DNA from: a virus
Length of the DNA stretch: 64,000 nt
Virus record (IMG/VR): IMGVR_UViG_3300045988_101835
Reading direction: 5' to 3' (one strand)
A program made the translations under genes and the position numbers. Below are positions 1 through 64,000 of the stretch, in pieces; the first letter of the stretch is position 1; each line of letters opens with the position of its first letter. A model generated the notes under the pieces. It was not told where the DNA came from and searched no databases. It saw nothing but the letters and a program-made list of their open reading frames with translations.

Positions 1-1
1 G

Positions 2-172
2 GATAATGACATGGATAAGCATGGGTTTAATACGGGTTTGCGTGCCGGGGGCAACGTTTTGAATTTTTATATGCGTCATGGTAAGCGTGTCCATGTTTTG
101 ACACCGAATTTGCCTTATAAGGATACGACGCAGCAGTTTCTGGCAGACTTGGCGTTCGCGTTTAACAGTTAG
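2..172 (+). CDS. 3' end of an upstream gene (partial; start lies outside the window)
   Basis: Open from the window edge (...YMRHGKRVHVLTPNLPYKDTTQQFLADLAFAFNS*), with stop TAG at 170-172. Codons are backbone-like (T/G-rich). Absent from the ORF track because it has no start in the window. Confidence 0.4.
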   Translation, partial: DNDMDKHGFNTGLRAGGNVLNFYMRHGKRVHVLTPNLPYKDTTQQFLADLAFAFNS

Positions 173-181
173 GTTTCTTTT

Positions 182-958
182 ATGGTTTACATGGGGTCTA
201 AGGCGGCTTTGGTTTCGGAGCTTGGTCCTATTCTAAAGTCGCATTTGGTTTCGGATTCTCAGTGGTACATTGAGTGTTTTATGGGTGGTGGCAATATGAT
301 TTCTATGATCGACCATCCTTTGCGCTGGGGTAATGACTACAATGATCTTCTGCCGGAGATGTTTTCGTATCTTCAGTCGAAGGTCTATTTTGATGAGCGC
401 ACTTGTGAGTGGTGCTTTCCGGAGGATACTTTCCCCACGGAGGTATCTAAGGAGGAGTATATCTACATGCGTGGTCATAAGGAGGAGTTTCCGAAGTGGC
501 TTGTGGCCTACGTTGGTTTCTGCTGTTCGTTTAAGGCTACGTTTTTTCAGGGTTATGCGGGTAAGATGTATCAGGATCGGAATCGCGCTTCTATTTTCAA
601 GCAGTTCACGGCGCAGTATCATAACGGCATGCGGGGTGTTAAGCTGACTGCCGGGGATTATCGTGATATGGATATTCCGCGTGGGTCATTGTTGTACCTT
701 GATCCGCCTTATGCCAATACGAGTGCTTATAAGTCTAGTGCAGGTTCTATTAATAAGTTCGATCATCCTGCGTTCTATCGTTGGTGTGTTTCACAGGTTA
801 AGGACAATGAGTGTTCTGTGTTTTTGTCGGAGTATACGAAGCCGGATTACGGTACATGGGATACGGTTTGGCAGCAGATCAAGTTTAATAACATGTACTC
901 GGGTGGTGGTCCTAAGCCGTTCAATGTAGAGAAGTTATTTCGCTGCATAGGTGAGTAA
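182..958 (+). CDS. Dam-like N6-adenine DNA methyltransferase
   Basis: 258 aa. It has the SAM-binding motif FMGGGN near the N-terminus and the catalytic DPPY motif (LLYLDPPYANT), the D12/Dam-class layout. Confidence 0.8.
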   Translation: MVYMGSKAALVSELGPILKSHLVSDSQWYIECFMGGGNMISMIDHPLRWGNDYNDLLPEMFSYLQSKVYFDERTCEWCFPEDTFPTEVSKEEYIYMRGHKEEFPKWLVAYVGFCCSFKATFFQGYAGKMYQDRNRASIFKQFTAQYHNGMRGVKLTAGDYRDMDIPRGSLLYLDPPYANTSAYKSSAGSINKFDHPAFYRWCVSQVKDNECSVFLSEYTKPDYGTWDTVWQQIKFNNMYSGGGPKPFNVEKLFRCIGE

Positions 959-973
959 GGTTTTTACCTTTTA

Positions 974-1025
974 TTTGGATTATTAAATTAACTTTTCTAT
1001 CTTTGTGGTGTAGATATAGTTCTAC
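974..1025 (+). promoter_or_regulatory. Bacteroidota-type promoter followed by a conserved inverted repeat (putative operator or leader hairpin)
   Basis: TTTG (974-977), 20-nt spacer, TATCTTTG (998-1005). Four nt later comes GTAGATATAGTTCTAC (1010-1025; arms GTAGA/TCTAC). The same block recurs at 52636-52687. Confidence 0.6.
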
Positions 1026-1050
1026 AGGTAATTTAATATGGCTTTGAGTT

Positions 1051-1329
1051 ATGGGTACTACCTTCAAGGATTTGGCTTTGTTCTTTGTGTTTCTAGCTGA
1101 GGAAGGAGCTACGGCTCAGTTTTTCGAGAATTGGGTTCCCAACGATCCGTTTTGTCGTGCGTGTTCAGATATTGTAGGTTCGTTCACTTTGTGGGTTCAA
1201 AGATATGGCGTGGCTTGGGACTCTTATATTACTTCCTCTTTTCGTTGGGGGTGCTCCCTTGAAGGTCCTGCTTACTGGTCGGATTTAAACTTCAAATGGT
1301 TGAGTTATTATGGGACGGTTTGTAAGTAG
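1051..1329 (+). CDS. hypothetical protein (first gene of an early operon)
   Basis: 92-aa ORF 26 nt downstream of the operator block. No motif recognised. Confidence 0.4.
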   Translation: MGTTFKDLALFFVFLAEEGATAQFFENWVPNDPFCRACSDIVGSFTLWVQRYGVAWDSYITSSFRWGCSLEGPAYWSDLNFKWLSYYGTVCK

Positions 1330-1927
1330 CGACAGTGTGGTGTATACTCGCTTTTGCGAGATCATCAATGGGTTCACGGGTTATGCTATGACCCGTCAGG
1401 ACTTCGAGTCTATTCTGGAGCGATGTGGTAGTCCTTATGCGTGGAGTACGGTCCGGGCGTGGCTTAGGGGTTTGGAGCGCTTAGGCTTCGTTTATCCGTT
1501 GTATAACATCGACCAAGTGCGTTCGGGTGCTAAGCAGGTGTGGTTCTTGTATCATCCCTTGCTGCATCCTTTGCGTTCTACGGAGCTTAAGTACGCTAAG
1601 AGTCTTTCTCCTGTAGAGTCTATCCAGTTGAAGTTTTCTCCGGTTCTGTCTCGTTTAGGAGATACTCGTCCGTGGCATGCTGCTTTACATGCTATTAATT
1701 CTCGAGTTTTCCATGTAGACGTGAATCTTAAGTTCAAGATTGGTATGGGAGTTGTGAATCGGATTTTCGCTCCTCATGTTAATAGTTTGTTTGCGGCGCC
1801 TGTTGTATCTTCTATGTTTGTTATGAGCTTGATTGCTTCTGGGGTTTGTAAGAGGATTTACGAATTAAAGCTGCAGAAAGCCCACGCCTTTAGGCGTGGG
1901 ATGAATGCAGCCTATCTTTTCTTCTGA
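1310..1927 (+). CDS. hypothetical protein with its 3' end altered by the IS insertion
   Basis: 205-aa ORF. The last 22 codons plus stop (ELKLQKAHAFRRGMNAAYLFF*) are read from the IS left end. Joining the flanks across the IS restores ...GVCKRIYIWRL*. Confidence 0.45.
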   Translation: MGRFVSSDSVVYTRFCEIINGFTGYAMTRQDFESILERCGSPYAWSTVRAWLRGLERLGFVYPLYNIDQVRSGAKQVWFLYHPLLHPLRSTELKYAKSLSPVESIQLKFSPVLSRLGDTRPWHAALHAINSRVFHVDVNLKFKIGMGVVNRIFAPHVNSLFAAPVVSSMFVMSLIASGVCKRIYELKLQKAHAFRRGMNAAYLFF

Positions 1928-2310
1928 TCCTCGATATATCGACGTATTGTATCTTCAGAAATGTGTCCTATCGTCTCAACGTAATAGGATCGCGTCCAGA
2001 GGGTCGGCATGCGTGTCTGCAGCGACGGAAATTCAAGCCGGAGCGTATGTGATGTGTAACCCTTAAGCTGTGCCACAATCCGCGCAACCGGATCAATCGG
2101 GTTGGCCTTAATAAAAAGATGAACATGGTCGGGCATGACCTCCAGCGACTCGATAACCCATCCGAACTTGATAGCTTGCTCATGGAGCAAGACATTAAAA
2201 CGTTTTGCAATATCACCCGTTAAAACCTTTCGACGATACTTGGAGCACCAGATGATATGATAGGCTACATTATAGACGGAGCCTTTATTTATCTGCCAAC
2301 GGGTACGCAT
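1912..2310 (-). CDS. tnpA: IS200/IS605 Y1 (HUH) transposase TnpA
   Basis: 132 aa from the internal Met (MRTRWQINKG...). It has the HUH motif HVHLFI and a C-terminal catalytic Tyr region (WTRSYYVETIG). The track ORF 1912..2469 carries a spurious N-terminal extension that crosses the divergent promoter. Confidence 0.85.
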   Translation of the reverse strand: MRTRWQINKGSVYNVAYHIIWCSKYRRKVLTGDIAKRFNVLLHEQAIKFGWVIESLEVMPDHVHLFIKANPIDPVARIVAQLKGYTSHTLRLEFPSLQTRMPTLWTRSYYVETIGHISEDTIRRYIEDQKKR

Positions 2311-2318
2311 GGTTTTTA

Positions 2319-2350
2319 TTTGCAAAAATAGTATTCTATTCTTATATTTG
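2319..2350 (+). promoter_or_regulatory. Bacteroidota-type promoter for tnpB
   Basis: TTTG (2319-2322), 20-nt spacer, TATATTTG (2343-2350), 20 nt upstream of the tnpB ATG. Confidence 0.55.
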
Positions 2351-2369
2351 TGGCATAAAGAGTACAATA

Positions 2370-3500
2370 ATGTTGACCTACAAGTACAAACTCTATAGGA
2401 CGCATCGGACCATATGGTTGGATCGGATGCTTCGTGAGTGTGCGTTTGTATGGAACCATGCGCTTGCACTTCAACGTAGATACTACCATTTGTACGGTAA
2501 GTACGTTTCGTCGGTAGATATGCAGAAGCATTTCGCCAAACGCATCAAGCGGCATCTATTGTACTCACATAATAGCGTTGAGGTATTACAGAGATTGGAC
2601 GCAGCTTACCAACGGTTCTTCAAGAAGCTTGCTAAGCGTCCGCCTAAGTTTCGCCGGGCTTCAGACTTTCAGTCATTCGTCTACAAACTCCACTATGGCT
2701 ATAAAATAGACGGCAATTGCTTTACAATTAACAGACTTAAGAAAACTTATAAATTTCACAAATCCCGTGACTTTGCGGGTGCAATAAAGACGGTTCGTGT
2801 TAAACGCGATCCATGCGGTGACTTTTGGTTATACATTACAACCGATGCCAAAGTAGAAGCCAGCAACACGACATATGATGGTGCGGTTGTAGGAATTGAC
2901 TTTGGCCTTAAGACATATCTGACGTTATCCGACGGGCGCAGCTATGCGAACCCGCAATTCTTCAAGCAGACGCTGCGCGACATCCGTAAGGCGCATCGTC
3001 GGCTGAGCCGTTCCGTCAAAGGATCCAATAACCACCGCCGTCGGTGGTTGGAGCTTGGTCGGATCTACCGTAGGATTAGCAATCATCGCGACGATTATCA
3101 GTGGCGCTTGGCACATGAGTTATGTCGTCGTTATTCTACGATCTGCTTGGAGACACTAAGCCTTGACGGGATGCGCCGGTTGTGGGGTCGCAAGGTTTCG
3201 GATCTCAGCCACGCATCGTTCGTATCGCACTTGGAATTCGTAGCCACTAAGTATGGCACGAGCGTTGTGCATGTCGACAAGTGGTTTGCTAGCAGCAAGA
3301 CGTGTAGTTGTTGCGGATACGTTAATAAGGAGCTTCGTTTGGTTGCTCGATCGTGGGTTTGTCCACAATGTGGTACGCACCATGATCGTGATCTAAACGC
3401 GGCGTTAAACATTAAGCGTTCGGGCATGGGCGCGTTGATTAGTGGTTGTAAGTCCGCTTCGGCGGCCGCCATGCTTGAGTCAAGAATCCAGCGGCTTTAG
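2370..3500 (+). CDS. tnpB: TnpB (OrfB) RNA-guided RuvC nuclease
   Basis: 376 aa. RuvC triad context: VGIDFGLK, ICLETLSLDGM and HHDRDLNAALNI, plus the zinc ribbon CSCCGY...CPQCG. Confidence 0.9.
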   Translation: MLTYKYKLYRTHRTIWLDRMLRECAFVWNHALALQRRYYHLYGKYVSSVDMQKHFAKRIKRHLLYSHNSVEVLQRLDAAYQRFFKKLAKRPPKFRRASDFQSFVYKLHYGYKIDGNCFTINRLKKTYKFHKSRDFAGAIKTVRVKRDPCGDFWLYITTDAKVEASNTTYDGAVVGIDFGLKTYLTLSDGRSYANPQFFKQTLRDIRKAHRRLSRSVKGSNNHRRRWLELGRIYRRISNHRDDYQWRLAHELCRRYSTICLETLSLDGMRRLWGRKVSDLSHASFVSHLEFVATKYGTSVVHVDKWFASSKTCSCCGYVNKELRLVARSWVCPQCGTHHDRDLNAALNIKRSGMGALISGCKSASAAAMLESRIQRL

Positions 3501-3537
3501 CCGCGGGAGTATGTCAAATATGGAGGTTATGATCTCG
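3370..3537 (+). ncRNA. predicted omega (right-end) RNA of TnpB: scaffold plus about 20-nt guide
   Basis: Placed by analogy with characterised TnpB systems. The scaffold overlaps the tnpB 3' end and the RE hairpin (3488-3507). The guide would be the flank ATATGGAGGTTATGATCTCG (3518-3537). The 5' boundary is a guess. Confidence 0.35.
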
Positions 3538-3603
3538 CGGGTTGGGTCCTTAAGATTAAGTCTACTCTCTCGGATATGGGTGTTTCTTTGAACAGTGATT
3601 TTT

Positions 3604-5880
3604 ATGGCTGGGGGAAATAGTACTACTACTTTAGCGAATCTTTATCGTCCCAAGACTTTTGCGGACGTCGTGGGCCAGCCTTTGGCGGTTACCACCTTGA
3701 AGCGTATTGCCCATGCGGACGGTATCGCCGCACGTGCTATTTTTATGAAGGGTGCGTTTGGCTCCGGTAAAACTACGACTGCCCGTATTTTTGCTAGAGC
3801 TTTGAACTGTGATACTTTCAAGCAGACTGACGATGTTTGTAATACGTGTGATGGTTGTCTGGAGGCTTCGTCGGTTAATTCCTCTACGTATTGGGAGCTT
3901 GATGGTACAGTCATAGGTAACGTCGAGGGTATTCGTGCTCTGAAGGAGCGCTTGTCTATTGTTCCTAATGGTCGTAGGGTTGTCTGTCTTGACGAAGTTC
4001 AGAGTTGCTTGTACTATAATACACCTGTAGTGTGTGTATCAGATGACGGCAGTATTTACCGTCAGCCGATTCACAAGATTGTTAATAATCGGCTACCTGT
4101 GAAGGTTCTTTCGGTTAACGCTGCGGGAGGTCTTTGTGTTTCTCGTGTTACGGGTTGGTTTAAGAATCCTCTTAAGCAGTTATGTCGTATTAAGGTACGG
4201 GGCGCTTCTGGTCTTAAAAAGATTGGTTCTGGCTCGCGGGTAATAGTTTGTACTTTAGATCATCGCTTTTTACGTTCGGATGGTGAGTATGTTTGTGCTT
4301 CGGACTTACATTTAGGAGATTCGTTGTCATCTTTTTTTAGTGTGTGCGGGGATCGTTTTATTCAGGCAGAGCTTAATAAGCGTACTGAGTATATCATTTC
4401 CGATTCAACAAAGTCGTTCCTTTATGGGAGTCTTTTGGGTGATATGTACTTTTCTTCTGGTGATGTAAATTACAATTATCGTTTGAAGTGCACTCATGGA
4501 CATGTTCAGCTTTTTTGGTTACGTGAGAAGCATCGTATACTTGGGTGCTTAGCTGGGGCCTTGCGGGAGTTTGTTAGCTCGCCGGGTGCTTATGTTGATT
4601 CAGTTTCTGTTATGAATTCGTTGAGTCATCCTTTATTTACCGAGATGGCGAGAGTTTGTTGTGGTTCTGATGGGAAACGTCACGTAAATATGGAGTGGTT
4701 GTCTCATGTCGACGAGATAGGGTTAGCTGCTTGGTTTATGGATGATGGTTCTTATCATTTTCGTCGTTTGCGTAATAAACAGGTAACCTGCTTGCATGGG
4801 GTTCAACTGTCTACTCATAGCTTTACTTATGAGGAAAATGAACTTTTAGTTAAGTGGTTATCTGATCGTTGGGGTCTAGATTTTTATATTAGGGTTGATA
4901 AGAGATGTGGTAAGCCTTACTTAGTTTCTAGTCATGTTGAGTCTGCTAGGAAGTTTTTAGCACTTGTTGCTCCTTTCCTTTGCAAGGAGTTTCAATATAA
5001 GTTAGGTAACACTTTTGAGGCTGGTGGTGGTGTTAGGTCTATTCCAGCAATTTCCAAGCGAGTCCCGGAATACTTCGGCGGTTTTTTATTCGATGGGGTT
5101 GTCGAGAGTATTGAGATTTTTGACCCTCCGAAGTACTCATCTGTTAAATCTGGCTGTTTGTCTAGCGAGAATAAATATCCTTATGATAATGGTTGGGTAT
5201 ACGACTTGGAGGTAGCAGATACTCATTCTTATATTGCAGGCCGGGGATTTGTGGTTCATAACTGCAGCAGGAGTGCGAGTGACGCTTTATTGAAGGTTGT
5301 CGAGGAGGGAGTTCCTAATACGATCTTTCTCTTTTGTGGCACGGAGGATATCCAGCCAACTTTAAAGTCTCGTTGTGTAAATATTGACATTTCGGTTATT
5401 CCTTTGTCTTTGATTGCGGATCGCGTTCGGTTTATAGCTAACGACCGGGGTATCTCTATTACGGATGATCAGCTTCGAATCTTGGCTATGAAGTCTCAGG
5501 GTCACATGCGGGATGCCCTTCAGTTGCTTCAGTTTTACGAGCTTGCGGGCGAACGTGCTCTTGACAGCTCCTACTTCTTGTTCCGGGAGTTTGTGCGCTC
5601 TTGCTTCGCAAAGGGCGCCGATCCTTCGTCCGTTTTGCCAAAGCTGTTGGTTTATTCCACTGCAGATATAAAGATGTCTGTAGGGCTTCTTATTCGCAAT
5701 ATTTTCGGCAGTGTTCAGGATGACTCTTTGGAGTCTAAGTTCCAGCGTGCGGGTCTGGGTCAGACGTTGTTTAGCTTTTTCTTTTCTCCGTTAGCTCAGC
5801 AGGCTTTGGGTTCTGAGATTGGGACAGAGATTTTGCTTAGGTCTTTAATGGAGCGAACTGCGGGTTCTCGAAAGGTGTAG
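3604..5880 (+). CDS. clamp-loader ATPase (DnaX / RFC / T4 gp44 family), interrupted by an intein
   Basis: Walker A GAFGSGKTTT, Walker B VVCLDEVQ, and an SRC motif (LKSRCVNI). The extein junction DEVQS|CSRSASDALLKVVEEG reconstitutes the DEVH-x-LS-xx-A-x-NALLK pattern. A GTG at 3595 is an alternative start. Confidence 0.8.
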   Translation: MAGGNSTTTLANLYRPKTFADVVGQPLAVTTLKRIAHADGIAARAIFMKGAFGSGKTTTARIFARALNCDTFKQTDDVCNTCDGCLEASSVNSSTYWELDGTVIGNVEGIRALKERLSIVPNGRRVVCLDEVQSCLYYNTPVVCVSDDGSIYRQPIHKIVNNRLPVKVLSVNAAGGLCVSRVTGWFKNPLKQLCRIKVRGASGLKKIGSGSRVIVCTLDHRFLRSDGEYVCASDLHLGDSLSSFFSVCGDRFIQAELNKRTEYIISDSTKSFLYGSLLGDMYFSSGDVNYNYRLKCTHGHVQLFWLREKHRILGCLAGALREFVSSPGAYVDSVSVMNSLSHPLFTEMARVCCGSDGKRHVNMEWLSHVDEIGLAAWFMDDGSYHFRRLRNKQVTCLHGVQLSTHSFTYEENELLVKWLSDRWGLDFYIRVDKRCGKPYLVSSHVESARKFLALVAPFLCKEFQYKLGNTFEAGGGVRSIPAISKRVPEYFGGFLFDGVVESIEIFDPPKYSSVKSGCLSSENKYPYDNGWVYDLEVADTHSYIAGRGFVVHNCSRSASDALLKVVEEGVPNTIFLFCGTEDIQPTLKSRCVNIDISVIPLSLIADRVRFIANDRGISITDDQLRILAMKSQGHMRDALQLLQFYELAGERALDSSYFLFREFVRSCFAKGADPSSVLPKLLVYSTADIKMSVGLLIRNIFGSVQDDSLESKFQRAGLGQTLFSFFFSPLAQQALGSEIGTEILLRSLMERTAGSRKV
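4006..5262 (+). mobile_element. intein (419 aa) with a LAGLIDADG homing-endonuclease domain
   Basis: Starts at Cys (CLYYNTPVV). Block B is TLDHRF. The two LAGLIDADG motifs are LYGSLLGDMYF and AAWFMDDGSY. It ends in VVHN, followed by a +1 Cys. The insertion sits just after Walker B. Confidence 0.8.
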
Positions 5881-5889
5881 GTTTTTGTT

Positions 5890-6468
5890 ATGGTTGATCG
5901 CGTGGATATTGTAGATTTAGATTCTGCTGCTGAGGTTAGTGTTTCGTCGGCTCGTGTTGTTATAGATAAGCGGCTGTTGCTTTCTTTTTACATGCATCCT
6001 ACGGATGAGACTACGGAGGCGGAGCTTGCTGAGATTAATAAGGTCATCAGCATTGTTTTGAATACTCATTTTGGTAAGTATTACCGCATGTTTGATGACT
6101 TGCGTTCGCAGGCTCTTGCTACTATTATAGAGCGTCATGATCGCTTTGACTCGAAGATGGCAGCTTATCCTTATCTGTATACCATGATTCGCAATGAAGC
6201 GGGTAATTTGATTCGTCGTTTGCTTCGTGAGGATGACCTTGAGGTTCTGCCGCCGTCACGCGGTCGTGTTGCAGAGATTATTCCGAGTGTTTTAGACGAG
6301 CTTCTGCCGTTCTTGTCGGGTGACTCTCCGTTTACACGTATAGAGATTCCGCATGGTCTTGTAGGTCCGTTTCTTGTCTTTTGCCAATGTGGCTTAAACA
6401 AGAAACAGTCGGAGTCGGAGGCTATGGAGTCGGTTATCGGCAAATTGGTTGACATTTTTATTTTTTAA
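5890..6468 (+). CDS. sigma-70 region-2-like factor (candidate phage late sigma, T4 gp55 analogue)
   Basis: 192 aa. DDLRSQALATIIERHDRFDSKMAAYPYLYTMIRNEAGNLIRR fits the region 2.1-2.4 pattern (D..QEa......F......f..WLy.Ia.N......R). Confidence 0.6.
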   Translation: MVDRVDIVDLDSAAEVSVSSARVVIDKRLLLSFYMHPTDETTEAELAEINKVISIVLNTHFGKYYRMFDDLRSQALATIIERHDRFDSKMAAYPYLYTMIRNEAGNLIRRLLREDDLEVLPPSRGRVAEIIPSVLDELLPFLSGDSPFTRIEIPHGLVGPFLVFCQCGLNKKQSESEAMESVIGKLVDIFIF

Positions 6469-6480
6469 TTTTATTATCGC

Positions 6481-7386
6481 ATGGACGAAAATACTATTTT
6501 AGGAGAGGATTCTCCCGTCACGAGTTTGGAGTCTTTGGTTCGTCTCGGCACGGCCACGGAGACGGATTTGGGTATGCAGATGCGTGCCATCATGGTAGGT
6601 GTTTCTACCGCTGCTTGTAACATTGTGGAGCGTCTTCACAATCAGTCTATGGCCTGCGCTAATATTATGCAGCGTCTTTCTGACAAGCATTTGGAGAAGT
6701 TGTCGGAGGAGATCGAGACGATGGATCGCACTGAGCTGGATGTTGAGTATAAGAATCTCATGGCTCGTCAGATCGAGGTTGCCAAGCTGGAGATCAAGAT
6801 TGCTCAGGGTAAGGCTATGTTCCCTGAGGATTCTTTCTCGGAGGAGGATCGTAAGATTCTGCGTATGCTTTCGGCGCTTCGTTCGAAGGAGGATCGCCAG
6901 CGCTTCGTTCGCATTCTGTCGGAGGAGTTCGGTGACGAGAATAGCTTCGATAGCGAGCCTGTGGTTCCTTCGGAGCCTATTTACGATGCAGTCGATCCTG
7001 CTGATTCGGAGTTGACGCGCGGTGGTCGTGTTCGTCGTGCGTCACGTAAGGTTTCGGCTGGCCGCGAGATGCCTCAGGATGAGTTCGCTGAGATGGAAAC
7101 TACGGTTACGGTTGCTCCGGAGAATCCCACGAAATCGGTGGATATTGACGTTGTGGTTCCGGATAGCAGTGTCGGCGTTCCGCAGCACGCTATCGAGCCT
7201 ACGCCGACGTCGGGTGTCGAGGTTGGTCCTGAGTCGCTTGCGGATGCTCCGTCGGATGTCAAGCTTCCGGAGCCGCCGGAGATTCCGGGATTCGAGCTTC
7301 CGCATGATGAGTCTCCGGCTCCTGCGCCTGCTGCTCAGCCTGCTCAGGCGATTCCTGACTTTGAGGACGAGTTCGCAGGCATGTAG
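6481..7386 (+). CDS. hypothetical acidic protein (coiled-coil N-terminal half, Pro/Glu-rich C-terminal half)
   Basis: 301-aa ORF with backbone codon usage. No motif recognised. Confidence 0.5.
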   Translation: MDENTILGEDSPVTSLESLVRLGTATETDLGMQMRAIMVGVSTAACNIVERLHNQSMACANIMQRLSDKHLEKLSEEIETMDRTELDVEYKNLMARQIEVAKLEIKIAQGKAMFPEDSFSEEDRKILRMLSALRSKEDRQRFVRILSEEFGDENSFDSEPVVPSEPIYDAVDPADSELTRGGRVRRASRKVSAGREMPQDEFAEMETTVTVAPENPTKSVDIDVVVPDSSVGVPQHAIEPTPTSGVEVGPESLADAPSDVKLPEPPEIPGFELPHDESPAPAPAAQPAQAIPDFEDEFAGM

Positions 7387-7402
7387 TCTCCAGCCTTTGA
7401 GT

Positions 7403-7422
7403 CAATTATATATCCCGGAAAT
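7403..7422 (+). promoter_or_regulatory. late-promoter motif copy 1
   Basis: CAATTATATATCCCGGAAAT, 33 nt upstream of ATG 7455. Confidence 0.6.
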
Positions 7423-7454
7423 CTTGGTAGATTTCTGGGGTATTTTGTTTGGTT

Positions 7455-7988
7455 ATGAATGAAGGTTTGATTTGCGGTTTATCGCGTGTTGAGGATTCTC
7501 TGGATGATTTGTATTCGGAGGCCTATGTTGCTTCTATGGGCCAGCTTTTGGAGATTGCGGCCTGCGAGGAGATTCTGGCTTGGGCACAGTATGCTGTAGT
7601 TTCTCCCTATCTTGTTGGCGAGGAGCGTGCTAACATCGAGGAGCTTTTCAATACGAATGCCAAGGACGAGCTTGACGATCATTTCTGGAAGCTCCAGAAC
7701 CGCATGAATGAACTTCAGTACGTCCCTAAGACGTTATTTGACTTTTCTAAGATTCAGTCTACCGCCCGTTGTGAGTACCATATCCCTACGGATGTTGCGG
7801 ACTTGATTACGCTTCTCAAGCAGAATATCGAGTCGGAGGAGTGCGCTATTCGCACTTACCAGAATATCATTATGGTTGCCCGTGATAATTCCGATTTTGT
7901 CACGGAGCGTATTGCTAAGGAGATTCAGGACGACGAGGCTCAGCATCTCTCGGACTTGAATGACTTTTTGGCCGACTTGGAGTCTTAG
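7455..7988 (+). CDS. ferritin-like (four-helix-bundle di-iron type) protein
   Basis: About 177 aa. ExxH-type motifs (EECAIRTY...DDEAQHLSDL) are spaced as in ferritin/rubrerythrin-like proteins. Confidence 0.45.
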   Translation: MNEGLICGLSRVEDSLDDLYSEAYVASMGQLLEIAACEEILAWAQYAVVSPYLVGEERANIEELFNTNAKDELDDHFWKLQNRMNELQYVPKTLFDFSKIQSTARCEYHIPTDVADLITLLKQNIESEECAIRTYQNIIMVARDNSDFVTERIAKEIQDDEAQHLSDLNDFLADLES

Positions 7989-8108
7989 TTTTTAGATTGC
8001 CGCCGTCACTGCACTGATGGCTGACAGTTGCCTTTATATTGTGTGTGCCCTCTGGGGATCGCCATCGTGCAGGGTGGCGTCCCTTTGGGGGCTTTCTAGT
8101 TTGGGTCT

Positions 8109-11100
8109 ATGGGGTCAGTTAAGGATACGATACAGCGTCGGGGTGGTGTTGCTTCTGCCGTCAGCGACTTGCTTCTTACGGAGCGCAAGCTAGTAGGATT
8201 TCGGGAGTTTATTCTTTCTCCAGACTATATGGCTTTGGAGGGGGTCTATCCTTTCTGGTTGAAGGAGGCAGATAACATGCAGGATGACTTGTCTTCACTG
8301 GTGTTGACAGGCTCATTAGGAGGCGGCAAGTGCGTAGTTTACAGCGACTTGGTATCGACGGATCATGGGTACGTTCCTATTGGGTCTTTGGTTCCAGATG
8401 CGGGTTATGGCTTCACACCGTTCGAGGTTGGTGTCGAGCAGCCAGATGGTAGCTTTGCGCAGACGAGTCATTTCTACAAGGAGAAGGACGCGGAGGTGCT
8501 TCACTTGCGTTGTGCTAGTGGTCGGAGTTATAGTGGTACTGCGGATCATCCTCGGTTAGCTTATCGTGTCGGCTCGGATCGCGTTGAGTTGGTTCGCTGT
8601 GGCGACTTGCGTGTCGGTGATTATATCGCCCGCCGTTGGACAGGTAGTATCGAGTTGCATCCGGACGCAGATGAGGCTAAGCTTTATTGCTTGTATGGTG
8701 TCTGGCTTGGGGATGGTCATTTTGATAATGCTGTTCCTCACAATCCAGTTATAGGTTATTTGTCATGTGATACTTTAGCTGATTGGTGTCGTGAGGTTGA
8801 AGGCTATTTGACGAGTAATGCTCATATTTGTAAAGAGAGTGGCTGTCGGTTATATTCGTTGCCGTTGTATCGCTCTAGGCTTCGTGATTTTATAGGTGGT
8901 TACTGTGTCGCTAATACGAAGTATATTCACAGTGCTGCTTTCGGAAGTCGTGAGCGTGCATTTTACACGTTGTATGGTTTGCTTATTACAGATGGGTATG
9001 TAAATAAAGGTCATGGGACGCTTGGGTTTGCTACAGTTTCTCCGCGTTTGGCGGATGGTGTATGTAGCATTCTCGACTATCTTGGTTTGCAGTATAGCAT
9101 CCGGAAGCGTACAGATCGCAAGTATTTTTATAAGAAGGTTGGTGAGTGGCGTCCGGCGCAGGACAGTTATCGGATAACTATATCAGTTGAGTCATCGCAT
9201 GCTTTATACGATGCTATGCTAGCTTACGTTCCTCTCCTTGAGATGGATGCTCCGCATCAGCGTCGTCTTATTGAAGGGCTTCGTGCAGATTTTGAGGCTC
9301 GTGCTAGTAAGAGTTCTCGAATAAACTGTAAGACTACTTTCAAGTTAGAAGGTGCTGAGGTTGGCATAGTGGCGCAGCTGCGTTCGGTTCGTCAGTTGAC
9401 GGATGTGTCGACGCGAAATAAGTTTGATTCTTATGCTAGGACTACCCATTCTATGTTGGGGAATAAAGCTGCATCCAATCAGGCTTTCGAACGTTTGCGA
9501 GCGTGGTTGGAGGATCGAGGTCAGACGTTGCCGGACAACTTGGCTTCTTTTTGTGATGTTCGTTTTGACCGAATTGAGAGTATTGATACGACGGTTGAGG
9601 ATGTTTATGATGTTACAGTTCCTTCGACGCATTTGTTCATGTCGGGGAATGTGGTGAATCATAATACGTCTTACCTGAATATGGTTACTTGCTATAAGTT
9701 GTATTGCTGGTTTAGTCAGGGCGACTTGTATAACTATTTTCAAATCCTTCGTGGTACGCCTATTTACTTTTTGTACTTCTCTGTATCGATGAAGGCTGCG
9801 GAGCGTTCTGGTTTCAAGCAGTTGCGACAGATGATTGATAATGCCCCGTGGTTTAAAAATAATTTTCCGCGCCGTAAGGACATTCAGTCTTCCATTCAGT
9901 TTAATAATAATTTCTCAATTGAGTTTGCTTCGGGTGAGAGTCATGCTATTGGTTTGAATGTCGTTGGTGCTATTATTGACGAGGCTAATTTCAGGAATGG
10001 TGTCGGTCAGGGTACTGTTTCAGAGTATTCGGAGGTCCAGCGTTTGGCTCAGCAGTTGGAGGACCGTATGCATTCTCGTTTTACCCGTGAGGGCGGTAAG
10101 TTGATTTCTTTCATGGGGTACATTTCCTCGGCTTCTTATCAGTCTTCGTTTATCGAGGAGAAGGTTGCCGAGTTGGCATCTGATCCGCAGGGTCGTGTTA
10201 TTAATGCCGTTCAGTATAAGATTTGTCCTCAGAATTACTCGCCTAAGAAGTTCGAGGTGTTCTGTGGCTACCAGCAGATTTCCCCGTGTATTGTCCAGAG
10301 CAAGGAGCATAAGGCTACGCTTGTGAAGTCTATGAGTCTTCCGAAGTCTAAGGCGGAGGGTTATTTCGAGCGTGTTCCGGAGGATCTGAAGTCGCAGTTC
10401 AAGAAGAACATCTATCTGGCCATCCAGAATCATTGCGGACGTTCTACAGCGGCTAAGGGTAGCTTCATCACGAACTATGATGTCGTTCGCAAGGCGTATA
10501 GTGATGCGTTGCTTCGTGCGTGTCCTTTGGTTCAGAGTAGTATTGTTGTCTCGGATCAGGACGATACTCCTATCCGCTCTGTTCTGGATATTTCACGTTT
10601 ACAGTATACGGATCGTCCTCATGCCCTGTGCTTGGACTTGTCTTTGACGGGCGACCACGGTTCTTTGTGCTGTGTTCGGTTTGATGGCTATGCGGCAGAC
10701 GGCAGGGCTTTGCATAATGAGGTTTTCAACTTAGAGCTTGTTCCTCCGGCGTTTCCGGGGATGTTGAAGGTTTCGAAGGTCGAGGATTTCATTTTGTGGC
10801 TTGCAGAGCATTTGAATATTGTGGTTTTTAGTACTGACCAGTTCCAGTCCACGCAGCTTCGTCAGAATGTGTGCGAGGCTTTGATGCTTCCGGATATCCG
10901 CCTTTCTTTGGATAGTTCCGACATTCCTCATTTGTTGTGGCTTTCGATGTTAGTTGACGAGCGTCTTGGTCTTCTTTACTTGGAGCGTCAGGATCGAGAG
11001 ATTCGGGAGGCGGTCCATGATGTTGTCAAGCATAAGGTTGTCAAGCGTGACGGGTCTTCAGACGACCAGTTCCAGACTTTGGTCGGTGCCTTCTTCTTGT

Positions 11101-11414
11101 CGGAGACGATCTGTACGCAGGAGGGGGATATATCGTCCTTGCTTGATGCGCGCCTTAACTTGGTTGGTGCAGGTAATATTAACCGTATGCTTAAGTCGCT
11201 TGGCTATGGTGGCGTTGCTTTGGATGGCCGGGGTCAGGTTGCCCGTGCTGCTGTTTCGGACGTCGAGGCTCCGCGTCCGAGTGTCCGTTCGCTTCTGGAG
11301 GGTCGTGCTGCTTCGGGTCCGTCGTTTACGAGTTCTGATGTTATTGCTTCGATGACGCCGCGTCGTAGACGTGGTGGTGTCTGGGATTTGATTAATGGTT
11401 TGGGCGACAAGTGA
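8109..11414 (+). CDS. terL: terminase large subunit, interrupted by an intein
   Basis: The P-loop LTGSLGGGK|TS is split by the intein. A Walker B-like IIDEANF follows, with a nuclease-domain-sized C-terminus. It sits immediately upstream of the portal-position gene. Confidence 0.8.
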   Translation: MGSVKDTIQRRGGVASAVSDLLLTERKLVGFREFILSPDYMALEGVYPFWLKEADNMQDDLSSLVLTGSLGGGKCVVYSDLVSTDHGYVPIGSLVPDAGYGFTPFEVGVEQPDGSFAQTSHFYKEKDAEVLHLRCASGRSYSGTADHPRLAYRVGSDRVELVRCGDLRVGDYIARRWTGSIELHPDADEAKLYCLYGVWLGDGHFDNAVPHNPVIGYLSCDTLADWCREVEGYLTSNAHICKESGCRLYSLPLYRSRLRDFIGGYCVANTKYIHSAAFGSRERAFYTLYGLLITDGYVNKGHGTLGFATVSPRLADGVCSILDYLGLQYSIRKRTDRKYFYKKVGEWRPAQDSYRITISVESSHALYDAMLAYVPLLEMDAPHQRRLIEGLRADFEARASKSSRINCKTTFKLEGAEVGIVAQLRSVRQLTDVSTRNKFDSYARTTHSMLGNKAASNQAFERLRAWLEDRGQTLPDNLASFCDVRFDRIESIDTTVEDVYDVTVPSTHLFMSGNVVNHNTSYLNMVTCYKLYCWFSQGDLYNYFQILRGTPIYFLYFSVSMKAAERSGFKQLRQMIDNAPWFKNNFPRRKDIQSSIQFNNNFSIEFASGESHAIGLNVVGAIIDEANFRNGVGQGTVSEYSEVQRLAQQLEDRMHSRFTREGGKLISFMGYISSASYQSSFIEEKVAELASDPQGRVINAVQYKICPQNYSPKKFEVFCGYQQISPCIVQSKEHKATLVKSMSLPKSKAEGYFERVPEDLKSQFKKNIYLAIQNHCGRSTAAKGSFITNYDVVRKAYSDALLRACPLVQSSIVVSDQDDTPIRSVLDISRLQYTDRPHALCLDLSLTGDHGSLCCVRFDGYAADGRALHNEVFNLELVPPAFPGMLKVSKVEDFILWLAEHLNIVVFSTDQFQSTQLRQNVCEALMLPDIRLSLDSSDIPHLLWLSMLVDERLGLLYLERQDREIREAVHDVVKHKVVKRDGSSDDQFQTLVGAFFLSETICTQEGDISSLLDARLNLVGAGNINRMLKSLGYGGVALDGRGQVARAAVSDVEAPRPSVRSLLEGRAASGPSFTSSDVIASMTPRRRRGGVWDLINGLGDK
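8331..9665 (+). mobile_element. intein (445 aa) with a LAGLIDADG homing-endonuclease domain
   Basis: Starts at Cys (CVVYSDLV). Block B is GTADHP. The LAGLIDADG motifs are LYGVWLGDGHF and LYGLLITDGYV. It ends in VVNHN, followed by a +1 Thr. The insertion lies inside Walker A (GGGK/T). Confidence 0.8.
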
Positions 11415-11430
11415 TGCTGTTGGTTATGTG

Positions 11431-11450
11431 CAATTATATATCCTATAAAT
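11431..11450 (+). promoter_or_regulatory. late-promoter motif copy 2
   Basis: CAATTATATATCCTATAAAT, 14 nt upstream of ATG 11464. Confidence 0.6.
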
Positions 11451-11463
11451 TTATATTTTGATT

Positions 11464-12117
11464 ATGGTACGTAAGAAAGACGCTGCACAGTCTCAGAGTG
11501 CTGAAGTAGAAGTTAAGATTCCGTCGCAGTCTGCTGCGGACATTCCTGTTTTGTCGTTGGATGCTGTTCCTGCACCGCCTATGCCGGATGCGTCGGTTCC
11601 GTCCACTTCGGAGGATGCTATTGTTCCTCCTTTTGCAGGTGATCCTGCTTCGGTGAGTGTTGCACCTAATGGTGGTAAGAGCTTCGCCGAGTTGCTTTAT
11701 GAGGATGATGCTACAGGCGGTGTGGGTGCAGTTGCTTCGCCGTCTATGCCGAGTGCTTCCTTCGAGGAGCTTCCGGTTCTTGATATGGCGTTTATGCCTA
11801 AGCCTGACGCTGCTGTTGTCATGGATATTCCGAGTGAGAGTCCGTCTGTTGTTTCGCCGCAGCCTGCACCTGCTGGGAGTCTTCGTGATGCTATTGCTAA
11901 GCGTGGCGGCGCCTTTGGGTCGCGTGTTGGCATTAAGCAGCTCATTGCCGAGCGCGGTGGTGCTCAGCGTGAGGTTGCGGGTTTGGGCGTAAAAGCGGCC
12001 ATTGCTTCGCGTTCTTATCAGGGTGGTGGTGTTGGTGCATCTCGTGCCATTCGTGACCGCATGCAGGGCAGTATTCGTGCAGAGGCTGGTGTTTGCACGA
12101 CTAAGGTTGTAGGTTAA
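11464..12117 (+). CDS. hypothetical Ala/Pro/Ser-rich protein
   Basis: About 217 aa, low-complexity, located between terL and the portal-position gene. Confidence 0.45.
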   Translation: MVRKKDAAQSQSAEVEVKIPSQSAADIPVLSLDAVPAPPMPDASVPSTSEDAIVPPFAGDPASVSVAPNGGKSFAELLYEDDATGGVGAVASPSMPSASFEELPVLDMAFMPKPDAAVVMDIPSESPSVVSPQPAPAGSLRDAIAKRGGAFGSRVGIKQLIAERGGAQREVAGLGVKAAIASRSYQGGGVGASRAIRDRMQGSIRAEAGVCTTKVVG

Positions 12118-12128
12118 GACTTCATTTC

Positions 12129-13649
12129 ATGTATACTGGGGGTTTACAGTCATTAGGTTTAATGTTGGCGAATTTCCTCGGCATTCCGCCGGGGGTTTCG
12201 CTTCGTAGGACATACGGGAATCGCGGCACTTCCGCTAATGGGAATGGCTTGTCGGAGATTCTTGCCAATCATGATTTCATTAATTCGATTGTGGACATCA
12301 CGTCGGATGACGTGTGCGTAGGTAATTCTCCCGTGTACGTTTCGGGTCTGTCGTCTATTTCGAGTCCTGTTCTTAAGCAGCGCACGGAGGACATCTGTGC
12401 CGCTTTGAATAAGATCGTTCGTTGGGCTGCTGTCGACTTACTGAAGCATGGGTTGTCGATGTATGTTTTTCATTCTTACGAGGATCGTGTTGCGGGGCGG
12501 GTTAAGGCTTCGCTTGTTCCCTTCGTTGAGGATGTTAAGATTTACATGAAGCGTGACGGTTCTATTGTTTTCTATGATACGAAGGATCGTGTTGTCGAGA
12601 ATGTTCTTGTGTTCTTGAACTATTCTAAGGAGTCTCTGGTTAAGATTGAGTCCGGGTCTCATGACAATTCGATGTCGGACGCCGAGTGGGATGAGATGCT
12701 CTATGAGGTTACGCCGGAGCCTATTCAGCTTAAGAACGTTTCATCGGTTGCTCAGGACTTGTATGGTCTTGAGCGTTCTATGTATAGCTATCGCAATAAG
12801 TTGGCGCGTATCGTGCGGTTTATAACGGTTGATGTCGGTAACTCGCAGGGGGAGCGCACTCAGGAGATTATAGACGATATATCTCAGACTATCAATGCTG
12901 ATTCTCAGTCGTTACAGCCCACGATGACGCCCAACACGGATTTTGCGGACGGTATCTCTATTCATCCTCACCGTAAAGGTATCGGCAAGCCGGAGCTTGT
13001 TGAGAACGTTCCGGATTTCGATATTTCGAAGATGGCGGACTTGGATTATACGCTTGGTCGTCTTTTTCTGGCTACTCGCTTTCCTAAGACGTATGCCGAC
13101 TTTAACACGAATTTGAATGAGACTACTGTTTCGTTGATTCGTGGTGATATTCGGTATGCTCGTATGGTTGCTCATTGCCGCTTCAATATTGAGGATACGA
13201 TTAACAACTGGTTCCGGTCTTCGTCTAAGGAGCTTGACTCGTCGGATGTTTACTTCCGGTTGGTTAAGTTGCCTACGTCGGAGGATACGGATGTTGTCGA
13301 TACGCTTACGTCGTTTGCGGAGTTTTCCAATAATTTCATTGAGACTTTGGATAACGCAGAGACGCGTGAGGCGGCTCTCAATTACCTTCAGTCTATGGAG
13401 TCATTGTTGGATGATACTTCCAACTTGAGTTCGGTTCAGAATTGGTTCGAGCTTATGCGTTCGTACATCAACGATAAGTTCGATGCTTTGGACCGTGACG
13501 AGGAGAATGCTGCCGCGCAGGAGGCTGCCGCCCTTGAGGGGCTTGGTGCTTCGCTTCCGGCGGACGAGGGCGCTGCTGAGGATGCGGTTGCTGCAGATAT
13601 GGCTGCTGCCGCGGAGGAGTTCGAGGCACCGCCTGCAGTTCCGGAGTAG
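12129..13649 (+). CDS. portal protein (assigned by position and size)
   Basis: 506 aa, directly downstream of terL, with an acidic Ala/Glu-rich C-terminal tail. No diagnostic motif was read. Confidence 0.45.
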   Translation: MYTGGLQSLGLMLANFLGIPPGVSLRRTYGNRGTSANGNGLSEILANHDFINSIVDITSDDVCVGNSPVYVSGLSSISSPVLKQRTEDICAALNKIVRWAAVDLLKHGLSMYVFHSYEDRVAGRVKASLVPFVEDVKIYMKRDGSIVFYDTKDRVVENVLVFLNYSKESLVKIESGSHDNSMSDAEWDEMLYEVTPEPIQLKNVSSVAQDLYGLERSMYSYRNKLARIVRFITVDVGNSQGERTQEIIDDISQTINADSQSLQPTMTPNTDFADGISIHPHRKGIGKPELVENVPDFDISKMADLDYTLGRLFLATRFPKTYADFNTNLNETTVSLIRGDIRYARMVAHCRFNIEDTINNWFRSSSKELDSSDVYFRLVKLPTSEDTDVVDTLTSFAEFSNNFIETLDNAETREAALNYLQSMESLLDDTSNLSSVQNWFELMRSYINDKFDALDRDEENAAAQEAAALEGLGASLPADEGAAEDAVAADMAAAAEEFEAPPAVPE

Positions 13650-13674
13650 GCTTGGAGTATGCAGGTATAGGTTG

Positions 13675-13713
13675 GACGGAGGGTTATGCTATGGTGTTGC
13701 TCTCCGTCTTTTT
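13675..13713 (+). terminator. rho-independent terminator
   Basis: Stem GACGGAG (13675-81) pairs with CTCCGTC (13702-08), followed by TTTTT. Confidence 0.6.
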
Positions 13714-13723
13714 GGTCTTAGGA

Positions 13724-13755
13724 TTTGCATAATAAAATTAATATCTTTATATTTG
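13724..13755 (+). promoter_or_regulatory. Bacteroidota-type promoter of the toxin-antitoxin-like cassette
   Basis: TTTG (13724-27), 20-nt spacer, TATATTTG (13748-55). Confidence 0.55.
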
Positions 13756-13776
13756 TGTTATAAAATTGGTGACTTT

Positions 13777-14028
13777 ATGAGTGACTTTATAACTGCAATT
13801 TGTGATTTTGAAGATGATGATGCTCGTCCTCTTTCGGAGCGGGTCAATGATGCTGACTTTGACGAGGCTGCGTGGTTAGCACAGGCTACGGAGGATGCAC
13901 GTGCGGAGGGGTTTGCTGATCCTGAGCGTGTAGCTCGCAATTATCTTTACACTCTGCGTCATCCTTTTGAAGAGCGAGTGCCGTTGGAGGATGTTTTAGC
14001 TAAGCTTCGTGCGACTTACGGCATATAA
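13777..14028 (+). CDS. small acidic antitoxin-like protein, paralogue 1
   Basis: 83 aa. Contains DFDEAAWLAQATEDARAEGFADP and a C-terminal VPLEDVLAKLR. Its 3' end overlaps the start of the RelE-like gene by 20 nt, a typical TA operon arrangement. Confidence 0.5.
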   Translation: MSDFITAICDFEDDDARPLSERVNDADFDEAAWLAQATEDARAEGFADPERVARNYLYTLRHPFEERVPLEDVLAKLRATYGI

Positions 14029-14299
14029 GGTTGTTTTTCGTAAGTCTGCTTTAAAGGCTTTTGAGAAGTATATCGATAGGATTCAGCCAGCTAGGCGTGC
14101 GAGAGCTTTAGAGGTGGTAGAGTCTTTAGCTGTTTCTCCACGTAGTGGTATTGGAGCCAAGCATATGCTTAAGGGTTCTTTTAATAGGCGGTGGGCTTGT
14201 TCTGTGACTCCTTCGGCGCGGCTTTTGTATCATATTGAGGATGATGTGTTGGTAGTCGATATATTTGATTTTAGTGTTGATCATTATAGGGATGTTTAG
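14009..14299 (+). CDS. RelE/ParE-superfamily toxin-like protein
   Basis: 96 aa. The N-terminus AYKVVFRKSALKAFEKY and the C-terminus ARLLYHIEDDVLVVDIFDFSVDHYRDV fit the RelE/StbE pattern. The start is GTG, so it is uncertain. Confidence 0.6.
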   Translation: MRLTAYKVVFRKSALKAFEKYIDRIQPARRARALEVVESLAVSPRSGIGAKHMLKGSFNRRWACSVTPSARLLYHIEDDVLVVDIFDFSVDHYRDV

Positions 14300-14309
14300 C
14301 TTTGACTCT

Positions 14310-14477
14310 ATGGATTTTGATGAGTCTGCGTGGTTAGCACAGGCTACGGAGGACGCGCGTGCGGAGGGTTTTGCTAATCCTCGTGAGGTGGCTGTTTCTT
14401 GTTTGGATGTTTTACGCAAGCGTCCCATGAAGACAATCACTTTGTCTGAGTTTCTCTCTAAGTATCGTTCTGAGTGA
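14310..14477 (+). CDS. small acidic antitoxin-like protein, paralogue 2
   Basis: 55 aa (MDFDESAWLAQATEDARAEGFANP...). Shares a 28-nt perfect DNA repeat with paralogue 1. Confidence 0.5.
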   Translation: MDFDESAWLAQATEDARAEGFANPREVAVSCLDVLRKRPMKTITLSEFLSKYRSE

Positions 14478-14505
14478 TGTGTGCTTTTAGGCATTTCGTG
14501 GGGTT

Positions 14506-14697
14506 ATGTGTTTAATTGATTACGATTTCGATTCTCCGGATTTTGATGAGTCATCTTGGCTTGCTGCCATGTCCGATGCTTTAGCGGCGGAGGGTTTTGC
14601 TGACTCGGATGCAATGGCTCGGGACCTGTTGGAGAGTCGACGTCATCCGGAGCAGGTATGCTCTCTGGAGGATGTATTTGCAGAGTTTGGGTTGTAG
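14506..14697 (+). CDS. small acidic antitoxin-like protein, paralogue 3
   Basis: 63 aa (...DFDESSWLAAMSDALAAEGFADS...SLEDVFAEFGL). It follows the same motif order as paralogues 1 and 2. Confidence 0.5.
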   Translation: MCLIDYDFDSPDFDESSWLAAMSDALAAEGFADSDAMARDLLESRRHPEQVCSLEDVFAEFGL

Positions 14698-14715
14698 TGT
14701 TAGTTACTGTGTGTT

Positions 14716-15345
14716 ATGGCCAAGCAGAATAAACCAATAAGATTGACCAAGTCGAATACCCGCAAGTATCCGAGCAGTTCGCCTTCGCGTAGTAGCTCCG
14801 TTATGAAGACGAAGCCGTCGTCTTTGAATTATAAGAAGTTTCTCTCTGAGCGAGATTTCTTGAAGGTCGCTAAGCGTGCAAGCATGGTGCAAGGTTGGTC
14901 CTTGTCCTCCATTGACTTCGCAGGCAATGAGCTTCGCTTCTTGGTTAATTCTGTAACACGTCCCGGCATTAAGTATACGATTATCGTTCAGGTCAATCCC
15001 ATTGCTAAGAGCGTGATGATCGACAAGAAGGCTAAGCTGTATAAGATACTGCAGGACGCGGGTTTGAAGATATTTTGCAGTTGTCCTGCTTGGGGTTACT
15101 TCGGCTACTCTTATAAGGCTTGGCGTCAGGGCTATGGTATATTTCCAGAGACACGTTATCCTCACATTCGCAATCCACATTTGCGCGGCTTCGTGTGTAA
15201 GCATTTGCATTATGTGATGCGGCTCTGGCCCTTCCTTTCTCGACAGATTGCGAAGCAGTTCCGGGATTACTGGACTAAGGAGCAGTTGGAGCAAATTGAT
15301 GATGCTATTGAATATGCTTTGAAGGGTATCAAGATTGATTTTTAG
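14716..15345 (+). CDS. SWIM zinc-finger protein
   Basis: 209 aa. CSCPAWGYFGYSYKAW...GFVCKHLH matches the CxC-x(n)-CxH SWIM signature. Confidence 0.5.
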   Translation: MAKQNKPIRLTKSNTRKYPSSSPSRSSSVMKTKPSSLNYKKFLSERDFLKVAKRASMVQGWSLSSIDFAGNELRFLVNSVTRPGIKYTIIVQVNPIAKSVMIDKKAKLYKILQDAGLKIFCSCPAWGYFGYSYKAWRQGYGIFPETRYPHIRNPHLRGFVCKHLHYVMRLWPFLSRQIAKQFRDYWTKEQLEQIDDAIEYALKGIKIDF

Positions 15346-15399
15346 TTTTGTTTAGTTTTACATTTGGTTTCATATAAGGAGGTTTGGTCCTCCGGTTTG

Positions 15400-15446
15400 C
15401 CTCGGGTGTTGCATGACGTCAGTCGTGCAATGTCCGAGGGTTTTTG
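15400..15446 (+). terminator. rho-independent terminator (long hairpin)
   Basis: An 18-bp stem (including G.U pairs) spans 15400-15439 with loop GTCA, followed by GTTTTTGTTT. Confidence 0.7.
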
Positions 15447-15452
15447 TTTGTG

Positions 15453-15472
15453 CAATTATATATCCTTAAAAT
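15453..15472 (+). promoter_or_regulatory. late-promoter motif copy 3
   Basis: CAATTATATATCCTTAAAAT, 21 nt upstream of ATG 15493. Confidence 0.6.
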
Positions 15473-15492
15473 TAAAAATTGTTTTAGGATAT

Positions 15493-17307
15493 ATGGCAAA
15501 GTTGATTCCTATGGTTCGTGAGTTCAACACGTCTCCGGTTGCGGAGCTTGACGTGCTGTCTCACAACATTTCGGTTATAGCTTCGGAGCTTGGTGTTGAG
15601 TATGCTACTCCGGTCTCGACTGTTTCTTTCGTCCGTGCTGTTGGTGACGGTAACGAGTTCACGGTTACGGTTGATGCTGTTTCTGCGGAGTCGAAAGTGG
15701 GAGTTGTTACTCTCCTTGTTGATCGTGATTCGGATGTAGAGTATACTATTTCGGCGGAGGGCTTCGAGGATATTACGGGCACTTTGTATGTTTCGGATGT
15801 CAATGCTCAGGTCCTGCTTCCTCGGTTTACTGCTGTAAGTAGTGATGAGAAGTTTACTGTCACGGTGTCGGCCACTCCGTCGGATGCTACGGTTAAGATC
15901 AACGGCCAGTCTGTTTCGGAGTTGGAGGTTGCCGCGGGATCGAATGTTTCGTGGTCTGTGTCTAAGGACGGTTACATTCCTCAGTCGGGCAACATTCAGT
16001 CTATTTCCAAGGATGAGACTGTTACTGTTACGCTGGAGGCCGATGCTATCGAGTCGTATAGTGACGTTGCCGTTGTCCTGAGTTACGCGGGCACTCCGGT
16101 TGCTGCTTCCGGCGGTACGGTTACTCCTACTGTTTCTTATTCTCAGATTGCTTCTTATAAGTCTGGTAAGACGGAGACCATTACTTCGGGTGGTTCTGTT
16201 TCATTCTCCGGCGATGATGTAGATACTGTTTCGGGTTCTGTTGATGTTCCGAGCGCTGGTACTACTGTTTCGGATGTCACCTTGATTACCACGGCTACCT
16301 GCACTGTTTCGCTGAATGGCAAGAGCGGTTCTGCTTCTGCCGAGATTAACCGTGCTGCTAATACTGTAGAGTATAGTGCACCTGTTGTTTCGGGTGGCAC
16401 CTACGCTGAGATTCCTGCAGGCGGCGGCAGCTCGACTCCGTCGGGTCTTTCTTATACTCAGACTGCCACTTACAGTTCTGGTTCGTCTGAGGCCATCGCC
16501 ACAGGCGGTGATGTTACCTACAGTATGCCTACTGTTGAGGGTCTGACTTTGGCTAGTGCTTCGACGGGTGAGGTTTCGGGTACTGATCGTGGTTCTGTTG
16601 CAGGTGACGCTATCTCTGGTACTGTTACAGCTACGGTTAGCTTGAATTCCAAGTCTGGCACGCTGGAGATGCCTGTTTCGCAGGCCGCCAATGAGGCAAC
16701 CTACGGGGATGTTTCGGTTGTCGTAGGCGCTATCGCTGATATTCCTGCTTCGGGTGGCGAGGCTGTTGTTGGTGATGTTACTTGCACGCAGGCTGTGTCT
16801 TATACGTCTGGCGCATCTTTGGAGAATCCGATTGAGGATTATACTGTGTCTAGTCCTCTGCCGTCCGCTTCGGATTTGTCTACGACGGTTAAGGAGCGCA
16901 CGAAGGTTGGTACTGTTACTGTTACGGCTACGGGTCAGGGTGATAAGTCCGGTACGGGTTCTGCTGATGTCTATCAGGCGGCTAATGTTGCCACGTATGG
17001 TGACGCTACGGTTTCTTTGACTTATCCTGACATTCCTGCTGAGGGTGGTAGTGTTAATCCTAACGCTTTGACGGGTACTCAGTCTGTATCTTATACTTCG
17101 GGTGCTTCGGAGTCGGATGTTTTCGAGGTGGAGGGTTCTCCGGTGTATAGCGGCACGAATGTCGATCCGAGCACGGGTACTGTTACAGCAGAGGCTACGG
17201 AGTCCGCTTCTCGCACTCTTATTACTACGGCTTCGGTTTCTGTTCAGAGCCACGGCAAGACGGCTACGGCTTCTGCTGAGGTTTATCAGGCCGCTAAGAC
17301 GGAGTAG
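15493..17307 (+). CDS. Ig-like repeat protein (candidate Hoc-like capsid decoration or fibre protein)
   Basis: About 604 aa, Thr/Ser/Val/Gly-rich. It has about four tandem units of roughly 95 aa, each ending in Q-A-A-N-x-x-x-Y. The N-terminal roughly 45 aa are shared with the next gene. The track ORF start (15364) lies inside the terminator and promoter, so it is rejected. Confidence 0.5.
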   Translation: MAKLIPMVREFNTSPVAELDVLSHNISVIASELGVEYATPVSTVSFVRAVGDGNEFTVTVDAVSAESKVGVVTLLVDRDSDVEYTISAEGFEDITGTLYVSDVNAQVLLPRFTAVSSDEKFTVTVSATPSDATVKINGQSVSELEVAAGSNVSWSVSKDGYIPQSGNIQSISKDETVTVTLEADAIESYSDVAVVLSYAGTPVAASGGTVTPTVSYSQIASYKSGKTETITSGGSVSFSGDDVDTVSGSVDVPSAGTTVSDVTLITTATCTVSLNGKSGSASAEINRAANTVEYSAPVVSGGTYAEIPAGGGSSTPSGLSYTQTATYSSGSSEAIATGGDVTYSMPTVEGLTLASASTGEVSGTDRGSVAGDAISGTVTATVSLNSKSGTLEMPVSQAANEATYGDVSVVVGAIADIPASGGEAVVGDVTCTQAVSYTSGASLENPIEDYTVSSPLPSASDLSTTVKERTKVGTVTVTATGQGDKSGTGSADVYQAANVATYGDATVSLTYPDIPAEGGSVNPNALTGTQSVSYTSGASESDVFEVEGSPVYSGTNVDPSTGTVTAEATESASRTLITTASVSVQSHGKTATASAEVYQAAKTE

Positions 17308-17348
17308 TTCTTTTGGTTTAAAACTTACTTTTCTAAATTTTTGTACAT

Positions 17349-17714
17349 ATGGCAGATGCTAAATTACTGAGGATGGATCGTGCACGGTTCACCTCTCCGG
17401 TTGCACAGTTGGACGCTGTTAAGTTCAACATTCAGGTTCTGGCTGCAAAGGCAGGTCTGGAGTTTGAAGACCCCATGACGGCTGTTTCGTTCAAGGGTTC
17501 GGTTGGTGCTTACGCTCCGGCTTACACTATCACTATCAACAGCAATACTTACAATCCGGATGCTAACGGCGTTGCGGTTGCTGTGTTGCCGTCGGGTGAG
17601 TCTGTTTCGTTCACGGCTAAGGCTGAGGGTTATGTAGACATTACGGGTTCGATTACTCCTGAGGGTATCAACCAGATTGTTTACCTGACTTGGGCTGCTG
17701 CTCCTAAAGCGTAA
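17349..17714 (+). CDS. short paralogue of the Ig-like repeat protein (same N-terminal module)
   Basis: RARFTSPVAQLDAVKFNIQVLAAKAGLEFEDPMTAVSF aligns with REFNTSPVAELDVLSHNISVIASELGVEYATPVSTVSF of the preceding gene. Confidence 0.5.
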   Translation: MADAKLLRMDRARFTSPVAQLDAVKFNIQVLAAKAGLEFEDPMTAVSFKGSVGAYAPAYTITINSNTYNPDANGVAVAVLPSGESVSFTAKAEGYVDITGSITPEGINQIVYLTWAAAPKA

Positions 17715-17725
17715 CGGGCACTAAG

Positions 17726-17745
17726 CAATTATATATCCCATAAAT
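17726..17745 (+). promoter_or_regulatory. late-promoter motif copy 4
   Basis: CAATTATATATCCCATAAAT, 7 nt upstream of ATG 17752. Confidence 0.6.
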
Positions 17746-17751
17746 TCGGAG

Positions 17752-18459
17752 ATGATGTTTAACAAGGTCTTTGCAACATACAAGAGTCAGTTTAAGGTTG
17801 TAGACTCTACGGAGGCGGCAGATGGTACCCGGATTCCTATTATTCGTGGTGCTGCGTCGCATACGGATGTTCAGAGCCAGAAGGGCTACCGTTATCGCTC
17901 TGGTTTCTGGGATAAGGTGATTAATGATCCTGCGCTTCAGCAGCGCATTGAGGAGCGGGATATGCTTGGCATGATCGAGCATCCTACGGATGACTCGGAT
18001 TACATGCGGACGCCTTTGGATAAGGCATCGCATGTTGTGATGCGTGCATGGGTTGATGAGTCTTCGCATGACCCGTGGATTGATTGTGGGTTGCTTAACA
18101 ATCCGGATGGTAACGCTATTAAGGCTTTGGTTGATGTAGGTTTTCGTCCGGGTTGCAGCACTCGCGGTCTTGGTGACTATTTGATGGATTCGATTTCCGA
18201 GTATCTGGACCCTGATACTTTCACGGTTATTACTTGGGACTTGGTCAAGTCGCCGAATTTCGGAGACATTAGGTTGGAACGCGTATCGGATTCCTTGCTG
18301 GCTTCGCCGATTTTCAAGGAGGCTGTGCAGATGTATCAGTTACGAGACTCTGTAGACGATGCTTATAATCCCGACCGTTTGTTATTGGAGACGCGCCGCG
18401 CCATTTCCGCGCTTCAGGATTTATGTTCTGCTCTTGAGCGCAGTTGTCAGCGGTCTTAG
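17752..18459 (+). CDS. prohead maturation protease (T4 gp21-like)
   Basis: 235 aa, immediately upstream of the capsid gene. GMIEHP (His motif) and GCSTRGLG (Ser motif) resemble the ELGHP / SSRG motifs of gp21-type proteases as I remember them. Confidence 0.5.
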   Translation: MMFNKVFATYKSQFKVVDSTEAADGTRIPIIRGAASHTDVQSQKGYRYRSGFWDKVINDPALQQRIEERDMLGMIEHPTDDSDYMRTPLDKASHVVMRAWVDESSHDPWIDCGLLNNPDGNAIKALVDVGFRPGCSTRGLGDYLMDSISEYLDPDTFTVITWDLVKSPNFGDIRLERVSDSLLASPIFKEAVQMYQLRDSVDDAYNPDRLLLETRRAISALQDLCSALERSCQRS

Positions 18460-18505
18460 TTTCCAGTAGGTTTTGATTATTTCATTTTAAGTTATTAAAA
18501 GTTTT

Positions 18506-20002
18506 ATGACTGATTATTTATCTTTGGACGCACGCCGCGTTACTGATAGTATCGCCGCTGCTCGTGCCGACAAGCGCACTGCAAAAGCCATGCTGAAGTC
18601 GGAGAAGCTTGGCAATCTGACTACGCTTAAGGAGCGTGGTATTCAGGCTGGTATTCTGAACAACTTCAGCCGTGCCATTCAGGATTCTATTGATGCTCCC
18701 GCTACTCGCGGTCAGCAGGTTAACATGATGTCGGACTTCGGACCTTACATTCCGGAGGTCTTCCCCATCGTTGCCGCTTGGTATCCCGACTTCCCGCTGA
18801 AGGACCTGATCTCGGTTCAGGACATGAATCAGGATTTGGCTTACCTGTTCTTCTCGAAGCTGGTTACTGGCACCAACAAGGCTCCCACGATTACGGGTCA
18901 GGTTGTTGAGACCGCTACGGGTATGCGTCAGATCAACGGCTACTATCCTACGGGTGAGATCATGGGTGAGACCATTCCGGAGGAGCAGCTTGAGTACGAC
19001 GCCACCACGAACGAGCTTGTAGCCATGACGGCTTACTACGCTCTGAACACCAGTGGTGATTATCTGGAGAAGTTCCTCATCAATGTTTACAAGGGCAACG
19101 CTATCGTTGCTACCCTGATTGCTACGACCGTTCAGAACGGCAAGGTTATGCTGGTCAACAGTGCTAACCCCGGTGTTTCGAATGGCTCGTACATGGTCGT
19201 TGAGTCGGGTGCCATCATGCTGGCTTCTGCTGACATCGACAACATTAAGGCTACGACAGGTGTTTGTCTGAACGTGAACTACGTTTGGAACCTCGACTAC
19301 GCTATTCAGGAGAACATTCCGAAGGTTAAGGAGCAGGTTGAGCGTGTTGAGATGCGCGCTATTCCCCGTGCTATCGGCATGGAGTGGACGATCTTCGCCG
19401 AGGCTCTGAAGAAGTCGCAGTTCAACACCGACATTCGCGTTGAGAACACCAAGCGCGTCCTTGATCTTCTGTACCAGTATCAGGTTCGTTACATCCTCGA
19501 TACCATGTGGACCTACGCTGCAGGTGCTCCCGGTACCATTACTCTCAACATGTCCAACAACTTCTCGCTGGACGTACAGGCCGCTGACCTCATGCGTCAG
19601 CTCAAGCAGTACGCTACGCAGATCGAGATCGCTACGGGCCGTATCGAGGGTAACCGTCTTGTCGTCGGCAAGAACCTGAAGTCGTTCCTCGAGTCGCTGC
19701 CCACCACGTGGTTCAAGCCTGTTGCTACACCGAGCGGCTTCTCGTCGCCCCGCGAGATCGGTACCTTTGGGACTTTCAAAGTGTACTACGATCCCTACCG
19801 CGCCGACAACGAGGCCTTCATGACCTACCGGGGGGATCAGTGGTTTGATGCTGCATTTTATTGCGGGATTTACTTACCTATCGTTCCGACGGATACTGTG
19901 GCACTTGGGGTTACGGTCCGTCAGTCTATGGTCAGCATGGAAGCGTATTTGTTCCATAAGAAGACGGCGGTGGTTCGCCTTACGGTTAACTACGGGGCCT
20001 AG
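18506..20002 (+). CDS. major capsid protein
   Basis: 498 aa, in the position after the protease. Its codon usage is distinct (C-ending, highly-expressed type) and it is followed by a strong terminator. Confidence 0.6.
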   Translation: MTDYLSLDARRVTDSIAAARADKRTAKAMLKSEKLGNLTTLKERGIQAGILNNFSRAIQDSIDAPATRGQQVNMMSDFGPYIPEVFPIVAAWYPDFPLKDLISVQDMNQDLAYLFFSKLVTGTNKAPTITGQVVETATGMRQINGYYPTGEIMGETIPEEQLEYDATTNELVAMTAYYALNTSGDYLEKFLINVYKGNAIVATLIATTVQNGKVMLVNSANPGVSNGSYMVVESGAIMLASADIDNIKATTGVCLNVNYVWNLDYAIQENIPKVKEQVERVEMRAIPRAIGMEWTIFAEALKKSQFNTDIRVENTKRVLDLLYQYQVRYILDTMWTYAAGAPGTITLNMSNNFSLDVQAADLMRQLKQYATQIEIATGRIEGNRLVVGKNLKSFLESLPTTWFKPVATPSGFSSPREIGTFGTFKVYYDPYRADNEAFMTYRGDQWFDAAFYCGIYLPIVPTDTVALGVTVRQSMVSMEAYLFHKKTAVVRLTVNYGA

Positions 20003-20025
20003 TCATTTTGACGGTGTGTTTTTCG

Positions 20026-20060
20026 ATCCGGGTGGTTTTTCCGCCCGGATTTTTGTTTTT
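20026..20060 (+). terminator. rho-independent terminator after the capsid gene
   Basis: A 10-bp stem ATCCGGGTGG/CCGCCCGGAT with loop TTTTT, followed by TTTTGTTTTT. Confidence 0.8.
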
Positions 20061-20083
20061 GTCAATATTCTTACGTATATTTG
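20052..20083 (+). promoter_or_regulatory. Bacteroidota-type promoter of the homing-endonuclease gene
   Basis: TTTG (20052-55), 20-nt spacer, TATATTTG (20076-83). Confidence 0.5.
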
Positions 20084-20198
20084 CAGTGTTAGTATAGCTT
20101 CTCTCGACTTTATGCTATACGTTTATAGGTTTGGAATCCTCCGTTGGGGTCACGAAGTCGAGAGCGTGGTTCTGGCGGGGGATTTTCCTTTTTGAGTT

Positions 20199-21239
20199 AT
20201 GTTTTCGGGGATTATTTATTTACGTATTAGTCCTAGTAATAAAGGGTATGTTGGTCAGACTATTGACGAGGCGGGCCGCGATTGGGAGTTTGGTAATTTA
20301 AATAAGCGTTATGGTGGTGCAGCCATCGAGGCCGCACGCCGTAAGTATCCTCCTTCGTTGTGGCGTAAATTCACTATATGTACGGTTAACGCTCGTAATC
20401 GGGACGAGCTTCGAGTTTGGCTTGATGCTCTGGAGGTATATTACATTTGGGCTTTCCAGACTGCCGATAAACGGTATGGTTACAATGCGAAGCTAGGAGG
20501 TAATAGTCGTGGTGGGTATCGTCATTCGGAGGAGACACTACGCAAGATAGGTGCTGGTAATAAGGGGAAAGTTGTTTCTCCGGAGGCACGCGCTATAATT
20601 GCGTCTAAGCTGCGAGGACGTAAGCGTCCTTTGTCTGCTTGTGTAAAGACTTCGTTGGCTATGCGAGGTCATGTGTGGTCTCCGGAGACTTGTGCCAAAC
20701 GTTCGGCAGCTTTACGGGGTCGTAAGCTACCTCCTAATAGCGCTGTATTTTCGGAGGAGTATCGTCAGCGTCATCGTGAGTTGTCTGCTGGTCGTCTTCA
20801 TAGTCAGGCTGCTAAGAATAAGGTTTCTATTTCTAAGGGTTATCGTCCCGTTCTGGTTTATGATCGCGCTTCGGGTTCTTTTCTTGGTGAGTTTCAGACG
20901 CGCGTAGAGGCTGCTGCTCTTGGAGGTATACTTCCACATCAGATAGCACAGTCTTTTTCTGCACATCCGGGCGCGTTGTGGGTGTGCATTAAGAGTCATG
21001 TGTATGCATCGTCTGATCCTTCGTTGTCACGTGTTTCTCTTTGTGACAATGGGTATACTCCGGTTCTTCCTCCGTCGCAGCGTTCTATTAGCTGTGTCTC
21101 TTTACGCGGCAAGGACTTGGGTTGTGATAGCTTGTCAGGCTGGGAGTCTCGTCTAGGCATACGTCGTAATAATATTCTCCGTGTTTGCAATGGTGATCGA
21201 AATGTTGCTGGCGGCTACGTTTTCCGCTATGTAGGCTAG
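20199..21239 (+). CDS. GIY-YIG homing endonuclease with NUMOD3-like repeats (free-standing)
   Basis: GIIYLRISPSNKGYVGQT provides the GIY...YIG motif. Repeated (H/S)SEET-x-KI/LS-x-x-x-KG motifs follow. It is a paralogue of 28731..29738. Confidence 0.8.
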   Translation: MFSGIIYLRISPSNKGYVGQTIDEAGRDWEFGNLNKRYGGAAIEAARRKYPPSLWRKFTICTVNARNRDELRVWLDALEVYYIWAFQTADKRYGYNAKLGGNSRGGYRHSEETLRKIGAGNKGKVVSPEARAIIASKLRGRKRPLSACVKTSLAMRGHVWSPETCAKRSAALRGRKLPPNSAVFSEEYRQRHRELSAGRLHSQAAKNKVSISKGYRPVLVYDRASGSFLGEFQTRVEAAALGGILPHQIAQSFSAHPGALWVCIKSHVYASSDPSLSRVSLCDNGYTPVLPPSQRSISCVSLRGKDLGCDSLSGWESRLGIRRNNILRVCNGDRNVAGGYVFRYVG

Positions 21240-21275
21240 TGGTTACGTTTATGTTTTAAACTTTTCGATTTACTT

Positions 21276-21712
21276 ATGATACCTATTAGATTGTGTGACT
21301 ATAGATTCCGTGGCAGGGTTCTTGGCTCGAAGGATTGGGTGTACGGCGACCTGCAGATTGGGGATGACGATCATATTCCAATGATTGGCGTTGTCGGTCC
21401 GGGGCGTTATGTAGAGTATGTGCAGGTAGATGCTTCTACAATCGGGATGTCTATTGGGATTAGAGATAAGAATGCCAATGACATTTATGAGGGTGACATT
21501 TTTAAAGATGATGTTCTGCGGTATGTCCGAACCGTCTTCCGAGTTCCCGGGGCTTTGCTTTCGAGTCTAACCCTATATCGTTTGGGTACGATCATACCGA
21601 GCAGCTTTATCCGTATTCTCCTATTGCAGAGATGCAGATCGCTTCGTGGCTGTCTCAGTGCTGTGAGGTGATTGGCAATATTCATGATAATCTTGAATTG
21701 TTAAAACAATGA
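21276..21712 (+). pseudogene. YopX-family gene requiring a -1 frame change
   Basis: Frame A gives WVYGDL...DASTIGMSIGIRDKNANDIYEGDIF. The frame shifts at CCCGGGG (about 21546-21552). Frame B continues GFAFESNPISFGYDH...CCEVIGNIHDNLELLKQ*, the hallmark YopX C-terminus. Confidence 0.6.
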
Positions 21713-21885
21713 CTAAAGCATCGTTTGACACAGTAGCAGGTCTGCTGTTAGCAGTTGTGGGACTATCTTCTGTGGTTCCGTCCTATGAAGCAGGCGCTTG
21801 GGTTAAGTTGGTGCTTTATGTTGTTTTGACATGCTTAGGGATTTGGATGTTCTCCGACGGTTATACTAATCTTCCTAAAAAATAA
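21709..21885 (+). CDS. small membrane protein (58 aa, below the ORF-track cutoff)
   Basis: MTKASFDTVAGLLLAVVGLSSVVP...LVLYVVLTCLGIWMF has two hydrophobic segments. Its start overlaps the preceding stop (ATGA). Confidence 0.35.
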   Translation: MTKASFDTVAGLLLAVVGLSSVVPSYEAGAWVKLVLYVVLTCLGIWMFSDGYTNLPKK

Positions 21886-21990
21886 GGCAATGACACCGCA
21901 AGAGCTTTATGACTTGGCAGTCGAGAAAGGGAGGGGGCTGAGGACTACGATTTAATGCTCTACCAAGATGAATTGCGTGTATGAGATGTT

Positions 21991-22557
21991 GTGACTTGTG
22001 CGGATGTATCAGTTGATGAATTAGTTCAAACAGTATACTTAAAAATTAAACAGATGAAACGTGAATTAACGCTCACTGACATTGCTGGGTACCTACCGTA
22101 TGGTTTAAAAGTTCAAGAGGCGTATCAGGATATTTGGACAATACGCCAGCTTGGCAATATAGACCCTTGTAGGGACGGTGATGTTGGTTTGGTGTCCAGT
22201 GCCGGGAATTATGAGCAATACACCTATATCGACGATATAAGGCCCATCCTTCGTCCGATGTCCGATCTTGCCGGATCGATTACCCACAAAGGCAAAACAT
22301 TCATTCCGATTGAGTGTATTGCCGAAATGACCCGCGAGGATGGCAATGATTCGAATTGGACGTATGATTTAATAAATTGGTTTGGTAAATATGACCCTAT
22401 ATGGAGTACTTCCGAGTTATTGATGTCACTGCCTGAATGGCTTATAATACCTGTCATTGATAAGCTTTGTGAGTGGATGTTTGACTATCGTGGTTTAATC
22501 TACGAGGGGCTGGCCGTCAGCGTCCGAGACTTACAACAGAATCCTTACGAGAAGTGA
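21991..22557 (+). CDS. hypothetical protein (neutral-composition island gene)
   Basis: 188-aa ORF with a GTG start. It is preceded in-frame by a short frameshifted ORF (21890-21984). Confidence 0.4.
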   Translation: MTCADVSVDELVQTVYLKIKQMKRELTLTDIAGYLPYGLKVQEAYQDIWTIRQLGNIDPCRDGDVGLVSSAGNYEQYTYIDDIRPILRPMSDLAGSITHKGKTFIPIECIAEMTREDGNDSNWTYDLINWFGKYDPIWSTSELLMSLPEWLIIPVIDKLCEWMFDYRGLIYEGLAVSVRDLQQNPYEK

Positions 22558-22901
22558 AAACAATTCGAGCGTACGGGCATGGTTTCCTTCTTCGTCGAGG
22601 GTTACTGAGTATAGGCCGCAACTATAAGACTGGTAACTGGGCGATAGAGCTTCGATGGTCTTGGGGTTATATTCGGGCATGGTCACTCCGGTTGTATCTG
22701 GGTTGCGCTAAGCCGAGCCACGAGCGCATTAGGTTCTGCCATGTTATTTCTCCGCTGTTTATGGTGTTGCACTGGCTTGTTGCTATTCCAGTCTATCTTA
22801 TTGCTTATGGTGTTTTGTTCGCAGGCTTAGGGATTCTAGTGGGGATGGGCAGGCTGCTTTTATGGCTGGGTGATAGGCTCGATAGGCTTGGTAGGTTGTG
22901 A
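22554..22901 (+). CDS. hypothetical membrane protein
   Basis: 115 aa with a hydrophobic C-terminal half (LFMVLHWLVAIPVYLIAYGVLFAGLGILVGMG). GTG start. Confidence 0.35.
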   Translation: MKTIRAYGHGFLLRRGLLSIGRNYKTGNWAIELRWSWGYIRAWSLRLYLGCAKPSHERIRFCHVISPLFMVLHWLVAIPVYLIAYGVLFAGLGILVGMGRLLLWLGDRLDRLGRL

Positions 22902-22961
22902 ATATTGATGTAATCTGTTTCCCGGCGGTAGCTAGAGTTAGGCAACTTTAACAATCATATT

Positions 22962-23300
22962 ATGGAAATTTCGAAGGAGGAATTTGATTCTGTTATTGAT
23001 AGAATTCTGAGTTGTCATGTGGGAGTTTGCTCTTGTGAGAGTGGCACAGTTCCGGACGGTGCTCTGTATTCCGGGCATCGGAAGGTAGTTTTCACCTTCA
23101 CTCCGAGTTCTGTTGATGCAGCAGTTCCCACGACGGCTGTCATTCTGGTTTACGCTGCTCCATCGGAGGGCATGGTGTTTGTGACGGTTGAGGAGGTTGG
23201 GCCTTCTGCTATTTGGTCTACGACGCTGTCAGCGTCCGATGCTGAAGTTTTATGCCGCCGTCTTCTGGATCGTGCTCCCCATTCGGGTTCGATTCGGTAG
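22962..23300 (+). CDS. hypothetical protein, tandem paralogue A
   Basis: MEISKEEFDSVIDRILS... aligns with MKISKEQLISVVDKLVS... of the next gene. Confidence 0.4.
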   Translation: MEISKEEFDSVIDRILSCHVGVCSCESGTVPDGALYSGHRKVVFTFTPSSVDAAVPTTAVILVYAAPSEGMVFVTVEEVGPSAIWSTTLSASDAEVLCRRLLDRAPHSGSIR

Positions 23301-23342
23301 ACGTGATATGCTTTCTTTCGTTCGATTTTTAACACTCTTGTC

Positions 23343-23696
23343 ATGAAGATTTCTAAGGAGCAGCTTATTAGTGTTGTTGATAAGCTTGTTAGTCTTCCTT
23401 TTGACTCTTATTCTTTTACACACGAAAAAGTTCCCGTAGATTCGTTGCATTCTGGTCTGACGAAGTCTGTAGTCAAGATTTGCCCTCATTCAGGTCACGG
23501 GTCTTTGCCTTCGTATCATGTGAGCCTTTATGGGAATGGTTCGTCATCGACAGTTACTGTTGAGGTGTTTAATCCTTCTGCTACATGGTTTTTGAATGAT
23601 ATGTTGAATATAGACGCTATTACGATCTTTAAACCACTATTGGTCCGTCTTGAGGAGTATGAGTCTTTTTGTTTGGCTCGGTTTCTGTCGGAGTAA
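23343..23696 (+). CDS. hypothetical protein, tandem paralogue B
   Basis: See 22962..23300. The shared ...VTVEEVGPSAIW / VTVEVFNPSATW segment supports paralogy. Confidence 0.4.
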   Translation: MKISKEQLISVVDKLVSLPFDSYSFTHEKVPVDSLHSGLTKSVVKICPHSGHGSLPSYHVSLYGNGSSSTVTVEVFNPSATWFLNDMLNIDAITIFKPLLVRLEEYESFCLARFLSE

Positions 23697-23817
23697 CGTT
23701 TCCGTCCTTATAAGGAGCGAGGGAAAATCCATTTGGATTTTTTAACGCATTGGTTAGAGTTACACGGCCTCCTGTGCTGAGTAGACCGTATGTTTAGTAT
23801 CTTAAGTGGTTTTAGTT

Positions 23818-24234
23818 ATGTGTACTGTTGTATTTTCCTCGTGGGCTTCCGTTATTGGGCTTTTCTTAGTCGTGCTGTGTCCTTTGTTGGTTTTATTCTT
23901 GTGTTTCAAGGATTTTAGTTTGTGTAAGTTTTTCGGGTCCATCCGCTTTCTCATGCGCTTGCGTCGCGGGGTGGTTATCTATCAGTACGTGCATAGTGCG
24001 TCCGATCCTGATCCCTTTAATGCTGTGGTTCGGTATGCTGTGGTTCGAGATGTTAAGCGTAATTGTGAGGGCCTTACTTGGGTTTCGTATTGTATGTGTG
24101 ATGATATAGTTCATTATAGCGACTTTGTATCTTCTGATTTTCATCCGATGTTTACTAAGAACGATATGCGCACTTCTGCCGCTCATTCTTTGATTTATTC
24201 ATCGTGGAGGATTTCCGATAAGTGCTTTGAGTAG
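23818..24234 (+). CDS. hypothetical membrane protein
   Basis: N-terminal TM segments (CTVVFSSWASVIGLFLVVLCPLLVLFLCF). First ATG at 23818. Confidence 0.35.
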   Translation: MCTVVFSSWASVIGLFLVVLCPLLVLFLCFKDFSLCKFFGSIRFLMRLRRGVVIYQYVHSASDPDPFNAVVRYAVVRDVKRNCEGLTWVSYCMCDDIVHYSDFVSSDFHPMFTKNDMRTSAAHSLIYSSWRISDKCFE

Positions 24235-24235
24235 T

Positions 24236-24556
24236 ATGCGATCTGGTCTTTATATTCTATGGTTTGTTTTTCTGATTGCTGTGGCTGCGGCGTTTTATCG
24301 GTATTATTGCTATCGTTGTTATTGCCAACGCCTTGTTCCCGGGACCGTTCTCCTTCATCCGGTAGATGAGCCGTTTGGTTCTCAGATGTTCTATAAGATC
24401 GTAGATCGTACTGTGTTTAGACGGACGTTGTATCTCAAGATAGTCTTAGTGGATGATAGTGGTAATCCTACGTTGTCGTCTCCGCGGATTAAGTCGGCAT
24501 ATGAGCTTTATGCATTAGGTTATAAAGTTATCAATCACCATTCAGGTATTATATGA
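24236..24556 (+). CDS. hypothetical membrane-anchored protein
   Basis: MRSGLYILWFVFLIAVAAAFYRYY... forms a single N-terminal TM segment. Confidence 0.35.
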   Translation: MRSGLYILWFVFLIAVAAAFYRYYCYRCYCQRLVPGTVLLHPVDEPFGSQMFYKIVDRTVFRRTLYLKIVLVDDSGNPTLSSPRIKSAYELYALGYKVINHHSGII

Positions 24557-24666
24557 AGTTTGATTTAGCTGATATTCTATTTTCCATTAACAAGCATGAT
24601 CTGGCTTGTTACTATGCGGTATCCTATGCTAAGACTATGCCGTTGAGTTGGGGTGTCCATCGGTGA

Positions 24667-25209
24667 GTGTCCGTAGCCTTGTCTACCCTTGCTTGTGATT
24701 TATCGCTTTCTGCACGTGATGTTTTGCATCCTGTTCGCATGTCACGTTTTAGGTCGTGGCTGTTCAAGTATTTTGCGCGTTTTGGTATTGTCTCTACGGA
24801 TTGTCGTGTTGGTGACGACTGCTTTATAGATTACTTAGCTTATTACTATTCTGAATGGTTACGCAAGAGTTTTGTTGATTACTGGCGTACACATAGGATT
24901 GCAGATACACTTTTGGTAATAGATGAGGCTTCTTCGCTTTATAAGCAGTATATTGCGCAAGGAGATTTAACGGGGTTGTGCGATGTATTCCATGCTGCTT
25001 TTGTCAATCTCGGTTATGACTTTTCATGTATTTCGGTTAATGGCCACTATTTATCATTTCGCTGTACTATCTCAGATTTAATCCCTGAGTTTAAAGAGTA
25101 CTATTCTAGTGTCGCGGTTCCTTTGTTCTGGCGGTCACTTAGTGATACTGATCTTCGGTTATATTATTTGCAGGAGTTGCATTCTCTTTATGCTTCTAAG
25201 TTGATGTAG
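24667..25209 (+). CDS. hypothetical protein
   Basis: 180-aa ORF with a GTG start. It is contiguous in-frame, across one TGA, with a 37-codon ORF at 24553-24666. Confidence 0.4.
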   Translation: MSVALSTLACDLSLSARDVLHPVRMSRFRSWLFKYFARFGIVSTDCRVGDDCFIDYLAYYYSEWLRKSFVDYWRTHRIADTLLVIDEASSLYKQYIAQGDLTGLCDVFHAAFVNLGYDFSCISVNGHYLSFRCTISDLIPEFKEYYSSVAVPLFWRSLSDTDLRLYYLQELHSLYASKLM

Positions 25210-25211
25210 TT

Positions 25212-25526
25212 ATGGGATTCCGTCTTGGTCGCCATCGGAGGGTTAAGCGTGGTGATAGGGTTTATGTATACTGGGCTGGTCGAGGTTATGATGCAGAGGT
25301 TGTTGGCTTCCGCAGTTGTAGCTTCGTCGTTCGCTTTCTAGATAATGGCAATCAGGTTGAGTTACCTCCGTATAATCACGGACTGTTCTATGGCTTTTGT
25401 TATGAGGCGGGTATTGCCTTTTTCTATATGTCTCACCCGTCCCATTTGCGTTGGGTTTTGCTGTGTGAGAAGCTTCGGTTGAAGCTACCTCATAAGATTT
25501 GCCGCTTTTTGCGGTTGATGGACTAA
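25212..25526 (+). CDS. hypothetical protein
   Basis: 104-aa ORF. No motif recognised. Confidence 0.4.
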   Translation: MGFRLGRHRRVKRGDRVYVYWAGRGYDAEVVGFRSCSFVVRFLDNGNQVELPPYNHGLFYGFCYEAGIAFFYMSHPSHLRWVLLCEKLRLKLPHKICRFLRLMD

Positions 25527-25551
25527 CACACAATTCAAAATTTGGTACCTT

Positions 25552-25707
25552 ATGGTCGTTCTGGATGTCTTTGAGTTTCTCATTGGGGTTGTTCTATATC
25601 TTCTAGGGTTTTGGCTTGCCTGTGCGGTTCTTTTTGCGGTCTTGGGTTACCTTTATTGGTTTGTGGGCCTCCTAGTGCGCGCGTGCAATTATATATCCCA
25701 CAAATAA
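25552..25707 (+). CDS. small hydrophobic protein (51 aa, below the track cutoff)
   Basis: MVVLDVFEFLIGVVLYLLGFWLACAVLFAVLGYLYWFVGLLVRACNYISHK*. Its 3' end reads through late-promoter copy 5. Confidence 0.3.
   Translation: MVVLDVFEFLIGVVLYLLGFWLACAVLFAVLGYLYWFVGLLVRACNYISHK
25686..25705 (+). promoter_or_regulatory. late-promoter motif copy 5
   Basis: CAATTATATATCCCACAAAT, 15 nt upstream of ATG 25720. Confidence 0.6.
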
Positions 25708-25719
25708 AATTTGGTGGTT

Positions 25720-26058
25720 ATGGATTTGTATAGTGTTTTGTCTGCAGACTTTGCTACGTTTCAGGAGGAGCTTGAGGCAACGGCGCCTAAGTCGGATGCT
25801 TGGGTTATCAGTGGTGAGGGTGATGCTGCTGTTTTGAAAGGTAAGCTTTCGCAGGCGTCTTTTGAGATTTCCAAGGATGCCGACAGTCAGGATGTCCGTA
25901 TGGATATTGTCGGCTCGGATATTCCTTCGTCGGTCCATGCTATTGTTCTGAATACAGTGTTCGACGACGCTATGTCTGCGGTTGCTGCTGCTGTTCAGAT
26001 CAACGGTGTTTATTCGGAGGCTTTGTCTTCTGTTAATGACATTCTGCGTAACGCCTAG
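25720..26058 (+). CDS. virion structural or assembly protein (function unknown)
   Basis: First gene after a late-promoter copy. About 112 aa and acidic. Confidence 0.45.
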   Translation: MDLYSVLSADFATFQEELEATAPKSDAWVISGEGDAAVLKGKLSQASFEISKDADSQDVRMDIVGSDIPSSVHAIVLNTVFDDAMSAVAAAVQINGVYSEALSSVNDILRNA

Positions 26059-26064
26059 TTTTCT

Positions 26065-26850
26065 ATGTCGGAGTCACCTGATATAAGGCTGAACGCGCTT
26101 ACGCTTTTTGCTGCGCGGATGGCGGATATTCGCATATCTCGTCATCCGCTTCGTTCTGACTGTTTCTTTATGGTCAATAAGACGGAGTTTGACATTTATC
26201 AGGATGGCACTTCTTTTGAGGTTGCTCGTATTTTCAAGCAGGTTATTGTGAAGAAGAATCCGGACATGTTTTATGTTCAGGAGTCTTTCGGTGATGATGC
26301 TTTGGTCGAGGACGGTGATCTCATTCCGTGGGTTGTTAATATGACATGCTTGGGGCTTCCGCGTTTGCCGATGCTTGATGATCGTTTTCTGATTGACGGC
26401 ATGGTTTATTCGGTCTCTGCGGTTAAGCCTGTAAATCGCAATTCTCAAGGCATCTTGGAATGCCTTGTTTATCCGGAGCGCCGAGATGATCATGATACGC
26501 TTTGCGTGTATGGGGTTTCTTTCCATCAGGCGATGAAGAGCGTCTCCCTTCAGGATGCCTACGGTGCACCTTCAGTTATGCGTGTTATTTACGGGGGTTC
26601 TCCGATTAGTATGTCTTGGGACAAGAAGTCATGGTTTCCGTTCGAGGCTGTGTCTACGGTTACTGTTCCACGTGGCACCAAGCGGTTCTATGTGAAGGAC
26701 GCTAGGGGTGTTGTTTCGGACTTTGTGTTCGGCGGGCGTCCTGTTCCGTCTTCTACGCCTTCGGTACCGGAGGGCTATTCTGCTATTCGGGATTGTAGTG
26801 GTCGGTTGTTTTTCTGCGCTTCGTGCCAGCATATGTACGTTAATGGGTGA
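26065..26850 (+). CDS. head-completion/neck module protein (by position)
   Basis: 261-aa ORF in the late operon between the capsid and sheath genes. Confidence 0.4.
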   Translation: MSESPDIRLNALTLFAARMADIRISRHPLRSDCFFMVNKTEFDIYQDGTSFEVARIFKQVIVKKNPDMFYVQESFGDDALVEDGDLIPWVVNMTCLGLPRLPMLDDRFLIDGMVYSVSAVKPVNRNSQGILECLVYPERRDDHDTLCVYGVSFHQAMKSVSLQDAYGAPSVMRVIYGGSPISMSWDKKSWFPFEAVSTVTVPRGTKRFYVKDARGVVSDFVFGGRPVPSSTPSVPEGYSAIRDCSGRLFFCASCQHMYVNG

Positions 26851-26855
26851 GTTCT

Positions 26856-27422
26856 ATGGCGTCCTTGAGTTTTAAAGATAAGTTATTTGCGACGTATCCT
26901 ATTCCTCGGAGTGTTTCGATCTGGGAGGGTGATGGTGTTTCGTCGTTTGCGGTTAGCAGTTTGGATGATCTTATTTCGTCGTGTGTTGACGAGCTTCGTT
27001 CGGACTTGTACATCACGGAGTATGTTCATTGCTCGTCTCAATCCACGTCGCTCCCGGAGGATGCTTTCGCTGTTGTGAATGCTAAGATCGACTTTCAGTT
27101 TCAGGGTAACCGTAGTGTTCGTGTTGATTTTGATGCTGCTTCACATAGGGCTTTGATTCGTTACGTTCCTGCGGTTCTCACCTACCGTCGTTATTTGCGT
27201 CTTTCGGACTTGGATACTTTGGCGGGGGATCGCCTTATCTACGCTAAGATGTATGTTCTTTGGCAGATGGCAGAGAAGGAACTTACCATCTTGCGGTCTG
27301 TTGTTCTGGACGCAGATAATGGCTCGGTCAATCTTGATGCTTTAGCATCCTTTTCGGATAAGTGTCGTGATCGCTACGAGGAGATGAAGGCGGAGGTTTT
27401 CATTTACACATCTGGAGTATAA
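26856..27422 (+). CDS. head-completion/neck module protein (by position)
   Basis: About 188-aa ORF with an ATG at 26856. It is translationally coupled to the previous gene. Confidence 0.4.
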   Translation: MASLSFKDKLFATYPIPRSVSIWEGDGVSSFAVSSLDDLISSCVDELRSDLYITEYVHCSSQSTSLPEDAFAVVNAKIDFQFQGNRSVRVDFDAASHRALIRYVPAVLTYRRYLRLSDLDTLAGDRLIYAKMYVLWQMAEKELTILRSVVLDADNGSVNLDALASFSDKCRDRYEEMKAEVFIYTSGV

Positions 27423-27436
27423 TTTTTTTTTATATT

Positions 27437-27961
27437 ATGGGGGCTTTTTATTCACATGTTTGCGATTCCGAGAATTCGGCATCGGTAAACGATAAGGTTG
27501 CTACAGGCAAGCGCATTTCGAAAGGTCTTGCCGATTATCATCTTCACCACAAGGGCGGTGCGGAGGATATTCCGTCTATGGTTGATCTGAACGCCGAGGT
27601 TAAGGAGGAGGTTACGGACTCTACGGGTACGTTCAGCCTTCCTGCTGCTGCGGCATCTATTTTGTCTATGGTTCCGACGTTCGAGGTTGCGTCTTCGGAG
27701 CCGGATCGCCTTGAGGGTTTTTTTAAGTCGGTTGACGGGGATGAGGTTTATCTTGGCTTCGATGATTCTACGGTCACGGTTTACGCATACGAAGACCTTT
27801 CGGATGTATATGAAGACCCCATTGAGGTATCGTTCGACGCTTCGTCTTTGAACAGTGTGTACGCTTTGGCTGCGTTCTTGTCTGGGGTTGAGGATCTTCT
27901 CAGTAAGTCTTTGAACGTAGAGGACTATGTTTATGGGATTAAAAAGTTAGCATCGAAGTAG
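27437..27961 (+). CDS. head-completion/neck module protein (by position)
   Basis: 174-aa ORF. Confidence 0.4.
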   Translation: MGAFYSHVCDSENSASVNDKVATGKRISKGLADYHLHHKGGAEDIPSMVDLNAEVKEEVTDSTGTFSLPAAAASILSMVPTFEVASSEPDRLEGFFKSVDGDEVYLGFDDSTVTVYAYEDLSDVYEDPIEVSFDASSLNSVYALAAFLSGVEDLLSKSLNVEDYVYGIKKLASK

Positions 27962-27962
27962 C

Positions 27963-28604
27963 ATGTTTTTGCTTCAGTACGAGAAGGCGGTTTTGGAATG
28001 GTTTCATGCAGCGTATCCTCCGTTGCGTGAAGCCATTTACGCTTCCGACATAGATAAGCTTTTGGCGTTGGACGATCATCTTAAGTATCCGTCGTTGGTT
28101 TACAGCCGTGAGGATGCTGATCTCACGTTGCCGAAGGCTTACGACTCGTACTGCACTACTGCTGACGGCACTTTGGAGCACATGCGGGCTTTTCCTTTCG
28201 AGCAGATTTACGACGCTAAGCTTGTCGTCGAGAAGCAGGAGGACATCTGGCGTGTTGCTAATACTATTCGTCAGCGGTGGTCTTATGACTCCTACGCTCA
28301 TATTCTCCATCCGGACGATGACTGGCATCTAGACGTAGGCATGAGGTTACTTCGGTTCCGTGTTGAGAGCGAGCGTGACAACTTGGACCGGAAGGGTGCC
28401 CGGCGCGTGCTTCATATGCGCTGGCGTTCGAGTTTGATTCTTGAAGATTATGATGAAGCCCATCGTTGGGCCGGCTACCGTCTTTGGCTTGTTCCTAACG
28501 GTGTTATGGCGGAGAAGTATCTCATTGCGGAGGGTCCGCTTCCCATTGGCGGGGTTATTCCCGACGAGCCGCCTATGGTCGAGGGTACTATCTCGAAGGC
28601 GTAG
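27963..28604 (+). CDS. neck or tail-terminator module protein (by position)
   Basis: 213-aa ORF, the last backbone gene before the second homing endonuclease. Confidence 0.4.
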   Translation: MFLLQYEKAVLEWFHAAYPPLREAIYASDIDKLLALDDHLKYPSLVYSREDADLTLPKAYDSYCTTADGTLEHMRAFPFEQIYDAKLVVEKQEDIWRVANTIRQRWSYDSYAHILHPDDDWHLDVGMRLLRFRVESERDNLDRKGARRVLHMRWRSSLILEDYDEAHRWAGYRLWLVPNGVMAEKYLIAEGPLPIGGVIPDEPPMVEGTISKA

Positions 28605-28730
28605 CTTTTATACGTATATGTTTTTGCGAGGTGTTTGGTCTTGCGACCTCAAAATTTTTTCATTGATAAAGTGAAGCGGTGACTTAGGTTGCTGCTTCTT
28701 TTGTTGCGATTGTATACGTATTATCCTTAT

Positions 28731-29738
28731 ATGTATCGGGGTATTATTTACTTGCGGACTTCGCCGTCGGTTAAGTACTACGTCGGCTTGACCACGAATG
28801 AGACCAAGCGTCAGGAGTATTGGTTAAATACCAAGCGCGACTACGGTGGTTATCTAATTCGTGACGCCCGGAAGCGTTATCCGCCGGAGACGTGGGGCTA
28901 CACGGTTTTGGCGGAGGTCTTTAGTCCTTCGCGGTCGGACCTTATGGTTTGGCTTAATGCGCTGGAGGTCTACTTCATTTGGCGTTACGACTCTAATAAC
29001 CCGGAGCATGGTTATAACCTCACACGCGGTGGTGAGGGTCGTCTTGGCTACAAGTGCCGTCCGGAGGTTAAGGCGCGTCTTTCTGCTTTGTACAAGGGTC
29101 GCCCGCTTTCCGAGGAGACGAAGGAGAAAATCTCTCGTGCGGCTAAGGGCCGCAAGGCTTCGGAGGAGACACGACGGAAGCTGTCGGCTGCTCATAAGGG
29201 CAGAAAGCATTCAGAGGCTGCTAGGCGTGCTATGTCTTTAGCTTTGCGTGGGGTTCCGCATCATGCAGGTACTGGGCTTATTTTATCAGCTATCCACAAG
29301 GGGCGCAGACTTGATCCATCTCATGTTGCTAAGTTGCATGCTGCTAATCGTAAGGCTGTGCTACAGTATTCATTGTCGGGTGAGTTGCTGGCGGAGTTTG
29401 ATAGCGCTGTTGAGGCAAGTGCTGCGCTGGGAGTTTGTTATGGCCCTATTAGTCAGTGTTGTCGCGGCACTTTAAAGACGGCTTATGGGTTCAAGTGGGT
29501 TTTCAAGAATCCTGCACCGCCAGCCATCAAGCGTTCAGATCGTTATGTGGGTCAGTTCAGTTTGGAGGGCGAGTTGCTGCATGTTTATCCGTCTGCAGTT
29601 GCTGCCGCTAAGGCGACTTCTGGTCTTGTCTATGGTATTCGTGGATGCTGTAGAGGGGAGCATATTACGTCGGGTGGTTTCCGTTGGCATTATGTACATA
29701 AAGATACTCATGCAATTATATATCCCATAAATAAATAA
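28731..29738 (+). CDS. GIY-YIG homing endonuclease, paralogue 2
   Basis: MYRGIIYLRTSPSVKYYVGLT provides the GIY...YVG motif. WLNALEVYFIW aligns with WLDALEVYYIW of paralogue 1. NUMOD3-like repeats are present (LSEETKEKISRAAKGRK, ASEETRRKLSAAHKGRK). The 3' end overlaps late-promoter copy 6. Confidence 0.8.
   Translation: MYRGIIYLRTSPSVKYYVGLTTNETKRQEYWLNTKRDYGGYLIRDARKRYPPETWGYTVLAEVFSPSRSDLMVWLNALEVYFIWRYDSNNPEHGYNLTRGGEGRLGYKCRPEVKARLSALYKGRPLSEETKEKISRAAKGRKASEETRRKLSAAHKGRKHSEAARRAMSLALRGVPHHAGTGLILSAIHKGRRLDPSHVAKLHAANRKAVLQYSLSGELLAEFDSAVEASAALGVCYGPISQCCRGTLKTAYGFKWVFKNPAPPAIKRSDRYVGQFSLEGELLHVYPSAVAAAKATSGLVYGIRGCCRGEHITSGGFRWHYVHKDTHAIIYPINK
29713..29732 (+). promoter_or_regulatory. 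late-promoter motif copy 6
   Basis: CAATTATATATCCCATAAAT, 20 nt upstream of ATG 29752, inside the last 9 codons of the endonuclease ORF. Confidence 0.6.
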
Positions 29739-29751
29739 CTGGTTTACAATC

Positions 29752-31575
29752 ATGGGAAAGAGCGCAAATCCCTTAATTTCAGTGCAATACACCGATGAAA
29801 CCAACTACGTCGAGGCTTCGAGTACTGATGACGTGATGGGTATGGTTATGGATGCTAACTGGGGTCCTTGTGGGACACCTGTTGTTTGCAATAGTACCAC
29901 TTTCCGTTCTATTTTCAATCCTCAGGGTTTGGGTCGTTTGAATGGCACGCTTGCCACGGCGCTTCGTGCTTTCGAGAAGAATCAGTCTTACATCGAGGTT
30001 GTCCGCTTGGGCAGTAAAGAGAATTGGCTGTTCGTGTATATTACGAGTGCTGGTACGGTAGGTACTTATTCGTATCCTTATAGTACCGATTCTTCGGCTA
30101 TTGACTTCTCGGCTGTAGCTACGGCTATCGAGACTTCGTTTGAGGGCGATCCTAAACCTACGGTTCAGGCTTTGTTCCGTCTTCGTTATCCGGGGGGCTT
30201 CCCAGCCCAGATTACTTTGTCGGCGTCGCCTAAGACGTTCTTGGGCACCCAGATGTATAGTCTGGAGCTTGCAGCTTATTCGGGTCAGACTTACACTACT
30301 GCAGGTGCTTCGGCTCGTGGTAAGAGTACGAAGGCTTCGGGTGCTACGGCGCAGCCGTCTTTCACCAATATCCTTGAGACCTTGACTTTCTCGCTTGTGG
30401 ACTTGACCTACAACGGTGTTTCGTATAATTACGCTGATGTCATTACGAATGACTCGACGTACTTTGTTTCGGACGTTGCGTGGGCTGCGGGTAAGTCTGT
30501 TAGCGTTGCTTTGACGAATGCGCCGTTCGTCTACAAAGTTGCAGATGCGGAGATTCCGGGCATTATTTCTCCTTCTTCTACAGTTCCGGCTTACGTGGCA
30601 GATGACTTCGTCGCAGCCTACGAGCTTTTCAAGGATCGTGACATTTCGTCGTCTACGGAGTTGGTTAATAGTTACCTTTGGGATGCTTATCTGGAAGGCA
30701 ATAGCGATCCTGTTTTTGATTCCTCTGCGGGTCCGGGTGCAGTCATGACTAAGATGTCTGAGATCGCCGAGCTTCGTCAGGACTGCTGCGCCTTGCTTGG
30801 CTTCCCTACGACGGTTAATTCGTCTGCGTGGATCAATCCTAACGAAGTTAATTGGGAGACTACTACCCGTACGAATGCTCGCACTTGGTTCGACGCTATT
30901 GCTAATGCGGGTCTGAACATGCACTCGTTCGGCATCGTTGGTTGGGAGCGCTATACGCTTCGTACTACGATGGGCGTTAAGGTTTATAACCTTGACTGTA
31001 CTGCAGGGTGGTGTGGACGTATTAGTGCTGTTGCTGCTTCTACTCGCAATCGGAACCAGCTTCCGTCTTACAAGGCTTATGGTACTTACCCGTCGACGCT
31101 TGTTCGGACTATGAGCTTTGAGAATGTCGTTGAGATGCATAAGGAGGACGGTATTGGTTCTGTTTATAGCACTGCTACGGGTAACTTCATCTTTGACGTG
31201 AAGGGTCTCTACGGAGTCGGCACTTCCTACTTTGCTCAGGCGAACGTTATGCGTGTCATCGAGTTCTTGCTTAGTAATAGCTACGACATCATTGAGCAAG
31301 TTATCCATACGGACGTTGCCGCTAACAAGGCTTCGCGTATTGACCTCGAAGGTCGCATGAATACGATGCTTAGCTGGTTCATTTCTCGCAATGAGCTTAA
31401 GGCCGAGTCGTATGTTGATATCGGTGATTCTTTGAACAGCGATGATCTGACGAACGGTGGTGAGTACTTGAATATTAATATTGTCTGCTACTTCTTGAAG
31501 TTGACGCAGGGTGTTAATATTAACATCATCGTCCGTGATGGTAGTGTTAGTTCGTCTGTTTCGATGGTTAATTAA
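29752..31575 (+). CDS. contractile tail sheath protein
   Basis: 607 aa, directly upstream of two tube-type genes. The size and order are typical of sheath-tube pairs. Confidence 0.55.
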   Translation: MGKSANPLISVQYTDETNYVEASSTDDVMGMVMDANWGPCGTPVVCNSTTFRSIFNPQGLGRLNGTLATALRAFEKNQSYIEVVRLGSKENWLFVYITSAGTVGTYSYPYSTDSSAIDFSAVATAIETSFEGDPKPTVQALFRLRYPGGFPAQITLSASPKTFLGTQMYSLELAAYSGQTYTTAGASARGKSTKASGATAQPSFTNILETLTFSLVDLTYNGVSYNYADVITNDSTYFVSDVAWAAGKSVSVALTNAPFVYKVADAEIPGIISPSSTVPAYVADDFVAAYELFKDRDISSSTELVNSYLWDAYLEGNSDPVFDSSAGPGAVMTKMSEIAELRQDCCALLGFPTTVNSSAWINPNEVNWETTTRTNARTWFDAIANAGLNMHSFGIVGWERYTLRTTMGVKVYNLDCTAGWCGRISAVAASTRNRNQLPSYKAYGTYPSTLVRTMSFENVVEMHKEDGIGSVYSTATGNFIFDVKGLYGVGTSYFAQANVMRVIEFLLSNSYDIIEQVIHTDVAANKASRIDLEGRMNTMLSWFISRNELKAESYVDIGDSLNSDDLTNGGEYLNINIVCYFLKLTQGVNINIIVRDGSVSSSVSMVN

Positions 31576-31595
31576 TTAAATTTCTTGCTTGTCCT

Positions 31596-32102
31596 ATGAC
31601 ACGTAAAATACAGACTTTCACGGGTATCATCACGAACCCGATGAATATTCACAACTTCGCGTTGTCCATTCCGGGTTTTGAGGATTACAGCATCACGGTT
31701 CAGAGCACGTCGTTTCCGTCGGACTCTCTCCGTCAGACGCGGTTGTACGTTGCGGGCGAGGAGATTCGCTATCCTACGGTTGCTCAGAATTCGGGCACGT
31801 GGCAGTTTGTTGTTCCGGAGACGGACGACGGTACTATCAGTTCCATTCTGGATGGCATCCGTTCTGAGATTTGGAATCAGCTTACGGGTGGTTTGACGGT
31901 TGATCCTACGCAGTGGCGTGACATTGGTGTCATTGCCCGGGACCTCAATAGTAACGAGTCTTTCGAGGTCATTTTGCATGGTGCGTGGCTTGCGGGCCGT
32001 GGTGACGTTCAGCTTAATCAGGCTACCCCGGAGACCAACTGGCAGTGGCAGTATCAGTTCATTTACCAGTGGCTTGAGAATAAGAACCTTCGTGGGTTGT
32101 AG
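31596..32102 (+). CDS. tail tube protein (T4 gp19-like)
   Basis: 168 aa, after the sheath gene. It shares a pattern with the next gene (F..SIPGF...V.S.SFP... / M.WPNLP...VQSLTFP...). Confidence 0.5.
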   Translation: MTRKIQTFTGIITNPMNIHNFALSIPGFEDYSITVQSTSFPSDSLRQTRLYVAGEEIRYPTVAQNSGTWQFVVPETDDGTISSILDGIRSEIWNQLTGGLTVDPTQWRDIGVIARDLNSNESFEVILHGAWLAGRGDVQLNQATPETNWQWQYQFIYQWLENKNLRGL

Positions 32103-32127
32103 TTCCGGGTATATTTATCCACTTCTA

Positions 32128-32180
32128 GGAGGCTGTGGGCGTGGGTTGTAGTGTCCCACCTCACAGCTTCCTTTTTTTTT
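32128..32180 (+). terminator. strong rho-independent terminator between the tube paralogues
   Basis: A 17-bp stem with one bulge (GGAGGCTGTGGGCGTGGG / CCCACCTCACAGCTTCC) is followed by T9 (32172-80). Confidence 0.75.
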
Positions 32181-32195
32181 CAGATTGGTGTTACG

Positions 32196-32732
32196 ATGAG
32201 TATTAAGATTTCTGCTTTCACTGCTGCGATTCCTGCTCCTTTGACGAAGCGGGATATTACGATGGTGTGGCCTAATTTACCTCAGTCTATGTTTCTTGTT
32301 CAGTCGTTGACTTTTCCTACTGAGCAGTATGCTAAGGTTGAGGTTCCGGTTCGCGGTGTTTCTGTTCAGCTTCCGACACAGGTTTTTCAGCCGGGGGACT
32401 GGTCTTTCGAGGTTCCGGATAGTAGGTTCACGGCGGTTCGTTACGAGATTGAGCGAGCTTACTACGAGCAGCGTCTTCATAATATTCATCTTATTATGGG
32501 GGATGTCTCCAATGTTCTCAACATAGGGAGCGGTGCTTCGTTCTTTAGTAACCTTTTGAATGTAGCATCTGCTGCTGCATCTACGTTGCTTACGGCTTGT
32601 ACCTTGTGCGATGCTTTTATTACCGATATCGATCCGGTTCAGTTTTCCGTTGCGGGTTCTGCGGGTGATCCTGTTTTGTGGTCGGTGAAGGTTCACTATA
32701 CGTACATTACGAAATTGACTAACGTGGGGTAG
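32196..32732 (+). CDS. tail tube paralogue (gp19-like)
   Basis: 178 aa from ATG 32196. The track start at 32151 lies inside the terminator, so it is rejected. Confidence 0.4.
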   Translation: MSIKISAFTAAIPAPLTKRDITMVWPNLPQSMFLVQSLTFPTEQYAKVEVPVRGVSVQLPTQVFQPGDWSFEVPDSRFTAVRYEIERAYYEQRLHNIHLIMGDVSNVLNIGSGASFFSNLLNVASAAASTLLTACTLCDAFITDIDPVQFSVAGSAGDPVLWSVKVHYTYITKLTNVG

Positions 32733-32736
32733 AGTT

Positions 32737-33495
32737 ATGGGTCGTTTAAGTACTTTGGTTCAGCGTGCTGTTGCTTCGCGTCGTGAGTTCATGAGTCTTT
32801 CGGCTTCGGGAGGTTCCTCCGGTACTCGTCATGTCATTGCTCCGCTTTTGCAGGGTGACTTTCGTCTTACGTTTGTGGACGGTAGTGATAGCTCCTTGCA
32901 GTGGCATTCCACGGATTTCCTTTTGACGAGTTTGAGTGGTCCGAGTGCTACGTTGTCATGGTCACCACATAGCTCGGTCTTGGGTGTTTCCATGCCGTCT
33001 ATTTCGCAGGATTACTTGACTATCAATTTCTATGTTTCCGGCGACCCGGATTATACTCGCGCTAGTTTCCCGTCTTTGTTTTTGTACAATGATCAGTTTG
33101 CACCTAACGGGGCTTTGCGCTTGCCGTCTTCGGAGTACTTTACTTCCCCCATTACGAGTCGTCCTGTAGGTGAGCAGGCTACCAACGAGAGTATTATCAA
33201 TTCTTTAGGGGGTACGGGTAGCACTTATGTTCGTCCTACGATTATCCTTTACGCTCTTTACCGTCCGAGTGCGGGTGGCAGCTCTATGGAGGATACCCCG
33301 ATTGAGCTTTGCAGGTTCGAGGGCTGCGTTTTTGGGACGCCTACGCCTGCTGTGAATCCGTCTGCGGTTGCTCCTATGACTTGGTCACAGCAAATAGGTT
33401 ACCGTTTCGTTGTTTGGCAGGACGGTACGTTCTTGGGTAAGGCTATTTCGAAGGCCGAGCACCTTCGTTCTTTCCATGTCACGTCTTCAAATTAA
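32737..33495 (+). CDS. tail structural protein (unknown role)
   Basis: 252-aa ORF in the tail operon. Confidence 0.4.
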   Translation: MGRLSTLVQRAVASRREFMSLSASGGSSGTRHVIAPLLQGDFRLTFVDGSDSSLQWHSTDFLLTSLSGPSATLSWSPHSSVLGVSMPSISQDYLTINFYVSGDPDYTRASFPSLFLYNDQFAPNGALRLPSSEYFTSPITSRPVGEQATNESIINSLGGTGSTYVRPTIILYALYRPSAGGSSMEDTPIELCRFEGCVFGTPTPAVNPSAVAPMTWSQQIGYRFVVWQDGTFLGKAISKAEHLRSFHVTSSN

Positions 33496-33568
33496 TTTTG
33501 GTAAGGCGATTACATACAATTTTACACAACTGTTTGCAATAAACGTAAAATAATTGTAACTTGCTGCC

Positions 33569-34747
33569 ATGCATAAAGTATTCAAATATCGCATTTATCC
33601 GAACAAGGCTCAGCAGTCCTTGCTCCAAGTGACGTTTGGATGTTGCCGCTTCGTGTATAATAAAACACTTGATATTAGGAAGACGGCTTACGAAACCGAC
33701 AAGACGAAGCTTAGTAAGTTTGACCTCATCAAGAGATTAAAGCCACTTAAAGATGAATTCCCGTGGCTGCGCGACGTGCCGCATGTATGCTTGCCGCAAG
33801 CCGTCTACAACATGGATAGAGCTTACCAGAACTTCTTTAAGTCCGACAAAGGCTATCCGAAGTTCAAGACGAAGCATCGCAGCCGCAAATCTTGCAAATT
33901 CCCGTATCCGTTCTGTGATGTGCTTCAAGAGCAAGCGCGGCTCAAGTTTTCTAAATTAGGTTTAGTCAAGTACAAGAAAGATCGGGAGTTCGTTGGTACT
34001 TTACGACACATTGTGGTTACGCAAGACAGCGATGGTAAGTACTACGCTTCATGTTTGGTGGAGACTACTACGGAGATTCCGGAACCGCAACCTGTCGATG
34101 CCAGTACTACGGTCGGTATCGACTTAGGACTTAAAGACTTTATCGTCACGTCGGACGGACACAAGATACCTAATCCACGTTTCTACGCTACTATCGACCG
34201 TCGTATAGCACGCTTGCAGAAGCACGAAGCTAGAAAGACAAAAGGGTCTAAGCGCCGTGCACACATCCGGCTGAAGATTAACAAACTCTATATTAAGAAA
34301 CGCAATTTAATTAAAAATTATATTTACCATGTTGCCAAGACGTTACTGCGTGAAAGCCAAACGCTAGTAATGGAAGACCTTAATATTGTCGGCATGGTTA
34401 AGAATCATAAGTTAGCTAAATCCATTCAGAACATTTGTTGGGGCGAGCTTCGCAGAGTGTTAGAGTATAAGTCGAAGTGGCTTGGTCACAATCTTATTTT
34501 CATAGATCGTTGGGCGCCGAGTACAAAGACTTGTAGTTGTTGTGGTTTTCACAATTCTACGTTAACACTTTCAGATCGTTCATGGATGTGTCCGGGTTGC
34601 GGTACACAACACGACAGAGATGTTAATGCCGCGCTTAACATCAAGCGTATGGGTTTAGAAACATTACTGCCCGCGGTGAGCGGGTTTGACGGACGTGGAG
34701 AGGTCGGTTACGGCTTCGACGAAGCGTCAATATGTGCGAGTTATTAA
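33569..34747 (+). CDS. tnpB: TnpB (OrfB) RNA-guided nuclease, second copy (different lineage)
   Basis: 392 aa. Contains MHKVFKYRIYPNKAQ..., VGIDLGLKDF, LVMEDLNIVGM, the zinc ribbon CSCCGF...CPGCG, and QHDRDVNAALNIK. Confidence 0.9.
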   Translation: MHKVFKYRIYPNKAQQSLLQVTFGCCRFVYNKTLDIRKTAYETDKTKLSKFDLIKRLKPLKDEFPWLRDVPHVCLPQAVYNMDRAYQNFFKSDKGYPKFKTKHRSRKSCKFPYPFCDVLQEQARLKFSKLGLVKYKKDREFVGTLRHIVVTQDSDGKYYASCLVETTTEIPEPQPVDASTTVGIDLGLKDFIVTSDGHKIPNPRFYATIDRRIARLQKHEARKTKGSKRRAHIRLKINKLYIKKRNLIKNYIYHVAKTLLRESQTLVMEDLNIVGMVKNHKLAKSIQNICWGELRRVLEYKSKWLGHNLIFIDRWAPSTKTCSCCGFHNSTLTLSDRSWMCPGCGTQHDRDVNAALNIKRMGLETLLPAVSGFDGRGEVGYGFDEASICASY

Positions 34748-34765
34748 TTGTATATAATCACCTTT
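34685..34765 (+). repeat. IS right-end / omega-RNA 3' module, copy A (in situ)
   Basis: 81 nt covering the last 20 tnpB codons plus 18 nt. 74 of 81 positions are identical to 52103-52183. Confidence 0.85.
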
Positions 34766-34768
34766 CAT

Positions 34769-35593
34769 ATGATAGTTCAGCTTCCGTCTAATGGTATCTT
34801 TGGTCTCACGCAGACTGTTTTAAACACGCCGCTTGTCGGTCATCTTTCCCAGCTTGCTTCTACGGATTACACGGAGGAGCAGATTCGTCAGGAGTTTGTT
34901 CGTATGCTTCTGGCTCACCCGGAGGACCTTGAGCGCATGACTATCTGCGACCGCGATTACTTGTTCATGATCGCTGCGTCGGGTGTTTGTATGAACCAGA
35001 TCACTACGGACTTTGTTTGTCCTGTGTGTAAGGATGGTGGCAAGGACGTTGTCAGCTCTGTTGTTTATGACATTACTCAGCAGGAGGTTATTGAGCTTGC
35101 GCCTAAGACGCCGTCGGAGGTTAAGAAGACTTGGGATGACTTGGGTGTGGAGTATACTTACCGTATTCTCCGTGCTTCGGACGAGGAGCGCTTGGTCGAA
35201 TATGCTTTAGCCGATTACGATCATTACAGTCTTCGTTATGAGCAGGCTTTCATGGCTGCTACGCTTGGTCAGGATTGTAGCGATAATGAGGCTATCGCTA
35301 AAGGTATTGACGTCATTAGTCAGTATCCGTTAGCGGTTTACTTCTCGGCGTTACTGTTCACGCAGGTTGCGTTTCATGGTGTTCGTCCGAGTATAATGGG
35401 TAAGTGTCACGAGTGCGGTCGTGATGTTAAGGTTTTGGTTCCTTTTGGGGATACGGTTAAGATGCTTGACTCTGCACGTCTTGTTAACCGTTTCTCTCAG
35501 ATTTCACATATGGTTGACTTCAAGTCTTTCTTGGAGCTTTCTATGCCTATGCTTGCGCAGTTTGAGGCGAATGCGCGTGCTCAGGCTAAGTAG
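34769..35593 (+). CDS. tail/baseplate assembly protein with a Cys4 zinc ribbon
   Basis: MIVQLPSNGIFG... has an N-terminus reminiscent of T4-type baseplate-hub assembly proteins. It contains CPVC...CHEC and sits between the tube and tape-measure genes. Confidence 0.35.
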   Translation: MIVQLPSNGIFGLTQTVLNTPLVGHLSQLASTDYTEEQIRQEFVRMLLAHPEDLERMTICDRDYLFMIAASGVCMNQITTDFVCPVCKDGGKDVVSSVVYDITQQEVIELAPKTPSEVKKTWDDLGVEYTYRILRASDEERLVEYALADYDHYSLRYEQAFMAATLGQDCSDNEAIAKGIDVISQYPLAVYFSALLFTQVAFHGVRPSIMGKCHECGRDVKVLVPFGDTVKMLDSARLVNRFSQISHMVDFKSFLELSMPMLAQFEANARAQAK

Positions 35594-35605
35594 TGGTGTT
35601 GTTAT

Positions 35606-38050
35606 ATGGCGTCGGACGAGAAGTTTAAAATTAGCGGCCTGAATGCCGCACTGGATGAGTATTTGGAGAAGATTGACAAGGTCAATCTTAGCCGCAAGGA
35701 CCTTCTTGCCAACAAGGAGCTTCTGGAGGATTCCTTGAAGTTGCTGGCTTCGCTGGATGATAAGATGAAGACGATTGAGTCTTCGTCTGCTTCGTCTTCC
35801 GAGAAGTCAGCCCGTTTAGCTTTGCTTGATAGCATCCGTTCTAACGTCATGTCGGGGAAGCCCGTTGATTCGTTGCTTACACAGGAGTCCCGTATTTCGG
35901 ATTTAGCACGCCGGGGTTCGGGTGCTGCATCGTTTCCGCGCATTTCCTCTAGTGAGCGTGTTGGTCTTCTGCGTGTTTCGGAGCGTGTTGCCGCCGCGGG
36001 GTTAGGTTCTACGCTTGGGGGCTTGTCTCCCCGCCAGCTTGATGCTATGCTTTCGTGGGCTACCCGCTCGGGCGGTGGTCCGGGTCGGTCCGGCATGAGT
36101 GCTGCTTTACAGTCGAGTGCTTTTGAGCTTGGTAGCAGCTTGACTTCGGGTGGCACGTGGGATCGCCTTCGTTCCACGTCTGATGATCATCTTATTGATT
36201 CTTTGGACGAGGCTGAGCGTGAGGAGAAGTTCGATCAGTCGGTGGCTACTATTCAGACTACGTCGGATGCGATCCTTGCTTCTTTGGGCAAGCCTACGAA
36301 GGGTGCGCCAGCGCGCCTTGAGCCTAGACAGGCAAAGCCGTCTAAGAGTGGCCGTGGTGATTGGTGGTCCACTTTGAAGTTGCTGGGCGGCATTGCGGGG
36401 ACGGTTGGCGTTCTGTATGGTCTTTTCAGCAATCAGAAGGTTCAGCAGTGGTTGAACGATGTTCTTCTCAATCCGGATAAGTGGAAGGAGTGGGGCGATA
36501 AGATAGATGCTATCTGGAATCGTCTTGGAGATGTATTCAACTTGGTTATGTCTTCTACCAAGTCTACCCGTGATGCTACTATTGCTTCTGCTAACGCAGG
36601 GTATGAGCTTTATAAGAGCATGGATTCCGATTTGCAGGGTTATGTTAATAGCTTCAATAGGGATGTTGGAGGTATGCAGCCGATGCGTGTTCTCGGCTTA
36701 TCGGATATTGATCGTTCTGTTGCTGCGTCGGGGGTTGACGAGGCTTTGTCTGCTGCTGCTAAGCTAGGGTTCGGTGCTTTGGGTGCAGGCGTTGTACTGA
36801 AGAAGGGTTTATCTGCCTTGTACGCTGGTGGTCCTGCGAGTGCTGCTGCTTTGGCGTTGTTCTCCATTAAGGCGTGGTCTGAGATTAAGGAGACTCAGCG
36901 CAAGACTTTTAATATTGTCTCTGCCGCGTGGGCCGTTGAGCATGGCTTAGCCGCGGCTTATCTTTTCACTGAGGGTTCGGGGTCGTCTCCGTCGTTGGTT
37001 GCTTTGGGTAAGATCGAGGATGCTTCTGGGACGACTTCCTATGATTCCTTGTCTCCCCAAGAGCAGATGGGCTACTCCACATCGTTGTTGCTTCAGGTAG
37101 AGTCGGAGCGCCAGCGATCTAATTCTTATGCTTTGCTGTCTTCTGCTTTCTCATCCAATCCTGCTATGTATGCAGAGTTGGTCTTGGGTAAGTCTGGTTT
37201 GTCGCCCGACGCTGCTCGTGGTGAGCTTATGGATTGGCTGAGTAAGTCTTCTCCGGAGGAGCGTCGTGCTTTCCTTGCTCAGCATCCTGAGATTTATCGG
37301 ATGATTACGAGTGGTAACGTTGGTCTTGAGCTTGGTCGCCCTGCAGATTATTTAGGTCGTGCAAATGGTATGTATTCCCATTTGTTCTTTAATACTGTAG
37401 ACAGTGCTATGGCTGCGAGTGCTCAGGGTTACGAAGGTGGTGAGTCAGACCCGGCCTTTGTAGAGGCTTGGGATAAGATTGCTCGCGGTGAGGTTAACGT
37501 AGCACCATCCGGTCGTGGCTTGCTTCGCACTGCGGACATGCAGCGTCAGTATGATGCTTTGCGCGATCCGCGCGTGGTAGGTTATCAGACTGCGGCTTCA
37601 TTCAATATCCTCAGTATGTTTGCAGGTGATAATGTGGATGCTGGGATAATGAAGTTAGGTATGAAGGGCGCTACGGGTCGCCGTGCATCTGCAGGAGCTT
37701 TGGCAGACTTCCAGCGTGCTTTGGCGTTGCGTAACATTCGTCTTCGTGGAGGTGATTCTGCGGTGGTACCTGAACTTCAGCTTTCCACTTTCTTGCCTAG
37801 TATTGCGGGGTCTATACAGACTACGACGAGTTCTGCTGCTCCGAAGCTGGAGGAGTATGTTTCTGCTTCCGATTTAAAGTTGGATGCTTTGCTGTACAAG
37901 GTTGACACTTTAGCCCATCAGTTGGATGTCCTTCGTGAGTATCGGGCATCGTCACCGTCGACCTCTGAGGGTTCCGGCAATGCTACTATGGTCAATAACA
38001 ATTCTACCACGGTCATTCGTACCGCTAACGATCCTACAGGCTCTATGTAA
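35606..38050 (+). CDS. tape measure protein
   Basis: 814 aa. Coiled-coil N-terminus, Gly/Ala-rich hydrophobic central segments, and a position upstream of the baseplate genes. Confidence 0.6.
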   Translation: MASDEKFKISGLNAALDEYLEKIDKVNLSRKDLLANKELLEDSLKLLASLDDKMKTIESSSASSSEKSARLALLDSIRSNVMSGKPVDSLLTQESRISDLARRGSGAASFPRISSSERVGLLRVSERVAAAGLGSTLGGLSPRQLDAMLSWATRSGGGPGRSGMSAALQSSAFELGSSLTSGGTWDRLRSTSDDHLIDSLDEAEREEKFDQSVATIQTTSDAILASLGKPTKGAPARLEPRQAKPSKSGRGDWWSTLKLLGGIAGTVGVLYGLFSNQKVQQWLNDVLLNPDKWKEWGDKIDAIWNRLGDVFNLVMSSTKSTRDATIASANAGYELYKSMDSDLQGYVNSFNRDVGGMQPMRVLGLSDIDRSVAASGVDEALSAAAKLGFGALGAGVVLKKGLSALYAGGPASAAALALFSIKAWSEIKETQRKTFNIVSAAWAVEHGLAAAYLFTEGSGSSPSLVALGKIEDASGTTSYDSLSPQEQMGYSTSLLLQVESERQRSNSYALLSSAFSSNPAMYAELVLGKSGLSPDAARGELMDWLSKSSPEERRAFLAQHPEIYRMITSGNVGLELGRPADYLGRANGMYSHLFFNTVDSAMAASAQGYEGGESDPAFVEAWDKIARGEVNVAPSGRGLLRTADMQRQYDALRDPRVVGYQTAASFNILSMFAGDNVDAGIMKLGMKGATGRRASAGALADFQRALALRNIRLRGGDSAVVPELQLSTFLPSIAGSIQTTTSSAAPKLEEYVSASDLKLDALLYKVDTLAHQLDVLREYRASSPSTSEGSGNATMVNNNSTTVIRTANDPTGSM

Positions 38051-39621
38051 TGCAGAGGGCAGAGGTTGACATACAGGGTGCGGGTGTTGATGCTTTTCTG
38101 GCTCTTTCCGCAGAGACGCTGCAGGTCTGGGCTGCGGCTATGGCCCAACTGTCTTCGGAGGATGTTGCGGATGCAGAGCTGCCTGCCATGTCTCCGTCTG
38201 CCTTACGTGCTTACATTGAGTCTCATGACATAGATGATGTTGCGGATGATGCCGAGCGTTCTGCTTCTACGGATGATGACGAGGATGGCGGTGGGGTTCT
38301 AGGCTGGCTTCTGCGTCGTGCGGGGAGTGCTGCTATTCCTGCGTCGGTTAAGGCGGGCCTTGCTCTTTTGGATATTGTGATGTCTGTAGGTCAGGCTGCC
38401 TTGTGGGGTTTTCTCCTGTTTGGCGGCTTCAAATTGATCCACCGGGCATCTATCGCCAAGTTAAAGATCGACGGCTCAGAATCTGATTTTACGACGGAGT
38501 GGGCTTTGGTTCCTACGTGGTTTTCGGAACTTGCCACCGGGTCCGGGGGTGGTGCAGTTGTTCGAGGTACTCGGGCTTACTCGGAGGTTCAGGGCTATGT
38601 TGGTTCTGAGTTATATAAGCTTCTTGTCGGTGAGGAGTACGCCCGTGAGGATAAGGGTGTTGTTTCTACCGAGTATGGTATTATTGACTCACTTCATAGT
38701 AGACCTCACTCTGGTCTTGATTTGCGTATTGCTGGAGGCACTCCTTTGCGGTCTTTAGGTGATGGTGTTGTGACTCGCGTCTGGGAGGGCGGTTCAGGCG
38801 GCAAATCGCTCCAGATTACGCTTGATAACGGCATAGTGATAGGCATGGCCCACCTGCAGGACAATTCGCTTGTTCCGGTGGGCACACGTGTCCGCAAAGG
38901 GGACGTTGTAGCCGTTTCCGGTAATACGGGTACACATACTACTGGTGCTCATCTTCATATTACTTTCCGGCGTGCTTCGAATATGGGTTCGACGGTTAAT
39001 CCTGCTTCCATCATGCCGGAGTTAGGTATTTCAGTTCCTATGGCACAGACATCTTCTTTTCCGGCAGATAGACAGGCTCAGGGTTATTCTATTACTCTAG
39101 GTTCCTCCTTAGCTAAGAATGCTTATAATTTGACAGGCTTGCAGGCTTTCGGCACACAGTGGAAAGGCAAGTCGGGTACGGTTCAAGCTTCTGGGGGTCG
39201 TGTTTTCGAGCGCTTCACTTCTCCGGAGTGGAGTCTTCGTGCTACTATGGGTACCCTTTTGAACTACCAGACTCGGAAGGACATTTCCCGGTCTGGGGGT
39301 GCTTGGACTACCATTGGTGATATTTCCCGTATGTATGTAGGCGGAGGTTACACGAACCGTCCGGCTTACGAAGGGGATGATATTGTTCAGTATGCCCGTA
39401 ACATTTCGGAGTTTTCCGGTTATGGTGTTGATGAGCGTATTGATGTTCGCCGTCCGGAGGTCATTGAGAAGCTCACACAGGCTATTGCCCGTCAGGAGTC
39501 TTTTTCGATTGTTTCGGATACGGCTATTAAGCAGGTTCGTGCTGTTGCTTTCAATGACTTCTCGTCGGCAGTGAATAAGCAGGATGTTTCGGGGCTTAGT
39601 TCCAACTATCAGAAGTTTTGA
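38050..39621 (+). CDS. tail-associated M23 peptidase (peptidoglycan hydrolase)
   Basis: HSGLDLRIAGGTPLRSLGDG...GNTGTHTTGAHLHITF gives the HxxxD and HxH M23 motifs. Its start overlaps the TMP stop (TAATG). Confidence 0.75.
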   Translation: MQRAEVDIQGAGVDAFLALSAETLQVWAAAMAQLSSEDVADAELPAMSPSALRAYIESHDIDDVADDAERSASTDDDEDGGGVLGWLLRRAGSAAIPASVKAGLALLDIVMSVGQAALWGFLLFGGFKLIHRASIAKLKIDGSESDFTTEWALVPTWFSELATGSGGGAVVRGTRAYSEVQGYVGSELYKLLVGEEYAREDKGVVSTEYGIIDSLHSRPHSGLDLRIAGGTPLRSLGDGVVTRVWEGGSGGKSLQITLDNGIVIGMAHLQDNSLVPVGTRVRKGDVVAVSGNTGTHTTGAHLHITFRRASNMGSTVNPASIMPELGISVPMAQTSSFPADRQAQGYSITLGSSLAKNAYNLTGLQAFGTQWKGKSGTVQASGGRVFERFTSPEWSLRATMGTLLNYQTRKDISRSGGAWTTIGDISRMYVGGGYTNRPAYEGDDIVQYARNISEFSGYGVDERIDVRRPEVIEKLTQAIARQESFSIVSDTAIKQVRAVAFNDFSSAVNKQDVSGLSSNYQKF

Positions 39622-39667
39622 CGAGCACATACGTATATGTAGGGACTTACTATTTTATTACGATGAC

Positions 39668-39689
39668 AGGCCGGGGCTTTCCTCGGCCT
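39668..39689 (+). terminator. GC-rich hairpin (possible terminator with a weak U tract)
   Basis: A 9-bp stem AGGCCGGGG/CCTCGGCCT with loop CTTT, followed by TCGTTGTGGTTT. Confidence 0.4.
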
Positions 39690-39790
39690 TCGTTGTGGTT
39701 TATGGGGGTTATGCGGGGTTGTGAGTTGTGAGTTGTGGGTTGTGCGGGTTCCGGTATGTTGTGTGGATTTGGTTTCGGCCTTCGTTGTGG
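39683..39790 (+). repeat. G/T-rich intergenic repeats
   Basis: The 16-nt perfect direct repeat TCGGCCTTCGTTGTGG occurs at 39683-98 and 39775-90. Four tandem heptads GTTGTGA/GTTGTGA/GTTGTGG/GTTGTGC occupy 39718-45. Confidence 0.7.
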
Positions 39791-39846
39791 GTTCCGGGTT
39801 TTACTTAGGGTTGTGTATGCCGTATGGTTGTGGTGTTGGTTTTAAG

Positions 39847-39866
39847 CAATTATATATCCTAGAAAT
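39847..39866 (+). promoter_or_regulatory. late-promoter motif copy 7
   Basis: CAATTATATATCCTAGAAAT, 10 nt upstream of ATG 39876. Confidence 0.6.
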
Positions 39867-39875
39867 AGTTTTGTG

Positions 39876-40793
39876 ATGTCATTGAGTGTCCAACAGATCC
39901 GGGATTTAAATAAGATACGGCTTTTTGTTACGAGCTGTAGTGATCCTGCAGGTGAGTACTCCGATGGTAGTTCTAGCACTGCTGGTGTTTGGAGCTTCGG
40001 TATGTACTCTGAGGGTGGTCTTGGTCTTGAGGCACCTATCAAGACGACGTCTGTCTTCGGTGCGCTTCCGGGTAGTGGCTTCGGTGATACTATTGTTGGT
40101 CAGACTTTGGGTTCTGCGCTTCAGGTTGGCTGGGGTTTGGTTCCTCAGGTTGACTATCCCCATAAGTTTAAGTTTCAGGGTAGCGAGCCTTTGAGTTTTA
40201 GTGTTAAGTGCTACTTGGTTTTGGAGACGAGCGTGCAGCATGATTTCTTTGCCCCTTTGCTTCGGTTGTTTTTCCTTACTTACCCTCGTCGTACTACCGA
40301 TCCTGATTCGGGTGCTGCTATTAGTGTTCAGGATTGGTTCCGTGATCATGCTTCGGAGTTGGACGCTTCTATTCAGGATTGGATTTCGGCCTTAAATACT
40401 CCGTCTACACGTAATATTTACGATTTTCTCAGTAAGCTTTCGTCGGGCGCTGCGGACGCTGTTTCTGGTGTTGCGGACTTCGTTGATAAGTATGTAGGTA
40501 GTGTTTATCCTTTGGTTACGCCTCCTACGTTTCGGACTAGGGGTAGTAATACACCTAGTCGTTTTCCGTGGGGTGGTCAGGTAAGATATTACCAGACTTC
40601 GGGTAGCGGTTTGGCTTTGGGTTACGGTCGGACTTATGTTGATGATGTTTTCATCCGTAGTTTGAGTGTTCGTATTCCGGAGTTGTATTATGACGGTGGT
40701 TTTCCGCAGGTTATAGAGGTTGACCTGTCGTTTGAGACGTTGCGTGTTGCTACTGCGGATATGCTTTACGGTGCGGTTACGGGTCGTCTTTAG
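39876..40793 (+). CDS. baseplate hub or distal tail protein (by position)
   Basis: 305-aa ORF, the first gene after a late-promoter copy and downstream of TMP and the lysin. Confidence 0.4.
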   Translation: MSLSVQQIRDLNKIRLFVTSCSDPAGEYSDGSSSTAGVWSFGMYSEGGLGLEAPIKTTSVFGALPGSGFGDTIVGQTLGSALQVGWGLVPQVDYPHKFKFQGSEPLSFSVKCYLVLETSVQHDFFAPLLRLFFLTYPRRTTDPDSGAAISVQDWFRDHASELDASIQDWISALNTPSTRNIYDFLSKLSSGAADAVSGVADFVDKYVGSVYPLVTPPTFRTRGSNTPSRFPWGGQVRYYQTSGSGLALGYGRTYVDDVFIRSLSVRIPELYYDGGFPQVIEVDLSFETLRVATADMLYGAVTGRL

Positions 40794-40811
40794 TTTAAAA
40801 ATCTTTTTGTA

Positions 40812-41036
40812 ATGACTATTGAGGAGGCTTATCAGAGTTACGGGAGTCTTACATATGAGACGAGTGTCGGGTGCAATCTGTTATGGTTGTGCCGTGAGTT
40901 GTACGGGAGTGATTCTAGTTATTACCGCAGGATTCTTCGCGTATTGAATCCTCGTATTAACTGGCTTTCTATTCCTAGCGGTGTTTCTATAAGTTATCTG
41001 AGTCCGGACATTGTTTCGGGCTTGAGTTTGCAGTAG
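40812..41036 (+). CDS. LysM-like tail protein X (P2 gpX-like)
   Basis: 74 aa. LCRELYGSDSSYYRRILRVLNPRINWLSIPSGVSISYL fits a LysM-type pattern, and the position precedes a gpD-sized gene. Confidence 0.45.
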   Translation: MTIEEAYQSYGSLTYETSVGCNLLWLCRELYGSDSSYYRRILRVLNPRINWLSIPSGVSISYLSPDIVSGLSLQ

Positions 41037-41047
41037 GGGTCTATGTT

Positions 41048-41968
41048 ATGAGTTCTCTGATCTTACGTGTTGGTTCCTTGGAGTTTACGCCTACGAGTTG
41101 GAGTTTCGAGGAGAGTGTTTGGAAGTACTGCCCTGAGTTACGGTTCACGCTTCGTTCTGCTTTGCCTAGTGACGTTTTCACGTTTGGGGACAGCGACGTT
41201 TCATGGGTTGTTATTTCGTGCGTGGGGTCTGGGGACGATAAGTATGACTACGTATGCTATCCTAAGAGCTTCTGGGATCAGTGTAACGTTGTTAGCGACT
41301 GCGTTAATGGTGATTACACGTTGCCGGAGTTGTGTAGTGTTCTGGGTCTTCCTTTTTATAATGGTCATAGTGGTAGTAGCTTTTCGCGCTTCCGCTGGGT
41401 TCTGCCACGTCTTCGTGGTATTAAGTTGCTTGATGCCTTGACGCTTGGGGGCGCCTGCCTCGGTGGTGGTTGTAGTACTTTGCATTACGACGCTTCTGGG
41501 GGTTATATTTTTAACGATCTGTTATTGTGGAGTTCTAGTGATCTTAGTAGCAGTAGATTTAGCTTTTTAGGCCGAGGTGGTAGTCCTAGTCTTGACCGTG
41601 GTTGGCAGACGGATGTTCCGGGGGTTGTTGACTTTTACTTCGATGGTGATGGTGGCGTTGGTTCGCTTCGTCGTGAGCTTTTTCGTGGTGGGAGCGGCGT
41701 TGGCGGCTTTCATCTGTATATGAGTAATGACAGCGTTTGTGAGCGTCGCGTTTGGGAGAGCCGTAATCGTTTCTGGCGTTCCTTCTTCCGTGGTAGCTTG
41801 GTCCAGTTTAGCGGTGTCCAGATTGTCGGGGGTTATATCGGTGCTGGGTGCTTATGTCGCCATATGGACGCCGTAGGGGAATCGGGCCGTGGTTACATCT
41901 GCTGTGGTTATCGTACTGCTTATAGTGGTTCTGTTCAGGATATAACGCTGGATTGCGTTTTGGTTTGA
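41048..41968 (+). CDS. baseplate hub protein (P2 gpD-like, by position)
   Basis: 306 aa, between the gpX-like and gpV-like genes. Confidence 0.35.
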   Translation: MSSLILRVGSLEFTPTSWSFEESVWKYCPELRFTLRSALPSDVFTFGDSDVSWVVISCVGSGDDKYDYVCYPKSFWDQCNVVSDCVNGDYTLPELCSVLGLPFYNGHSGSSFSRFRWVLPRLRGIKLLDALTLGGACLGGGCSTLHYDASGGYIFNDLLLWSSSDLSSSRFSFLGRGGSPSLDRGWQTDVPGVVDFYFDGDGGVGSLRRELFRGGSGVGGFHLYMSNDSVCERRVWESRNRFWRSFFRGSLVQFSGVQIVGGYIGAGCLCRHMDAVGESGRGYICCGYRTAYSGSVQDITLDCVLV

Positions 41969-42018
41969 TTTGTCCTTCGTTGTAGGTTTGTGAGTTGTTC
42001 TCCTTATTTGTTGTAGGG

Positions 42019-42552
42019 ATGTTGATAAAGGCTTTGGTTGTAGGCGGTAGTTCTAGTGATCCGTCTGGTGAGGGTCGTGTTGAGCTACGGAGTTCTAATG
42101 TCTGGGATCGGAGTTTGCGTATTCCGGTTGTGGGTAATGCGCCTTTGAATGAGGGTGACGTTGTCTTTGTCGATGTTAGTAATGGCTACGACAGTCCTTT
42201 GGTTCTGGGTCGTAGCCGTGACGGTTCATGGAGTACGCATGCTACGGATTCTGCTTCGGGTTATAACGTTCTGTGGGAGAGTGTGAGTAGTGATGGTTCT
42301 ACATGGGGTGTTGCGTACACTGTAGGTTCCTCGTTTGTTTATGAGAATAGCAGTGGTTTTGTTTTTCGGAGCACGGATGGTAATGTTGTAGTGCACGATG
42401 GTTCTAATCGTGGCGTTGTTAACATTGCGTCTTTGGAGTCCTTCATGCAGGCGGTATTGAAGGATTTGGTTGCAGTTGGTAGTGGTACCAATACGGTTTC
42501 TTACTTTGGCAAGGAGTACTACGAGTTGGAGGATAAGACGTTCACGCATTAA
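42019..42552 (+). CDS. baseplate spike protein (gpV / gp5 OB-fold type)
   Basis: GRVELRSSNVWDRSLRIPVVGNAPLNEGDVVFVDVSNGYDSPLVLG matches the gpV N-terminal pattern. Confidence 0.5.
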   Translation: MLIKALVVGGSSSDPSGEGRVELRSSNVWDRSLRIPVVGNAPLNEGDVVFVDVSNGYDSPLVLGRSRDGSWSTHATDSASGYNVLWESVSSDGSTWGVAYTVGSSFVYENSSGFVFRSTDGNVVVHDGSNRGVVNIASLESFMQAVLKDLVAVGSGTNTVSYFGKEYYELEDKTFTH

Positions 42553-42564
42553 TTGGGGGTGATT

Positions 42565-43116
42565 ATGGCAGTTCCTTTTGGTTTGGATGTTGATGTTTGT
42601 ATCGACGCTAAGTATTCGGCGTCTTTGGATAAGTCGGAGGAGAGTGTTCCGGACGATCCTGCGGAGGGTAAGCGTCGTCGTTCTGCGCTGCGCGAGATGA
42701 TCAAGGACGCGGCGAAGGATTACATTAATCGCAAGTTGGATAAGCTTGACTCACAGTGGGAGAAGTTAGGCGACTCTCTCTCTAAGGTTAAATCCTCCGC
42801 GGAGACGGTTTTGACGGGTTCTGCGACGGGTACCGCGACGGAGGCTGCGGGTACCGCTTTGACGGGTCCTCCGACTACTCCGGCTTCTCCAGCAGGTGCG
42901 GGTATTAAGCTTGCGGGCAGTGGTCTTCGTCAGGCTGCTTCGGGTGCTAAGGACTCTTTGGGTGCCGCCTTGAATGATGCCTCGGTCTTGCTTGGTGACT
43001 GCCGTGACTTGTGCGACGAGCTTGGGGTTACGCAGTTGCCTGCCGTGTCTAATGGTCTAGCTACTATTGAGAATCCTATTAATGTCGCCGCAGCGGTGAT
43101 CTCCGCCATTCCTTGA
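42565..43116 (+). CDS. hypothetical baseplate-module protein
   Basis: About 183 aa with a Gly/Ala/Thr-rich central region. Confidence 0.4.
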   Translation: MAVPFGLDVDVCIDAKYSASLDKSEESVPDDPAEGKRRRSALREMIKDAAKDYINRKLDKLDSQWEKLGDSLSKVKSSAETVLTGSATGTATEAAGTALTGPPTTPASPAGAGIKLAGSGLRQAASGAKDSLGAALNDASVLLGDCRDLCDELGVTQLPAVSNGLATIENPINVAAAVISAIP

Positions 43117-43138
43117 GGGGTTTACGGTTTTCTGGTCT

Positions 43139-43185
43139 AAGCCTTCGCGGTCCTGTTGTGATGCTGCGGGGGCTTTTTGGTTTTG
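43139..43185 (+). terminator. rho-independent terminator
   Basis: A 12-bp stem (3 G.U pairs) AAGCCTTCGCGG / CTGCGGGGGCTT, followed by TTTGGTTTT. Confidence 0.5.
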
Positions 43186-43187
43186 TG

Positions 43188-43207
43188 CAATTATATATCC
43201 CATAAAT
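43188..43207 (+). promoter_or_regulatory. late-promoter motif copy 8
   Basis: CAATTATATATCCCATAAAT, 10 nt upstream of ATG 43217. Confidence 0.6.
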
Positions 43208-43216
43208 CGATGCTTC

Positions 43217-43531
43217 ATGGATTTTCCGTTGGTTTTGTCGGACACTTCTACGTTGAGTTTCGTCTATGGTTATGACGAGCTTAAGCAGGCTTTGTACTTG
43301 CTGTTGAAGACGTGGTATGGTCGCTTTCTGCAGAGTCCTGTTATAGGTTCCCGTGTTTCGCCGCACGTTGTCGAGGAGCTTACGTTGCGTGCGGGTATTT
43401 CGGCTACGATCACGCAGTTGCGTGGTTGTACTTGTGAGGACGTCCGTGTTAGTGGTGATAACGTTGTTGTCCGTGTTTCCTACGGTGGTCGCCTTGATGA
43501 TTTTGAGTATTCGCTGAGTTCGTTTAACTAA
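43217..43531 (+). CDS. baseplate wedge protein (gp25 / GPW-like)
   Basis: 104 aa. LKQALYLLLKTWYGRFLQSPVIGSRV fits the gp25/W motif (i...L.T..GER...P.fGs). Confidence 0.6.
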   Translation: MDFPLVLSDTSTLSFVYGYDELKQALYLLLKTWYGRFLQSPVIGSRVSPHVVEELTLRAGISATITQLRGCTCEDVRVSGDNVVVRVSYGGRLDDFEYSLSSFN

Positions 43532-43545
43532 TTGTCTATAATTGC

Positions 43546-46278
43546 ATGGCTCGTCCTATAGAGGAGATATATAATTCGCTTGTATCGAAGGTTTCGTCGC
43601 AGAGTGGTTCTTCGTGGTCTTCGTTGAAGGACAGTATGGTTGGCAAGGAGCTTTTGTGGTTCGGTGCTAACATTGAGTCGGATGCTGAGGTTCTGAGTGA
43701 TGCTGTTAATGGTGTTGTATCGCTTGCCCGGTATAGTGCCGATCAGCTTATCTCGTATGCTTACACGCAGGATGTTCCTTTGGACTTGAGCCGTCCGTCG
43801 TCGGTTAAGGTTGGGTTCCGTGGTCTTCCGGGCGGTCGTGCGGTTGTGTGTGCGCCTTTCCAGTTGTGCCTTACGATTGGGACGCTTTCGTTCTATAATA
43901 TCGAGTACTGCCGCACGGATTCGGAGGTTACTCTTTATCAGGGTATCCCTATGCAGATGCTTTCGGGTTCGTCTATGGTCCTTCCTTTTACGGTTCCGGG
44001 AAACCGTGTTACGCCGTGGAAGTTGTACTTGGAGCTTCAGTCGGGTTCTTTCCAGAGCAGTTACGTTAAGTTGGGTTCGGATGTTCTGTCTTCCAGTGTC
44101 TGGGTTTTCGCTCAGGCCCAGAGTAGCTCTACGAGTGACGTTGTGAGTCCGGTCTTTCCTTATACGAGTTATAATGCGTCTTTGTCGTCTCCGCAGGCTA
44201 AGTTGTACAAGGTCCGTGCCTTGTGGGATTATACGACGTGCGTTCTGTTCGGTGATAGTAACTGGGCGCAGCCTGTTTTGCCGTCGCAGTATAATTATAC
44301 GGTTGTTTGGCTTCAGGGGACCTATAATAGGTTCACTGTATCTTCGGGCAGTCGCCTTGAGGTTACGACGCCGAGTTATACGGGTTCTTTGCCGCTTTTG
44401 TCGTCTTCGGACTCCACGGATCTTGGGTTCTATGTTTCGTCGTCACAGGATGGCGAGACGCAGTCGTTATCATATGCCCGCAATTACCTTCTTAGTGAGG
44501 TTTTCAAGAATTCGGGTATTGTCACAGAGTCCCAGATTCGTAATTTCGTATTGAGCTTTCCTAGTGTCCAGAGTTGCTGGCTTGATGTTTCTCCGGGAGT
44601 TATTTCCATTTATGTTAAGCCCACGCATGAGGGCGATAGTGCCTTTGAGTTCTTGACGGATTACTTGTATCAGTACGGGGTTCCGGGTCCTAAGTATAGC
44701 ACTAGTGTCTCCCAGCCGTTGCTGTTCACGGTTGTTCTGCATGATGTTAGTAGTGCTGGTTCGAGCCAGCTTCCACGTGCTATGTCTTTGCTTCGTGAGT
44801 TGTACTCGTACGATAATGTCACGTTGTCGACACAGGTTTCGAGTGCTTTGATCCAGCAGGAGCTTACGTTGCAGGGTATCTCGGGTATTACGGCTACGAT
44901 TCGTGCCATTGAGGAGCTTACGGAGGAGGTTTCGAACTCTTTGGTTCTGCGGTCTTTGCCGTCGGAGGGTACTATTGTGCTGTACGACGCTTCGGGGCTT
45001 GTTTTGGGCTTTGACTCTACGGGCCGCTTTAAGGAGTATGTGATCTTAGATTCCGGCCTTAGTAACGCCTTGAACGCTGCCGATGTTTCGATGTCGGGTT
45101 TGGGTGATTACGTTTGGCTTGGCGGGGGCAGCGTAAGTTACTTGGTATCGCTGGATGATGGGCGCCTTCTTCTTTCGGACTCGTCTGTAGCGCTTCCGCC
45201 TTTGTCGGCATCTTTTGCTCCTTATGGTAGTGGCTTGTACGCTATGTGGTATGATGGGGTCGATAATGGTACGGATGCTAAGCTTGTTCGTTTGTATCAG
45301 GATTCGAGTGTTTTCCATTCGGGTAAGTATTCTATCTTCTCTCATCCGTCGTATGTTACTCCGCTTTCTAACGGTGTCGGGGGTGTTGACTTCGTAGTTC
45401 GTCCCGATTCGTCGTTTACGGTTAACGGTGTTCTTGGTGTTAGTGGTTCGGGGCCGTCTTCGGATAGCCTTATTTGCTCTGTCACCTCTACTCAGAGTGT
45501 TACGGTCGGTGAGTCTACTTATTATCCTAGTGGTCTTGCTCGCTACCGCCGCACGGGCAGCAATTATTACTATGACTTGACGTTGTTGTTGTCTGCTACT
45601 CCTGCATCTTATGTGAATGCTTCGGCTTTTTATAATGGGGTATGGTATATGCCTTTGACGGATATGTCTTCGTCGGAGGCGGGTCTTACGGGCTTTGACA
45701 TCTATGCTCCAGATGGGTCTTCTATTGGTGACGGTAGTTCCAACTGGTCTAAGAGCCTTAGCTTGACTATGCTTAATGCAGGTGTTGGGTCTTTGGAGGG
45801 TGCTACACCTTTGTCGCTTCGTGTTGTTGATCCGTCTACGATGTATGCGTTGTATACACGTGGTTCGGGTGACAGTTTGAAGTACTACTTCGGTGTTGTT
45901 TACTTCGTCATTTCCGTTTCGGAGTCTTCGGAGTTCCGTTACAGATTGATCTCGGAGGTTGAGTTCGGTGCTTCGGCTTACCCGTCTTCTATTTTGTCTG
46001 CTTCGAGTGGTTTGGTCACGCTTGGCGGCTTAGTTAACGGCAGTCGTCTTTTCTGGTCGGGTTCTGCTTCGAGCATTACGGCTTCAGGTTATTCGACACT
46101 TGGTGCTGGCTTGAGTTCGAGTTTGGTTTTGTCTACGGTAGGTAGTGTTGACTATTCGACGGGTACGATCTACGGCTTGGTTGGCGGTGGTCTTGGTGAG
46201 TACGTGGAGTACGAGATTGCTTCCACGCTTACGGGCGGTGCTACTTATCCTTTGTTGTCGGACGTTGTTGTAGATTAG
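43546..46278 (+). CDS. baseplate wedge protein (gpJ / gp6-like), extended C-terminus
   Basis: 910 aa, immediately after the gp25-like gene. Confidence 0.45.
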   Translation: MARPIEEIYNSLVSKVSSQSGSSWSSLKDSMVGKELLWFGANIESDAEVLSDAVNGVVSLARYSADQLISYAYTQDVPLDLSRPSSVKVGFRGLPGGRAVVCAPFQLCLTIGTLSFYNIEYCRTDSEVTLYQGIPMQMLSGSSMVLPFTVPGNRVTPWKLYLELQSGSFQSSYVKLGSDVLSSSVWVFAQAQSSSTSDVVSPVFPYTSYNASLSSPQAKLYKVRALWDYTTCVLFGDSNWAQPVLPSQYNYTVVWLQGTYNRFTVSSGSRLEVTTPSYTGSLPLLSSSDSTDLGFYVSSSQDGETQSLSYARNYLLSEVFKNSGIVTESQIRNFVLSFPSVQSCWLDVSPGVISIYVKPTHEGDSAFEFLTDYLYQYGVPGPKYSTSVSQPLLFTVVLHDVSSAGSSQLPRAMSLLRELYSYDNVTLSTQVSSALIQQELTLQGISGITATIRAIEELTEEVSNSLVLRSLPSEGTIVLYDASGLVLGFDSTGRFKEYVILDSGLSNALNAADVSMSGLGDYVWLGGGSVSYLVSLDDGRLLLSDSSVALPPLSASFAPYGSGLYAMWYDGVDNGTDAKLVRLYQDSSVFHSGKYSIFSHPSYVTPLSNGVGGVDFVVRPDSSFTVNGVLGVSGSGPSSDSLICSVTSTQSVTVGESTYYPSGLARYRRTGSNYYYDLTLLLSATPASYVNASAFYNGVWYMPLTDMSSSEAGLTGFDIYAPDGSSIGDGSSNWSKSLSLTMLNAGVGSLEGATPLSLRVVDPSTMYALYTRGSGDSLKYYFGVVYFVISVSESSEFRYRLISEVEFGASAYPSSILSASSGLVTLGGLVNGSRLFWSGSASSITASGYSTLGAGLSSSLVLSTVGSVDYSTGTIYGLVGGGLGEYVEYEIASTLTGGATYPLLSDVVVD

Positions 46279-46284
46279 AGTGTC

Positions 46285-48246
46285 ATGACTTTAGATGCTG
46301 TTCGTGAGGTTTTCCGGAGTTACTTTTTGGAGGAGCTTAGGGTTGATCCGGGTTGGGATGAGTTCTTGGATCTCATCCTTTCGAACATGGACCTTCGTGC
46401 TCTGGACTTCATGCAGTCTAATGGGGTTCCTTATAGTATTGCTTTTAATGATTTTGGGGATCTGTTTAAGACGTCGGGTCCTTTCGTCGAGGTTCTACAT
46501 GTTTCCGGTTCATCACGTTCTTCTGAGGGTTATACTTTGTTGGGCTTCAACATGCCGCTTCGGTATAAGTTTCTATCGGAGTCGGGCCTGACTACGACAG
46601 ACCTTCAGTGGTTTGACTTTACGGCTGCTTCTCTGATGTCGCGTCCTCAGTCTGTGAGCTATTATACGAGTACAGATTTGGATGCCGCCCCTCAGTGGTT
46701 GCTTCGTCCGTCTTGCTATTACTATGTTCCCCAGACGGAGGAGGAGGCTGTGTCGCTGGATACGCTTCAGGGTCTTTCTGTTCTTGTCGATCCGGTTGTT
46801 CCTATTACATGGTCGGAGCGTGTTGACTTGTTTACGTATGCGGATGGTAAGCCTTGCTGCTTCTTTGTCAAGATATGGGATTATGTCCATGATGAATCCG
46901 GGGCTATTTTGCGCGATGCTGTGTCTGGGGAGTACTTCCCTACCATTCCTGCATTACAGCTCGCCACAGTGCCCGAAACGCTTAATGGTGCTGAGATTTT
47001 GAATGCCCGCCGACGGTCGGGTGCTGGGACTTCTCTGTATGGCACTTCTCCGTATGCGTCTGCTCTGTTTGGTGCTCTGTTTGGCTTGGGTTTGAACTAC
47101 GCGGAGGTTCCGTTTCGTATTTACTTGGCGAGTGATGACCGTTTAGGTACTCCTACGGCGTCTTATTCGTCGTTCGTTGAGTTCTGGCAGGTTCTGGATG
47201 CACTTCATGACTTCTTGCCGCGGTCTGTGTTTTTGAATCCGGAGGTTGTGGGTTTGGTTTCGGCGGAGGATACACGTGTTGATGCTGTTCGTGATTATTG
47301 GGGTACGGGTGATAGTATTGTTTCGTCTTTCTCCACTAAGGATCGTCTTCGTCGCATAGCTACTCGTTATGGTAGTATTCTTGGCTATGACAAGAAGCTT
47401 TGGGTTGTAGGGTCTAATGCTCCTTTCTCGGATTTGAACTTCTTGGGTCATGACGGGGGTGACGCTTCTGCGCCTTATATCAACACGCTGCCTACGGATA
47501 TGTACTTTACGCAGTATGGTTCGTCGGCGTCGGCTCCGGGTGGGAGCGTTCGTGTTTTCTCGGATGTTGCTGCATGGGAGGCATATGTTTACAACACTTC
47601 CGATCCTATTTACATTAGTCCGGTTACCATTAGGCTTGATTTGTCGTCATGGTCGGGTAAGCTTTTGGTTTCGCCTACCGATGGTTCTGGGGTTACGGAT
47701 TACCTTGTTACTCCGGATTCTCGTCTTGGTGAGCCAGTTTACGGCATCACTAAGAACTATGTTGACATGTCGATTCCGGATGGTTTTATCAACCGTTTAG
47801 TTCTGTCTTTTGGTGTTTCGGAGGATACTTTCATTGCTAGTCAGTTCGGCGGAGATAGTGCTGCTGCGTCCGCTTTTCTTTCTAGGCTTCAGTCTTTGCT
47901 TGAGGGTGCGGTTCCAGCCGGGGTTTCGGTTCAGGTTCTTTTTGGCACAGATGCCCATCCCGTTACTCTCCGCTTTGCTATGGAGGTTGGTACTCCGGAT
48001 TTCTTTATACGTGTTAGTCCTAGTGTTGTGACGAGTTCCGGCTCGGAGTCTTTCTCGTCTTCGGTTAGTGTTGAGTCCAATACTGCATGGCATGTGACGT
48101 CTCGCGTTGCGCCTTACATTCGTGTTGGTGCGAATGAGTATGAGACTTCGAGTTCTTACACTGTAGAGCTGGATCCTACGTCGGGGAGTCCTGCTTCGGT
48201 TTATGTTGCCACCAATTCGACGGTAGTAGTTAACGGTTCGGTTTAG
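46285..48246 (+). CDS. baseplate/tail-fibre protein (gpI-like position)
   Basis: 653-aa ORF following the gpJ-like gene. Confidence 0.35.
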   Translation: MTLDAVREVFRSYFLEELRVDPGWDEFLDLILSNMDLRALDFMQSNGVPYSIAFNDFGDLFKTSGPFVEVLHVSGSSRSSEGYTLLGFNMPLRYKFLSESGLTTTDLQWFDFTAASLMSRPQSVSYYTSTDLDAAPQWLLRPSCYYYVPQTEEEAVSLDTLQGLSVLVDPVVPITWSERVDLFTYADGKPCCFFVKIWDYVHDESGAILRDAVSGEYFPTIPALQLATVPETLNGAEILNARRRSGAGTSLYGTSPYASALFGALFGLGLNYAEVPFRIYLASDDRLGTPTASYSSFVEFWQVLDALHDFLPRSVFLNPEVVGLVSAEDTRVDAVRDYWGTGDSIVSSFSTKDRLRRIATRYGSILGYDKKLWVVGSNAPFSDLNFLGHDGGDASAPYINTLPTDMYFTQYGSSASAPGGSVRVFSDVAAWEAYVYNTSDPIYISPVTIRLDLSSWSGKLLVSPTDGSGVTDYLVTPDSRLGEPVYGITKNYVDMSIPDGFINRLVLSFGVSEDTFIASQFGGDSAAASAFLSRLQSLLEGAVPAGVSVQVLFGTDAHPVTLRFAMEVGTPDFFIRVSPSVVTSSGSESFSSSVSVESNTAWHVTSRVAPYIRVGANEYETSSSYTVELDPTSGSPASVYVATNSTVVVNGSV

Positions 48247-48259
48247 TATTGTAGGTATC

Positions 48260-48844
48260 ATGATAGTTTCTAGTTCTTTGCGTGCCGCGGGCACCACGTC
48301 GGTTGTTACGGAGGATGTTGTGGGGATCTTGTCGCGTCTTATGCTTTTGCCGTCTTCGGATGATACTCGCAAGTTGTCGGACTATGCGGTTACGAATGTT
48401 CTTTACTTCAAGAAGGACATTCTGTCTACTGCTTCGTCTCTGCTTCGTGGTGCTGCGGGTCTAACCTTTTCGGATGTCCAGCCGCATGTTCTGTACTGCG
48501 ACTCTTTAGCATCGGGCTTAGTTGTTTCTCAGCCGGAGCTTATTAACGAGGAGGGTATCGTTGGTTATCATACTGTTGTTACGTCCACTCTTGCCGCCGA
48601 TATTCCTGTAGTAGATGATGGTCTTATTTACGGCATGGGTTTGCTTCTTGGTGGCAATACGGATAACCATAGTGCTAATTCGCAGCCTGCGAATCCGTCT
48701 TTCTATTATGGTGCGGGGACGTATGACGACATGCGTAATTACCTTTTTGTTGTTACATTGTTTTCGGCGGATTCTCCCATTTCGAAGGAGGCGGATAAGG
48801 TTCTGACTCAGTCTTGGGATGTTCATTATATCTGTGAGCTTTAG
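48260..48844 (+). CDS. tail-fibre-associated protein (unknown)
   Basis: 194-aa ORF, the last gene of the late block. Confidence 0.35.
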   Translation: MIVSSSLRAAGTTSVVTEDVVGILSRLMLLPSSDDTRKLSDYAVTNVLYFKKDILSTASSLLRGAAGLTFSDVQPHVLYCDSLASGLVVSQPELINEEGIVGYHTVVTSTLAADIPVVDDGLIYGMGLLLGGNTDNHSANSQPANPSFYYGAGTYDDMRNYLFVVTLFSADSPISKEADKVLTQSWDVHYICEL

Positions 48845-48910
48845 TGCTGGCTTCTTGGTTGGTACGTTTATGGAGGACATGGCTTCGGTCATGTCTTTTC
48901 TTTGTGTGTT

Positions 48911-50533
48911 ATGGGTAGGTTTTTTAAAGACGGTTTTCAGTTATTTCCGGAGCAGATTGAATTGGCTAAGGGTCTTTCTAGCCGTAAGCGTGCTATCCTG
49001 ATCGACAGTACGGGTAACGGCAAGACGCTTGTATGTTTATATTCCTACAGTTACTTGAAGTCGAAGGGTTTAGCAGATTGTCTTTTGGTTCTCACGCCTA
49101 AGAATGCTTATGACAAGCGGGTCTGGGCGAAGGATGCTGCGGCTCATACTCATTTGACGTCCATTTCTTTGGATGACTTCATCAAGAAGGTTTCTGGTGG
49201 TGCTGACGTTCTGGAGCTTCTGAATAGCTATGATGTTGTTTACGGCAAGCATACTCATTGCAAGACGGATTACGGTGTCCTTCGTCAGATTTATATGTCT
49301 TCTTGTAAGTTGGTTACGGTTCTTGATGAGGTCCATGCCTTCAAGAATTCGAAGGCTCAGCTTACTTCCACTATGAGTTTGCTTGTTAAGAACTGCTATG
49401 CGTTGTGGGGTGTTACTGCCACGGTGCTGAGTAAGAACTGCATGGATACCTACCATTTGGTTAACTTCGTCTATCCTCGGTTTTTCACGTCGGTTCGTGG
49501 GTTCCAGAGCCAGTTCTGTAAGGTCGAGGAGAAGGTCATTGGTCGCAATCCGGATAAGACTCTACGCAAGGCTCGTATCATTACGGATTATAAGGATAGC
49601 GCTGCTTTGATGGACTATCTACGTCCGGTTATGATTGTCGGCACGCCACCTGTTCCTTTAGATATTCACTTCATTGATTACACGATGTCGGCTTCTGAGC
49701 AGGACTTGTACGCTAAGGTTGCTAATGGTTTGATGTTGTCGGGCGAGAGTGATGACGCCACTTGGATTCAGCAGGTTGTGTCGCGTTCTGAGATTCGTGA
49801 GGGTGCCGTCCGGTCGGTCAAGGACTTGGAGCGTCATAGTTCTCGTTTTATCTATCTTCAGGCGGTCACGGATGGTTGCTTGAATTCGGATGGTACGTTT
49901 GGTGTTGGAGGTTCTCGCAAGCTGGATTCTTTACTGACGCTGGTCAGTGATATTGCTTCTCGGAACGAGTCGGTTTTGGTTTATTTCGATTTCTATTCGT
50001 CATTGGATGCTGCCATGTATCACCTTCAGCGTTCCGGCATTACGGATTCCCGTGGCAGGTCCATTGTCGTTGTTGAGTCTTCGTCTCGGAATGTCCTTAA
50101 GCCTACACAGGCTACGGAGTCGCAGTGCTTCATGAATAGTTATGTTATTCTGTGTACTCGTGCCGCTTCGGAGTCTGCCAATTACACTTACATTAATAAT
50201 GTCGTATTGTTCGACGTTCCGGTCACGCCTATTCCGTTCCTTCAGTTTATTGGCCGCATTACGCGCAAGACGAGTAAGTTTTTAGGTGATCTTCATTTGT
50301 GGATATTCCGCAGTGATGACATTTCGGAGTATAAGCTTCAGCTTGTAGGCTTCAAGGTTTATATGCAGGAGAAGATCAGCTTTGAGATTCATAATTTCCC
50401 GCGTGAGTATGTTAAGCCGATGTCGGATGCGGAGCACCTTCGAGTTGCAAAGCAGCATCTGCTGTGGAAGGGTCGCAAGCCGCGTCTTACGCGGTCGTCT
50501 CAGATTGTTCCGCAGGGCGGTACTCTCTTTTAG
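48911..50533 (+). CDS. SF2 (SNF2/DEAH-like) helicase
   Basis: Motif I DSTGNGKT, motif II LDEVHAF, motif III VTAT, motif VI QFIGRITR. Composition is backbone-like. Confidence 0.7.
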   Translation: MGRFFKDGFQLFPEQIELAKGLSSRKRAILIDSTGNGKTLVCLYSYSYLKSKGLADCLLVLTPKNAYDKRVWAKDAAAHTHLTSISLDDFIKKVSGGADVLELLNSYDVVYGKHTHCKTDYGVLRQIYMSSCKLVTVLDEVHAFKNSKAQLTSTMSLLVKNCYALWGVTATVLSKNCMDTYHLVNFVYPRFFTSVRGFQSQFCKVEEKVIGRNPDKTLRKARIITDYKDSAALMDYLRPVMIVGTPPVPLDIHFIDYTMSASEQDLYAKVANGLMLSGESDDATWIQQVVSRSEIREGAVRSVKDLERHSSRFIYLQAVTDGCLNSDGTFGVGGSRKLDSLLTLVSDIASRNESVLVYFDFYSSLDAAMYHLQRSGITDSRGRSIVVVESSSRNVLKPTQATESQCFMNSYVILCTRAASESANYTYINNVVLFDVPVTPIPFLQFIGRITRKTSKFLGDLHLWIFRSDDISEYKLQLVGFKVYMQEKISFEIHNFPREYVKPMSDAEHLRVAKQHLLWKGRKPRLTRSSQIVPQGGTLF

Positions 50534-50567
50534 TTTTTTTTTTCTGGTGTGTTCTAAACTTAAGACT

Positions 50568-52067
50568 ATGGAGGATATGTTTGGTGATTTAGGGATTGTT
50601 GACGCGCAGGGTTGGCGTGTCTCCGAGTTTTCTGCTGGCGGTGTTAACTCTCAGAAAGCCCGTCTTGCTTTAGAAGAGCGGTATTGGCCTATCACCGAAA
50701 TAACCGAGCGATTTAATCGTCAAAGCGTCAGTTATCAATTAAGCAAAAGAGATTGTCTGCATAAATGGTTAAAATACAAGGAGGGTTTTTCTGCCGAGTT
50801 GGTCAGTGCCCTTTTGCGTGATTTTCGTTTACAAAAGGGCGATCTAGTAGTAGATCCTTTTATGGGGTCAGGTACGACGGCTTTAGTATCAATGTTCAAT
50901 GGGTACAATAGTCTTGGTTTTGATATTTTGCCTATGTCAGAAATTGCTATTCGTGCAAAGACTGCTATTTATGTATATGATGTATTGGAGCTGAAGGAGC
51001 TTCTTAAAGAGGTGGTAAACTTGCACGTTCCGGAAGAGTATGCAGGGCGCACTCCTGAAATAGGAATTACTAAAGACGGTTATCCCAGTGAGACGAGTCG
51101 TGATTTGGCCTATTATAAAGAACATTTTCTCAATTCCAGATATTCTGAGACTACGAAAATGCTTCTTGAGCTTTGTACTTTGAATGCTTTGGAGCGTATA
51201 AGCTACTCTGCAAAAGATGGGCAATATCTTAGATGGGATTATCGCTGTCCCAAGATTACTGCTGCTTCGGAGGCTAGATTAAGACAGGGTAAGAAGCCTT
51301 TTGCTGTCAAATTGGATAAAGGGTCCTTGCCGTCCCTCAAAGAAGTATTACTGGAAGAATTAAGTGGTGTCCTTCGGGATATAGAATACTTAAATAATAC
51401 TCCTATTGGGTTTGATACGCAATGTAATTTTATTGAGGGAAGTGCGCTTTTTGAATTACCGAAGCTTGCAGACGGAACAGTTAGCGCAGTAATATCTTCT
51501 CCTCCATACTGTAACCGATATGATTACACTCGCACCTACGCTTTGGAGTTAGCCTATTTGGGGTTATCCGAGGCTGATGTGCGGGCATTACGTCAGGACT
51601 TATTGTCGTGTACAGTTGAGAATAAATCTAAAATTGAGCAACTGCGGGATTATTATCATCAAATAGGGCAGGAAGATCATTATGACAGGACAATGAAGAT
51701 CGTCGATGGAAATGCGGCACTTCAAGAAATAAATAACGCTTTGAAGAGCCGTAATGAAAACGGAGAGATAAACAATAAGGGAGTCCTTAAAATGGTGGAT
51801 GGGTATTTCACAGAATTGACCTTTCTGTTTTCTGAGTTGTATCGCGTATGTAAGACTGGTGCATACGTCGCTTTCGTTAATGATAACGTAAGGTATGCGG
51901 GCGAAGTTATTCCGGTTGATTTTCTCACTACCAATTTGGCCGAGCAAATAGGTTTTACTCCAGTAAAGATTTACACTTTAAAGCAACAAAAAGGTAATAG
52001 TAGTCAGCAGATGAAGAGATATGGACGAGTAGCTTTGCGAAAAAGCATTACTATTTGGCAGAAATAG
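50568..52067 (+). CDS. DNA methyltransferase (N4-C or N6-A; DPFxGSGTT ... SPPY)
   Basis: 499 aa from MEDMFGDL. Motif I is DPFMGSGTTAL and motif IV is SSPPYCNRYDY. Its A-rich neutral composition is unlike the backbone. The track start at 50382 overlaps the helicase gene and is rejected. Confidence 0.75.
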   Translation: MEDMFGDLGIVDAQGWRVSEFSAGGVNSQKARLALEERYWPITEITERFNRQSVSYQLSKRDCLHKWLKYKEGFSAELVSALLRDFRLQKGDLVVDPFMGSGTTALVSMFNGYNSLGFDILPMSEIAIRAKTAIYVYDVLELKELLKEVVNLHVPEEYAGRTPEIGITKDGYPSETSRDLAYYKEHFLNSRYSETTKMLLELCTLNALERISYSAKDGQYLRWDYRCPKITAASEARLRQGKKPFAVKLDKGSLPSLKEVLLEELSGVLRDIEYLNNTPIGFDTQCNFIEGSALFELPKLADGTVSAVISSPPYCNRYDYTRTYALELAYLGLSEADVRALRQDLLSCTVENKSKIEQLRDYYHQIGQEDHYDRTMKIVDGNAALQEINNALKSRNENGEINNKGVLKMVDGYFTELTFLFSELYRVCKTGAYVAFVNDNVRYAGEVIPVDFLTTNLAEQIGFTPVKIYTLKQQKGNSSQQMKRYGRVALRKSITIWQK

Positions 52068-52102
52068 CATTATATTTTTTGCGGTTACCTGTGTTGTATG
52101 CA

Positions 52103-52183
52103 TTTAACGGGCGTGAAGAGGTCGGTTGTGGCTTCGACGAAGCGTCAATATGTGCAAGTTATTAATTGTATATACTCACCTTT
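52103..52183 (+). repeat. orphan IS right-end / omega-RNA 3' module, copy B (relic of a tnpB 3' end)
   Basis: 74 of 81 positions match 34685-34765. It still encodes FNGREEVGCGFDEASICASY*, compared with FDGRGEVGYGFDEASICASY* in the intact tnpB. No tnpB body lies upstream. Confidence 0.85.
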
Positions 52184-52197
52184 TAAAATAGTATTTT

Positions 52198-52545
52198 ATG
52201 GATATTACGGGCATTTTTTCGGAGAGCTTTTGGTGGCTTGCTCCGGCACTTTCCGCCGCTACGGTTTTGCTGGCGGGTGTTGCTAATGGTCTTTTCAAGA
52301 TCACGAATGGTATCTGGCCGCAGGTTGTGGCTTGGGTTATCGGCACGGCTCTGTCGGTTGACGCCTACTTTGCGGGCTTGATTGAGATGGGTCAGCCGGA
52401 GTGGCTTGGTGTTGTGATGCTGTGTGTAGTCGTTGGTTTGTCTTCGAACGGCATCTACGACATTCCTGCCATTAAGGCATGGGTTGATGCTTGGTTCGCC
52501 AAGAAGCCTACGACCTCTACAGCCAAGAAGAAGACGCAGAAGTAG
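52198..52545 (+). CDS. holin-like membrane protein
   Basis: 115 aa with three hydrophobic segments and a Lys-rich C-terminal tail (KKPTTSTAKKKTQK). Confidence 0.4.
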   Translation: MDITGIFSESFWWLAPALSAATVLLAGVANGLFKITNGIWPQVVAWVIGTALSVDAYFAGLIEMGQPEWLGVVMLCVVVGLSSNGIYDIPAIKAWVDAWFAKKPTTSTAKKKTQK

Positions 52546-52572
52546 ATAGTTCTGCTCTGTGTGTAGGAGTTT

Positions 52573-52608
52573 AGTCCGGATGACTTTAGTTATATGGACT
52601 TTTTTTTT
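52573..52608 (+). terminator. rho-independent terminator
   Basis: Stem AGTCC (52573-77) pairs with GGACT (52596-600), followed by a run of T. Confidence 0.45.
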
Positions 52609-52635
52609 CGTTTAACATTGTTTTTTTTTTATAAA

Positions 52636-52687
52636 TTTGGATTTATAATTTTAATTATCTACTTTTGTGTTGTAGATATAGTTCTAC
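52636..52687 (+). promoter_or_regulatory. Bacteroidota-type promoter plus the same inverted repeat as at 974-1025
   Basis: TTTG (52636-39), 20-nt spacer, TACTTTTG (52660-67). Four nt later comes GTAGATATAGTTCTAC (52672-87). Confidence 0.6.
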
Positions 52688-52708
52688 GGATAATTTAATT
52701 TCGATTTG

Positions 52709-53395
52709 ATGGTGCGTGATATTACTAATCTTGTATGTCCTAAGCGTATTTTATACTTGTGGGATATTCATAATCAGTTGATCGATGATTCGGGCTATGA
52801 GTTGATTAGCGATTTTGAGTATTACAAGAAAGCTATTTCCTCCCACTTGGAGCCTTATGCTGATATTCTAGATTACTCATGTTTGCCTATTTCTGAAGTA
52901 CAAGCTATTTCTGCTGAGTATAAGTTTGTGCGTGAGCTTGTTCAGTTGAATTACCTACTTAGTTGCAATGATCCTGTTGTTCGTCATGGTTATATGGACT
53001 TGCATTTTTCGGGTAGGTCCTCCTATTTGTTTTCGGGTAGGCATGATGCTTCTCAAGTTTTGTTTGACGTTAAGTTCCACGATGGTCTTCCTTCGATATC
53101 TCAGTTGGAGTTGGTGGCTACGTTTTATACTAAGTCTAAGAATCTTTCTAAGCTTGTCTCTAAGCGATTAGGTATCGATGCTTTTAAGTCTGCGTCAAAT
53201 CCGTTGGCTAGTTATATGGATCGTTTGAGCAATGGGTTTGCGTTACATATTTATCGTTCTGTATCTGATCGTAGTCGTCATTCTATTTCGGATGTCTCTT
53301 TTATATGTGATTTTTATAAGGATATTCCTGAGTTGCGTGTGAAGCATTACATTCCTTCAATTACGACCGCTTTAGAGGTGTTTGACTGTTTGTAG
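52709..53395 (+). CDS. hypothetical early protein
   Basis: 228-aa ORF after the early promoter. Confidence 0.45.
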   Translation: MVRDITNLVCPKRILYLWDIHNQLIDDSGYELISDFEYYKKAISSHLEPYADILDYSCLPISEVQAISAEYKFVRELVQLNYLLSCNDPVVRHGYMDLHFSGRSSYLFSGRHDASQVLFDVKFHDGLPSISQLELVATFYTKSKNLSKLVSKRLGIDAFKSASNPLASYMDRLSNGFALHIYRSVSDRSRHSISDVSFICDFYKDIPELRVKHYIPSITTALEVFDCL

Positions 53396-53428
53396 CTGCA
53401 AGTACGTTGATGCTTAAAAATTTTAGTT

Positions 53429-60877: not shown

Positions 60878-60896
60878 GCATTATATATCCAACATC
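60878..60896 (+). promoter_or_regulatory. late-promoter motif copy 10 (variant lacking one A)
   Basis: GCATTATATATCCAACATC, 61 nt upstream of ATG 60957. The hairpin AAGACCAC-ATAGA-GTGGTCTT (60901-21) lies between them. Confidence 0.4.
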
Positions 60897-60956
60897 TTGT
60901 AAGACCACATAGAGTGGTCTTATGAGGTGTTTTTATTAAAATAAGGTTTCTTTGTT

Positions 60957-63900
60957 ATGGGTGATTTTTATACTCATGTTGTAGCGATCGATGATGATTC
61001 GATTGGTACGGCTCCGGAGTCCACGGGTGTTCGCCGTGTTGGTGACTCTGTTAGTTCGTTCCTGCAGGTGGAGTCGGGTGCTTCGCGTCGTGTTACGGAC
61101 GCGCGTCGTGGTGGTTTCACTGATGGGGAGATTCACAAGGTGGCTTGTAGTCTTTGCAGCATGTCGCGTGGCAGTCGCCGTGCGTCTTTGGCTAAGATGA
61201 GCGCTCCTTTGCGTCGTCGTCTTCTTGCGGAGGGTAAGCGCATTCAGTCTGTTGTTGCGGATTCGTTTATCGAGTACACGCCGGAGGTTTGCTGGGCCAT
61301 CAATGACATTATAGAGAATGACTCGTCTGCGGGTTATGACATCTTGAAGTCTAAGTACCGTTCTTTGCCGCCGGAGGTTAAGACGTTCTATGACGAGTTT
61401 TTGAAGAACCGTTACTCTCCTGCTGCTGTTCGTGCTCAGGAGATGTTGGGTCCTTATCGTCTTGTTCAGGATGACGCTCGTGTGGAGGCATTCCTTGAGG
61501 GTGGTTCTACGCAGGAGGGTGCTTTGGATGAGGTTATCGAGGCGGCTTCTGTTTCTGGCGAGGAGCTGTACGAGACTACTCAGGAGAAACTTGACGAGCT
61601 TGGCGAGCGTGCTCAGTCGGCAGCTATGACTTTCATTGAGGAGGTTTCTAATATCTACGAGGAGGGCATTGCGGATGTTGTTTCGGCCCAGACGTTGGCT
61701 TCCGCCGAGGAGGCTACGGAGGATGTCTTGGAGGCACCTATTCCGGAGGAGGATGTTGATGCCCTTCCTGATCCGAATGTGGATGATACGGATGCCGGAG
61801 CTTCTTCGGAGGTTCAGGATTCTGCCGCGTCTCCGGAGTTTGTTGTTCATGGTACTATTGATCCCGTAGATGATCCCGATTGGGCGTCTAAGAGTAAAGC
61901 TACCAATTGGGATATTGTAGACCTTGCTAGTTACACTCAGCGTCAGGAGTTCTTGGGTTCGCTTGGGAAGAAGGATGCTAAGGGTCGTGATCTTTATGGT
62001 CTTCGTTACTATTCTCCCAATGGTCGCAATTCGAGTGTTGCGGAGTTGATCTTCGAGGATTACTCTCGTTTGCTTGATCGTGCTAAGGCAGCATCATCGT
62101 CTAAGCCTGTTGCCGATGACGTCGATGGCTTGGTGTTGGCTTCGGAGCTTTCCGCTCAGCCGCTGCCTGCTGCTCAGGCGGCTCCAGTTGTTGAGGGTGC
62201 TATGTCGCAGGCTGTTCCGTCCGTTCCGGTTAACGTTGGTACTACGGTTCAGGTTTCGTATTTGGGTAATGTTTATTCGGGTGTCATCACTTCTGTTGGC
62301 AATGGTGTTGCCGTCATCGAGGGTCTTCCTTTTGAGTACTTCTCCTTGCGTCAGGCCGAGGGTGCCTTCACGGGTTCTGATGATGACGTGACTTTCGCCC
62401 TTGCGGATGTCGTTCCGGTTCAGATTGTCGAGGAGACGTCTGTTGCACCTTCGTCGAATGATGCTGACGTTATTATGGCTTCGGAGGATGTTGTTGAGGG
62501 CGATGATGCTCCGATAAGTGCGCCGGAGGAGACTCAGGTTACGGAGGATGAGATTATCGAGGATTCTGCTTCAGAGGAGTCTTCTAAGCTGATGGGTCGC
62601 ATTCTTAATGCCTACTTGGACCGGGGTGCTGCTGACGAGTTCGACGTCTATTTGACGGACGATAAGAGTGGTGGTCCTCGCCTGCATATCGTGTGCGGGG
62701 ATGATTCGCTTCATGCTTCTATTTTCTATCGTGGTAATCGTGGCTGGAATAAGGTTTATACCTTCGAGTCGGATGACGCTGCTATTGAGGCTGTCGAAGA
62801 GCTGACGGACGATGTTCTTGCGAAGCTTCCCGGCGTCATGGCGGAGCCTGTAGATGCTTCTGCTCTGCTGTTCGATAGTGTTCGTGACGATGTCGATCCT
62901 GCTGTTGTTTCGGAGTTCGAGTCTGTCGTGGGTCCTGAGATTCTCAACGACGTTGCTCCGCTTATTCATGTAGTTCATACGACCGAGGATGATGTTGTTC
63001 GACGGAGTGTATGGTCTTCGTTGAAGTCCATTGCGGAGGATATTATTCTGGACTTTGGTGACACTTTGGGTGGGTTGTCTGTAGGTGATATCTTGTCTAT
63101 CTTCAATAGTCACAAGTTTTCTACGCCGTGGGGTGCTGTTGTAGACTCTGCTGTTTCGGATGCTGCCGTTAACTTCACGGTCGATCAAATTATGACGGCT
63201 TTGCGCAATGGGGTTGACATTGCTAATGCGGATGATTCTGTATCTATCGTTTTTGATGATGGTGATGGTCTTGGTGATGTATTCGTATTCACCACGCCGT
63301 CGGGGTCGGTTGTTAAGGATGGCTCCGAGGCTGTTGCTTACTTGTCGGATCATCTTGCTGAGTTTAAGGACGCTATTTCGAATTCCTATGACGATATTTC
63401 AAAGGCTTTGGCTTCTGCGGGGTCCCCTACAGGCGAGGTTCCTGTGGAGGATGCGGAAGGCGATGTTTCTCCTGAAGTTGTGGTTGAAGATGCACCGCAT
63501 GCCGTAGACGAGACTTCCGATCCTGCAGCTATTGACTGGGGTGCTGTGGCTTTGGTTCTGAAGGACTGGGGTCTTGCTAATTGCTTCACTTTGGCTCAGA
63601 CGCCCGATCAGACTCATTTGGTTTCCGCTGCGGAGGCTTTGGCTTCGGCATTGTCTTCGGATACCCGTCTGGAGACTCGTCTTGATGCTTCTGTTCCTCG
63701 TATTCTTTGCAAGGATCAACGGTTTATTGACATCAAGGCCGATGGTGTCTATGTAGGCACTACGTTGTTTGTTTACCAGACTGCCGATGATGCTATTGTT
63801 ACCTTCGCGTCTACCATGTCGAATGCTGCTATTCAGCTTGCTCATAAGATTTACGATGCTACGGCTTCGGATGTTGTTGCTGAGGTTGCGAATGAGTTAT

Positions 63901-64000
63901 CGGAGGAAGAGGAGATCGCTCTGCTGCAGGATTCTTTGGAGACGGTTCGTTCGAAGGCTGATTGGAAGGATCGCCCGTGGGCACAGCATGCATCTTTCCT
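60957..64000 (+). CDS. giant acidic protein, N-terminal 1014+ codons (runs off the window; absent from the ORF track)
   Basis: I translated 60957-64000 codon by codon and found no stop (MGDFYTHVVAIDDDSIGTAPESTG...DWKDRPWAQHASF...). It is Asp/Glu/Val/Ala/Ser-rich with backbone codon usage. The antisense track ORFs here are artefacts. Confidence 0.7.
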   Translation, partial: MGDFYTHVVAIDDDSIGTAPESTGVRRVGDSVSSFLQVESGASRRVTDARRGGFTDGEIHKVACSLCSMSRGSRRASLAKMSAPLRRRLLAEGKRIQSVVADSFIEYTPEVCWAINDIIENDSSAGYDILKSKYRSLPPEVKTFYDEFLKNRYSPAAVRAQEMLGPYRLVQDDARVEAFLEGGSTQEGALDEVIEAASVSGEELYETTQEKLDELGERAQSAAMTFIEEVSNIYEEGIADVVSAQTLASAEEATEDVLEAPIPEEDVDALPDPNVDDTDAGASSEVQDSAASPEFVVHGTIDPVDDPDWASKSKATNWDIVDLASYTQRQEFLGSLGKKDAKGRDLYGLRYYSPNGRNSSVAELIFEDYSRLLDRAKAASSSKPVADDVDGLVLASELSAQPLPAAQAAPVVEGAMSQAVPSVPVNVGTTVQVSYLGNVYSGVITSVGNGVAVIEGLPFEYFSLRQAEGAFTGSDDDVTFALADVVPVQIVEETSVAPSSNDADVIMASEDVVEGDDAPISAPEETQVTEDEIIEDSASEESSKLMGRILNAYLDRGAADEFDVYLTDDKSGGPRLHIVCGDDSLHASIFYRGNRGWNKVYTFESDDAAIEAVEELTDDVLAKLPGVMAEPVDASALLFDSVRDDVDPAVVSEFESVVGPEILNDVAPLIHVVHTTEDDVVRRSVWSSLKSIAEDIILDFGDTLGGLSVGDILSIFNSHKFSTPWGAVVDSAVSDAAVNFTVDQIMTALRNGVDIANADDSVSIVFDDGDGLGDVFVFTTPSGSVVKDGSEAVAYLSDHLAEFKDAISNSYDDISKALASAGSPTGEVPVEDAEGDVSPEVVVEDAPHAVDETSDPAAIDWGAVALVLKDWGLANCFTLAQTPDQTHLVSAAEALASALSSDTRLETRLDASVPRILCKDQRFIDIKADGVYVGTTLFVYQTADDAIVTFASTMSNAAIQLAHKIYDATASDVVAEVANELSEEEEIALLQDSLETVRSKADWKDRPWAQHASF

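What the first reader, a model, noticed from the sequence alone, without database searches (positions are those of the whole stretch)
52103..52183. Orphan 81-nt copy of the second TnpB element's right end (omega-RNA 3' module) sits directly downstream of a foreign methyltransferase gene
Region 52103-52183 is 74/81 identical to 34685-34765, the last 20 codons of tnpB-2 plus 18 nt of right end. Both copies stop matching at the same point (after ...TCACCTTT), which defines a common element boundary. Copy B has no tnpB body. Instead, the 1.5-kb DNA methyltransferase gene ends 35 nt upstream of it. One possibility is a decayed IS whose interior was replaced by the MTase. The other is a cargo cassette that keeps only the RNA-guide-producing end and could use TnpB-2 in trans. 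In that case the adjacent flank TAAAATAGTATTTTATGG... would be its guide, giving RNA-guided retention or homing of a methyltransferase. I am not aware of the second arrangement having been described.
Basis: partly seen in the sequence, partly recalled or inferred. Interest (0 to 1): 0.7.

Follow-up and report, generated by a model that had tools for sequence, protein, structure and literature searches.

The report
Leftover end of a phage transposon
The 81-base repeat is a real leftover of the right end of a TnpB-carrying mobile element in a human-gut phage, but it is most likely a dead scar that sits next to the methyltransferase gene by coincidence, not a guide-RNA device that helps that gene spread.

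Summary
Observation confirmed. Window 52103-52180 matches the last 78 nt of the TnpB-2 element (34685-34762) at 71/78 and ends at the family-wide terminus ...AATCACC. The extra TTT is flank.

Interpretation mostly not supported.
- The closest relatives (L015, L016) have the same helicase-MTase layout without the relic.
- The MTase cassette shared with an unrelated phage and a bacterial BsoBI-type R-M locus spans only 50555-52079.
- No left end lies near the MTase.
- A second orphan with the same left limit sits at an unrelated locus with no MTase (L050; empty site in L039).
- Copy B keeps three 3' helices. It lacks hairpin H1, whose loop pairs with the 3' tail in a pseudoknot supported by covariation.

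Both orphans begin at the 3' foot of H1. Both are followed on the right by a diverged tract (52186-52620 here).

Best reading: a solo right end made when an element was copied incompletely from a donor phage during recombinational repair. In-situ deletion is the main rival. I put about 0.85 on a non-functional scar unrelated to the MTase.

Side findings:
- The TnpB-2 family has 17-18-bp terminal inverted repeats and 8-bp target duplications, unlike IS605.
- A sister family has about 140-nt tnpB-less miniature elements with a complete scaffold.

The parts
52103..52180 (+). Orphan right-end unit (copy B) of a TnpB-2-family element. 52103-52114 is the junction overlap. 52115-52180 is found only in the relic-bearing lineage.
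   Evidence: 71/78 identical to 34685-34762. Family profile E=1.9e-20. Relatives L015/L016 share the sequence up to 52114 and again from 52181.
52164..52180 (+). Right terminal inverted repeat (AATTGTATATACTCACC), with one substitution unique to copy B (52175 A>C)
   Evidence: The family right end ...AATTGTATATAATCACC is the reverse complement of the family left end GGTGATTATATACAATT. The substitution is listed.
52068..52102 (+). Spacer between the MTase stop and the relic: not element-derived, and shared with Type II relatives that lack the relic
   Evidence: L015/L016 are homologous up to 52114/52134. MTase-cassette homology with the bacterial locus L017 ends at 52079.
50555..52079 (+). Foreign DNA methyltransferase cassette (gene 50568-52067, 499 aa, N6_N4_Mtase)
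   Evidence: Pfam and PHROG hits. 86% nt identity to the unrelated phage L014 and 80% to the bacterial locus L017 next to a BsoBI-family endonuclease, limited to these coordinates. AT skew differs from neighbouring genes.
52186..52620 (+). Diverged tract immediately right of the relic, covering the 115-aa gene (52198-52545): inferred donor-derived sequence that arrived with the relic
   Evidence: 36 of 37 mismatches to L015 fall in this tract, then 1 in the next 784 nt. Most of the differences are shared by L015, L016 and L002, so the window is the outlier. The exact 115-aa protein was found only in relic-bearing contigs.
33505..34762 (+). Full-length TnpB-2 element (copy A): left TIR from 33505, tnpB-2 at 33569-34747, right end to 34762
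   Evidence: Pfam HTH_OrfB_IS605, OrfB_IS605 and Cas12f1-like_TNB. E=2.8e-63 to ISDra2 TnpB with the RuvC motifs present. Boundaries come from more than 10 independent copies.
34669..34685 (+). Hairpin H1 (GCCCGC-GGTGA-GCGGGT) of copy A. Its loop is complementary to the 3' tail TCACC (34758-34762). It is missing from copy B, and copy B's homology starts at its 3' foot.
   Evidence: Covariation counts. Copy B scored against the family helices.

Best explanation
Copy B is a non-functional solo right end, a scar, of a TnpB-2-family element. Its position next to the methyltransferase is coincidental.

Proposed history:
1. An ancestor of this phage already carried the foreign MTase between the helicase gene and the 115-aa gene, followed by about 230 nt of native spacer. 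This is the Type II layout still seen in L015 and L016.
2. The region just upstream of the 115-aa gene was broken and then repaired using a diverged, co-infecting relative as template. That relative carried a TnpB-2-type element upstream of its own 115-aa gene.
3. Copying entered from the homologous right flank, which left about 440 nt of donor sequence (52186-52620). It continued into the element's right end and stopped at the 3' foot of the stable hairpin H1.
4. The truncated end was joined to the left side of the break at an imperfect 12-nt microhomology (TTTAACGGGCGT). The 230-nt spacer was lost in the process.

The result keeps the right terminal inverted repeat and three 3' helices. It has no tnpB, no left end and no H1/pseudoknot partner, so it can neither transpose nor, most likely, form a TnpB-binding guide RNA.

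What is shown: the anatomy, the separability from the MTase, the shared left limit of two independent orphans, and the right-side diverged tracts. What is inferred: the break, the donor and the stall at H1.

Confidence in this specific mechanism is about 0.45. Confidence that it is a scar of some kind, unrelated to the MTase, is about 0.85.
For: 1. Type II relatives (96% and 93.5% identical) have helicase-MTase-spacer-115-aa gene with no relic. Type I relatives have neither the MTase nor the relic. Types I and II share the native sequence GGTTTT(T)CATTTT just upstream of the 115-aa gene, and the window lacks it, so the window is the derived state.
2. MTase homology with L014 and L017 is limited to 50555-52079.
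3. The left-end profile finds no left end near the MTase or the relic.
4. A second orphan (L050:627-703) lies at a locus whose genes have no homolog in the window. It has the same left limit, TTT[G/A]ACGG. A clean empty-site counterpart exists in L039, and no MTase lies within the 8-kb locus.
5. Both orphans are followed on the right by a sharply bounded diverged tract. In the window, 36 of 37 mismatches fall in 52186-52620. In L050, divergence is 16-27% over 705-900 and under 1% afterwards. The sequence just left of the L050 orphan is near-identical to the empty site.
6. The left junction in the window overlaps 12 nt of similarity between the recipient spacer and the element.
7. Copy B keeps 21/21 pairs of helices H3, H4 and H5 but not H1, and only 3 of 5 pseudoknot pairs. 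H1 and the pseudoknot are supported by covariation: pair 21-108 is A-U in 21 sequences and G-C in 10, all six H1 pairs covary, and 0 of 500 shuffles reach the observed scores.
8. The ISDra2 omega-RNA needs a 116-nt scaffold that includes the pseudoknot partner at -103..-105 (PMC10097598).
Against: 1. No donor or progenitor was found with a full element abutting this allele of the 115-aa gene: 0 hits in IMG/VR, and only chance hits in JGI metagenomes.
2. Only two orphans are known, so the shared left limit could be coincidence. I estimate roughly 2% for random endpoints, and a hairpin-driven deletion hotspot would also explain it.
3. The diverged right-hand tracts could reflect ordinary mosaic recombination in variable genes.
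4. The relic is 100% conserved in 10 relic-bearing contigs and differs by one 1-nt indel in two more. Diversity is low across the whole MTase-to-115-aa stretch, so this neither supports nor excludes selection.
5. Nothing here tests transcription or TnpB binding.
Confidence: 0.45

Rival explanations
1. In-situ decay. A full-length TnpB-2-type element transposed into the site just upstream of the 115-aa gene in this lineage. A later spontaneous deletion between short similar sequences then removed the left end, almost all of tnpB, hairpin H1 and 230 nt of adjacent spacer. The outcome is the same non-functional scar. Only the route differs.
For: The 12-nt imperfect similarity at the left junction fits a microhomology deletion. 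The route is documented in the sister family: L123 is the same insertion as L069, with identical flanks, but has lost its left end between AAAA repeats. Family members do transpose, shown by perfect 8-bp target duplications in L031, L033 and L013a.
Against: It needs two independent deletions (window and L050) to end at the same nucleotide at the foot of H1. In L050 the deletion would also have to start exactly at the element's left boundary, because the left flank is intact. It does not by itself explain the sharply bounded diverged tracts to the right of both orphans.
Confidence: 0.35
2. Exapted regulatory piece. The 78-nt unit is kept because it supplies a promoter, a 5'-UTR or an insulating structure for the gene that starts 16-17 nt downstream of it.
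For: Both orphans sit at almost the same distance from a start codon: CACC + 17 nt + ATG in the window and CACC + 16 nt + ATG in L050. In the window lineage the native spacer was lost, and in L015 that spacer carries the phage motif and a Bacteroidota-type promoter-like sequence. In distant relatives L005-L008 the phage motif GCAATTATATATCC occupies about the same position upstream of the 115-aa gene.
Against: The phage motif is nearly invariant: 8 perfect copies and 1 with a single mismatch. The relic's terminus is not within 3 mismatches of it. No sigma-70-type promoter or terminator was predicted in the relic. Several full-length copies also land 3-16 nt upstream of start codons, so the spacing is not specific to orphans. 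Nearly all genes are on one strand, so read-through transcription is sufficient.
Confidence: 0.08
3. Functional guide module in trans. The relic is transcribed with its flank, bound by TnpB-2 made from copy A, and directs cleavage of genomes that lack the MTase-relic arrangement. This would drive retention or homing of the MTase.
For: An apparently intact TnpB-2 is encoded in the same genome. Copy B keeps the three 3' helices and the exact terminus next to which a guide would start. tnpB-less elements with complete scaffolds do exist in related phages, so supply of TnpB in trans is plausible in principle.
Against: Copy B lacks H1 and the pseudoknot partner, which are conserved, covary and are retained by the tnpB-less miniature elements. 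The 78 nt fall short of the 116-nt scaffold, pseudoknot partner included, that ISDra2 TnpB uses. The flank mismatches the alternative alleles at 2-3 of positions 1-12. The MTase and the relic occur independently of each other. No conserved TAM-like motif flanks the family's insertions.
Confidence: 0.04
4. The MTase is cargo of the element, or replaced its interior. A TnpB-2-type element once spanned the region and its tnpB was swapped for the MTase.
For: The left edge of the MTase-plus-relic block (50534) and its right edge (52180) together coincide with the indel boundaries against Type I relatives.
Against: Type II relatives carry the MTase at the same place with native spacer and no relic. 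The MTase homology unit ends 24 nt before the relic starts, and there is no left end. The 34 nt between the helicase stop and the MTase start show no similarity to the family left end.
Confidence: 0.03

Closest known systems
Solo or truncated insertion-sequence ends (IS remnants) left by deletion or incomplete repair. The classic parallel, from my own knowledge, is the internally deleted P elements and Ac/Ds derivatives made by interrupted synthesis-dependent strand annealing.
   Same: One authentic terminus is kept. The transposase or effector gene and the other end are gone. The junction shows microhomology, adjacent host sequence is lost, and no further mobility is expected.
   Different: Two independent remnants share the same internal breakpoint at the foot of a hairpin. 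Each is attached to a co-converted flank. The setting is a phage population, not a cellular chromosome.
PATEs/MITEs of IS200/IS605 elements: tnpB-less derivatives that keep both ends and the omega-RNA region and rely on proteins supplied in trans (background: PMC3119063, PMC13565253)
   Same: They have no tnpB and overlap the omega-RNA-encoding right end. True examples are present in this very phage group: the 166-nt TnpB-1 derivative inserted 3' of TTAC and the ~140-nt sister-family miniature elements.
   Different: Copy B has no left end and an incomplete scaffold (no H1, no pseudoknot partner). It is therefore not a member of this class.
TnpB/omega-RNA restorative homing of IS605-type elements (reviewed in PMC13565253; structural requirements in PMC10097598)
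   Same: The parent element encodes a close ISDra2-TnpB homolog with RuvC motifs. It also has a structured 3' region with a pseudoknot next to the element boundary. The diverged flank tracts resemble the co-conversion expected from break-induced copying.
   Different: The parent family has terminal inverted repeats and 8-bp target duplications, and no conserved target motif 5' of the left end. It therefore does not move like IS605. No evidence here shows that TnpB made the break.
TnpB/Fanzor genes inside TIR-bounded, TSD-generating transposons: Fanzor1/2 in eukaryotes (PMC3627910, PMC10711439) and rare prokaryotic cases (PMC13565253)
   Same: A TnpB-only, non-autonomous unit flanked by TIRs and short target duplications. 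The TIR forms part of the predicted guide-RNA scaffold.
   Different: These are elements of bacteriophages. They are multi-copy within single phage genomes. The transposase that moves them is unidentified.

Membership tests
Functional omega-RNA (TnpB guide RNA) gene - copy B | Complete scaffold, including the pseudoknot that pairs the nucleotides next to the guide with an upstream partner | tested here: not met
   H1 loop GGUGA pairs with tail UCACC in the family. The pairing shows a compensatory change in the sister family (GGUAG with UUACC; pair 21-108 is A-U in 21 sequences and G-C in 10). Copy B has no H1 and forms only 3 of 5 pseudoknot pairs. ISDra2 needs 116 nt including the partner.
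Functional omega-RNA (TnpB guide RNA) gene - copy B | 3' scaffold helices and the exact element terminus adjacent to a guide | tested here: met
   21/21 pairs of H3, H4 and H5 are retained, and the terminus ...CTCACC is intact apart from one substitution.
Functional omega-RNA (TnpB guide RNA) gene - copy B | A cognate, catalytically competent TnpB available | tested here: met
   TnpB-2 (33569-34747) matches ISDra2 TnpB at E=2.8e-63 and has the GIDLG, EDLN and DRDVNAA motifs.
Functional omega-RNA (TnpB guide RNA) gene - copy B | Transcribed and processed into a discrete RNA bound by TnpB | not testable with these tools
   No expression data are available. No predicted promoter or terminator lies between the MTase and the 115-aa gene.
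Miniature non-autonomous element (MITE/PATE) | Both element ends present, flanking a short internal region | tested here: not met
   The left-end profile finds no left end near 52103 in the window and none in L050. The left flank of L050 is continuous with the empty site.
Mobile cargo cassette (MTase + right end moving together) | The two parts co-occur with the same junctions in different genomic contexts | tested here: not met
   MTase without relic: L015, L016 and L017; L014 ends at the MTase stop, so its downstream side is unseen. Relic without MTase: L050. They occur together only in one near-clonal phage lineage.
IS200/IS605 family (parent TnpB-2 element) | No terminal inverted repeats and no target-site duplication; ends carry subterminal hairpins; inserts 3' of a conserved 4-5-nt target (PMC13565253) | tested here: not met
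   17-18-bp TIR: GGTGATTATATACAATT at the left, AATTGTATATAATCACC at the right. Perfect 8-bp duplications in L031 (TTTCAAGA), L033 (TAATTGCA) and L013a (TGCATGAG). No conserved motif lies 5' of the left end across about 10 sites.
IS200/IS605 family (parent TnpB-2 element) | Encodes a TnpB of the OrfB_IS605 type | tested here: met
   Pfam PF12323, PF01385 and PF07282, all above their cutoffs.
IS200/IS605 family (TnpB-1 element, 1862-3517, for contrast) | tnpA plus tnpB, hairpin ends, insertion 3' of TTAC, right end finishing in TCAA | tested here: met
   The sequence shows TTAC|GAATT... at the left and ...GTCAA| at the right, with a divergent ORF that I take to be tnpA from its position and size but did not scan. 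tnpB-1 matches PHROG transposase families. A precise 166-nt derivative and its empty site are aligned.

The most novel reading that the evidence does not exclude
The 78-nt unit is not inert. It could be a recurrent, discrete module, found at two unrelated loci with identical limits, each 16-17 nt upstream of a start codon. It would be transcribed with its flank and used by TnpB-2 in trans as a shortened guide RNA without a pseudoknot, or as a decoy that titrates TnpB. In this phage that would tie RNA-guided cleavage to the junction carrying the foreign methyltransferase.
Probability: 0.04. Interest if true: 0.7.

Novelty: new member of a known kind. Interest (0 to 1): 0.3.

Why it matters
As posed, an RNA-guided device that retains or spreads a methyltransferase would have been a new kind of cargo mobilisation. 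The evidence says it is not that. It is an ordinary transposon scar beside an independently acquired anti-restriction gene.

Three things remain of value:
1. Two independent scars end at the same hairpin foot and carry co-converted flanks. This looks like a natural footprint of break-induced copying of TnpB elements between co-infecting phages. If more cases confirm it, they would be population-level evidence for a homing-like spread that so far rests mainly on laboratory assays.
2. The parent family is a TnpB element bounded by inverted repeats and 8-bp target duplications, multi-copy in gut phage genomes. That is a rare arrangement for prokaryotic TnpB.
3. A sister family has many tnpB-less miniature elements that keep the whole guide-RNA scaffold. 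Those are the real candidates for trans-acting guides in these phages.

Tried and rejected
1. Left end near the MTase. An nhmmer profile of 11 family left ends found none.
2. Progenitor with a full right end abutting the 115-aa gene. There were 0 hits in IMG/VR. The five JGI metagenome hits were unrelated chance matches.
3. An older, decayed relic hidden in the Type II spacer or in the L005-type intergenic region. The profile search found nothing, and local alignments against shuffled controls were not significant (p=0.17, 0.14, 0.43). An apparent full-length MAFFT alignment was therefore discounted.
4. Selection on the relic. It is 100% identical in 10 contigs and differs by one 1-nt indel in two more, but the whole MTase-to-115-aa stretch has low diversity, so the result is uninformative.
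5. Promoter mimicry of the phage motif GCAATTATATATCC. The relic's terminus is not within 3 mismatches, whereas true copies have 0-1.
6. Rfam has no family covering either copy; it found only tRNAs.
7. Sigma-70-type promoter and terminator scans found nothing in or beside the relic.
8. A weak profile hit at 62422-62458 (E=0.03) looks like ordinary coding sequence.
9. TAM inference for TnpB-2 from insertion flanks gave no consistent motif.
10. The target duplication around the L050 orphan is ambiguous. ATGGTTT occurs on both sides, but it is offset by 1-3 nt from the unit's ends.

Full report
OBSERVATION

The repeat exists as described. Window 52103-52183 matches 34685-34765 at 74/81. Copy A is the last 20 codons of tnpB-2 (33569-34747; Pfam HTH_OrfB_IS605, OrfB_IS605 and Cas12f1-like_TNB) plus the element's right end. 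Copy B has no tnpB. It lies 35 nt after the stop codon of a 499-aa N6/N4 DNA methyltransferase gene (50568-52067) and 17 nt before a 115-aa ORF (52198-52545). A profile built from 11 family right ends hits copy B at E=1.9e-20.

Two corrections apply. About 14 independent copies of the family all end at ...AATCACC(T), so the element-derived part stops at 52180/52181 and the terminal TTT is coincidental flank. Separately, the first 12 nt (52103-52114) are also present in relatives that lack the relic.

WHAT THE RELATIVES SHOW

The window is from a phage of about 100-140 kb that is common in human-gut metagenomes. Three layouts exist between the helicase gene (stop at 50533) and the 115-aa gene.
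- Type I (L001-L004): three small ORFs in 1043 nt, with no MTase and no relic.
- Type II (L015, L016; 96% and 93.5% identical to the window): helicase, MTase, 46 nt of shared sequence, then about 230 nt of spacer carrying the phage's own intergenic motif and a promoter-like sequence, then the 115-aa gene. There is no relic, and the right-end profile finds nothing there.
- Type III (the window and at least 23 contigs): MTase, relic, 115-aa gene, with exactly 130 nt between the two genes in the 10 loci listed from the 115-aa look-up; L018 and L019 carry one extra T in that spacer.

Types I and II share GGTTTT(T)CATTTT immediately upstream of the 115-aa gene. The window lacks it, so Type III is the derived state.

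The MTase is a mobile unit in its own right. An unrelated phage (L014, 86% nt identity) and a bacterial locus where it follows a BsoBI-family endonuclease (L017, 80%) are homologous to the window only over 50555-52079. Its AT skew also differs from the neighbouring genes. A profile of family left ends finds no left end near the MTase.

The MTase was therefore neither brought in by the element nor sits between its ends. The relic arrived later.

THE PARENT ELEMENT IS NOT IS605-LIKE

Comparing more than 10 independent insertions gives a tnpB-only element of about 1.26 kb. Its left end, GGTGATTATATACAATT, is the reverse complement of its right end, AATTGTATATAATCACC. Three independent copies have perfect 8-bp target duplications: L031 TTTCAAGA, L033 TAATTGCA and L013a TGCATGAG. 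No conserved motif precedes the left end.

IS200/IS605 elements have neither inverted repeats nor target duplications and insert next to a fixed 4-5-nt motif. Prokaryotic TnpB inside TIR-bounded elements is described as rare (PMC13565253).

The TnpB-1 element of the same window (1862-3517) behaves classically by contrast. It has tnpB-1 and a divergent upstream ORF that I take to be tnpA from its position (not scanned), it follows a TTAC target, and it ends in TCAA. Relatives carry a precise 166-nt tnpB-less derivative, for which the window holds the empty site.

TnpB-2 itself is a close homolog of ISDra2 TnpB (E=2.8e-63) with the RuvC motifs present.

RNA STRUCTURE AND WHAT COPY B KEEPS

The last ~95 nt of the family fold into four elements:
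- hairpin H1 (GCCCGC-GGUGA-GCGGGU);
- a nested pair of helices, H3 and H4;
- helix H5, which includes the TIR;
- a 3' tail, UCACC, complementary to the H1 loop.

On 11 family members, 98% of cells pair, six pairs show compensatory changes and 0 of 500 shuffles reach the observed scores.

A 15-mer scan of IMG/VR uncovered a sister family whose TnpB is about 42% identical. There the H1 loop is GGUAG and the tail is UUACC. On the combined 33-sequence alignment the pseudoknot pair 21-108 is A-U in 21 sequences and G-C in 10, and all six H1 pairs covary. This mirrors the pseudoknot of the ISDra2 omega-RNA, whose functional scaffold is 116 nt with the partner at -103..-105 (PMC10097598).

Copy B keeps H3, H4 and H5 (21/21 pairs) and the tail. 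It has no H1, and only 3 of 5 pseudoknot pairs could form with the unrelated sequence in its place. By analogy it is unlikely to bind TnpB productively. This step is inferred, not tested.

The would-be guide (TTTTAAAATAGTATTT...) differs from the Type II and Type I alleles at three and two of the first 12 positions respectively (sequences). In ISDra2, double mismatches in that stretch abolish cleavage.

A SECOND ORPHAN, AND A SHARED SIGNATURE

A scan of bacterial and archaeal genome contigs found an 88-kb phage-like contig binned with a Muribaculaceae MAG. It holds two full copies and one orphan (L050:627-703).

The orphan starts at TTGACGG, the same point as copy B, which is the 3' foot of H1. 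It ends at AATCACC and lies 16 nt before a start codon. The flanking genes have no homolog in the window, so the locus is unrelated to copy B's. No MTase lies within the 8-kb locus.

L039 is the matching empty site. The left flank is continuous right up to the unit.

Both orphans are followed on the right by a sharply bounded diverged tract.
- Window against L015: 36 of 37 mismatches lie in 52186-52620, then 1 in the next 784 nt. Most of these differences are shared by L015, L016 and L002, so the window allele is the outlier.
- L050 against L039: 16-27% divergence over 705-900, then under 1%. The 110 nt to the left of the unit contain a single mismatch.

The exact 115-aa protein of the window was found only in relic-bearing contigs.

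MECHANISM

The simplest account of all these features is incomplete copying of an element from a diverged donor genome during recombinational repair. The features to explain are an authentic right terminus, a shared internal limit at a stable hairpin, donor-like sequence on the right only, and a microhomology join on the left, with loss of 230 nt in the window and none in L050.

In this account, synthesis enters from the homologous right flank, runs into the right end, halts at H1, and the end is joined by microhomology. I give this about 0.45.

In-situ microhomology deletion of a resident full copy gets about 0.35 and gives the same end product. That route is documented for the sister family: L123 is an L069-type insertion that lost its left end between AAAA repeats. 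However, it needs the same endpoint twice and does not predict the diverged tracts.

Either way the relic is a scar, which I put at about 0.85 combined.

The remaining readings are less likely:
- a regulatory exaptation, about 0.08;
- a functional guide acting in trans, about 0.04;
- the MTase as element cargo, about 0.03.
The reasons are given with each rival.

WHAT LED NOWHERE

- No progenitor was found.
- No older relic is hidden in the Type II spacer.
- Conservation of the relic across strains is uninformative, because the whole region has low diversity.
- The relic's terminus does not match the phage's near-invariant intergenic motif.
- Rfam and the simple promoter/terminator scans gave nothing relevant.

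COMPARISON WITH KNOWN SYSTEMS, AND NOVELTY

The thing itself is a solo transposon end, which is a known kind of object. It is not a PATE or MITE, because it has no left end. It is not a complete omega-RNA gene, because it has no pseudoknot partner. It is not part of an MTase cassette.

One case is the 166-nt TnpB-1 derivative. The other is the roughly 40 sister-family miniature elements of about 140 nt, in 28 distinct contexts. All share one internal junction, keep the whole scaffold, and sometimes lie on the same contig as a full-length copy (L094, L132).

VERDICT

Noticed in passing
window 33505-34762; loci L013, L030-L042: The TnpB-2 family is a tnpB-only element with 17-18-bp terminal inverted repeats (GGTGATTATATACAATT / AATTGTATATAATCACC). 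Three independent copies have perfect 8-bp target duplications, and no conserved target motif precedes the left end. It is present in several copies per phage genome: at least 6 on IMGVR_UViG_3300023490_000005. This is not how IS200/IS605 elements move, and the transposase responsible is unknown.
   Followed up: partly
IMG/VR loci L056-L159 (for example L058, L069, L094, L132): A sister family has full-length tnpB-only elements (TnpB about 42% identical to TnpB-2) plus about 40 loci, in 28 distinct contexts, of ~140-nt tnpB-less miniature elements. Each miniature element is the first ~38 nt of the left end joined to the last ~100 nt of the right end. All share one junction (AAATTAG|TATCACCC) and keep H1, the pseudoknot, H3 and H5. 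Some lie on the same contig as a full-length copy. They are candidates for guide RNAs served by TnpB in trans.
   Followed up: partly
window 1862-3517 and 55630|55631; L001:3368-3533, L018, L023, L026, L048, L049: The TnpB-1 element is an IS608-like unit: tnpB-1 plus a divergent upstream ORF that is probably tnpA (not scanned), inserted 3' of TTAC and ending in TCAA. Relatives carry a precise 166-nt tnpB-less derivative (about 55 nt of left end plus 128 nt of right end) in the tRNA region. The window has the empty site there, with ATAC in place of TTAC.
   Followed up: partly
L050:627-703 and L039 (reverse complement, about 500-565): A second orphan 77-78-nt right-end unit has the same left limit as copy B. 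It lies at an unrelated locus, with a clean empty-site counterpart and a 200-nt highly diverged tract on its right.
   Followed up: yes
window 7402, 11430, 15452, 17725, 25685, 29712, 39846, 43187, 60375 (+ strand): A near-invariant 14-mer, GCAATTATATATCC (8 perfect copies and 1 with a single mismatch; at most 11 matches in any of 100 shuffles, against 14 observed at up to 3 mismatches), usually followed by YAnAAAT. It lies in short gaps between ORFs, the motif and its AAAT tail ending about 7-27 nt before the next start codon. It is probably a phage-specific promoter or regulatory signal. TnpB-2-family elements are sometimes inserted in or beside it (L033, L034, L037).
   Followed up: partly
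L025:2371-3870, L028:2370-3870: In two otherwise near-identical strains the MTase gene is split into two ORFs (77+417 aa and 65+422 aa). The foreign MTase may therefore be decaying in part of the population.
   Followed up: no
L017:371-2845: The closest bacterial relative of the MTase (80% nt identity) sits directly after a BsoBI-family restriction endonuclease gene. The phage copy is probably a captured modification enzyme used against that type of restriction system.
   Followed up: partly
window 55574-55874; L003:6578-7831, L022, L024: In some relatives a full TnpB-2-type element abuts tRNA-Ser and takes the place of 300 nt that are present in the window. Together with the TnpB-1 derivative nearby, this makes the tRNA cluster (54706-56322) a hotspot for element insertion and rearrangement.
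   Followed up: no
window 55879-55967 and 56236-56322: ARAGORN calls two tRNA-Ser genes with A at the first anticodon position (ACT and AGA). That is unusual for bacterial-type tRNAs and may be worth checking.
   Followed up: no
L123:9477-9579 versus L069:6725-6827: The same sister-family miniature-element insertion exists with its left end (L069) and without it (L123). The loss lies between AAAA repeats. This is a direct example of a solo right end produced by microhomology deletion.
   Followed up: partly
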